IMG/VR virus record: IMGVR_UViG_3300008255_000058
Location: 1 to 39,201 of that record
DNA length: 39,201 bases
DNA from: a virus
Lineage: Duplodnaviria; Caudoviricetes
Reading direction: 5' to 3' (one strand)
Part shown: positions 1 through 39,201 of the stretch, one piece after another
Layout: each line of letters opens with the position of its first letter
Position numbering within the stretch: position 1 is the first letter of the stretch
Made by a program: the position numbers and the translations under genes
Notes under the pieces: model-generated
The model's input: only the letters and a program-made list of their open reading frames with translations
Told to the model about the DNA's origin: nothing
Database searches by the model: none

Positions 1-123
1 GCAAAATAAGCGCCCGCCGCAACGACGTAGGCCACGAACGGCACAAGCTCGACCGGAATGATATCGAACCCCGGAAACAGGAACGTATCGACAGCCACGA
101 CAGCCGAGCCGCCGATCGCGCCA
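1..123. repeat. Direct terminal repeat, copy 1 (circular assembly overlap)
   Basis: 1-123 is identical to 39079-39201, and an ORF reads in frame across the junction. Confidence 0.95.
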
Positions 124-167
124 TAATCCACGGCCCGCTCGGCCCATTTTGTCTGCTCTGGTGTCAT
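1..167 (-). CDS. Junction-spanning 76-aa two-TM membrane protein, holin candidate (5' part; continues at 39078 down to 39015)
   Basis: AGGAG RBS at 176-180, ATG at 167; translates MTPEQTKWAERAVDYGAIGGSAVVAVDTFLFPGFDIIPVELVPFVAYVVAAGAYFAAVKWARRFKTFEPGKSKPKA; two hydrophobic segments and a basic C-tail; absent from the ORF track. Confidence 0.75.
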   Translation of the reverse strand, partial: MTPEQTKWAERAVDYGAIGGSAVVAVDTFLFPGFDIIPVELVPFVAYVVAAGAYF

Positions 168-187
168 GTGCTCGTCTCCTCGGTAAC

Positions 188-507
188 AACACTGGAAAGC
201 AGGCGCGTGGAAACGCACGTCCCGGCGTGGGGGATGGGGATGGCACCGGACCGCGACGCGCCTGCTTACCTGTAGTGTCAGAAAAAGGCGCCGCTGCGGA
301 ATTCAAGTCAAAGAGGCCCGCAACGGCGCCAGGGGAATGCCAACGGCCCGGAGGAACCGAAGGTGGCACGCCCGGCGGATGGGTGTACGCCGGGAATTCA
401 GAATGAGTTTTCCTAATGGTGGCCCGACCTCGCGATTGCGGTCAGTCTGCCCCGTTCCACTACTCCCCGGCTCCGACACATGCCTGCCTGGGGATCGAGT
501 AGCTTCA
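188..507 (-). ncRNA. Long structured late-operon leader or candidate sRNA (six hairpins)
   Basis: Inverted repeats at 459-503, 425-444, 371-394, 337-369, 287-330 and 188-279; C-rich loops on the - strand; no credible ORF. Confidence 0.55.
282..330 (-). terminator. Intrinsic terminator in the late leader (tR'-like)
   Basis: GGCGCCGTTGCGGG...TCCGCAGCGGCGCC stem followed by TTTTT on the - strand. Confidence 0.65.
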
Positions 508-513
508 ACGACC

Positions 514-543
514 GTTATGTTGCAGCACGCTACAGTTCGTCAA
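514..543 (-). promoter_or_regulatory. Putative late promoter (pR'-like)
   Basis: TTGACG (543-538), 18 bp, CATAAC (519-514), immediately downstream of the NusG-like gene. Confidence 0.5.
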
Positions 544-554
544 GCCCTCGCGTA

Positions 555-1109
555 TCAGGCGATTTTCACGGCCGACTCAACCGGCACCGTGAAATCGAAC
601 ATGCTGTCGTCGAAATCGACCCGCGCCTGGTCACCGAAAACCCCGACAACGACTCCCTTCTTGCCCGTGAACGGATAGGTCAGGACACCGATCCGGTCGC
701 CGACCTTGAGTCGCTGCTTGCCCGCACGCGCCGCGCGCTGGATATTGTCGACATCGGTATCGAACATCAGCTCGCCCGGTGGATTCCTGAGCCATTCCAC
801 ACCCTTCGCTGAAAGGCGCGGGGCAACATCAGACCCGCATGGCAGGCGCATGCGCCGGATCCCGAGGTCAAGACCTGCGATCGTGCTGACGTCTTCGTCG
901 CCGCGCACCTCGACAAAGACGTGCTCCCATAACGCTGGAACGGGCCGGTGAAGGTCAGGGCGCCGCGACTTGACCGTGTGGTGCGATCGCAGCGAACGCG
1001 CGAAACAGAACAACCAGACCACGTCGAGGCCTGCCTTTCGCAGCTCGCTGACCGCTTCGCGCTGGTGTCGCCGCGCGATCGTGTAAATGTACCAGCCTGG
1101 CACGATCAT
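555..1109 (-). CDS. NusG-family transcription antiterminator (NGN + KOW)
   Basis: N-terminal WYIYT; PALWEHVFVEV resembles NusG PLFPGYVFV; KOW-like LKVGDRIGVLTYPFTGKKGVV; ATG 1109 overlaps the upstream stop (ATGA); occupies the lambda-Q position. Confidence 0.85.
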   Translation of the reverse strand: MIVPGWYIYTIARRHQREAVSELRKAGLDVVWLFCFARSLRSHHTVKSRRPDLHRPVPALWEHVFVEVRGDEDVSTIAGLDLGIRRMRLPCGSDVAPRLSAKGVEWLRNPPGELMFDTDVDNIQRAARAGKQRLKVGDRIGVLTYPFTGKKGVVVGVFGDQARVDFDDSMFDFTVPVESAVKIA

Positions 1110-2287
1110 GTGGTCGGGTCCTCGTCGTCGCGCGTGACTTGCGGGGGCGTGGCAAGGTCCCATGCGATCGTGCGTCGATACGTCTCGTAGAACGGGTTAC
1201 CGTGACGTGCTGCGCGCAGCTGCTGCGCTGAATTGCCGACGACCTGCGCATCATCACTGTATGCCCGCAGTGCGCTATGCCCCATTTGGAAAAGCCGTTC
1301 CCGGTACTCGTGATCAAGGCGTCGCAACAAATCGCTGTGCTGCACCTCATTGCGCACCGGCACGGTCACACGCAAGGCAAGCTGTTCTGCGGCCCGCATG
1401 TGGGACTGAACCGGCTGGGCATTGTGAAGGGCCTTGTGCTGGTTGATCTCCGTGCGATCATAAGCGCCTTTGACAAACTCGACCGTGCTCTGTCCGTGAT
1501 GACTTTCGAGGTGATAGTACCGCCTTTCGCCTGCGTGCATCTTCGCCGCAAACCCGCTGCCGCCTACACAGTGCTGCATGCGCGCGCCTTCCACGATCAA
1601 AGCGCCGCCGCTGGTCAGCGCCGTGCAGATAACGCCATCGATCTCGATCTCCTGCGGATCCTTGCCAATATCGACCCGGACCTGATGCATGGGCCTGTTT
1701 GCCTCTTTCAGCGCGCGCTCGGTCCGCATCGACCCAGCCCACCGGTCATGCTCCTCGCGGATCCGCTTGGGCGACCAGTCAAACCGCTGCCCGTGATGCT
1801 GAAAATAGTCGATGATCTGCCCCATGTCCGTGCCGAGGTCGATCTCGTCGCGGTGCCGGATAGCCCAGGTCAGCGCCTCGCATGAAGTGCCATCCAGCCT
1901 CCCCATGACGGCGCGAATCGCCGATTGGCTTTGACGCCAATCCTGCATTGCCACCGCGATCACGCGCGGATCGAGCGGCAAGGTCGCATGAAACACCTCG
2001 AACAACGTGTTCATGACCTCGGAGGGGCCGAGCCTGCGAAACACATACGGCACGCCAAGCGCCGCCATGGCTGCCTTGAGCCGGAACCCGCCAGCCGCGC
2101 AGCGCCTGAAAACCGCATCGATCGGCGCGACAGGCGGCAGCAGGGCGAGCGCAGGCGCCGCTGCGATCCAGTCATTGATCGCCGGATGCATCGCGGCCCA
2201 TCGCGCGGCATTGGTCCGCCGCCATCCCGTCAGCCCGTCGGTTGCTTCACGTCGCTTTTTCATCATCGCCTGGTGCTCCTCTGCCAT
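1106..2287 (-). CDS. PcfJ-like domain protein
   Basis: LIVEGARMQHCVGG and STVEF...QHKALHN motifs typical of the PcfJ family. Confidence 0.7.
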   Translation of the reverse strand: MAEEHQAMMKKRREATDGLTGWRRTNAARWAAMHPAINDWIAAAPALALLPPVAPIDAVFRRCAAGGFRLKAAMAALGVPYVFRRLGPSEVMNTLFEVFHATLPLDPRVIAVAMQDWRQSQSAIRAVMGRLDGTSCEALTWAIRHRDEIDLGTDMGQIIDYFQHHGQRFDWSPKRIREEHDRWAGSMRTERALKEANRPMHQVRVDIGKDPQEIEIDGVICTALTSGGALIVEGARMQHCVGGSGFAAKMHAGERRYYHLESHHGQSTVEFVKGAYDRTEINQHKALHNAQPVQSHMRAAEQLALRVTVPVRNEVQHSDLLRRLDHEYRERLFQMGHSALRAYSDDAQVVGNSAQQLRAARHGNPFYETYRRTIAWDLATPPQVTRDDEDPTT

Positions 2288-2289
2288 GC

Positions 2290-2994
2290 TCAGTCGTTCG
2301 CAATCAGCCTCAGTCGGGGCTGGTCCTCGACCCGGATCTCGTAACCGTGTTTTTCTGCCTCCTGGCAGATCGCCCTGAAGGCCTCTGCCGCAACGCCGTG
2401 CGGTCCGGCGATGAAAGTGCGTCCCTCGAGGGCCAGTACGGACTCACGCAGGCGGTCAACGTCACGCAGGCTGACTGCCGGCCGCAGTGTCGCCTCCCGG
2501 GCAATGGCGCGAAACACCGCGACGGCATCGGCCGACAGGGTCGAAAGGACTTTTTGCTTTTCTGGTCCGGTCGGGATTGGGTCCTCTGCTACGTAAGTAG
2601 CAGGACCCAATCCTTTGGATTGGGTTACTTCAGCATTTGCTTGAGCTGCGCGCTGTTTTTGCTGCGTTTTTCGGCCACCCTTTGAACCATTCTGTTGCAA
2701 TTTTGTTACCTTTTTGTCATAGGCAGCAAGCAGGGCGTCGATCTTCTTGTGCCTGACAATGTCGTCCGAAACGAGAAATTTTCGTCGCAGGACTGGCCAG
2801 GCAACCTCGAACTGCCGAGGCGTCAGACGCGCCATGTTGGCAAGCGCCTCGGCATTGTTTGCCACCTCCCCGCCCTGGTCAAATATGCACCAGCACAGGT
2901 CCAGGTAAGCGCCGCGCCACTTCGACGGAATCTCATAGGTTCCGCCGCGCCAGTCATCTCCGTAAAACAGCATTGCCTTCGGCTTCCTAACCAC
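2290..2994 (-). CDS. DUF1376/YdaU-family replication initiation protein
   Basis: MLFYGDDWRGGT...RGAYLDL...LANMAR...NGSKGGRK pattern. Confidence 0.8.
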   Translation of the reverse strand: MVRKPKAMLFYGDDWRGGTYEIPSKWRGAYLDLCWCIFDQGGEVANNAEALANMARLTPRQFEVAWPVLRRKFLVSDDIVRHKKIDALLAAYDKKVTKLQQNGSKGGRKTQQKQRAAQANAEVTQSKGLGPATYVAEDPIPTGPEKQKVLSTLSADAVAVFRAIAREATLRPAVSLRDVDRLRESVLALEGRTFIAGPHGVAAEAFRAICQEAEKHGYEIRVEDQPRLRLIAND

Positions 2995-3367
2995 GCGTGC
3001 TCACCCGGCGTCTCGGCTTCTTCTGCTCAAGGCAGCGCAGCTCGAACAGCGACTTGCCGCCAGCGCCTGCAACGAGCTGCAGATCGTTCGCGCGCAGCAT
3101 TTTTCCAAGCGACGCGTTGAACCGATTGACCCAGCGCATGTTCGGCAAGTACAGGTGCCCGGCCTTGCTGTCAGTGATCGACAGGCAGAGCTTGTGCACC
3201 TCCTCGATCGACTCGTCGCCGACGCCTGCCAGCAGCCGGTCAAGCCGGTTGGCCGACTCCGGATCGAGCGGGATGCACTGGCCGCTCAGCAGTTCAACAT
3301 CATGGGTACCGCAGGTCATGTCCGACCCTCCAAAGTCCACCCGCGCACGCGGATTGCCGTCAGCCAT
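2987..3367 (-). CDS. Hypothetical protein
   Basis: Probable start MADGN at 3367 with GAGGAGG RBS; overlaps both neighbours. Confidence 0.6.
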   Translation of the reverse strand: MADGNPRARVDFGGSDMTCGTHDVELLSGQCIPLDPESANRLDRLLAGVGDESIEEVHKLCLSITDSKAGHLYLPNMRWVNRFNASLGKMLRANDLQLVAGAGGKSLFELRCLEQKKPRRRVSTRG

Positions 3368-3935
3368 TCGTCGCCTCCTCAAACTTGCCAGCCTCGTTGC
3401 CCCAGGCATCCCAGCCCGGGCGGTGCTGGCGTGAAAACAGTTCTACCCGCCGCACGCTGGGCATGAGCGCCTCGGCCGCTGCAAACGCCTCGTCGGGCTT
3501 GCGGGAATGTTCGCGCCGAGGGCCCTCGATCACCGATCGGGTCGCGCGCGTTGTTTTTGGCTTGCCGCGCGTGCCGAGCAGGAACGGCTCGCTCGCGCAG
3601 CGCAGCAGGTAGCCCGTGCCAAATGCCAGCTTTCCGGAGGCGCCGCGCTTCACCCAGACGCCGCTCGTCTTGTACTGGAAGCCCCATGCCGCCATCACGT
3701 GCAGCGCCTGGGGCACCATCGGGTGTGTCGCCCAGAGCCAGAGCAGGCTGTCACGCGCCGCGAGTTGCTCGACAGGCAGCGCCGCGATGCGGTCCAGCGT
3801 CATGCAGTCGTAATGCGCCGCTGGCGCTCTGTGCTTTCCCTGCTCTGACCACGCCGCAAAGGACCAGGGCGGATCCGCCATGATCATCCCGTACCCGCCG
3901 GCCGGCCGGTCCTGGCTGAATGCAGCCAGCGTCAA
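3360..3935 (-). CDS. MT-A70 family N6-adenine methyltransferase
   Basis: IMADPPW catalytic motif, LWLWAT, WGFQYKT, GTGYLLR, EHSRKP, ELFSR, GWDAWGNE; probable TTG start at 3935 overlapping the upstream stop. Confidence 0.9.
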   Translation of the reverse strand: MTLAAFSQDRPAGGYGMIMADPPWSFAAWSEQGKHRAPAAHYDCMTLDRIAALPVEQLAARDSLLWLWATHPMVPQALHVMAAWGFQYKTSGVWVKRGASGKLAFGTGYLLRCASEPFLLGTRGKPKTTRATRSVIEGPRREHSRKPDEAFAAAEALMPSVRRVELFSRQHRPGWDAWGNEAGKFEEATNG

Positions 3936-4045
3936 AATGTGCCTCCCGCCATCCCGGCCAATGCCAGCACGGCCATGTAGGCCGTCAGGATCGCGGCAAT
4001 CGCCGCGAGATCCGCAATACGTGTGTCGTCCCCAGCCATTCGCAC
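3932..4045 (-). CDS. Small single-TM protein
   Basis: (V/M)RMAGDDTRIADLAAIAAILTAYMAVLALAGMAGGTF; stop overlaps the methylase start. Confidence 0.5.
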   Translation of the reverse strand: MRMAGDDTRIADLAAIAAILTAYMAVLALAGMAGGTF

Positions 4046-4152
4046 TACCGGGCTCCCATGATGATCGTGCCGATCGCAAGGACGACCAGGACACAGCAGG
4101 TATTGAACAGGGCCGCGCAGGCAATTGCCTTGCGTGACGGCCGCCATGTCAC
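4045..4152 (-). CDS. 35-aa hydrophobic peptide
   Basis: GTG at 4152 overlaps the upstream TGA; MTWRPSRKAIACAALFNTCCVLVVLAIGTIIMGAR; below the ORF-track cutoff. Confidence 0.5.
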   Translation of the reverse strand: MTWRPSRKAIACAALFNTCCVLVVLAIGTIIMGAR

Positions 4153-4442
4153 CCGGCGCATACATGCCTCCGTGACCATTCCGGGCCAGCTAACGTTATG
4201 GGCGGCGGTGTGCGCTGGGCCGGGGCCTGCAACAACAGGTCCTTGCCCGACAGGCCCCGGCTTTTCTGGAACCGCTTGCGCGCGCCGATCATCATCGTGA
4301 TCGACTGCACCGACAACCGGCCTTCAAGGTCCGGCCACCGTTCCAGGACTTCAGGGTGAATGTCCCGGCAGCGCCGGCCCTTGGTGTACTCCCCGAAAAC
4401 GTACTGCTGTACCTCGGAACTATACTTGCTTCGGTTCTTCAC
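4149..4442 (-). CDS. Hypothetical protein, possibly HTH-like
   Basis: GTG start with GGAG RBS; tightly packed in the early operon. Confidence 0.6.
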   Translation of the reverse strand: MKNRSKYSSEVQQYVFGEYTKGRRCRDIHPEVLERWPDLEGRLSVQSITMMIGARKRFQKSRGLSGKDLLLQAPAQRTPPPITLAGPEWSRRHVCAG

Positions 4443-4728
4443 TTTCCATGTCTCCCAGCTCTTTTCGCAGGTCCTTCACCGTTTTGAGGCTGACCCGCGT
4501 ATCCCGGCTCACCGCACTGTCGGTAAGCCCCTCATCGATCAGCCGGCATGCGCGCAGCAGCCGACTGTCAAATGCCTTGCTATCGCCCTCGAACCCGATG
4601 CGCCGCGCCGTCGTCGCAACCGAACCGGGCGGAATTTCCAGGAGCTGGGCGACCTCGCGAAACGTCTTGCCCTGGACAAGCAGCGCCTCAATCTGAGCGT
4701 CTCGTCTGGCCCGGTCCGCCGCATTCAT
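4420..4728 (-). CDS. Tandem HTH DNA-binding protein
   Basis: GKTFREVAQLLEIPPGSV and GLTDSAVSRDTRVSLKTV HTH-like motifs; ATG 4728 overlaps the upstream stop. Confidence 0.7.
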   Translation of the reverse strand: MNAADRARRDAQIEALLVQGKTFREVAQLLEIPPGSVATTARRIGFEGDSKAFDSRLLRACRLIDEGLTDSAVSRDTRVSLKTVKDLRKELGDMESEEPKQV

Positions 4729-5030
4729 TTTCCCGCCCCATCGCAACTTGCTATGGACACACCAGAGTATTTGCGGCCTGTTGAAACAAAGAATTTTGAA
4801 ACAGGGGGGAATAGATCATGCTCGAACTGCTCGAACTCGTTCCGCGCGTCTCCATTCATTGCGATTTTGTGGTCGTCGAAAAGCTCATCATTGATGAGTT
4901 CGGAAACACGAAACGCGCGAGCCGCACGGCCATGACACGCGCACTTGCATTTGAGCTGATGCTGGCCCTCGCCGAGGCGCTCGACCAGTCCTGTGCCAGG
5001 TGTGACAATGTTGTTTCGATACGAACTCAT
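4725..5030 (-). CDS. Hypothetical protein in the CII position
   Basis: ATGA-coupled at both ends; no recognisable motif. Confidence 0.45.
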   Translation of the reverse strand: MSSYRNNIVTPGTGLVERLGEGQHQLKCKCACHGRAARAFRVSELINDELFDDHKIAMNGDARNEFEQFEHDLFPPVSKFFVSTGRKYSGVSIASCDGAGK

Positions 5031-5281
5031 CCTGCAAGCTCCGGCGAACGCGGATCAGAATCGTCATAGACGGTGACGGCCTGCAGGAGGTCGAGCGCAT
5101 CGACGCCGGACGCCGCCGCAACGTGCAGTATCCATCCCGGCGCGATCTGCCCGCGCCGGATCCAGTCGCGTACCTGGTGTTCCTTGCACCCGTGGCCGAT
5201 ACGCCAGGCGCGCTTGGCGTGCGACGTGCCAAGTTTCTTCAGGACGTCGGCGTGTACCATGTTGGGATTGCGATCTGTCAT
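5027..5281 (-). CDS. Cro-like HTH regulator
   Basis: Divergent from the repressor; HQVRDWIRRGQIAPGW resembles Cro/YdaS-like helices; start at 5281 or 5260. Confidence 0.7.
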   Translation of the reverse strand: MTDRNPNMVHADVLKKLGTSHAKRAWRIGHGCKEHQVRDWIRRGQIAPGWILHVAAASGVDALDLLQAVTVYDDSDPRSPELAG

Positions 5282-5289
5282 GATGCTTG

Positions 5290-5357
5290 CATAGCTAATT
5301 GCTATGTTTGTGTCCATAGCACCCTGCTATGTTTTTTCGTGGTAGCGTTTTGCTATG
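5290..5357. promoter_or_regulatory. OR-like operators (three palindromes) and pR promoter
   Basis: CATAGC-taatt-GCTATG (5290), CATAGC-accct-GCTATG (5315), GGTAGC-gtttt-GCTATG (5341); - strand TGGACA-17 bp-TATGCA. Confidence 0.85.
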
Positions 5358-5684
5358 CCAAGGGATACATCCATCAAGGCGATTGCCTCCCGAATAAGCC
5401 TGGCGCGGAAAGCGGCCGGATATGAATCCGCTGTTGAGGCGGCCAAGGCGACGCGTATCCACGTGCAGAGCGTCCGCGACCAGGAGGCTGGTCGACGTGG
5501 TGCAGACATTGATGCCCTGAATACTTATGCCCGCGTCTACAAGGTCAGTTTTGAATGGCTCGCCCTCGGCGTCGGCGCGATGCACGCCAATGAAAACACC
5601 CTGCAGTTCTGGGAAAAACGGCTCGACCCTGATTCGCTGCAGGAAGTCGTCGAATTCGCAAAATTCAAAAGCCGGACCGGCTGA
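5355..5684 (+). CDS. CI-like XRE repressor without an S24 peptidase domain
   Basis: RISLARKAAGY-SAVEAAKA...QEAGRR...YARVYKVSFEWLALG XRE HTH; flanked by operators. Confidence 0.85.
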   Translation: MPRDTSIKAIASRISLARKAAGYESAVEAAKATRIHVQSVRDQEAGRRGADIDALNTYARVYKVSFEWLALGVGAMHANENTLQFWEKRLDPDSLQEVVEFAKFKSRTG

Positions 5685-5704
5685 GCCCCTTTTTTTGCCA
5701 AAAA

Positions 5705-5748
5705 AGTAGCAGATTGCTATGGACATGAACATAGCATATCGCTATGTT
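5705..5748. promoter_or_regulatory. OL-like operators (two palindromes) and pL promoter
   Basis: AGTAGC-agatt-GCTATG (5705), CATAGC-atatc-GCTATG (5730); + strand TGGACA (5720)-17 bp-TATGTT (5743). Confidence 0.85.
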
Positions 5749-5776
5749 GCCGCCATCAAAGCTGATGGAGCCCACA

Positions 5777-6073
5777 ATGATTACCCTGCAAGAACGCCTC
5801 GCTGGCCATCCTTGGAAAGCGCCTGACCAGATTGCCGCTGAAGCCGGTGCCGCCGCAGCCAACCGTCTGGCCCCGCAAAAACGCATCTACGACGCGGCCC
5901 AGTCCAGATACACGGCTGCAGAAATGCTCTGGCGCAACATGAGCGATGCCGAGCGCGCTGCAAATCGTGTCTGGTACGAACAGATCCGCGCCATCTTCGA
6001 GCACGTCGCCCACGCCTATCACGGCCCGGTCATCGCTGAACATATCGGCATCGACCTGGGTCGCGTCGCGTAA
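5777..6073 (+). CDS. Hypothetical early protein
   Basis: GGAG RBS before ATG 5777; first gene after pL. Confidence 0.7.
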   Translation: MITLQERLAGHPWKAPDQIAAEAGAAAANRLAPQKRIYDAAQSRYTAAEMLWRNMSDAERAANRVWYEQIRAIFEHVAHAYHGPVIAEHIGIDLGRVA

Positions 6074-6107
6074 GCCTTACAAAGTTTCAAACCAAGGACA
6101 TCCTGAA

Positions 6108-6815
6108 ATGGTGAACTTCCTGACAGCTATAGCATTCGAACGTCACGTCGCTGAAAACGGCGCGGTATTCAAGGGCAACCTCGACCTCCGCGGCTGCACC
6201 GGCCTCGCCGCCCTGCCGGACAATCTCAGCGTCGGCGGCTGGCTCTACCTCAGCGGCTGCACCGGCCTCGCCGCCCTGCCGGACAATCTCAGCGTCGGCG
6301 ATCGTATTACACTGCCCGACCATCTGTGCGGCGAGATGCTGTGGGAAGGCGCGCAGATCCGCGTTGAGAACATTGACGGGATCACCATGGTGATGGACCG
6401 CCATATGCCTGCAGACGGCTTCGATATCTGGAAGGCGCGTTATTTCGGCAAGCCGATCGCTGGCATGGAGTCCTGCTTCATCGCCAGGATAGGCGAGCAC
6501 TACGCCCATGGCGACACGGTGCGCGCCGCGATCGAAGACGCGCGCGAGAAGGTTTTTGCAGGCCAAGGCGCTGCCGATATCGTCGCCGGGATCAAAGCCA
6601 GGGGCGAAGTCAGCTTTGCCGAGTTCCGCGCCCTGACCGGCGCGTGCCGCGAAGGTCTCAGGCAGGGCCTGCAGGAGCGGGGGTTGCCGGGCGACACAGA
6701 GAGCCTTTCGCTTGCCGAGGCCGTCAGGCTGGCAGCGGGGAACTCGTTCGGGGACCGGTTCATCGGTCTGGTATCCGGTGCAGCGCCGGCGAAAAAAGCT
6801 GAAGCTGAGGCGTGA
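6108..6815 (+). CDS. Protein with two 21-aa leucine-rich-like repeats and a C-terminal AHGDT...LTGACREG domain
   Basis: AAGGA RBS, ATG 6108; repeat LxLxGCTGLAALPDNLSVG. Confidence 0.75.
   Translation: MVNFLTAIAFERHVAENGAVFKGNLDLRGCTGLAALPDNLSVGGWLYLSGCTGLAALPDNLSVGDRITLPDHLCGEMLWEGAQIRVENIDGITMVMDRHMPADGFDIWKARYFGKPIAGMESCFIARIGEHYAHGDTVRAAIEDAREKVFAGQGAADIVAGIKARGEVSFAEFRALTGACREGLRQGLQERGLPGDTESLSLAEAVRLAAGNSFGDRFIGLVSGAAPAKKAEAEA
6190..6300 (+). repeat. Intragenic tandem repeat, 63-bp period, 48 bp identical
   Basis: 6190-6237 is identical to 6253-6300. Confidence 0.9.
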
Positions 6816-6818
6816 ACC

Positions 6819-7019
6819 ATGGGCCAGCCGTCACTCAAATATGCAGTCGGCCTCAATGATGAAGGCGCGATCGTGGCGTCAGCTGTGATCCTGGACGCAC
6901 TCGCATGCACCGAGGAGGACGCGCAGGCCTTTTGTTATCGCCATTCCCCGGTAGTGCGTGTGCTCGAGCATGCCGACTATGTGCGCCTGGTCGAGACGAA
7001 GGGATGGGTCGGGATATGA
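6819..7019 (+). CDS. Hypothetical protein
   Basis: GAGG RBS; stop overlaps the next ATG. Confidence 0.6.
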   Translation: MGQPSLKYAVGLNDEGAIVASAVILDALACTEEDAQAFCYRHSPVVRVLEHADYVRLVETKGWVGI

Positions 7020-7474
7020 GCGCAAAGCAAGCCTCTCGTTTGGTCATGACCAGGGAAAAGCTCGACCGCGCAATAGCGTGGCGCGAGCAGGGTAAGTCGT
7101 TGGGCTACATATCGATGCGCATCGATATCAACCCCAAGACAATTGATTACCACCTTCGCAAACTGGGCGTGTTTCCAAACGGGTGGGTTCATCGCGGCGA
7201 CGTGCGGACCAAGCGTTCGTGGGTTGACAAGAATGGCCGCGCCGTCCGCGCTTTTTCCCCGGATGAGGATGCCATTGCGGACCTGACCGGCAGGCCCTGG
7301 AACGGTGAAGCCGTGAAGGCAGAAAATTTAGCTGACCGGCAACGCGGCGAGTTCCTGAAACACGGGCGCAGAGAACTGGCGGCCCTGATGGAGTCACCGC
7401 TCAGCAGCCATGCGCGGATCCGATGCGCCGAGGCAGGAGACTATATTCCGGTCATGAGCGGGGGCTGGAAATGA
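7016..7474 (+). CDS. HTH-containing protein
   Basis: GKSLGYISMRIDINPKTIDYHLRKLG; ATGA coupling at both ends. Confidence 0.65.
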   Translation: MSAKQASRLVMTREKLDRAIAWREQGKSLGYISMRIDINPKTIDYHLRKLGVFPNGWVHRGDVRTKRSWVDKNGRAVRAFSPDEDAIADLTGRPWNGEAVKAENLADRQRGEFLKHGRRELAALMESPLSSHARIRCAEAGDYIPVMSGGWK

Positions 7475-7653
7475 CGGACAACAGAAAGCGCCTTCGCGCA
7501 ACACCGCCAAGCCAGGTGAAAGGCTCGCCGATAGTCAGGGCCGTCTTGAGCAAGGACGAATACCGGAAACTGTACGACATGGCGGCGGTCAAGGGCACCT
7601 CGATCGCCGAGACGCTGCGCAATTTAATCGATATGGCAGAGGATGCACGATGA
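7471..7653 (+). CDS. Ribbon-helix-helix-like small protein
   Basis: IVRAVLSKDEYRKLYDMAAVKGTSIAETLRNLI. Confidence 0.65.
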   Translation: MTDNRKRLRATPPSQVKGSPIVRAVLSKDEYRKLYDMAAVKGTSIAETLRNLIDMAEDAR

Positions 7654-8489
7654 GTGACCACGACAGCAAATATTACCGCAAAGAATGGATGTCCGAAGAT
7701 CAGTGGGATTGCGCCAAGCTTGCGGCGCGCATCTGTGGCGGATTTCACCACATGGGAAAGGTTGCGAATGCCGGGGATGGTGTCTGCTGTGAAATATTCA
7801 AGTCCGATATCGCAACCTTTGACTTCGACGAGATGACTCGAATTGTTGTGCTGGCACATGACGCCTGCATCAGAGTTTCGTTTGGGCGTGCCACTAGAAA
7901 CGCTGAATATGAGGGGAACGAGTACGAGGAACACTACTCGCGTCTGATCCTTCACAAGCGCCAACGCGAAGGCAGCATGACTCAGCGCCACCCAACGCTT
8001 GAAGATCACATTGCGCTCATTCGTGGGGTGGCTCCGGACCCTGCAAAGCTGGCTGAGCCAGACATGTTCTGGGACTGCGACGATCCAGAGCAGCCCTACG
8101 ATAGCATCCAGGAACTGCTGACCGAAATGGATTACGAAGGCGAAGGCCTCGTTGAGGTCCAGCAGGCTATTCAATGCCCGCAGGCCGCGTATCGTTTCAG
8201 GTTCATTGAGGTCGAAGACACAGATGATCGTGAAATTGAAATTGAACAAATCCCAGACGACCAATACCGCGAACTGCGGGTTGCACAGCGCGTGGGATAT
8301 GCTTTTCGGGCCCTGTTTGACGCGCGGGTAAAAAAAGAAGCCGAGCGCCTGCTTGAGGCAGAGGGCAGAGAGAGCCTTAGGATTCGGGCTGACGAGCGGT
8401 ACGAATACATCCCATACCGCGTGAGGGCGCGCTTCGAACGCGAGGCCCGGGCCGCCCTGCTGGCAACGATTGGAGGTCAGGATGACTGA
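7650..8489 (+). CDS. Hypothetical acidic protein
   Basis: GAGG RBS, ATGA coupling, 279-aa ORF. Confidence 0.75.
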   Translation: MSDHDSKYYRKEWMSEDQWDCAKLAARICGGFHHMGKVANAGDGVCCEIFKSDIATFDFDEMTRIVVLAHDACIRVSFGRATRNAEYEGNEYEEHYSRLILHKRQREGSMTQRHPTLEDHIALIRGVAPDPAKLAEPDMFWDCDDPEQPYDSIQELLTEMDYEGEGLVEVQQAIQCPQAAYRFRFIEVEDTDDREIEIEQIPDDQYRELRVAQRVGYAFRALFDARVKKEAERLLEAEGRESLRIRADERYEYIPYRVRARFEREARAALLATIGGQDD

Positions 8490-8718
8490 TAGCCAACGCA
8501 AGATTCCCGATCACACAAGTTTCATTCATGCCGGCCGCAAGGACTGGCGGGACGGCGGCAAACCGCTCTGCGGGATAGGACCTATGGGCTGGTGCTATCT
8601 GGCGCCATCTATCGAAGAATTCTGGAAGAGCGACTATTACCGGCGCTGTCCAAGCTGCGAGGCTCTGACTGAAGTCCGGCAGAAGCTGATCCCCGAAGCA
8701 GGTGACCAGGATGACTAA
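8482..8718 (+). CDS. Hypothetical Cys/His-containing small protein
   Basis: GGAGG RBS, ATG 8482; PLCG...CPSC. Confidence 0.6.
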   Translation: MTDSQRKIPDHTSFIHAGRKDWRDGGKPLCGIGPMGWCYLAPSIEEFWKSDYYRRCPSCEALTEVRQKLIPEAGDQDD

Positions 8719-8971
8719 ACGGATACGCCACCTTGCCACCGAGCTGGCTGTGAAAGCCGTCACCGAGGACGGCACATTCTGTGGCCCGCGACGTGGAGGC
8801 AATATTGCCTTGCAGGTGCGCTTCACCAAAAGCATGAACCCACTCGCTGCGAGCATGCTGCTCACCTTCGAACACCTGCTTTCAGCAGACCGCAAGGAAG
8901 CCGACAAGATCCTCGGGCACCTGCGCGCCGCGTACCGACTGGCGAATAAGTCACCGGAGACGATAGACTGA
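8711..8971 (+). CDS. Hypothetical protein
   Basis: ATG 8711 overlaps the upstream stop; stop abuts the xis start. Confidence 0.55.
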   Translation: MTKRIRHLATELAVKAVTEDGTFCGPRRGGNIALQVRFTKSMNPLAASMLLTFEHLLSADRKEADKILGHLRAAYRLANKSPETID

Positions 8972-9204
8972 TGTCCGCCCGTCCCGTCCTCCTGCAGCGA
9001 CTCTACAAGGCCCCGCACGCGGCGCTCTATCTCGACATGAGTGTGACCAAGTTCCGCGAGCTGGTCACAGCAGGCAGGATTGCGCCGCCGCGCGAAGATG
9101 ACGGGCTGGTCCGCTGGGACGTACGGGATCTCGACGCCTATGCCGACGCATTGCCTTACCGTGGGGAAAGCACCCATACTCCACGCGCCGTGAGGGCAAT
9201 CTGA
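8971..9204 (+). CDS. xis: Excisionase (AlpA/HTH_17-like)
   Basis: AALYLDMSVTKFRELVTAGRIAPP...RWDVRDLD directly upstream of the integrase. Confidence 0.8.
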   Translation: MSARPVLLQRLYKAPHAALYLDMSVTKFRELVTAGRIAPPREDDGLVRWDVRDLDAYADALPYRGESTHTPRAVRAI

Positions 9205-10301
9205 TGGGGCTGGATATGGCAGAACTGCGCAGGCGTTATCCCGGAACACGCTTTGACGTCGACCGGCACGGGAATCCGCGCTGGTACACAATCAACCCAA
9301 AGGGCCGCAAGATCCGCATGCGGGCCTTGCCAGGCAGCGACGCGTGGGTCGGGGAGTACCAGGCGATCCGCGCCGGACTCAACACTCCAGCGACGCCGCC
9401 AGAGCGCGGCAGCGTCGCCGAACTGATCGCCGCCTACATGTCCAGCCCGGAATGGGAACAGTTCGCACCCAACACCCGCCGGTCGCGCAGCCTGATCCTG
9501 AAAAGCATTCGCGCCGACGCCGGAGACCTTAAGGCCTCTGAGGTCACCGCCGCTGACGTGCGCGCGGGTCGCGACAAGCGTCGGGCCACGCCTGCCGCTG
9601 CCAATAACCGCATGAAGATGTACTCCGCGCTTTACAGCTGGGGGATCGAGCACGGCTACGCCACTGTCAATCCCGCGAAAGGCGTCAAACGGCTGGCCAT
9701 GCGCCGTGGCGGGTACCATTCCTGGACCGTCGCCGAATGCCTGAAATATGAAGCGGCCCACCCGGTCGGCACCATGGCGCGCCTGGTCTATGCCCTGGCG
9801 CTTTATACCGCGTCGCGCGGGTCTGACATTCACAGGCTCGGGCCGCAACACATCCAGCCCGACGGTTCGATCCGGATCGAACAGCAGAAGACGCTCGAGG
9901 TCGTCCACCTGCCGGTCGTGCCGCCGCTGCGGGAAGCCATAGACGCCGTGCCGGGCCAGCACCTGACGTTTTGCGTCAATGCGCTGGGACGGCCATTTAC
10001 GATCAAGGGCCTGCAGAACAAGTTCCGCGACTGGTGCGACCAGGCGGGCCTGCCGCAGTGCACCCTGCATGGCCTGCGCAAGGCGCTTGCCGCCCGGCTT
10101 GCCGATCTGGGACTTGATGTGTTCTCGATCGGCGCCGTGACCGGCCACCGGACGCTCTCGGAGATCCAGCGCTATACCGCCGAACGCGACCAGAAAGCCC
10201 TCGCCAAGGCCGCGCTCGAGGGCGCATTCGGGGAACAAAACGTCCCACCCGATTGCCCACCCGATAGAAAAGTGGGCGGAAAGAGCAAAAAAGATGTTTG
10301 A
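9204..10301 (+). CDS. int: Tyrosine integrase
   Basis: LYTASRGSD (R), QQKT (K), LHGLRK (HxxR), TGH, and catalytic Y in QRYT; N-terminal DRHGNPRWY. Confidence 0.95.
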   Translation: MGLDMAELRRRYPGTRFDVDRHGNPRWYTINPKGRKIRMRALPGSDAWVGEYQAIRAGLNTPATPPERGSVAELIAAYMSSPEWEQFAPNTRRSRSLILKSIRADAGDLKASEVTAADVRAGRDKRRATPAAANNRMKMYSALYSWGIEHGYATVNPAKGVKRLAMRRGGYHSWTVAECLKYEAAHPVGTMARLVYALALYTASRGSDIHRLGPQHIQPDGSIRIEQQKTLEVVHLPVVPPLREAIDAVPGQHLTFCVNALGRPFTIKGLQNKFRDWCDQAGLPQCTLHGLRKALAARLADLGLDVFSIGAVTGHRTLSEIQRYTAERDQKALAKAALEGAFGEQNVPPDCPPDRKVGGKSKKDV

Positions 10302-10437
10302 AAACAGCGCGATAAAAACCGGGTGGCAGTCCCTAGGGGAGTCCCGGTTTTCAATAAAATCAATGCTCTACGCTGCCCACTTCGGTTCACGTTCACCGTA
10401 TAGCCTCGGGAACGAACGCAGAAACCGTCCCACTTTT
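10242..10437. other. attP region with a core matching a tRNA-Glu 3' end (10324-10343)
   Basis: - strand GACTCCCCTAGGGACTGCCA (T-arm half, acceptor stem, CCA); flanking IR AAAACCGGG/CCCGGTTTT; CCCAC arm-type repeats; IHF-like AATCAAtgctCTA at 10358. Confidence 0.75.
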
Positions 10438-10472
10438 TTGCAGTATAAATCCTGATTTGGAAAGGACCAATT

Positions 10473-11411
10473 ATGAAACCCGATATCTGCATCTACCATG
10501 GCAATTGCGCCGATTGGTTCACGGCCGCCTGGGCGGTCTGGAAGCGGTTCGGCGATGAGGTCGAGTACGTGCCCGGCGTGTACGGCGAAAGCCCACCGGA
10601 CGTGGCCAGTAAGAACGTCGTCATCGTCGATTTTAGCTACAAGCGGCCAGTATTGGAGGAGATGGCAAAGAGTGCCTATTCAATCCTCGTGCTCGATCAC
10701 CACAAGACGGCAGAATCCGATCTGGTGCAAGGCGGGATTTTCACGGCCATGAGCAAGTGGACTGACCGGTTAGACTGGCCACGCTATGAGGAGAACCTCA
10801 TGCAGGACGAGATGGAAAACGCCGGGTGCCGCATTTACACGGTGTTTGACATGGAGCGGTCCGGCGCCGGCATTACCTGGGACTTCCTGCACCCGAACGA
10901 TGCGCGGCCAAACCTCGTTAGGTATGTCGAAGACCGGGATCTCTGGCGTTTTACCCTCGACCAGTCGCGCGAGGTGAGCGCGTTCATCTTTGCGCATGCC
11001 TACACGTTCGATAACTGGCAAAAAATTAATGCCATTCTCGAGACAGATCGTACCAATGCGGCTGCTGGCGGCCGCGCAATCGAACTGAAACATCACAAGG
11101 ACGTGGCCGAGCTGGTGGCGAAGTTGAGGCGCCCGATGGTGATCGGCGGTCAGCTGGTTCCGGTTGCAAACCTTCCCTACACGCTGACCAGTGATGCCGG
11201 GCATCTGATGTGCGTTGAGCCGCATGAAGGGTCCCTGGCGCCGTTTGCTGCCTGCTATTGGGATCCGCCGGATGGTCGGGTGTTTTCGCTCAGGTCGGCC
11301 GAGGGCGGGTATGACGTTTCCGAAATCGCCAAAGCGTATGGCGGCGGCGGCCACAAGAACGCCGCTGGATTCACCATGCCGATCGGCTGGGAAGGCGATT
11401 CAACAGAATGA
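10473..11411 (+). CDS. DHH/DHHA1-family phosphoesterase
   Basis: YHGNCAD, IVDF, LDHHK, SGA, EDRDLW, SLRS and GGGGHKNAAGF motifs; AAGGA RBS. Confidence 0.9.
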   Translation: MKPDICIYHGNCADWFTAAWAVWKRFGDEVEYVPGVYGESPPDVASKNVVIVDFSYKRPVLEEMAKSAYSILVLDHHKTAESDLVQGGIFTAMSKWTDRLDWPRYEENLMQDEMENAGCRIYTVFDMERSGAGITWDFLHPNDARPNLVRYVEDRDLWRFTLDQSREVSAFIFAHAYTFDNWQKINAILETDRTNAAAGGRAIELKHHKDVAELVAKLRRPMVIGGQLVPVANLPYTLTSDAGHLMCVEPHEGSLAPFAACYWDPPDGRVFSLRSAEGGYDVSEIAKAYGGGGHKNAAGFTMPIGWEGDSTE

Positions 11412-11482
11412 TCGAATAGGCAGACGTCCGGGCTGCCTACGCATTCCCGCCGGACAATCCCCCCAACGAAAAGGAACTTAAT

Positions 11483-11845
11483 ATGTACCCCGATGACTTA
11501 ACAGCTGACCAGATCGCCAAAGATTTCGACCGCAGGGCCGCCTACCGTGTCGGCGGCGAGGCCCAACAAAACGCTCGCCGCGCGCGGCCAACCCTGCCGG
11601 AGATATCCGAACAGGCCGAACACATTGCGGGCTTGACCGCTTCCCTGCACGCCAGCTTCACCCGCCTGCGCGATAACCTGGTCGGATCCGAGCCGCGCCT
11701 GACTGAAGGGCTCGGCAAGGAATCGGTGCCCGATCACGTGCCGCTTGACCAGCTGCACTCGAGCCAGACTGCTACAGTCCGGACGCTGCACCGGTTGATC
11801 GAAATGGTCGACCAAACCCAGGCCGAACTATTCGGCAAGATGTAA
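11483..11845 (+). CDS. Hypothetical helical protein
   Basis: AAGGA RBS; followed by a terminator hairpin. Confidence 0.7.
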   Translation: MYPDDLTADQIAKDFDRRAAYRVGGEAQQNARRARPTLPEISEQAEHIAGLTASLHASFTRLRDNLVGSEPRLTEGLGKESVPDHVPLDQLHSSQTATVRTLHRLIEMVDQTQAELFGKM

Positions 11846-11860
11846 TCCACCTCTAAACGC

Positions 11861-11905
11861 AAAAAGCCCGCCAGCTCGACACCAAAGGCGTCATGCTGGC
11901 GGGCT
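11861..11905 (-). terminator. Terminator at the end of the late operon, possibly bidirectional
   Basis: AGCCCGCCAGC...GCTGGCGGGCT stem with a T5 tract on the - strand, between convergent genes. Confidence 0.7.
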
Positions 11906-12014
11906 CGCTGTTTGACCTTAACTTTACACCCAGGGGGCTGGGGGGGCTGATGGGTCCGGATGCTCGGTACCAATCAAACAGACACCGTTTATATATGGGC
12001 CGATTGCGGCAATG

Positions 12015-12353
12015 CTAGGGCTTTTTCAGGCACCACTCGGCGTACTTCACCGACTCCTCGCTCGCATCATAGATCAGCTGCGCACGCGCCTCGAGGCAAC
12101 TCGACTTCTTGCAGGCGCCATGCATCTCGATCGCGACTGGCCCGGCCGCGCAATACTTCACGCCGGCGTTAAATCGCGACCAGCCATAATCGAGCCAGCA
12201 GACCGCCCAGAGCGCCGCCCAGGTCGACGCCGCGATGAACAGGCCCAGCAGCAGCAGCCGCACGCTCTCGACCACCCAGACCGGCGGCACGATGATCTGA
12301 ACGGCATTTCCTGACGCTTCCCGGGCGATCTGGTTTGCGAGCGATCGCGTCAT
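12015..12353 (-). CDS. Single-TM protein with a Cys-rich C-terminus
   Basis: ATG 12353 overlaps the o-spanin stop; LLLLGLFIAASTWAALWAVCWL. Confidence 0.6.
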   Translation of the reverse strand: MTRSLANQIAREASGNAVQIIVPPVWVVESVRLLLLGLFIAASTWAALWAVCWLDYGWSRFNAGVKYCAAGPVAIEMHGACKKSSCLEARAQLIYDASEESVKYAEWCLKKP

Positions 12354-12652
12354 AGCCGGCAGATCGGCGCGCTGGGGTCGACGCATTCGCAGTAATAGTC
12401 GGTCGCCTTGGCCTCGAGCGCGTCGCGCTTGACCTTCGGCAGGCTGTTGAACACGTCCGCCGGAATAGGCACCGGGCCGGTCAGCGCGCACATCGTGTCG
12501 TGCTCGTGCTCCTGGATCGTCGGCGCGACCTCCTTAATCACTGATGACGTATAGCCGGATCGGCTCTGGCAGCTGGTCAGCAGGAGCATCCCCACTATCA
12601 GGGCGGCTAGCAATACGATCCGCGCGACTCTCTGCACGCTCGAGGCGTTCAT
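12350..12652 (-). CDS. o-spanin (Rz1-like lipoprotein)
   Basis: Signal peptide with an LLTSC lipobox; overlaps the i-spanin 3' end. Confidence 0.75.
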   Translation of the reverse strand: MNASSVQRVARIVLLAALIVGMLLLTSCQSRSGYTSSVIKEVAPTIQEHEHDTMCALTGPVPIPADVFNSLPKVKRDALEAKATDYYCECVDPSAPICRL

Positions 12653-12863
12653 TGGATTCCTCCTTCATTTTGATGACGATCTGGTCGGCCGTTTTTTGCG
12701 CCCGCAGCGTTGCCCGCAGCCGTTCGAGTTTGAGCGCCTGGGCGACGCGCACGCGCACATAGGCCCAGAGCAGCGCCAGGGCGACGCCGATCAGGGCCAC
12801 CGCCTGCGCAGCGGGGTTGTCCTTGAACCAGAGCCAGAGCCCATATCCGAACGGCGCAGGCAT
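12534..12863 (-). CDS. i-spanin (Rz-like)
   Basis: ATG 12863 overlaps the endolysin stop (TGATG); N-terminal TM then coiled coil. Confidence 0.7.
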   Translation of the reverse strand: MPAPFGYGLWLWFKDNPAAQAVALIGVALALLWAYVRVRVAQALKLERLRATLRAQKTADQIVIKMKEESNERLERAESRADRIASRPDSGDAPADQLPEPIRLYVISD

Positions 12864-14119
12864 CAGCCCAGCGGCTCCTGATCGTGCTGGCGTCGGTGAT
12901 AGAGACTTGCCCGACCGTTCCACCACATCACCACACCCAGCACGATCAGAAACAGGCAGAACGCCACGCCCATGTAGATGAACGTCTGCGGCTGCAGGGT
13001 CTCGATCACCTTGCCGACCTTTTCGACATTGCCGACCGCGATCGCCGTGCCACCGGTACCGAGCGTTCCGATCGCGCCGAGTACCGTCGTCTCCTTGCCG
13101 CGCTGCGCCCTGTTGGCATCCTTGCCGCGCTTGGAGTGCTCGAGAAATTTCGGCTCCCTGGTTCCGTCGACTACGACCGCAGGCGCCTTCTTGACCGCCG
13201 CAGGGGCTTTGGCGGGCGCTGGGGCCGGCACGATCGGTTTCGGCGCCGTCGCCGGGATCTGCGGCACCTTGGCACCGAGACCCTTCGCCATGCCCGTATT
13301 GAGCCAGAACGTCTCGCGGTCCGCGGCGGACATGGTCGCCCAATTGTCCGGGATTTCGATCACGACCTGGTTGGGCTTTACCGCAGGCGCTGGCAGGGCC
13401 TTGGAAACTGCTGGCGGAGGCAACGGATAATCGCGAGCGACGCGCAGCACGTCCGCCCAGGGCGTCTTATATGTGACCGTATCGTACCAGCGATTTTTAG
13501 CTGGCTGCCATTCCGGATCAGTCTCGAGATCGATCCTATTGGTCTGCTCATCGATCGCGTCGTGCCCGTCGAGGCTGAGGAAAAGGCAGGCCTCGAGGCA
13601 GCGCCGACGGTAAAGCCCGCGCCAAGCCCGCACCCAGACCATGCCCTGCGTCAACAGGCGACCGTCGGGCCCGGTTTCGGCCCTGCCGATCACATTGCCG
13701 TCGGCGTCGAACTTGTTGCGCACCGTCGCATAGACAAAATCGCCGAACCGCGCCGCCGCATCGTTCCAGCGCTTGGCGTTGACATGCTCGAGCAGCTCAG
13801 ACCCTGCGAGGTCGTCGCTGCCGCAATTGTTCGCGAGCAGGTAGAGCGCGTCCCACTGGTACTGATTCAGGTCAACAGTGACCAGGCGCTGCACCTCGGC
13901 CTCGACCTGGCGCCACTTGTCGCTGGTCTCGACCTCGTACTGGTAATCGGTCATCACCGTTTTAGGCCCGACCTTTGTGCCGTCTGCCAGCATGTGCAGG
14001 CCGTCGCCGATCTGCCAGTTGCCAGCATCGTCCTGGTGCGCTGTCATGATCGTGCCGCCGGCCGGCCGCTCGAATAGTATGTTGACCGCCATGCCGGCGG
14101 CGCTGATTCCTGGCGTCAT
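12863..14119 (-). CDS. GH24 (T4-lysozyme-like) endolysin with a Pro/Ala linker and C-terminal TM segments
   Basis: FE...HQDDAGNWQIGDG, VTVDLNQYQWDAL, NCG, AAARF, GLYRRRCLEACLF; GGAGG RBS fits ATG 14119 (alternative 14125). Confidence 0.85.
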   Translation of the reverse strand: MTPGISAAGMAVNILFERPAGGTIMTAHQDDAGNWQIGDGLHMLADGTKVGPKTVMTDYQYEVETSDKWRQVEAEVQRLVTVDLNQYQWDALYLLANNCGSDDLAGSELLEHVNAKRWNDAAARFGDFVYATVRNKFDADGNVIGRAETGPDGRLLTQGMVWVRAWRGLYRRRCLEACLFLSLDGHDAIDEQTNRIDLETDPEWQPAKNRWYDTVTYKTPWADVLRVARDYPLPPPAVSKALPAPAVKPNQVVIEIPDNWATMSAADRETFWLNTGMAKGLGAKVPQIPATAPKPIVPAPAPAKAPAAVKKAPAVVVDGTREPKFLEHSKRGKDANRAQRGKETTVLGAIGTLGTGGTAIAVGNVEKVGKVIETLQPQTFIYMGVAFCLFLIVLGVVMWWNGRASLYHRRQHDQEPLG

Positions 14120-15603
14120 GGCCATTTGCCTCCCTCGATAATTGTCACCGCCTGATCAGACTCTGCGTCGGTCGCGGTCACCGTCAGCAGACCAGTTTCG
14201 CTGATCTCACAATCAATTCGCAGCACCGGCATTCCAGCTTCGGCAGCTGTCAGCGGGTAGCGGTACTCGGCGAGGAACGTGTTGCCGGCAGCTTGCAGGG
14301 CCCTGCCCTGGAATACGCCGACTGCCAGCTCGCCCTGGCCATCCTGCTCGGGCCCGATGATCACCGAGGCAGCCGTGCCGAATTTCGCGCCTTTGGGGAT
14401 GATCGGCAGGAATGAGCCGCCGGCCGTCTCGATGCCGTAAGCCATGGCGACGATATCAGTATGCCCGAACCGGGCCAGCCGGTTGTCTTTCTTCGCTGCC
14501 TTGATCGCAGCGCCGAGCGCGACGATCTCGTCAGGGTTTACCGTCTTGAGCGGCGCCTTGCCGCCAAAAAAGGCGCGCACCGAGTCACGCACCAGCGGCA
14601 TGCGGGTCATACCGCCGACAAGCACGATATGGTCGATCTCTGTCACCTTGCGGTCGGCATCGGTCAGGCAGGTCGCCGTCGCCTTCAGCGCCCGGCGCAC
14701 ATGGTCCTGCACCAGGTTGTCGAATTCTTCGCGGGTCACTGTGTAGGAAAGGTGCTCGGGCAGGTTCTGGACATTGTCAGCAATAAACGTCTCGCTGACC
14801 ACCGTCGAATTGCGCTCGGTCAACTCGCGCTTTGCTTCCTCGCTCGCCTTGGCCAGCCGCAGCATGGCGATATCGCGGGCGCGCAGGTCGATATCCTTGT
14901 CGGCCTTGTACTTCTGCACCAGGAAGTCGGTCAGGCTGCGGTCGAAATCGAGGCCGCCCAGCTCTTTCTCGCCATTGGTCTCGATCGGCTCGTACTGGCC
15001 CTCGACCCGGTGCATCACCGCGACGTCGAACGTGCCGCCGCCCATGTCGAACACCAGGATAGTCGAATACTTTTCCTCGGGCAGGTCGCAGGCCAGCGCC
15101 GCGGCCATCGGCTCGCCGAGCACCTCGATCTCGGTGAAACCCGCCATGCGGGCCGCCTCGATCGTCGCCGCCTTCTGGTTTTCGTCAAAATAGGCCGGCA
15201 CCGTCACGATCGCGCCTTCAACCGTCTCGCGCAGGTATTCCTCGGCCGCGTCGCGCAACTTGCGCAGCACCAGCGCCGAAATCTGCTCCGGCAGGATCGG
15301 ACCGTCACGCCCGCGCAGCGCCACCTTGCCGAGATCTCCCTCGCAGGTCTGCGGGCCTTGGTCGGCATTGTCGCGCCAGGGCTTGCCGATCAGGCGCTTG
15401 ACGTTGCTGAACGTGTACTGCGTGTTTCGCTTGATCTGGTCGCGGGCCAGCTCGCCCACCAGGATCTCGCCGTCGTCGAGATAAGAAACGACCGACGGCA
15501 GCACGCGGCTGCCATCTGGTAACGGGATCACAAACAGGCTTTGTCCGTCATGGAAGGCGACGCACGAATTCGTCGTGCCAAGGTCTATTCCTACGGTAAT
15601 CAT
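14116..15603 (-). CDS. Hsp70/DnaK-like protein (NBD + SBD-beta, no helical lid)
   Basis: GIDLGTTNS, PSVV, VKRLIG, TVPAYF, EPMAAA, DMGGGTFDV, LGGLDFD, LVGGMTRMP, NPDEIVALGAA, YGIET. Confidence 0.95.
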   Translation of the reverse strand: MITVGIDLGTTNSCVAFHDGQSLFVIPLPDGSRVLPSVVSYLDDGEILVGELARDQIKRNTQYTFSNVKRLIGKPWRDNADQGPQTCEGDLGKVALRGRDGPILPEQISALVLRKLRDAAEEYLRETVEGAIVTVPAYFDENQKAATIEAARMAGFTEIEVLGEPMAAALACDLPEEKYSTILVFDMGGGTFDVAVMHRVEGQYEPIETNGEKELGGLDFDRSLTDFLVQKYKADKDIDLRARDIAMLRLAKASEEAKRELTERNSTVVSETFIADNVQNLPEHLSYTVTREEFDNLVQDHVRRALKATATCLTDADRKVTEIDHIVLVGGMTRMPLVRDSVRAFFGGKAPLKTVNPDEIVALGAAIKAAKKDNRLARFGHTDIVAMAYGIETAGGSFLPIIPKGAKFGTAASVIIGPEQDGQGELAVGVFQGRALQAAGNTFLAEYRYPLTAAEAGMPVLRIDCEISETGLLTVTATDAESDQAVTIIEGGKWP

Positions 15604-17171
15604 TCTGCAGCTCCCGGCAGATCAATGCAAAGCCGGTCGCCGACCAGCACGACCGTCTCGGTCATGGCCAGCTGGCGCAGGCGCTTGGAGTCGTTGCCGC
15701 GCCGACCGAGCAGGCGCATGCGATCGCTCAGCTCGCGCGCCTTGCGCTCCTCGTCCGTTTCGCCTTTGTCTTCCGGTTTGTCAGGCGTGTCATTGGCAGG
15801 GGGCGGCGGCGGTGTCGCTGGGGGCTTTTCGGGCGGCGCTGGGGGCGTTGGCGGGGTTTCCTGTGCCGATGCAGCCAGCACAGCGCCAAGGAAGCCCAGC
15901 GCCGCCGCTGCGGCCCGGTATTCCGGATCCTCGCGGGCCAGCTCCCGAGCCTGCGCCTCGGCTTCACGTGCGACCCGCCGGGCCAGTGCCGTTGCTTCGA
16001 TGCGCGCCCTGTTCAGGTCCGCGCCGTGCTGGATCTCGCGGATCTCCTCGTCAATCTCGAGCTGCGCAATGATTCTCACAAACCTGCCGTGCAGGTCGGC
16101 ATAGGCGCCAAGGCCCAGCGCCGCGATTGCCTCGAGCAGCATGGCCAGGAAAAACAGGCCGCCATTCGACCATTGATCGGAGTCCCACCAGGTATGATCA
16201 CCGAGCCAGATGAACACTTCCCACGTATCGGCTGTGTTGTCGTTGACCGTGAGGTCGATTTTATTCGTTGCCTGCGCGGTCTCGATCGCCGCGATCTGGC
16301 GCTCCTTTTCGAGGATATCGGCGCGGGCGTCGGCCTGGTATTTCGAAATATCATCCTGCAGCTTCTGCACGCTGGCATTATCCGCCGCTGACATGCCGTC
16401 GACCTCGTCCTTGATCGCATCGATCGAGGCGCGGGCCTCTGCGATCGCCGCGTCGCGGTCCGCGCGAATACCCGCGATCTGGCCGTTGATCGTCGTGATC
16501 CGGCTGTCTTTCGTGTCAATCTGGGCCTGGGCGACTTCCTTGCCCATGATGGCGTCGATACCCTTGTCAGCATGGCCCGCCGCGAAAAAGTTCAGGGCCG
16601 ACAGGAGGCAGGCCGCGACGCAGAACAGCCAGATCGCGCGGACCGTAAGCCGGGCCGTCGTGTAGCCTTCGACGCCTTTGAACTTCTGCAGGAACACGCC
16701 GGACGCGACAGCACCGGTCCGCAGCACCAGGCCGAAGGCAATGAACACGGGCCAGAGCGCCCAATTGTCACCGGCGATCGACCCGAAAAAGATCATGTCC
16801 AGGACATAGACCACGCCGACAGATCCGACATATGTCGCAAATACGCCCTTGTCGGCGGCCTTGAGCAGCCAGATTCCTGTGATATCCGGAAACCGCCAGC
16901 GCCGGACCGACGCCATAGCGGCAATCAGCAGGCCAAACAGCCCGACGCTGATCACCGTGAAAGGAACACTCTGCGTGTGGTTCCAGGTAAATTCCGCCGC
17001 ATAGATCAACAGCGACCCGACGATCGGCGCGAGGCACAGCGCCGCAAATATCTTCAGCGGCCTTGACCCGGCAAACAGCCAGCCGGTACCGCGTCCGATG
17101 CCACGCCCGACGCCCACGGCGCCGGCCGATACGCTGCGACCGATGCCGCTGGCAAACGACTGCAGGCTCAT
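15600..17171 (-). CDS. Multi-pass membrane protein with a long coiled coil (DUF4407-like architecture)
   Basis: About 5 hydrophobic segments, ~110-aa heptad-rich region, a further TM, charged helix and Pro-rich linker; ATGA-coupled to Hsp70. Confidence 0.8.
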   Translation of the reverse strand: MSLQSFASGIGRSVSAGAVGVGRGIGRGTGWLFAGSRPLKIFAALCLAPIVGSLLIYAAEFTWNHTQSVPFTVISVGLFGLLIAAMASVRRWRFPDITGIWLLKAADKGVFATYVGSVGVVYVLDMIFFGSIAGDNWALWPVFIAFGLVLRTGAVASGVFLQKFKGVEGYTTARLTVRAIWLFCVAACLLSALNFFAAGHADKGIDAIMGKEVAQAQIDTKDSRITTINGQIAGIRADRDAAIAEARASIDAIKDEVDGMSAADNASVQKLQDDISKYQADARADILEKERQIAAIETAQATNKIDLTVNDNTADTWEVFIWLGDHTWWDSDQWSNGGLFFLAMLLEAIAALGLGAYADLHGRFVRIIAQLEIDEEIREIQHGADLNRARIEATALARRVAREAEAQARELAREDPEYRAAAAALGFLGAVLAASAQETPPTPPAPPEKPPATPPPPPANDTPDKPEDKGETDEERKARELSDRMRLLGRRGNDSKRLRQLAMTETVVLVGDRLCIDLPGAAE

Positions 17172-17503
17172 TCGCTGCCCTTTCCAAGCCGGTACCGGAT
17201 CGCGATCGAGATGCCTTCCTGGTGAATCATCAGCTCGACTTCGTCGACGTGCAGCGTGTGCCCGTCAGGCCCTGTCCGCTGCTGGTTGCGCAGCATGAAC
17301 ACCGACACGCCCAAGCCGAGAAAACCCTCGCGGGCCAGCTTCACGCGCAAGCTAGACGCCATTGCGTCCTCGATCGCGATCTGCTCGTGCCCACGCTCTC
17401 CGACGTGCGAAAAAGTCACGCCCTTGTTGATGTAGTGGTTTTCTTTTGCCCAGCCATCTGCCAGCCGGCGCAACAGGTCGCCCGTGATCTGGATCTCGTC
17501 CAT
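17168..17503 (-). CDS. Hypothetical protein
   Basis: GGAGG RBS; stop overlaps the next ATG. Confidence 0.7.
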   Translation of the reverse strand: MDEIQITGDLLRRLADGWAKENHYINKGVTFSHVGERGHEQIAIEDAMASSLRVKLAREGFLGLGVSVFMLRNQQRTGPDGHTLHVDEVELMIHQEGISIAIRYRLGKGSE

Positions 17504-17520
17504 GTCTCAGCCCTCCAAAT

Positions 17521-17904
17521 TTACCCGAATTTCCTCGAAATGTATGGCCACGCCCGCTCGAGCAGGCCCGCCGCGATCATGCCGATCACGATGATGTAAG
17601 GCATCCAGTCACGCCGTGGCGGAGGCGGAGGCGCAGGGGGCGGGATCTTTGTCGCGATATCTGTCGCGACCTTGGTTTCGACCTTTTCCCAGAGCAGGCT
17701 GAACGCGTTTTCGACCGTGCGCTTGACGGCATCGTCGACCCAGCCGCGGGTCTCGGCCTTATCGTCGCGCAGCACGCTCTTGAGCTCGGCCGCGACCTCC
17801 TTGATCGCGCTCGTCGTCTCGCGACGGATATCGATCAGGTGCTCATGCGTTGGCATGCCGCGCACCCGCTCTTTCAGGACGCCGAATTCTTCCTCGATCG
17901 ACAT
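17521..17904 (-). CDS. Coiled-coil protein with a C-terminal TM (XhlA-like or holin candidate)
   Basis: Helical N-terminus, poly-Pro, WMPYIIVIGMIAAGLL. Confidence 0.65.
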   Translation of the reverse strand: MSIEEEFGVLKERVRGMPTHEHLIDIRRETTSAIKEVAAELKSVLRDDKAETRGWVDDAVKRTVENAFSLLWEKVETKVATDIATKIPPPAPPPPPRRDWMPYIIVIGMIAAGLLERAWPYISRKFG

Positions 17905-18419
17905 TAGACGACCTTGGCACTGCGCAGCTCGTATTCGATGCCAAACAGCAGCGTGTGCCGCTCCTGCTCGTCCTTTGTCGCTGCATTGGATCCGACCAGG
18001 CCTGACAGGCGCTGGTATTCTTCGCTCAGGCGCGGGCGGGCCTGGGCGATCGTCTCGCCTGGCAGCATCAGCCCGCGAAACGTCGTCGACACAACTGGCC
18101 CGCTGCGGGCCTGCGCTTCCTCCATCTTCCGAAGTGTTTCCGCGAGCGACGGGGCTGGCGCCGGCACTGCCGGCAGCGCATTGGGATCCAGCCGCCGGAT
18201 ATCCTCCTCGAGGCGTTCGCCATAGTTGCGCAGGATCTTGCCAATTTCGGCGAGCCGCTTGTGCACCTGCTCGGCAGCGAATTCCTCAGGCCCATGATCA
18301 TCGTCATTGAGCAGGACCAGCGCCGACGTGGTCAGCTGGTCGATCATCCCGCGCGCCGCGCGCAATTCCTTGCGGGCCGACACGGCATAGCCGACCGAAA
18401 GTTTAAGGGTATCAGCCAT
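17904..18419 (-). CDS. Hypothetical protein
   Basis: AAGGA RBS; TAATG coupling to the next gene. Confidence 0.7.
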   Translation of the reverse strand: MADTLKLSVGYAVSARKELRAARGMIDQLTTSALVLLNDDDHGPEEFAAEQVHKRLAEIGKILRNYGERLEEDIRRLDPNALPAVPAPAPSLAETLRKMEEAQARSGPVVSTTFRGLMLPGETIAQARPRLSEEYQRLSGLVGSNAATKDEQERHTLLFGIEYELRSAKVV

Positions 18420-18423
18420 TAGG

Positions 18424-18762
18424 TCATTCCTTCTTGCAGTAATAGCTTGGCCGCTCGGTCACCAGCTGCCGGCAGAGGCGCTGGAACTCGGAGCCGTGTT
18501 CCTTGATCTTCTCGCCATGCTGGCGCCAGGCAAGGATGTGCGCGACCTCGTGCCGGATCCGGTTTTCCATTTCCTCGGGCTTCGGCGCGTCGCGGTTGGC
18601 AAGGATCCACTCGCCGCCGTCAGGGTCGCGCGCAGCCATCGCAGAGCGGTCAGTTCCCGGTCGACGCATCCACGGGTCATCGCCCGGAACTTCCTGCACG
18701 ATGACCCCGTTTGGCTGGTTCTGTTCCAGCAGGGCCTGCGCGACGATTTCTGCGGGGGTCAT
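18424..18762 (-). CDS. Small SprT-like Zn metallopeptidase
   Basis: IRHEVAH (HExxH) followed by HGSEFQRLCRQL. Confidence 0.7.
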   Translation of the reverse strand: MTPAEIVAQALLEQNQPNGVIVQEVPGDDPWMRRPGTDRSAMAARDPDGGEWILANRDAPKPEEMENRIRHEVAHILAWRQHGEKIKEHGSEFQRLCRQLVTERPSYYCKKE

Positions 18763-19139
18763 CAGATAGGGCCGCCGCCGCTGATAATGACGGTGCCGGA
18801 TGCAAGCACCGTGCTGCCGAGCCTGATTTCAATGGTCAGGTTGGCAGATCCTGAAACGCCAACAGTCCATGTCCGCGTACTGGTCAGGGCAAGCCAGCTG
18901 CCCGTTGTGCCCGTGGCGACAGATCCGCTGTTAAGCGTGGCGCGACACTCATATGCGCCAGGCGCCTTGCCTTTGGGCGTTATCCAGTCGCCAACATCCC
19001 CAACGACAGCGGCGATAATATCGCCGTCGCTTTCCAGCGCATATGAGCTGCCAGATCCAGGAAGGCCTATATAGGTGCCCGCCGCAACGTCGAGGGTGAC
19101 CTTACCCAGCGTTGCCATGAAGGCGAGCAGCATGCTCAC
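18762..19139 (-). CDS. Tail-fibre-associated small beta protein
   Basis: G/S/T-rich; ATGA-coupled to the fibre gene. Confidence 0.6.
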   Translation of the reverse strand: MSMLLAFMATLGKVTLDVAAGTYIGLPGSGSSYALESDGDIIAAVVGDVGDWITPKGKAPGAYECRATLNSGSVATGTTGSWLALTSTRTWTVGVSGSANLTIEIRLGSTVLASGTVIISGGGPI

Positions 19140-20413
19140 GACACGTCGCCCGTGAGATACACGACCGTTCCCGATTCATAATTGAAGCCCATGACACCCC
19201 GCGAGGAAAGCGTCGCGCTGGATACGTTGGTGCCGTTCACATACATGGTCAGGCCGGAGCCGCGCGTAATCGTCCTTGCGGCTGATCCGGCGCGTACAAT
19301 CCCCATGTCACCCGGCGAAAACACGTTCGCGGGCATGGTAATATTGCCCGTTGCCGTGATCTGTTCGTTCGCATTACCTGCAACGGTCAGGGTGCCTGTG
19401 GTGACGCTTCCTATTCCGGGTGCCGCCTTGATTGTTCCTGCGCTCAGTTCGCCGGAAACATCAGCCGCACCATTGATGTCAATCAGCGTGGCGTTCAGTT
19501 CAATTTCATCTATTGTATCGCCAGTTCGCTGCAAAGAAATGGCGTTTACAAAACTGGTGACGCCATCGTTATTCGCCTGAATACGCAAGACGCCATTCGC
19601 GCTTGATAACCGCCAAATTTTCTCGTCTGCGCCCGCATCTGACTCAACCAAAACATAAGCAGGTAAATTGGCGTTTATTTGCTGCTGGCCGTAATAGACA
19701 TTGGAACCGCTAAGTGTCGCAAATGCACTCGCCTGCACCCCGTCCAGCGTATCCGCGTCAAGCCCTGACCCGGCCCCGTCATTGGCGCTGGTCCAGAGAG
19801 TCCCGCCAGCTGCACCGAGATAGCCCCACTGGGCCGCACTGATCGTGGTCGATCCAATGTTCTGCAACTCGCCCAGTTCCGCCGCTGTAAGGGGCGTGCC
19901 TGCATATGTATCAAGGTCAGCGTCCCATGCCTGAACGTTGGCGCCGATCACGAGGCCCAGTGCCGTGCGCGCATTGGCCGGGGTTTTCACCTCCCATGCC
20001 GTCCCGCCAGCATTGCCTGCGATGAAGTTATTGGCGGCCACCGTCAGGCCCGCCAGCGTGGACAGGTCTGCGTCCAGTTCCAGCGCCGTGCCGTTGAACA
20101 CGAGGCCCGTGCCAAGCGTCAGCCACCCGATGGCGCCTGCGCTGTCGTCCCATCCCAGCAGGCGATCCGCGCCCGGATCCGTCAGCGCCGCAACATCGTC
20201 GAGCAGGTCGTCCTGCGCCTGCGCACCGAGAGCCGTGCGCGCCGCCGCCGCAGAACTGGCGCCTGTGCCGCCTGCTACGATCGGGCGGACCGTGTTGGAA
20301 TCGGACTCCAGGTCCTCAGCAAGCGTGTTGAACTTCGTGCTGCTGACCGGGTCACCGCTCACCGCCGCCGTGTTTGCCGGCAGGCTGTATGTACCGCTTC
20401 CATCTCTAGGCAT
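19136..20413 (-). CDS. Tail fibre protein
   Basis: AGGAGGT RBS, MPRDGSGTYSLP start; PIVAGGTGASSAAAARTALG, VQAWDADL, NDGAGSGLDADTLDG fibre motifs. Confidence 0.85.
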   Translation of the reverse strand: MPRDGSGTYSLPANTAAVSGDPVSSTKFNTLAEDLESDSNTVRPIVAGGTGASSAAAARTALGAQAQDDLLDDVAALTDPGADRLLGWDDSAGAIGWLTLGTGLVFNGTALELDADLSTLAGLTVAANNFIAGNAGGTAWEVKTPANARTALGLVIGANVQAWDADLDTYAGTPLTAAELGELQNIGSTTISAAQWGYLGAAGGTLWTSANDGAGSGLDADTLDGVQASAFATLSGSNVYYGQQQINANLPAYVLVESDAGADEKIWRLSSANGVLRIQANNDGVTSFVNAISLQRTGDTIDEIELNATLIDINGAADVSGELSAGTIKAAPGIGSVTTGTLTVAGNANEQITATGNITMPANVFSPGDMGIVRAGSAARTITRGSGLTMYVNGTNVSSATLSSRGVMGFNYESGTVVYLTGDVS

Positions 20414-20445
20414 CGGCTCACCTCCTGAATATAGGGACTGAAAAT

Positions 20446-21021
20446 TTAGCGGGGCTTGCGGCCGTGGTTCAGATGGAACCCGTATTTGAGCTCGGCAGCT
20501 TTGCGCGCCGCGACAGCGTCGTCGAACGAGTCGAACAGTCCGAGGTGCAGATGCACCGTTTGGACCGTAATTTGAGCCTGCCACTTAGAGCGTTCGGAAT
20601 TCCAAAACACGCCGGTCACGCCGCTGGCGTTGTCAGATCGGCGCTGTTGGTTCTTGGAATTTTGCGCTCCAGTGGCGTTGCGCAAGTTCGCAATCCTGTT
20701 GTCTGTTCGAAAACCGCTGATGTGGTCGACCTCATCTTCCGGCCAACGTTCATGATAAACGGCGAAAGCGACCCGATGAGCCAGCACCGGTTTGTAGAGT
20801 ATGCAACCTGCACGATAGCCGTCCGATGTCTCAGAGGTGAATGCCTGCTTACCGGCATTGCGACCATTCCAAACGTTGGCGGATACTTGGCGGCCTCGGG
20901 CACCTTCTGCAAACATCCAGACCGGCCGTTCTTTCCAGGTCAGCTTGCCTGTCTCCGGGTCATAGTCGAGCAGGCGCCGCAGCACCCTTGCCGACGGTAA
21001 TTTACGCTTCTGTCCTGGCAC
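20446..21021 (-). CDS. HNH endonuclease with a C-terminal AP2 domain
   Basis: LDYDPETGKLTW, AHRV, VDHISG..DNRIANLR..N, SGVTGV..KWQAQI..LGLFDSFDDAVAARKAAE. Confidence 0.9.
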   Translation of the reverse strand: MPGQKRKLPSARVLRRLLDYDPETGKLTWKERPVWMFAEGARGRQVSANVWNGRNAGKQAFTSETSDGYRAGCILYKPVLAHRVAFAVYHERWPEDEVDHISGFRTDNRIANLRNATGAQNSKNQQRRSDNASGVTGVFWNSERSKWQAQITVQTVHLHLGLFDSFDDAVAARKAAELKYGFHLNHGRKPR

Positions 21022-21030
21022 GGTACTTGC

Positions 21031-21246
21031 TCAGACCGGTCTGAGGAGAACCGGTGCAGCGGGCCGTTCAAAATCCTGCAGCGCCTCTGAAAGGGACTTA
21101 AGCAGTTCGAATGCTGCATGCCGCGTATACGCCGCCGCTTGGACAACCTGGACGCCGCCATTGGTGCGCAGGCGGCTCTGAACCAGTATCATGTCGCCGA
21201 GTGACTCGACGTTCGGCGATGCGTTGGAGTATGAGAAATCAGCCAT
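21031..21246 (-). CDS. Small hypothetical protein, antirepressor-position candidate
   Basis: GAGG RBS; preceded by a leader hairpin; divergent from the RHH gene. Confidence 0.6.
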   Translation of the reverse strand: MADFSYSNASPNVESLGDMILVQSRLRTNGGVQVVQAAAYTRHAAFELLKSLSEALQDFERPAAPVLLRPV

Positions 21247-21277
21247 TGGGACCTCTTGAGCAGGTGCTGGTGGTTAG

Positions 21278-21360
21278 GGCCGGGTGGGAAGGGCCAACTT
21301 CCCCCCGGTCTGCCAATGTGGTATCAGAGTTTTATGAGCAAATCAATAACCGTGAAATCA
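21278..21360. promoter_or_regulatory. Leader hairpin and probable RHH operator sites
   Basis: Hairpin 21278-21310; TGTGGTATCA (21317) and CGTGAAATCA (21351), with an inverted copy TGATTTCACA at 21428. Confidence 0.45.
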
Positions 21361-21543
21361 CAGAAGCGCCGAGGACCTGCGCCAACCGGAAAAGGCACGC
21401 CGGTAATGGTTAGGCTCCATGAACCAATGATTTCACAAATTGATCAGTGGGCTCAAGAGTTTGCCCCTGGCGAGTCCCTCTCGCGACCAGAAGCGATTCG
21501 CCGTATGCTAGCGGAGTACCTAAAAAGCTGTGGGGTGAACTGA
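21334..21543 (+). CDS. Arc/CopG-like ribbon-helix-helix regulator
   Basis: KRRGPAPTGKGTPVMVRL...IDQWA...SRPEAIRRML. Confidence 0.8.
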   Translation: MSKSITVKSQKRRGPAPTGKGTPVMVRLHEPMISQIDQWAQEFAPGESLSRPEAIRRMLAEYLKSCGVN

Positions 21544-21544
21544 C

Positions 21545-21679
21545 ATGGATGTTGCGGGCTGCGGAGTAGTACTGGTTGTTATCGGCATCATCGCCGCGCT
21601 GTTCGTGTTCCTGCCGTGGCCGATTGCGCTCATCATCATTATTGGCTTGGGGCTCATCAGCGCGGGATATTCGAGGTAA
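21545..21679 (+). CDS. 44-aa two-TM membrane peptide
   Basis: MDVAGCGVVLVVIGIIAALFVFLPWPIALIIIIGLGLISAGYSR; 1 bp after the RHH stop; not in the ORF track. Confidence 0.65.
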   Translation: MDVAGCGVVLVVIGIIAALFVFLPWPIALIIIIGLGLISAGYSR

Positions 21680-21684
21680 AATTG

Positions 21685-21969
21685 ATGCTCAAGCGTACGC
21701 TGAAAATGCTGTGGAGATTCTACCAAGCGCTTGAAAATTGGAGCTGGGTCATAGGCATCGTCGCAGCATTCGCGGCCTTCCTGGTTAAATGGTTGAGCGC
21801 CCGGCTGCCTAATGAATACCTCGACTTCGCTTTTGGTCTGTCCGAGGCTCAATACCCACTGCTGCTGGTTGCGATATCTGGCTTTGTCCTGGCGTTTGTC
21901 GGCATAATCCGGACCAATCTGCAGGAGTGGTACACTCACAGAAGATCGTCTAATCCACCGCCGCGCTGA
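21685..21969 (+). CDS. Two-TM membrane protein, superinfection-exclusion candidate
   Basis: GAGG RBS before ATG 21685; WSWVIGIVAAFAAFLV and LLLVAISGFVLAFVGII; AT-richer than flanks. Confidence 0.6.
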   Translation: MLKRTLKMLWRFYQALENWSWVIGIVAAFAAFLVKWLSARLPNEYLDFAFGLSEAQYPLLLVAISGFVLAFVGIIRTNLQEWYTHRRSSNPPPR

Positions 21970-24900
21970 CATTCGACAACCGGTCTTCATCGGCCTGCAG
22001 AGCACGAATAGTCTGAGCATTGAGCTTGCCGTTTTCGACCAAGCCCCGCTTTTTCTGGTACTTGCGGACAGCCTCCGAAGTTTTTGATCTGCCCACAGTT
22101 CCGAATTTCCCATCAAGGACAAGATTTGTCCCGAGAATGACATTTAGCAGGCCCTGTACTTCCACCATGTCGTCGCCATCTGAGGCCAGATTTTCTGAGT
22201 AATCCCGAAATTCTTCGAAGCGTGCCACTTCAGATTTGGCCTTCTGTTCCCTAATCGATTGAGATGTTTTCACACTCCCCGCTACTCCCGCTGCCAGCAT
22301 CGCAGCAGCAACAGCCTGGCCCTTCAGCTCGTGACTGCCGAGCGGTTTGACCTCGCCGCTGGCGATCCTGTAGGCATCTTCGGCGCGGTCCGGGTTTAGC
22401 AGCAGGTCAAGCATCTCATTGTCGGTCTCGAGCTGGCGGCGTCCCGGCACGGCCGTGGCGCGCAAGTCGGGCAGGATGCCTGGCTCCTCCCGCAGGCGCT
22501 GGCGCACCGTGTCAGCGAACCGTCGCGCCTCGCGCACCAGAGCCGCGACGCTCGTATCCACCGCAGCAGGCACTTCATCGGCGATCTGGCGCAGGTTGGC
22601 CGTCTGGCCTTTCGATTTGGCCTTTGCCGCCTCCACCGCCGCCGTCGCATCGTCGATGCGCTTGAGCAGGGCGGCCTGGGCAGCTGCCTTGGCTTTCTGG
22701 GTCTTGAACTTCGTGTGCCCGCCGTCCGCGCCGAAAAAGCCGCGCAATTCATCCATCGCCGACTCAAGTTCAGCGCGGGCCGCCATGGTCTCGCGGTAGG
22801 CCCGGGACCGTGATTTCTTCGCCAGTCCAGCGGCCCGCTCGGCGTCCCGCAGCTTTTCAGCGGCAAGGTCGTAGCTCGTCAGGTACTGGTCGACCGCCTT
22901 TGCGTTTTCCTGCGCCTGGGCAGCGCGCTTGCTGCCGCGTCCGACGCGGCCACTGGTCAGCACCTGTTCGGCATCGCTTGCCGCCCGGCCCACTTCGGCC
23001 GCAGCCGCATCAGGGACGCGCATGCTTTCAATCGCAGCCTTGCCCGGCGTGGGCGTGTCCATGGCCGAAGGCGCGAGCAGTTCAGACTGCCGCCGCGGGT
23101 TGCGAGGCGACCGCACACGGCGATCAGCGGCTCGCAAGCCTTTCGCGATCAGCTTGCCAGGGCCGGTGGTATTGCCGTCAGGCAGGAAGCCAGCGGGCTT
23201 GACGGGGCCCGGCTCGTTGATCAGGTCATCAAGGCCGCGACCGAGCTTTTTCTTTGGGCGCTTGCGGGATTTGGCTTTCGGCGCAGGTTCGGGCGCCTGC
23301 GGGGCTGGCGGCCCTCCGCCACTGCCGCCCGCTGCCGGCGCCGCGCCGCCGCCAGGACCGCGCAGGGTCTTGCCGACCGGGCCCGTATTTGCGCGCTGCT
23401 GCAGCCGGGCGAGCTGGCGCAACATGTCGTCGCCCTGCGAAAGCAGTATCTCGGTCGCCGACCGGTTAATCTCCGGATTCATGACACCGGGCTGGACGAA
23501 CTTATTTTCCGCCCAGTTACCCAACTTTTGAAGCATTCTGCTTTGCGCAGCCGCAGGTCCTTGCGACACCGCCGAGCCGATTGCCTCGCCAATGTTCGAC
23601 ATAAACGTGTCATCGATCGATGCATCGGCCATGTCAGCCTGACGGAATGCCGTGCGGCTGTTGCCGAGGGTTTCGACGGTGAAGTCTGACCGGTTGGCGA
23701 CGCGCTCGACCTCCTGCTCAAGCTGCGCATTCAGGCGGGTCTGTTTGGCGCGGAGATCCTCCTTGCCCTTTTTAGTCAGCTTTTTCGGGAGCACAGCGTT
23801 GATCTTTTCCCTGATCGCCGGCGTTCGTGCGACCTTGCGCGTCGCGTCCGCAAAGCCTTTCATGTTGGACTGGTTGCGCAGGTCGTCACCGATCGCCCGC
23901 GCCGCGCCGATCGTGTAGGCTTGGCGCCCTTCCGGCGATGCCGGCGGAATCTCGATCTCAGGAGTCTTGTACCCCTGCAGCACCTGGTCGATGTCTTCGA
24001 CGTCGACGTTCTTGTTCATGAACTTGCGACCTTCCTTCAGGAGCTCGCCGCGGCGAATGCGTTCTGCTGCGATTGCCCGGGCCTCGCCGATGCCAGACGG
24101 ATCAATGATGGCCCGCAGGCCGTCGCGCAGGTTTTTCAGGCCGGATGGCACGTCCTCGGGCTTGCCCTTTCCTTCAACTGCCTGGTCGTACTTGCGGTTG
24201 ATCATGCGCTCGACATAGTCCGCCGCCTGAACCGACACGCGACGCGGTCGCTGGCCGTTCTCGATCTGCGCAACCATGGTTTTCAGCTCGTCGCGAATTT
24301 TAGGGAGCCGCATAGTATCTGCATATTTTGCGGCGCTTTTGACAGCTTCGCGCGCGACCTCGCTCTGCTCAATCTCACTCAGGAAACGGCCTGCGGTCTC
24401 GTTGTTGAAAAACGTCTGGTATTTGCGGCCCTCGCGCTCGTGGAAGTGGGCGAAATCATAGTACGGCTCGGGATCAGATGCCCGTGCGCGGGCTGCCTCG
24501 GCTTTCGCTTTTGGAAAATCCTTGCGGTCCGCGCCCATGGCCTCGGCGAACCGGCCTTCGAGCAGGTTGACCTCGTTCTTTCCGCGCTCGAGCAGGACGG
24601 CCTTGGCTGCCTCCTCACTCTGGCGGTTTGCCGTCACCATCGCCGACAGCAGGCCCCGTTCATTCGGGCCCATGAACTCGGCCAGGGTCTCAGGGACTTC
24701 GCCGGTCTTGTTCCAGGCCTCGAAATCGGCCCGCACCTTTTCCAGCGACGTGCCGGACCGCTCGGCCCGGCGCAGGACCATGTCGAGCGCCTTGTTTTCC
24801 GCGCTGGTGAACGCTTTGTAACCGATTGCCTTGACGATCGGCGCAACGGCGTACTCCGCCGCCGGGCCCAGCACAAAACCGCCTGCCGCGCCGATCGCGC

Positions 24901-25546
24901 CGCCGAGTGCTGCGTCGCCGAGCCTGTCGGCAATGTCGCCGTCCGCGTTACCGAACCCGTAAGTGGCGCCATAGGCGCCGCCCTCAAGCGTGTACTTTCC
25001 GGTCTGCTTCGCCGCGCCAGCCGCCTTGGCTCGCAGGCCCGTCTTGACCGCCGTCTCGCCCGCCTTCGCGCCGGCCGCTGCGGCTTTCGCGCCGCCGACA
25101 AAGCTCGGACCCGATGCCGCCGCGCCTGCAAACTCGCCGAGACCATAGCTCACCGGGTTGTCATACCGCGCCGTATCGTCGACCAGGCGCTGCGCGTCGC
25201 GGTTCTCGATGTAGTTTTCCCGGATCCCGGAATCCTCAGGCAGGAACTGCTCTGCAATCATGCCCGCCGCTGCATTGGCAACACCAGTCGCAACCCGGTT
25301 TGGCCCGGATCCCATGATCTTGCGAACGGCAGGCTTGGACCAATCAGGCAGCTGGTCCAGTATGACTTCGCGGCCGCCGGCAGCCTCGTCATTGAAGCCC
25401 CAGCCCTCGCCTGCCAGGAGGCCCTGCCCTGCGCTCTGGACCTGGTTGTATTCCTTGGGCCGGACCGCGACCTGCTGGTATTTCTCCCACGGCCTGGCGC
25501 CCGCTGGCGCGTCCGGCGTGGCGTATTTTTCCCACGGGCCCGCCAT
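21950..25546 (-). CDS. Large DNA ejection/internal virion protein with a C-terminal peptidoglycan-binding domain
   Basis: MAGPWEKY...PWEKY start, GFNDE, GATYGFG glycine-rich hydrophobic region, GNSRTA; C-terminal VQGLLN..DGKFG..T.EAVRKYQKKRGL..NG. Confidence 0.8.
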   Translation of the reverse strand: MAGPWEKYATPDAPAGARPWEKYQQVAVRPKEYNQVQSAGQGLLAGEGWGFNDEAAGGREVILDQLPDWSKPAVRKIMGSGPNRVATGVANAAAGMIAEQFLPEDSGIRENYIENRDAQRLVDDTARYDNPVSYGLGEFAGAAASGPSFVGGAKAAAAGAKAGETAVKTGLRAKAAGAAKQTGKYTLEGGAYGATYGFGNADGDIADRLGDAALGGAIGAAGGFVLGPAAEYAVAPIVKAIGYKAFTSAENKALDMVLRRAERSGTSLEKVRADFEAWNKTGEVPETLAEFMGPNERGLLSAMVTANRQSEEAAKAVLLERGKNEVNLLEGRFAEAMGADRKDFPKAKAEAARARASDPEPYYDFAHFHEREGRKYQTFFNNETAGRFLSEIEQSEVAREAVKSAAKYADTMRLPKIRDELKTMVAQIENGQRPRRVSVQAADYVERMINRKYDQAVEGKGKPEDVPSGLKNLRDGLRAIIDPSGIGEARAIAAERIRRGELLKEGRKFMNKNVDVEDIDQVLQGYKTPEIEIPPASPEGRQAYTIGAARAIGDDLRNQSNMKGFADATRKVARTPAIREKINAVLPKKLTKKGKEDLRAKQTRLNAQLEQEVERVANRSDFTVETLGNSRTAFRQADMADASIDDTFMSNIGEAIGSAVSQGPAAAQSRMLQKLGNWAENKFVQPGVMNPEINRSATEILLSQGDDMLRQLARLQQRANTGPVGKTLRGPGGGAAPAAGGSGGGPPAPQAPEPAPKAKSRKRPKKKLGRGLDDLINEPGPVKPAGFLPDGNTTGPGKLIAKGLRAADRRVRSPRNPRRQSELLAPSAMDTPTPGKAAIESMRVPDAAAAEVGRAASDAEQVLTSGRVGRGSKRAAQAQENAKAVDQYLTSYDLAAEKLRDAERAAGLAKKSRSRAYRETMAARAELESAMDELRGFFGADGGHTKFKTQKAKAAAQAALLKRIDDATAAVEAAKAKSKGQTANLRQIADEVPAAVDTSVAALVREARRFADTVRQRLREEPGILPDLRATAVPGRRQLETDNEMLDLLLNPDRAEDAYRIASGEVKPLGSHELKGQAVAAAMLAAGVAGSVKTSQSIREQKAKSEVARFEEFRDYSENLASDGDDMVEVQGLLNVILGTNLVLDGKFGTVGRSKTSEAVRKYQKKRGLVENGKLNAQTIRALQADEDRLSNVSAAVD

Positions 25547-26919
25547 CAGCGGAACCCTGCCGGCGTGTCACCGCCGACTGCCCAGTGTGGGTTCGGGGCA
25601 AGCATGGGCGGTGCCCCGCCCACCGGTTTCCAGTTCTTTTCGTCGGTCGGGTCGCCGCCCATGAATTCAAAGCCGTCCTCGACGGCCCCGGGTTGTGGCG
25701 GTCCTGTCGGTCCAGGCGCACGCGACTCTGGCGACGTCCAGCCCATCATCACGCGTTCTGGTTCAAAGCCATACTGCTGGGCCGTCGACGTATAGTTCTG
25801 GCCGAGGCGGTTATAAGCCTCGTCATAGATCGGCATCATGCTGCTCGCCGCCGCGACCAGCGCGTTGCGCGTCTCGTCGGGCAGCAGGGTCTTACCGTTT
25901 TTCAGCTTCGGCAGCCATGTCTCGGCCTGGCCAATCAGCGACGCGGCAGACTGGGTCAGGGCCACTTCGCCCTCTCGGGCCACGCTGCCGGGGTCAAGCA
26001 TTTTGGTGAAGGCGACGACAAGGGCAAGGTCGGCAACGGCCCGCTGGTCGTCGGGGATATTCGGGTCGCCCATGGCCTTGATCCGGCCCATCTGCGTCGA
26101 GATGTCGGCATAGTCGTCATACACGCCCTGCCAGTTCTTGGCGTACTCCCGCTCGAGCTTGATTGTGTCCGGGTCGAGACCCGCTGGGTTGTTCGGCATA
26201 TCCGCTTGCGCCTTGGCCCGCGCTGCTGCGTCGTCGGCTGCCAGCTTGGCATATCCCAGACCCATTTCGTCGCCGTGAAACTGGCCGCGCTGATCCATGG
26301 TCGCATCGAACTGGCGTTCGCTCTGGTCGAACGTCTTGCCAGCCATGTCCTGATTGAATTCCTGGGCAATCTCCTGCAGGTCGACGCCGCGGCGCTGCAG
26401 GCCCAGACCCTCGTCGGCGCGCTTGTTTTCGACGCCGGTCTGCTGGCTCATGAAATCAAAATCGCGATTGCTGTTCTTCTGCGTGATCGCCGCATTCAGG
26501 TCGAGCTGGCCTAGCGCCGACATATCACCGCCCATGGCGCGGTTGATCATGTCGGCCCGCACGCGCGCAGCTTCAGCTTCTGCTGAGTCGGCCTTGCCGA
26601 TCGCCTTGCGGGCAAGGAACGCTTCGCCGAGCTGCGCGAGCCCGGTACCGATCGAGGTTGCATCGCGGCCCATGGCTCGGCCGGTGAGCAGTTCCGCAAT
26701 CTCGCGGCGGCTCCGCGCCGACTGGTCCACTTCTGCCATTCCCGGGCCCACAGGCCCTTCTGGCGCCTGTGGGACGGCAGGCATGGCCGGGGACGCCGGA
26801 AACGGCGCGCCTGCGCCTGGTGCGCCCGGCAGGCCGTTTGCCTGCGCCGCTCCCTGCTGGACCAGGAGGCTGGCAATGTCTGCACGCGGGCCGTAACCAG
26901 CATATCCATTGTATCCCAT
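25546..26919 (-). CDS. DNA ejection/internal virion protein
   Basis: Position in the operon; DLALVVAFTKMLDPGSVAREGE motif; FMGGDPTDEKNW. Confidence 0.75.
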   Translation of the reverse strand: MGYNGYAGYGPRADIASLLVQQGAAQANGLPGAPGAGAPFPASPAMPAVPQAPEGPVGPGMAEVDQSARSRREIAELLTGRAMGRDATSIGTGLAQLGEAFLARKAIGKADSAEAEAARVRADMINRAMGGDMSALGQLDLNAAITQKNSNRDFDFMSQQTGVENKRADEGLGLQRRGVDLQEIAQEFNQDMAGKTFDQSERQFDATMDQRGQFHGDEMGLGYAKLAADDAAARAKAQADMPNNPAGLDPDTIKLEREYAKNWQGVYDDYADISTQMGRIKAMGDPNIPDDQRAVADLALVVAFTKMLDPGSVAREGEVALTQSAASLIGQAETWLPKLKNGKTLLPDETRNALVAAASSMMPIYDEAYNRLGQNYTSTAQQYGFEPERVMMGWTSPESRAPGPTGPPQPGAVEDGFEFMGGDPTDEKNWKPVGGAPPMLAPNPHWAVGGDTPAGFR

Positions 26920-26922
26920 GGC

Positions 26923-28161
26923 CTAGGCTCCTCCCATGAGGTACGAGCTGCCGAGCCCGAACAGGCCGCCCATGAGCGCCTGCTGCTGCTGCTGCTGCTG
27001 CTGCCAGACGGCCAGCTTGTTCGCATAGCCCTGCTGCGTGATACCTGCCACGTCGGTCGTCGGCATCTGCGCCGGCGTCGCCAGGCCAAATTGCGGGGTT
27101 TGCACCTGGCTGCCCGACAGGAGCGCCGTGATCTCGTTGATCGGCTGGTTGCGCGAGGCAAAAGCCTCCTGCATGGCCTGGCTGCGCTGCCTGTCCTGTC
27201 CCTCGACCAGCACCTGGCCCTGTGTGAACCGGCTGTCGGCAATGGCATCCTCGCGACCCTGAATCTGCTGCTGGTCAGAGAATTTCTGCCCTTCCATCGC
27301 GTCGCCATAGCGACGGACGTCCTCGCCCATGCCAAACAGCGCCGTGCGGTTCTGGTTGTTCGCCGCAGTCGCGCCGGCCTGGTTGCTGAATTCTGTCTGC
27401 CGGGCGCTGTTGCCGAACGTCGCCTCGTCGCGTGCGAGATTGACCAGGCGCGACTGCTCCTGTCCGCCGGCCAGCAGCGCCTGCGTCCGGGCTGCATCGG
27501 TCGAGCGGTTGTAATCATCCACGGCACGCGAATACTGCTCGGTCCCGATATTGATGCCCTGCGACGTCAGCTGAGAGCGCAGGCGCTCCATGTCGCGGTC
27601 GCGGCCCTCATTGATGCCGCCCATCAGCGCGTCGACGACTTCCTTTTTCTGGGCGCCGAAATCATTTTCGTATCCCGTCGCCAGACCCGCGCTACCGTTA
27701 TAGTCCTGCAGGCTCGGCAGCGCCGTCGGATTGGTCGAATACTGCGGCGCTGACAGGCTGTCGCCGTACTGAGCAGGGCCCATGCCGGAACGGTCGGCCA
27801 TGTCAGGAAGCGAGCCGATATCAAACGGTGTCGACAGGAGACCGCCAGCGCGCTCGGCCTGGTCTGCGCCGAGATTGGCAAGTGAAATGTCGGCGCGGTT
27901 GGTCGCGTCGCGGATCTGCTGCGCTTCCGGGCTGAGGCTTGTCGTCCTCGTGTACTGCGGCAACTGGTAGGTTTTTCCGCTCGACGGGTCGGTCCAGTTG
28001 TACGTCCCGCTCTGCGAATAGATCGAAGACCCGTCCGGCGTAACCTCGTTGACCTGCCCCATCGCCGTGTTGGCGACAGCCGTGCCGACATTAGTGCCAG
28101 TCTGCGCGCTCGCGACCTGCTGCGGATCCGGGGGCTTTGGCGGGGACGATTTCTTGCCCAT
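26923..28161 (-). CDS. DNA ejection/pilot protein
   Basis: MGKKSSPPKPPDP start with AAGGAG RBS; Q-rich; C-terminal MGGLFGLG. Confidence 0.75.
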   Translation of the reverse strand: MGKKSSPPKPPDPQQVASAQTGTNVGTAVANTAMGQVNEVTPDGSSIYSQSGTYNWTDPSSGKTYQLPQYTRTTSLSPEAQQIRDATNRADISLANLGADQAERAGGLLSTPFDIGSLPDMADRSGMGPAQYGDSLSAPQYSTNPTALPSLQDYNGSAGLATGYENDFGAQKKEVVDALMGGINEGRDRDMERLRSQLTSQGINIGTEQYSRAVDDYNRSTDAARTQALLAGGQEQSRLVNLARDEATFGNSARQTEFSNQAGATAANNQNRTALFGMGEDVRRYGDAMEGQKFSDQQQIQGREDAIADSRFTQGQVLVEGQDRQRSQAMQEAFASRNQPINEITALLSGSQVQTPQFGLATPAQMPTTDVAGITQQGYANKLAVWQQQQQQQQALMGGLFGLGSSYLMGGA

Positions 28162-28594
28162 GCAGATCTCCTTTGTAGAACGCGCTCGCGCGCCATTGGT
28201 CATCGGTCAGCGTAAACACGCAGCCATCCTCGTCCCGACCGAAAAGGCGTGGGATATCGAACCGATCAAACCCGAACCGGGTCAGCTGCCGGTGCAGCGT
28301 GACATTGTCGACGCTGTTGCGGGTCACGATCATCTGGCAGCCTGCAACCTCGAACGCGTAGGCGAAGATCTGGTGCAGGATGTCCCGGGTCATCCATTTC
28401 GGTGTGACACTGGCGCCGCTGAATTCGATCGTGCCGGCCTCGGGGCTGTAATTGTGCCAGACCCAGCCAGCGACCAGGTGGCCGCGCCGATCAAGAACGC
28501 CGAGCGCCTGGCAGGTGCCGGGCCTGAATTCTTCGCCGATCAGCGTGCCGACGAAATGCGCGACCGCGGCGCTTTCACCATAGAGCAGTCGCAT
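28091..28594 (-). CDS. GNAT-fold virion assembly protein (P22 gp14-position)
   Basis: IFAYAFEVAGCQMI...N...LTRFGF; lies between the nozzle and ejection genes. Confidence 0.7.
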   Translation of the reverse strand: MRLLYGESAAVAHFVGTLIGEEFRPGTCQALGVLDRRGHLVAGWVWHNYSPEAGTIEFSGASVTPKWMTRDILHQIFAYAFEVAGCQMIVTRNSVDNVTLHRQLTRFGFDRFDIPRLFGRDEDGCVFTLTDDQWRASAFYKGDLHGQEIVPAKAPGSAAGRERADWH

Positions 28595-30186
28595 CAGACG
28601 ACGACCGCGCCTGTCTCAAACATGAAATCAATGCTCATCAGCTCTGCGTCTGGTTTCGGCGTGATGCCGCACGTCACCTGCACCTGCGGCGCCGCAACAA
28701 TCCCGGCCTTGGAAATCGCGGTCCATCGGCTCGTCACCGTCGCGGTGCCGCTGCTGTCCCAGACGGCCTCGTCCCAGAGACCCTCGTCCCAGGCGTCCTC
28801 GGTCGAGTCTGACACCGAGGATGGCGCTGCCGGCAGGGTGATGGCGTAATTGACCGAAGCAGAAACCTTGGCCACGAATGCCCGCGTTGCCTTGAACGTC
28901 GCACGGGCGAGGTTGATCGACTTGACCGGCCCGCGCCGCTTCAGGTGATCGTTGTGTCCGACATAAACGCAGGTATAAGACGCGCCGGCATCGTTGCCTC
29001 CGACGTCGGTCTGGTAGATCTTGCCGGTCGCGCCGCCGGCATAGTGCACACCCTCGAGCACGGTCTGGCAGCGCATATCCCATGGCGTGCCCGTGAACTC
29101 GCACCATGCACCGGTCTCTGCATTGGCAACGAGGCACCGCTCGTCAACGCCAAGGCCCGGTGACGGCATGCCGATGATCACCTTGTTGCGCAGGTCCCAC
29201 TTGGTAATCGACCATGGCAGCGTCCCGCGATCGCGCACCGCGACTTTCCAGGTCGGCTCGATCTTGAACGTGACGGCCGACAGGCTCAGCGAGGCTGGGT
29301 CTTTCTGCAGCACCTGACTCATGGGGATAATTCCCTCAGAGGTCAGGATCAGCAAATCAGCGCCGACGCTCAAATGTGCATCCTTGCCCATCGGGTCGGC
29401 GATCTGGTACCGGCCGACCAACCGGAAATCGCTGCTCGGATCCGTGCCCTGGTAAACCGCGACCTCGCCAAGCGTCGAGACGACGACAAGCAGGTCGTCG
29501 ACACCGTCGCCGGCATCAAGCGACCAGGTCGCGCCGAACAGCAGCGAACCGCCCTTGCTGAACACGCCCTGCAGGCTGAACGCCGTCGCCGTGCCCGTGA
29601 TTGCTCCCGCACCCAGGTACCAGAATTTCATTGTACCGCTTTCGATGAAGAACAGCCGCGACTTGAACGCCCAGACGTGAGACAGGTTGCTCGGCGTCAG
29701 GCCGCTCCCTGTAAGCGTGCTGCTCGACCAGGTCGTGCCGTCGAACTGGCGCGGCGTGTCGGCACCGTTGACACCGATCAGGAAATCGCCGCCGCTGGTC
29801 TCGAACTGCTTGAACGTCCAGGCGCCGCCGCTCAGGCCTGTAATTTCAGCGGTTGGCGCGACTTCGGGATCGGCAGGCGCCGTAATGTCGAAAATGTTCG
29901 CGGCGTCTGCGGCAAACAGTTTTTCAACGCCGCCAGAAACGTATTCCCACATTGCCGTGACTGGCCCTGTACCGATCGTTGCGAACAGCGCCGCACCGCC
30001 GCGCAGCTGGATCCCGGTCTGTGTCGGGAACCAGTTCTCAAGGACCTGCGCCGCTTCCCTCGGCGCTTTCGACAGGTTCTGGTTCGTCACCAGTCCCTTT
30101 GTCGGCGACGCGAACGGGTAGACGTCCGCCTGGCTCGGCTTCGGATTGACTGCCTTGCGGCCGTAGGATCGGAGCGCCTGTCTCAT
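28594..30186 (-). CDS. Tail nozzle/head-stabilisation protein (tail tubular B or gp10-like)
   Basis: LENWFP..RGG, beta-rich, FKSRLFF, GEVAVYQGTDP; synteny. Confidence 0.75.
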   Translation of the reverse strand: MRQALRSYGRKAVNPKPSQADVYPFASPTKGLVTNQNLSKAPREAAQVLENWFPTQTGIQLRGGAALFATIGTGPVTAMWEYVSGGVEKLFAADAANIFDITAPADPEVAPTAEITGLSGGAWTFKQFETSGGDFLIGVNGADTPRQFDGTTWSSSTLTGSGLTPSNLSHVWAFKSRLFFIESGTMKFWYLGAGAITGTATAFSLQGVFSKGGSLLFGATWSLDAGDGVDDLLVVVSTLGEVAVYQGTDPSSDFRLVGRYQIADPMGKDAHLSVGADLLILTSEGIIPMSQVLQKDPASLSLSAVTFKIEPTWKVAVRDRGTLPWSITKWDLRNKVIIGMPSPGLGVDERCLVANAETGAWCEFTGTPWDMRCQTVLEGVHYAGGATGKIYQTDVGGNDAGASYTCVYVGHNDHLKRRGPVKSINLARATFKATRAFVAKVSASVNYAITLPAAPSSVSDSTEDAWDEGLWDEAVWDSSGTATVTSRWTAISKAGIVAAPQVQVTCGITPKPDAELMSIDFMFETGAVVV

Positions 30187-30188
30187 GC

Positions 30189-30887
30189 CTAGCTAAAGCC
30201 TTTCGGGTAAGCCATCTGATCGCCGTGCGCTGCGAATGGCTCGCCGCCCAGGCTGATCGTCTCGGTGCCGGCATCAGGTGCGATCAGCTTGGAAAGGCGC
30301 CGCTCGTAATCGTTCATGTGCTCGGCATATGGCAGGCCTTTGGTGTGCCGCCACTTCCAGATGATGCCCAGCTTGAGCAGCGTCTCGTCGAGCCTGAACG
30401 TGTCCGTATCTGCGGTAAATTCGTCCTTGGTCGAGGCGTCCGCTGCCGTGACAATCTCGGTCGACTGGTACCAGTATTTCACCAGCTCACCGTCTGCCGG
30501 TGCCGGGTTGAACTGGAACTGGCCGCCATAGATGATGCAGCGCGCCACGATCGGCACGTCGCCGCGGATGATCTCACCGAGCCACGTATTGCGGTTCTTG
30601 ATCAGCGGCAGCGGCGTGTTCTGGATGCTCGACCAGACCTGTGTATCGGTCAGCATGCGCCGGTAATCGCCCGGCAGATTGAACGCCGTCGTCGCGCCGT
30701 CGCCGGTCATCGTCTCGAGGACGTCCAGCTCTGACCACTCGTGCGCCAGCGCGATCTCGTCAGCGACCTGCTGCGCGATCTGGCCGAGCTCGACCAGTTC
30801 ACGCGTCGCCGTGCCGAACACAGCGTCGGGCTTGTCGAGCGCGACGCCAGCGACGCACGCGTCCTGCATGGCTTTCAGGACGGTCAT
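30189..30887 (-). CDS. Head-tail adaptor (tail tubular A or gp4-like)
   Basis: Synteny; HEWSEL, LPGDY, LLKLGIIWKWR..KGLPY. Confidence 0.7.
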   Translation of the reverse strand: MTVLKAMQDACVAGVALDKPDAVFGTATRELVELGQIAQQVADEIALAHEWSELDVLETMTGDGATTAFNLPGDYRRMLTDTQVWSSIQNTPLPLIKNRNTWLGEIIRGDVPIVARCIIYGGQFQFNPAPADGELVKYWYQSTEIVTAADASTKDEFTADTDTFRLDETLLKLGIIWKWRHTKGLPYAEHMNDYERRLSKLIAPDAGTETISLGGEPFAAHGDQMAYPKGFS

Positions 30888-31709
30888 TTACTTGGTCGAC
30901 TCCGCCAGCACTTCCTTGGCCATCGAGAGCAGCGTGTTCAGGCTCGGACGCCCTTTGACGCCGTCACCGGTCTGGCCCTTGATGTAGTCGCGCAGTGCCT
31001 GGGCATTGTAGCCAAAGAACGGGCCGGCCTCGTCGACCTCATCGACCGGATCATCGCTGGCGCCTGCGCCATCGTCCGGATCAGGCTGCTCTGCCAGCTC
31101 AGGCGCGCCTGGTGCAGCAGGTGCCGTCGCAGCTGGCGCCGGACCGCCCTCGAGCTTGGCCATCAGCTGCTTGATCTGATCCTGCAGCGTCGCGTTGGCC
31201 TGCTCCATCGACTTCATTTTTTCGACCAATTCGGCATCCGTCTTGCCGCTCTCGGCGCGCTTCAGGTACGCCTTGGCCAGATCGACCCAGCGATCGCCAT
31301 TCATGCCGAGGCCCTTGGTCGTGCCAAGACCGGCGAGGGCCTCGACGGTTATGATGTTGACCGCCTTCAGCTCCGCCCGCTCGGCGACGTTCAGCGCCGT
31401 CAGTTCCTCGATCGGCGTGCCGACGGCTGCGATCTCCTCCTGGCGCTTGTAGGCCGCGTACTCCTCTGGGAAGCGCTGGGCGTACGTGATTTTCGTGCCG
31501 GTATCTGCCGGGCTGGTACGCACCGTCATCGTGACCTCGTGCGCCGGCGCGACAACGACTGAATCCTTGTCGCCGGCCAGCCTGATCTCGACGAATTCGT
31601 GCTGGTCAAAAATCGGGCGACCGGCCTTGGCCGTCTTCGCTTTGTTCTGACGTGCCTTGGTGAAAAACTTCACCAGGCAGTGAGAGTCGTTCTGCTCAAT
31701 CGCTTGCAT
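30888..31709 (-). CDS. Conserved structural-region protein
   Basis: AGRPIFD..FVEI..GD, RFP, GTPIE, NIITVEALA; AAGGA RBS. Confidence 0.7.
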   Translation of the reverse strand: MQAIEQNDSHCLVKFFTKARQNKAKTAKAGRPIFDQHEFVEIRLAGDKDSVVVAPAHEVTMTVRTSPADTGTKITYAQRFPEEYAAYKRQEEIAAVGTPIEELTALNVAERAELKAVNIITVEALAGLGTTKGLGMNGDRWVDLAKAYLKRAESGKTDAELVEKMKSMEQANATLQDQIKQLMAKLEGGPAPAATAPAAPGAPELAEQPDPDDGAGASDDPVDEVDEAGPFFGYNAQALRDYIKGQTGDGVKGRPSLNTLLSMAKEVLAESTK

Positions 31710-31734
31710 CGTTTTTGTCCTTGTCTGGGATGCA

Positions 31735-31760
31735 AGCAGGGCCGGCGAACCGGCCCTGCT
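31735..31760 (-). terminator. Hairpin with a UUCG loop after the capsid-decoration gene
   Basis: AGCAGGGCCGG-TTCG-CCGGCCCTGCT; weak U-tract. Confidence 0.55.
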
Positions 31761-31771
31761 CAGTTCATCAT

Positions 31772-32254
31772 TTAGGCGTAAGTGCCGACCGTCGAGATTG
31801 TCGGCCAGTTGAGCGACCCGGTCGTGTTGACCGCATCAGCTCCGCCGGTCGCCGTTCCAAGGACCATGCCCTCGATATACAGCGTGCCGACCGTGCTCGC
31901 GTCGTCGACCTGACCCGCGTCTGAGGTTGCCGCAAGACGGGCATTGGCCGCCGCGTCCTGCTCGGTCCGGATACCGCACGGGCCATAGACCTGGACGAAC
32001 CCGTAATCGTCGTCAGCAAACGCCACATCGACCACGCCGACCTTGTCGCCCAGCGCATCGTTGGAGCTTGTGAGTTCCGCCGCCTGGAAGGCCTCGGAAA
32101 TCGTGACGACGTAGCCGTCACCGGTAATGGCACCTGCAGCCTGACAGTAGACATAGGCCTTACCGCCCTGTCCCCAGACCATGGTGCCGAGCTCAAAAAG
32201 CGGGACCGTCGACGTTTCAGCAAAGTCGATGCCCGCAGCATTTTGTCCAAACAT
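31772..32254 (-). CDS. Capsid decoration/minor head protein
   Basis: AGGAG RBS; follows the capsid gene; FELGT..YVY..YGFVQVYG. Confidence 0.7.
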   Translation of the reverse strand: MFGQNAAGIDFAETSTVPLFELGTMVWGQGGKAYVYCQAAGAITGDGYVVTISEAFQAAELTSSNDALGDKVGVVDVAFADDDYGFVQVYGPCGIRTEQDAAANARLAATSDAGQVDDASTVGTLYIEGMVLGTATGGADAVNTTGSLNWPTISTVGTYA

Positions 32255-32281
32255 TTTGGTTCTCCTGTTGGAGTTGAAAGC

Positions 32282-32309
32282 AAAAGGCCCGGGCCTTGCA
32301 GCCCGGGCC
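32282..32309 (-). terminator. Terminator after the major capsid gene
   Basis: GGCCCGGGC-TGCAAG-GCCCGGGCC-TTTT. Confidence 0.65.
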
Positions 32310-32319
32310 GGGTCACCGC

Positions 32320-33330
32320 TTAGCTGCCGGTGTCGGAGTCGTACAACTTGCCGTTAAACAGCGGGTTGCACATGGTCAGGTTGCCCATGAATCCGATGTG
32401 CTGGCCGACCGCGTCCTGGTTGAACGGGATCAGCTTGCCGCCGAACTTTTCAAAGTTACGGTCCGGGTGATACCTGAACTTCAGCGACGAGGTCTCGTTA
32501 AAGTAGCTGGTGTTTGCCGGCATCGCCGACCCAATGCCGCCCTCGAGCACGATCGGTACCGACTTGCCGGCGCCGTAGAACTTGAGGTTGGCAAAGCCCA
32601 GCTTGCCCATTTCGTTTTCGTCCTGGATACGCTGGATCGCCTCCACCGCAGCTGCATAAGCGCCAAAGTGCTCGGCAGAGGCCAGAATGATATTCGGAGC
32701 CTTGCTGCCGCGCTGGTTGGCGATCATGATCGTGCGATACATGGGCTGGATCGTCGTGCTCGATACCTGGGTACCGATGCCCGTGAAGTCACTATCCGCG
32801 TCATAGCTGAACGGCTGCCAGATCGCATTCGTCGCCCGGCTGATACCGCCATACGTGCCCGAGGTCGGGTCGGTTGGCAGCATCGACTGGAATCCGCCGA
32901 TCTGGTTGCTTTGCGTACCGTCAGAATGAACGTCCTCGACGAACCGGTCGATCAGTTCGGTTTCGCCCGCATTGATCTTCTCCTCCATCACGTCGAGGAT
33001 CTGGTTGGACCCCGAGTTGAGCAGGATATCCTGGCCTGACAGGACCACGGAAACGGCGGCGAGCTTGGGATCAAACTCGGCGTCGTTGAACAGCTCACGC
33101 CGCACCGGATTGAGGTACTGCAGGTGCTGGTAGCGGGTATAGGTTTCCGATTGGGCGTATTGCAGAGTCTCGCGGATTTTTGGCCCGCTGAACTCTTTCC
33201 ACTGGCCGTTTTTCTTCATCGTCATGAGCACGACGTGATTGTTCGAGATCAGGTCCTGGTAGCCAGGAGACCGCTGCTCGAGCGCCAGCGACAGCGTCTC
33301 TTGCAGACGCTCGTTTGTGTTGAGAGGCAT
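32320..33330 (-). CDS. Major capsid protein
   Basis: 336 aa after the scaffold; AAGGAG RBS; GTYGGISRA..W, LGFANLKF, GNLTMCNP. Confidence 0.85.
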   Translation of the reverse strand: MPLNTNERLQETLSLALEQRSPGYQDLISNNHVVLMTMKKNGQWKEFSGPKIRETLQYAQSETYTRYQHLQYLNPVRRELFNDAEFDPKLAAVSVVLSGQDILLNSGSNQILDVMEEKINAGETELIDRFVEDVHSDGTQSNQIGGFQSMLPTDPTSGTYGGISRATNAIWQPFSYDADSDFTGIGTQVSSTTIQPMYRTIMIANQRGSKAPNIILASAEHFGAYAAAVEAIQRIQDENEMGKLGFANLKFYGAGKSVPIVLEGGIGSAMPANTSYFNETSSLKFRYHPDRNFEKFGGKLIPFNQDAVGQHIGFMGNLTMCNPLFNGKLYDSDTGS

Positions 33331-33350
33331 GGGCCTCGCTCCTTGTGGGA

Positions 33351-34592
33351 TCAGACTCCGCCGGTGCGCCTAAACGCTTCCCGCACGGCTTCATGGGTTG
33401 AGACTGCAGGCGTGGTCTTTCTCGGGTTTGAGCCGTTGACCGGTCCGCCTGTGACTGATTTTTGCGCGACTGCGGTTTGAGCGCTGAAGTCGGGCTGGGC
33501 TGGCGCCGCAGGTGCTGCCTGCGCCGCCGGGGTCTGAGGCATTCCAGGCGCGGGTCTGAGCCGCTCTGCCATGGCATATGCTTCAGGAAGGGCTTTGGTG
33601 ATGTCGGACTTGTCGACGCCATTGGTCGACAGGATCCACTTGATCGTCGGCGCGAGTTCCTCGAACCGCGGGTGCTTGTCGGCAAACTCAGAAACCGACT
33701 TCATGACGTTGTCGGTCTGCTGCGTCTTGAAGGTCGCGTTCTCGCGCTGCAGGCGATTGACCTCCTGCTGCAGCGCGCTGATCGTCTTGGTCGCGCGCTC
33801 TGCAAATTCAGACATCGGCTCGTCAAGGATCTCGCTCGCCATGTCCTCGAGCGACACGCCATGGCGCTGCGCAAGCGTCTCGAATACCTGGCGGGGATTC
33901 TGCGCCATCATGCGGGCCATGCCGGCATAGTCCTCGAGCACGCCTTTGACGCTCATGCCGTATTGCTGGCCCAGCGCCTCGAACGGCTCGATCTCGGCAT
34001 ACTTGTGCGAACGGGCCTGATGGGTCTCGAGACCCTTCTCGGTCTCGCTGACAAAGCGCTGGACCTCGCTGCGCACCGTCTCAGGCGTCTTGTCCCATTC
34101 TGCCTGCGCTTCCCTGCTGAACCGAGGCGGCGGCGCATTCTCTGCCGGTTTTTGGCCGCTCTGCGCGTTCTCTGCCTCACCAGGCGCGGTTCCGGACTGC
34201 TCTGGCGCCTTGGCATCGGACGACTTAAACCGTCCGCTCTCGTCGCGCTCGGCGCCTTTTACGTCGGCGTCGGCAGGCTTGGCGTCGGCTTTTGGTTTTT
34301 CGGCCGGCTTTGTCTCCGGTTTCGCTGCCGCCTTGGCGTCAGGCTTCGGGGCAGGTTTCGCATCAGGCTTGGCGTCTGGGTATTCACTTTCACCTCTCAG
34401 GACTCGGGCTGCGGATTCGGTTTCGCTGATCCGTCGCTCCTGCGAGGCGACCTCGTTGGCGGCCGACTCGACAGCCTCGCGCAGGCTCGGGACCTTTTTG
34501 GCCTTGGCGTCAGCTGCCGGCGCAGCCTTGGCGTCGCCTGGTGCTGCCTGCGGCGCGCTCTGGGCCTCGGGTGCAGTTGTCTCGATCGTCAT
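33351..34592 (-). CDS. Scaffolding protein
   Basis: Low-complexity A/P/K N-terminus, RDESGRF, EWDKTP, coiled coil; precedes the capsid gene. Confidence 0.75.
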   Translation of the reverse strand: MTIETTAPEAQSAPQAAPGDAKAAPAADAKAKKVPSLREAVESAANEVASQERRISETESAARVLRGESEYPDAKPDAKPAPKPDAKAAAKPETKPAEKPKADAKPADADVKGAERDESGRFKSSDAKAPEQSGTAPGEAENAQSGQKPAENAPPPRFSREAQAEWDKTPETVRSEVQRFVSETEKGLETHQARSHKYAEIEPFEALGQQYGMSVKGVLEDYAGMARMMAQNPRQVFETLAQRHGVSLEDMASEILDEPMSEFAERATKTISALQQEVNRLQRENATFKTQQTDNVMKSVSEFADKHPRFEELAPTIKWILSTNGVDKSDITKALPEAYAMAERLRPAPGMPQTPAAQAAPAAPAQPDFSAQTAVAQKSVTGGPVNGSNPRKTTPAVSTHEAVREAFRRTGGV

Positions 34593-34595
34593 GCT

Positions 34596-34961
34596 TTACC
34601 TCGTTGTGATTCCGTCGCCGGTGCGCGTCGTCAGGTTGATCTGCGACACAGCCTTGTTGACCGCGAACTTGATCGCCGCACGGTCGGGCTTGATCTTCTT
34701 GCGGGGCTTGGGGTCGAGCACCGAGCTGTCATTGCCGACCTCGATCACGCCCGCGTCGCGATAGGACTGGCGCAGCTTGCGCTTGGACGTGAACACCTCA
34801 CCATTGTGCTGACCCTCGAGAGGCGCCATCTCGTCCCGGATGATCATCGGCGCCGCCAGCTCTGACCGGTTGTCGGGCATGAATTCGCGGTGATTATCCG
34901 GCCAGTCAGCGATCGAATGCAGTTCGCCGCAGAAACGGCACAGGCGGTACGTCTTACGCAT
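34596..34961 (-). CDS. Conserved phage protein between portal and scaffold
   Basis: CRFC, APMIIRD, FTSKRKLR..Y...GVIEVGND. Confidence 0.75.
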   Translation of the reverse strand: MRKTYRLCRFCGELHSIADWPDNHREFMPDNRSELAAPMIIRDEMAPLEGQHNGEVFTSKRKLRQSYRDAGVIEVGNDSSVLDPKPRKKIKPDRAAIKFAVNKAVSQINLTTRTGDGITTR

Positions 34962-37125
34962 GCGGCTGTCCCCCTCCGTTTGATCCGCCCGGCTTGGGCG
35001 GCGGCATCTTCGCCCGCTTCTCGGCCTCCTCGACCGCCATTTCCTTCAAACGCACGTCGAGCTGCTTGATCACGATATCCATGCCCTTGAGCCGCTCGGT
35101 CATTTCAAGCATCTGCTGCTGGTGCTGGCCCTTCATGACCTCGATCTCGCCCTTGAGCTGGATCTCGCGCTGCCTGGCCTCGGCCTGGGCGGTTTTCGCC
35201 TGCATATCCATCATGCGAACCTGACCGTCATGCTGCTGCTTCTGCTGGTCGCCCTGCTGCTTGAGCTGGGCCAGATGCTGCGTGCTCGAGGCCTTGAGCT
35301 CAGCAAGCTGCTTGGCGCTTTCGGCCTTGATCGTCTCCGGATCCGGGCCCTGGTCCTGCGGCTGGGCCGCGCGCTCCTTGATCTTCTCGACCAGGTCGTC
35401 GATCGCGCCTTCCATGCCGCGACCTGCCCTGAATGGCGCCGTGCCAAACTGAAGTATCTCGCCGACAAACTCTGCGGCTTCCGGTGCGGCCTGCAGCAAC
35501 GGCAAGGCGTTCTGCAGCAGCGTGCCAACGACCTGCGTGAACTCGGTCCGGCGCTGCTTCTCGGCATCCTCGTCGGGCTGGATCGTCGAGTCCGTCTCAA
35601 TATCGAGAATGAACGGCCGCAGGCGCTCGTCCTTGAGCAGCGCGATGACCTGGTCGATCGTCACAGTAGCCTGCAATTCCTGCAGCTGGGCCGCAGCCTG
35701 CTGCTGCTGTTCCGGCGGCATCTGCTGGACCTGCTGCATGGCCTGCTCGACCTGCGCCGCAATGTCCTGGGCCGTTGGCAACTCGGCCTGCGTCATCATC
35801 ACGATCGACTGCGGGTCAAATACTTCGGCGATGATCTCACCCTGCAGCGCCGTGCCGTCGCGGCACAGGCGAACCATTTCCGCCTGGCGCTCGCGCACCC
35901 GGACCGAACCGTACTGGCTTTTCAGCTGCTGCGCCGTCGCTGTCTCGCTGGCCGCCGTCGAGCCGCGCATGATGTCCGAAATCCCCGTGATCTCGTAAAC
36001 GTCCTCGATCAGCTGCCGCCGCAGCATCACCAGCTCCTTGATCGTGCTGGCGATCATATCCAGCGGCAGCCAGACGATTGCGTCTTTCAGGGATCCACTG
36101 CCAAACGCCGCCATGCTCGTGACCGGCGTCAGCACCGCCGTGTCGCTCGTCGTCTTCAGTGAGGTTGCAAGGGCCTTGGAAACATCCTCGACGCCGCTGG
36201 CATAGAAACCGCGCAGGCGCAGGGCATCCGACAGCGCCGCGATCCGGCTAGTGAGACTGTTAATCTCCTCGATCTGGTCCTTGTAGTAGAGGTAATCAGG
36301 AACCGGCTTCAGGCTGTCGGGCTCGCGGGTGCCATAGGCTGGCTCGGGGCATGGGAAAAACCCGTCGAAGCTGATGTGCGGCTCGGCAATGTCGAGCACC
36401 TGGTCAAAGTTGGGGCTGACCCAGCAAACGACGCCGAGCGCCTTGTGCCAGATCTCCCAGATCTCCGCCTTTTTGTCGAACGTGTATTCCTCAGGCGTGT
36501 CGGTCTTCTTGTCCGATAGCGCCAGCTTCAAAAACTTTTTGCCGAACCGCTTCACGCCCTTGTCGACGCCAATAAATGAACGCCGCGCGACCCAGCCCAC
36601 TTCTGGCCAGGATCGCGCTGGCTCGTGCACGAAATCCTTGCGGTTCAGGTGCTCGAGGCAGGCATACTCGTACTTGCCGCCGCGCAAGTCATAACGGGCC
36701 CAGAGCACGCCGCGGCCCGATCGGGCAAGATCGTCACGGGCCTTCAGGTACTGGCGGTGCGCATTGTCCAGCTCGGCGTTGGCGACCAGCGCGCGCTCAA
36801 GCACCTCGGACGTTTCACGCGGCAGAGGCTTGCGGTCCTTGAACCGCGGCACCACAACGGGCTGCGGCGGGCGAGAATAGATCGACGGCAGAAGGGTCTC
36901 GAGATTGGCCCAGAACATCTGAAACTGAGACTTGCGGCCCGCCGTCTTGAGTTTCTCGAGGCTCGCATATTCCTTATCGATCTGGTCGCACGTATCCTGC
37001 CAGGGCTGGAACACGCGCTCGGCGTCGGCGATCATGTCGAGCCAGGGCTTGGCGTCGTCTTTGTCCTTGAACTTGTAAGAGGTGAAATCCTCTTTCGTCA
37101 TTGCATCGGGAGACGATTCAACCAT
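34954..37125 (-). CDS. Portal protein (podovirus type)
   Basis: 723 aa after TerL; YEITGISDIMRG..ETATAQQLK; Q-rich C-terminal barrel. Confidence 0.85.
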   Translation of the reverse strand: MVESSPDAMTKEDFTSYKFKDKDDAKPWLDMIADAERVFQPWQDTCDQIDKEYASLEKLKTAGRKSQFQMFWANLETLLPSIYSRPPQPVVVPRFKDRKPLPRETSEVLERALVANAELDNAHRQYLKARDDLARSGRGVLWARYDLRGGKYEYACLEHLNRKDFVHEPARSWPEVGWVARRSFIGVDKGVKRFGKKFLKLALSDKKTDTPEEYTFDKKAEIWEIWHKALGVVCWVSPNFDQVLDIAEPHISFDGFFPCPEPAYGTREPDSLKPVPDYLYYKDQIEEINSLTSRIAALSDALRLRGFYASGVEDVSKALATSLKTTSDTAVLTPVTSMAAFGSGSLKDAIVWLPLDMIASTIKELVMLRRQLIEDVYEITGISDIMRGSTAASETATAQQLKSQYGSVRVRERQAEMVRLCRDGTALQGEIIAEVFDPQSIVMMTQAELPTAQDIAAQVEQAMQQVQQMPPEQQQQAAAQLQELQATVTIDQVIALLKDERLRPFILDIETDSTIQPDEDAEKQRRTEFTQVVGTLLQNALPLLQAAPEAAEFVGEILQFGTAPFRAGRGMEGAIDDLVEKIKERAAQPQDQGPDPETIKAESAKQLAELKASSTQHLAQLKQQGDQQKQQHDGQVRMMDMQAKTAQAEARQREIQLKGEIEVMKGQHQQQMLEMTERLKGMDIVIKQLDVRLKEMAVEEAEKRAKMPPPKPGGSNGGGQPHA

Positions 37126-37137
37126 GCGCGGGCCTCC

Positions 37138-38502
37138 CTAGTGCACCTCCGGAACGTCAAGGACAAACCCGGTATTCTGTTGCGGAATCGCCACGTCGGC
37201 GAGCAGCCGAGGTGCGCTGCGCCAGGCCAGCGACATGTATCGGAAGGCGTCGGCAGGGTGACTCGCCCAATCGTGGACCTCGGTCGGCTTGAAGGTCTTT
37301 TTCTGGTCGTCCCACTCACGCCGGTACTGCTCGAGCGCAGCCAGTCCGAGATCCTCGCAGCGCGGATGAAACACGCAGCGCGGCAACGTCTTGCGGGCCG
37401 CGTTGATGCCGTTCACTTTTGAAACGCTGGGCACCAGTTCGGGGCGCAGGCCCAGCTTGACCATTTGGTCAATCGTCGTCTTTGCGCCCTCGACAAACTT
37501 GCGCTGCGCCGCGTCGTGCGGAACGTAATCCACGCCGTCGATCCAGCCATGCTCCTCGCGGCGCTTCCTGATCTCCTCGGCAAAATGCTCAGGCCCTGCA
37601 CTGTTCGCCGCATAGCAGTCGAGAACCAGTATCTGCAGGCCGACGACCTGGTACCACCAAATCGCCGTATCGTCCTTGACACCAATGTCCCAGGCGCGGT
37701 GCACCGGGAAGCCTGGCAGCGCCTGGGCCTCCTCGGTAACGCGGCCCTCGTTGCGCACGTCCTGCATTTCTTCGGCATAGAATGCACCAATGATCGCCGC
37801 GTTGAAGTTGCAGTGATACTCCTGCTGCACCAGGGATTTCGCGATCGCCAGCGAGCCATAAAGATCGGTGTATTCGTCCTCGGCTTCCTGCAGCTGTTCC
37901 CTGGTCAGAGCCTTGGTGTGGGCAATGTTGCTCAGTTCTGAAAACCAGCGCTCGGACTTGAGTCCGCGCTGGTACATGGCCCGGGCATGGTTGCGACCGC
38001 GCGGCGTCGTGATGAACGCGGCCCAGCCGCCATTCTCCTCGAGCATCGGTCGCATGTAGGCCCAAGCCGACGGGTTGGCCAAAGCCCACTCTGAAAACGT
38101 AATGCCGGCAATGCCGCCGCCGACCAGGCTGTTGTACCGGTCCGACCCGATGACCTGCCACGTCGCGCCGTTTTTCAGCGTGATCATCATTTCCTGGTCG
38201 TTGATCTTGCCGATCAGCTCGGCCGGGAAAGCCTCAAAGATCCGGCGCCTGCCGGTGTGCGCGTTGACCGCCTGCCAGATGCCCTTGCGCGCCATGGCGT
38301 ACTCAGGAAAGCAGTGCCAGTAGTTGGCCGGCCGCTCCATCATCTTGATCACCGAGCCGTGCAGGCAGATCTCGTCCTTGCCCCAGCGCCGGTGCGCGAT
38401 CTCTATGAGCCGGTCCTTGCCCTCTTTCTGCCAGGCATCCCAGAACGGCTGCTGGTACCAGCGCGGGCGCCAGCCGCCATGCGGCAGGTGCACCTTGGCC
38501 AT
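37138..38502 (-). CDS. terL: Terminase large subunit
   Basis: HRRWGKD Walker A, ITFSEW Walker B, TTPRGRNH, AWDIG..DDTAIW, PHDA, HDWASHPADAFRY. Confidence 0.95.
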   Translation of the reverse strand: MAKVHLPHGGWRPRWYQQPFWDAWQKEGKDRLIEIAHRRWGKDEICLHGSVIKMMERPANYWHCFPEYAMARKGIWQAVNAHTGRRRIFEAFPAELIGKINDQEMMITLKNGATWQVIGSDRYNSLVGGGIAGITFSEWALANPSAWAYMRPMLEENGGWAAFITTPRGRNHARAMYQRGLKSERWFSELSNIAHTKALTREQLQEAEDEYTDLYGSLAIAKSLVQQEYHCNFNAAIIGAFYAEEMQDVRNEGRVTEEAQALPGFPVHRAWDIGVKDDTAIWWYQVVGLQILVLDCYAANSAGPEHFAEEIRKRREEHGWIDGVDYVPHDAAQRKFVEGAKTTIDQMVKLGLRPELVPSVSKVNGINAARKTLPRCVFHPRCEDLGLAALEQYRREWDDQKKTFKPTEVHDWASHPADAFRYMSLAWRSAPRLLADVAIPQQNTGFVLDVPEVH

Positions 38503-38925
38503 TTACTTGTTGATGATGACCTGGATCGGGCCGTCAGTGCTGAGGTCGACCTTGGGGCCGTATTTCTTCGGTGCGAGCTTTTCGGCCCTATACTTGCGAA
38601 CCTCGATACGCATCGCAGACCGGCGCAGCGCGTCGCCGTTCTCCTGCCAGCCGACGACATTGCCTTCCTTGTCCTTCTTCGCCATCCAGTCATTCGTGCC
38701 GTCATCAGCAATTTCTAGGATCTCATCGAAATGCGTGTCGGCCTGGATTTCGCGCGCCCGCGTGTATTGCTCCGAAAACCGCTCATTCTCAGCCAGCCAC
38801 TTGTACACTGTCGACTGTGCCGGCATTTTCGTGTCGGCGACGACCTGGCGCATGCTTTCGCCAGCCATCAGCCGCCGGCAGATCACATTCGCCAATGCCT
38901 GCGTGAATTTACTTGGTCTTGCCAT
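38503..38925 (-). CDS. terS: Terminase small subunit (Sf6-like)
   Basis: MARPSKFT..ICRRLMAGESMR..MP..TVYKWL..FSEQYTRARE..KLAPKKYG. Confidence 0.92.
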   Translation of the reverse strand: MARPSKFTQALANVICRRLMAGESMRQVVADTKMPAQSTVYKWLAENERFSEQYTRAREIQADTHFDEILEIADDGTNDWMAKKDKEGNVVGWQENGDALRRSAMRIEVRKYRAEKLAPKKYGPKVDLSTDGPIQVIINK

Positions 38926-39014
38926 GTCATGAATCCTTCGCGGTTTGAGCGCTGAAGTCTTTCTGCGTTGGCCCTTTTACGGATTGTCGCTGGAAGTCTG
39001 GTTGATGAAAGGGA

Positions 39015-39078
39015 TCAGGCCTTCGGCTTTGACTTGCCCGGCTCGAATGTCTTGAACCGGCGGGCCCACTTCACGGCG
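39015..39078 (-). CDS. 3' part of the junction-spanning membrane protein (stop TGA at 39015-39017)
   Basis: In-frame continuation of the 1-167 ORF after circularisation. Confidence 0.7.
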
Positions 39079-39201
39079 GCAAAATAAGCGCCCGCCGCAA
39101 CGACGTAGGCCACGAACGGCACAAGCTCGACCGGAATGATATCGAACCCCGGAAACAGGAACGTATCGACAGCCACGACAGCCGAGCCGCCGATCGCGCC
39201 A
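39079..39201. repeat. Direct terminal repeat, copy 2
   Basis: Exact copy of 1-123. Confidence 0.95.

Follow-up and report, generated by a model that had tools for sequence, protein, structure and literature searches.

What is an Hsp70 doing among the lysis genes of a temperate phage? The window analysed here (39,201 nucleotides) is a 39-kb record of a complete temperate phage, with direct terminal repeats at its ends, an integrase gene detected by profile search and no tRNA genes found. A sequence-only reading had placed a 495-aa Hsp70 within the late operon of this phage, and a PF00012 match, the integrase and the completeness of the record bear this out. To our knowledge, no lysis cassette (holin, antiholin, endolysin, spanin) includes a phage-encoded ATPase. 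Our literature searches found no description of such a phage Hsp70 lysis cassette, and a 2026 survey of viral HSP70s contains one phage sequence, >96% identical to bacterial DnaK (PMC12978162). We tentatively propose that the cassette is an ATP-powered lysis controller made from a rewired, lidless Hsp70, with a trans-envelope protein that has an exchangeable periplasmic sensing arm, a tail of 50 residues that replaces the J-domain and linker, and release of the endolysin.

A lidless Hsp70 in the late operon

The cassette ORFs all lie on the minus strand and their coordinates agree with those first read. The proposed start/stop overlaps are all present in the sequence, as ATGA at 17171-17168, 15603-15600 and 14119-14116 and as TGATG at 12865-12861. 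Since the same kind of -1/-4 overlap occurs at 6/22 other late-operon junctions, the overlaps alone are weak evidence for a module.

The Hsp70 (14116..15603, minus strand) matches PF00012 at E 1e-125 with 420 bits (cut-off 20.6), over profile positions 2-494 of 599. Its predicted model (pLDDT 87) finds DnaK by Foldseek at E 8e-56; model and PF00012 match together show the features of the Hsp70 superfamily, an actin-like nucleotide-binding domain (NBD) plus a beta-sandwich substrate-binding domain (SBD-beta). Identity to cellular DnaK is about 40%. DnaK residues D8, K70, E171, D194, D201, G341, G342 and R345 are retained in 11/11 cassette Hsp70s, T199 in 10/11 (the window's included), and peptide-pocket positions 401/426/436/438 are apolar in all 11. 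Neither R167 nor the four-hydrophobic linker is found in any of the 11, and the lid (SBD-alpha), whose loss the sequence-only reading had overlooked, is absent throughout, with just 1-7 residues past DnaK position 503. In the window Hsp70 the VLLL linker has become FGHT, R167 has become E and D481 has become T. The accessible text of PMC8215388 gives VLLL, R167 and D481 as J-protein and allostery contacts of DnaK; loss of all three may have ended ATP control of peptide binding altogether.

The lidless phage Hsp70s (about 57 proteins sampled) form one clade with support of 100 in both FastTree and IQ-TREE, the sister group having support <95; E. coli HscA and HscC both fall outside the clade in the two trees. 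The window Hsp70 scores below the cut-offs of the DnaK models TIGR02350 and NF001413 (446 vs 648 and 422 vs 823 bits) and of the HscA model (344 vs 620 bits). Throughout this deep clade the proteins stop at the same point and have the same length (about 475-513 aa). Cassette Hsp70 dN/dS is 0.007-0.245 in 14 pairs, far below the value near 1 that had been named as a sign against a dedicated module, and the protein is under purifying selection.

Viral single-sequence scans queried with the window Hsp70 and P0008 gave no matches, and no prophage copy was found in GTDB scans. Among the cultured phages of INPHARED, Hsp70 matches are at most 44% identical, and none of these phages carries the cassette membrane protein. 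No fusion of membrane protein and Hsp70 occurs among 104 long matches; one long match with the clade motif proved to be a kinase-DnaK fusion. One family member bears the label 'putative movement protein'.

Conservation of the cassette

Among loci selected by the membrane protein, Hsp70 is the next gene in 13/13 informative cases. A second sample of 30 loci was chosen by Hsp70 motif alone (20 clusters at 90% identity); here the membrane gene lies upstream in all 29 loci having upstream DNA, and lysozyme lies downstream in 30/30. The arrangement is seen in none of the control loci (0/80 generic lysozyme loci, 0/79 generic viral Hsp70 loci). The order membrane protein/Hsp70/endolysin is kept across Hsp70s of 30-56% identity, as expected of the dedicated module first suggested, and homologues were not scattered among unrelated contexts. 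A capsid protein resembling the window's was found in 1/30 carrier records and 1/7 near-complete carriers, and two complete capsid relatives both lack the Hsp70 and the cassette endolysin family. These comparisons indicate that the Hsp70 travels with lysis genes, not with head genes.

The endolysin (12863..14119, minus strand; 418 aa from the ATG at 14119, 420 from 14125) is a GH24 enzyme that matches PF00959 at E 5.5e-16, above cut-off. It consists of a lysozyme domain, a Pro-rich linker and a C-terminal TM, with no signal peptide seen by eye, in agreement with the membrane-anchored endolysin originally read. Its catalytic Glu is invariant and the Asp is present, with Gln instead of Thr at the third position in the window. 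The cassette endolysins make up a discrete family (21 proteins at E<1e-74); a sequence scan with the endolysin matched generic lysozymes only.

Two short genes upstream differ in constancy. The 127-aa protein (17521..17904, minus strand), which combines a coiled coil with a hydrophobic segment at the C-terminus, lay beyond the span of the first reading and is a holin/antiholin candidate; a script found this type of gene upstream of the membrane gene in 31/38 loci, and two further loci have it one gene farther up. The 111-aa soluble protein (17168..17503, minus strand) had been taken for a core part. Its homologues are confined to three lineages within one sub-clade (L001/L082/L086 and L102) that group with the window Hsp70, which makes it a sub-clade add-on; it has no family match in the profile databases searched. 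The 127-aa gene is thus the more constant cassette member. Small 2-TM genes, also holin candidates, lie downstream in 21/39 loci. No holin candidate of the cassette matches a named holin family.

Downstream of the endolysin are a 109-aa i-spanin candidate (12534..12863, minus strand), with one N-terminal TM, a charged helix and homologues 3' of the endolysin in relatives, and a 100-aa o-spanin candidate (12350..12652, minus strand), a putative lipoprotein with lipobox LTSC, whose gene overlaps the former by 119 nt. Topology, lipobox and overlap fit the spanin assignment made earlier; the labels are topological ones, neither candidate having a Pfam, PHROG or NCBIfam family above cut-off.

Exchangeable membrane modules and a constant tail

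The 523-aa inner-membrane protein (15600..17171, minus strand) shows six hydropathy peaks, and its AlphaFold model is all-helical (pLDDT 69). A 2-TM extension (aa 1-92, window only) is followed by three TMs, a coiled-coil hairpin predicted to be periplasmic, a further TM, a cytoplasmic helix, a Pro-rich spacer and a tail. Fourteen homologues have lengths of 352-446 aa. The window's additional 2-TM N-terminus gave no match to the 21 small 2-TM genes of its relatives. DUF4407 (PF14362) aligns over the coiled coil at 17.5-22.6 bits, below its gathering score of 31.3. Neither the membrane protein nor the 111-aa protein has a named family in the ESM Atlas, and the sole match of the membrane model in a viral fold search was a phage protein that is itself uncharacterised (E 4e-6, TM 0.31).

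Two unrelated membrane modules are interchanged among near-identical Hsp70s. The N-modules of the two membrane families score under 5% in hhalign; the tail is the only region that they have in common (97.2%, E 3e-11). This tail, the last ~56 codons of the window's membrane gene (15600..15770, minus strand), is the segment that hhalign, the swaps and the tree lead us to predict as the Hsp70-docking site. The last 48-57 codons of the membrane gene, a predicted cytoplasmic tail, are retained through three module swaps, the sequences rejoining 143-177 nt ahead of the Hsp70 start. The partnership of Hsp70 and membrane protein that had been suggested gains genetic support from this retention.

Mapped onto the Hsp70 tree, the membrane module shows 7 changes, the active-site type of the endolysin 6 and the tail type 3, the minimum for the tail. 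In close pairs the tail mismatches in 1/39 vs 15/39 for the equally adjacent endolysin start, in a comparison with non-independent pairs and tail types assigned after inspection. By rank correlation with Hsp70 the advantage of the tail over the endolysin start is not significant (rho 0.58 vs 0.48; bootstrap difference -0.23 to 0.38). Nearest-neighbour agreement with Hsp70 is 20/28 for each, and the longer lysozyme domain follows Hsp70 more closely than the tail does (0.60 vs 0.50). These comparisons leave out the 'tm4' segment, whose location was wrong in many rows. Linkage with homologous crossover in the spacer could also explain why tail and Hsp70 remain together. At its end the tail has a basic-then-hydrophobic stretch, which presumably resembles a DnaK ligand.

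Proposed mechanism and alternatives

Neither the window nor any of 30 carrier records yielded a J-domain, and the window yielded no GrpE; the same searches detected controls in 12/14 genomes. The reading that we favour, and hold to be possible, is that the tail, acting where a J-protein normally would, tethers the lidless Hsp70 to the inner membrane, and that the Hsp70 holds and gates the endolysin. The membrane protein would have its two termini in the cytoplasm and its coiled coil on the periplasmic side, and its tail would bind Hsp70, substituting for the missing J-protein and linker. Because the endolysin anchor is synthesised last, the catalytic domain would be exported after synthesis, and the open peptide groove of Hsp70 would keep that domain export-competent. 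ATP turnover would determine the moment at which active endolysin arrives at the wall; the swappable periplasmic arm would position the endolysin, and the spanins would complete lysis. That the tail remains matched to the Hsp70 through the swaps points to a probable ATP-driven control step in host bursting by these uncultured phages.

Two observations bear on the endolysin as client. For an endolysin with a C-terminal anchor, the available text of PMC8879335 describes export as requiring its TM and SecA, and the C-terminally anchored endolysin of phage AP1 lyses E. coli without a phage Hsp70, so endolysins of this build can do without one. Hsp70 types have exchanged endolysin types with one another, and any client role is thus not sequence-specific.

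The alternative that survives best, although we consider it rather unlikely, makes the tail the only client of Hsp70. Hsp70 would act like a cytoplasmic antiholin, an ATP-sensing clamp that restrains the membrane protein until falling ATP, or a signal sensed by the swappable periplasmic arm, triggers lysis; T4 lysis inhibition by T/RI/RIII offers an analogy. In its favour, the Hsp70 tree agrees with the tail but not with the endolysin, the tail's end has the presumed likeness to a DnaK ligand, and distant Hsp70 lineages share one nearly identical periplasmic module, which would fit a sensor that spread recently. However, the cassettes have other holin candidates (the 127-aa type gene and the small downstream 2-TM genes), and no holin family matches a membrane protein of 350-520 aa with a long coiled coil.

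It is unlikely that the cassette remodels the envelope, the actin-fold ATPase and a wall-anchored membrane protein determining where peptidoglycan is hydrolysed, not when (in a prosthecate host, the stalk or the bud neck might be such a site). This idea draws on a PF01471-like, peptidoglycan-binding-like coiled-coil segment in the second membrane family (E 4e-4 and 0.011, both below cut-off), on family members labelled Hyphomonas in MAGs, and on the SpmX-like three-part build of the endolysin (10.1101/418723, in its accessible text). The membrane family to which the window's protein belongs shows no peptidoglycan-binding match, though, and the MAG labels also include Alteromonadaceae and Acidiphilium.

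Swappable periplasmic modules, such as those seen here, are typical of conflict systems. Together with the integrase, and with the Hsp70-like NBD/SBD units that CoCoNuT defence systems contain according to the accessible text of PMC10542128, they could suggest a device for prophage defence, superinfection exclusion or anti-defence sited in the lysis region. We think this quite unlikely, and our results weaken the defence role raised in the sequence-only reading: coupling ties the genes into the late operon, and promoter-like sites number 2 vs 3.2 expected by chance; 4/7 near-complete carriers lack both a tyrosine integrase and a PF07508 recombinase; PADLOC defence models match 0/6 proteins; and the place beside the endolysin is fixed in 30/30 loci.

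A component of the virion or of DNA ejection is improbable. The Hsp70 gene does follow the tail genes in the late operon, and closterovirus HSP70 joins p6, p61 and CPm in a complex at the tail (PMC12978162), but the capsid comparisons (a window-like capsid in 1/30 carriers, Hsp70 in 0/2 complete capsid relatives) argue against it. A decaying or neutral captured host dnaK, which the missing lid and the about 40% identity to cellular DnaK might suggest, can be dismissed given the intact catalytic residues, the shared end point and length, and the low dN/dS.

Should the controller that we propose be real, lysis in these phages would include an ATPase step that the phage itself encodes, and their Hsp70 would be a natural example of J-independence. 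Docking of the tail, if it occurs as predicted, would make the cassette a natural setting in which to test how an Hsp70 functions when J-protein, lid and linker are all missing, and would give insight into how the catalytic domain of C-anchored endolysins passes the membrane. The swap pattern singles out 50 tail residues as the first target for such tests.

Comparison with known systems

The DnaK proteins of large viruses and huge phages are likewise virus-borne Hsp70s, but they are 621-635 aa long (10 checked) and nest among cellular DnaK, and a lysozyme or the cassette membrane family lies near them in 0/79 loci. Closterovirus HSP70h is also viral, with a divergent C-terminus and the dedicated viral partners p6 and p61 (PMC12978162). 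By its description it is set apart as a plant RNA virus protein of 533-606 aa that acts in the virion tail and in cell-to-cell movement.

The HolAP/LysAP system of Acidovorax phage AP1 shares the N-terminal lysozyme and C-terminal TM, whereas the accessible text of its description has no ATPase, no membrane partner of 350-520 aa and no use of the word 'chaperone' (PMC8879335). Caulobacterales SpmX has the three-part build of our endolysin (lysozyme, Pro-rich middle domain, C-terminal TM), but again the accessible text describes no ATPase or 350-520-aa membrane partner (10.1101/418723), and the endolysin matches the NCBIfam SpmX model weakly (E 0.007), below its cut-off.

HscC with its tail-anchored J-proteins DjlB and DjlC resembles the cassette in setting a specialised Hsp70 gene beside that of a membrane-bound partner, and HscC is thought to work at the inner membrane without GrpE (accessible text of PMC8215388). 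HscC, however, has a lid and uses a J-domain, which the cassette's membrane partner lacks. With DnaK itself the cassette Hsp70 shares the NBD and SBD-beta fold, the nucleotide and catalytic residues, the apolar peptide pocket and ~40% identity; it differs in having no lid, C-tail, VLLL linker, R167 or D481, in having no DnaJ or GrpE alongside, and in its separate clade. Set beside these systems, the deep phage clade presents an Hsp70 reduced to NBD and SBD-beta and paired with one membrane partner.

Gene order of the lysis cassette

We found that the membrane protein, Hsp70 and endolysin genes form a real, conserved unit that is under selection. The window phage is complete (39,201 bases, with direct terminal repeats and an integrase), and its minus-strand late operon runs from terminase into portal, capsid, adaptor and tail genes. 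The sequence-only reading had placed an Hsp70 (14116-15603, −; 495 aa) in the lysis cassette, after a 111-aa gene (17168..17503, −) and a 523-aa membrane protein (15600..17171, −) and before an endolysin (12863..14119, −; GH24) and spanins; all the genes that it named are present. The four start/stop overlaps it took as signs of coupling do occur (17168-17171, 15600-15603, 14116-14119 and 12861-12865), but are weak evidence, since the same −1/−4 type is found at 6 of 22 other junctions in the operon. Cassette GC (0.61-0.66) equals that of the genome.

Elsewhere, the late operon has a 928-nt gap of reduced GC (21021-21950; about 0.55) beside an HNH gene, and a probable ejection protein gene (21950-25546, −; 1198 aa) with a PF01471 peptidoglycan-binding domain at the C-terminal end. 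The window also encodes a SprT-like peptidase (18424-18762, −), a DHH phosphoesterase (10473-11411, +), an MT-A70 methyltransferase (3360-4124, −) and a PcfJ-like protein (1106-2287, −).

Selection by membrane protein yielded 20 related loci (L001 standing for L081), one of which, L085, is a near-copy of the window phage, while six end too early. Hsp70 directly follows the membrane gene in all 13 that remain, and endolysin follows Hsp70 in all 11 that reach that far. A second selection avoids neighbour bias, viral contigs having been scanned with an Hsp70 clade motif alone; this motif was built on the family alignment and, as a peptide, matches only 33 of 55 rows, so members without it were left unsampled. 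The scan matched 88 loci, 30 of which encode Hsp70 (20 clusters at 90% identity). A multi-TM gene (337-490 aa) lies upstream in 29/29 loci with upstream DNA, at a distance of 623 nt in one of them, and a lysozyme lies downstream in 30/30. At locus L229 an insertion parts Hsp70 from endolysin, and the lysozyme lies roughly 800 nt beyond the Hsp70 stop codon. Among controls, none of 80 generic lysozyme loci had any Hsp70 or the membrane family, and none of 79 generic viral Hsp70 loci had any lysozyme or the membrane family. The order whose conservation the earlier reading had proposed to check is thus upheld.

Genes encoding a coiled coil and a C-terminal TM, of the type seen at 17521-17904 (−), stand before the membrane gene in 31 of 38 loci, and one gene further upstream in two more. 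The 111-aa gene is confined to the lineages of the window, L001 and L102, which are tree neighbours. Upstream of the L001 cassette, on the opposite strand, is a 244-aa multi-TM protein (L001:6097-6831, −) matching neither membrane family. Two ATGs spaced two codons apart (14119-14125, −) stand at the start of the window endolysin, the second better placed for Shine-Dalgarno spacing; the enzyme's third catalytic position is Gln, with Glu in many relatives.

A lidless Hsp70 clade

The window Hsp70 matches PF00012 (E 1e-125) over profile positions 2-494 of 599 only, and scores under both the DnaK and HscA model cut-offs. Its AlphaFold model (pLDDT 87) has the NBD and beta-sandwich, a low-confidence linker and no lid; Foldseek matches it to DnaK. 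Fifteen homologues (490-495 aa, 41-56% identity, on contigs up to 57 kb) outrank the first full-length DnaK, and 45 further representatives (465-540 aa) came from a profile search. In a FastTree of 110 rows the 11 Hsp70s with verified cassette and 46 others form a single clade (support 100); IQ-TREE (mixture model, 44 rows) concurs, grouping 14 cassette rows with 7 others (support 100). Cellular DnaK, HscA, HscC and 10 full-length viral DnaKs fall outside, and the trees identify no donor.

Relative to E. coli DnaK, the 11 cassette Hsp70s all retain D8, K70, E171, D194, D201, G341, G342 and R345, and ten retain T199. R167 is found in none, D481 in none (N in 2), R151 in one and the four-hydrophobic linker in none; all stop 1-7 residues past DnaK position 503. 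The peptide pocket (401, 426, 436, 438) is still apolar. In DnaK, allostery and J-domain contact are attributed to the linker, R167 and D481 in the available text of PMC8215388.

Instead of the dN/dS near 1 that the sequence-only reading said would count against it, we obtained 0.007-0.245 in 14 pairs (0.007-0.094 for the six pairs whose dS is below 0.5), computed among relatives only, from all of which the window gene is too distant. One member of family representative P0012's cluster, QDP64353.1 from a prokaryotic dsDNA virus, was deposited as a 'putative movement protein', a label probably borrowed from closterovirus HSP70h.

Membrane protein and its tail

The window membrane protein has six hydropathy peaks; 14 homologues, whose starts lie some 90 residues further on, have four, and all lack the 2-TM N-terminal extension (16896-17171, −). 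Past the spanins, 21 of 39 loci, but not the window, carry a small 2-TM gene, which is unlike this extension in sequence. A basic loop joining TM2 to TM3 leads us to infer an N-in, C-in topology. Upstream membrane genes fall into two families, split by the first 260 residues. By profile alignment their N-modules show no homology (under 5%), and their tails (15600..15770, −, in the window) are homologous (97% probability). A sub-threshold PG-binding match inside the second family's coiled coil fits a periplasmic location.

Either family is found beside near-identical Hsp70s. Locus L213 is 96% identical to L210 and L215 up to the membrane gene start, then shows no match across the module until 169 nt ahead of the Hsp70 start. 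For L096 versus L270 the match resumes 171-177 nt ahead, and for L087 versus L208, where the modules exchanged are distant variants that both belong to the first family, 143 nt ahead. Loci L203, L210, L218, L232, L269 and L270, whose Hsp70 lineages are very distant, share an almost identical second-family periplasmic module, which suggests recent spread.

Mapped on an Hsp70 tree of 30 rows, the module shows 7 changes and the endolysin active-site type 6; tail type, with labels assigned after inspection, changes 3 times, the minimum (22 rows, four shared types). In close pairs, which share ancestry, mismatches number 1/39 for the 50-residue tail and 15/39 for the endolysin's first 50 residues. 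Rank correlation with Hsp70 is 0.58 for the tail versus 0.48 for the endolysin start, not a significant difference (bootstrap −0.23 to 0.38), nearest neighbours agree in 20/28 for each, and the 230-residue lysozyme domain correlates more highly than the tail. Linkage may keep the tail with Hsp70. The L269 tail matches its Hsp70 type despite an intervening 240-aa ORF (L269:4114-4836, −), homing-endonuclease-like by eye.

Host and cassette mobility

The MAG label Hyphomonas is attached to sister-cluster members, one on an 813-kb contig, and to one endolysin homologue; Alteromonadaceae and Acidiphilium also occur as labels. The nearest cultured capsid (46%) is from a Rhizobium phage with no annotated Hsp70. 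The host is likely alphaproteobacterial and probably a hyphomonad. A capsid resembling that of the window occurs in only one of 30 carrier records, none of seven capsid relatives (two complete) has the Hsp70, and none of three tested has the endolysin family, the positive control being detected; the cassette thus moves separately from the head genes.

Proposed role and alternatives

Neither the window nor any of 30 carrier records (7 of them near-complete) revealed a J-domain, and the window revealed no GrpE. Since the J contacts of the Hsp70 are gone and the protein is linked to a membrane protein's cytoplasmic tail, that tail most likely recruits it. The endolysin's sole membrane segment is C-terminal, so its catalytic domain would be finished before any anchor emerges. 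We tentatively propose that Hsp70, tethered through the tail, would hold and gate the endolysin. Its main rival, an ATP-sensing clamp with the tail as only client, draws on the same tail association and appears rather unlikely. A defence role for the Hsp70/membrane-protein unit is weakened, because 4/7 near-complete carriers lack a tyrosine integrase and PF07508 and PADLOC gave no match.

Comparison with known systems

Within the literature searched, in which subscription journals were mostly beyond reach, we found no description of an Hsp70 lysis unit; we regard the unit as undescribed there and its function as inferred. The available text of a 2026 viral HSP70 survey has a single phage sequence, a DnaK >96% identical to bacterial ones (PMC12978162). 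For the holding and gating role, as far as the accessible accounts go, a C-terminally anchored endolysin of phage AP1 requires its TM and is sensitive to azide (PMC8879335), and the three-part architecture of the window endolysin recurs in SpmX (10.1101/418723). CoCoNuT systems, as presented in the portion available, also contain Hsp70-like units, but in a different setting (PMC10542128).
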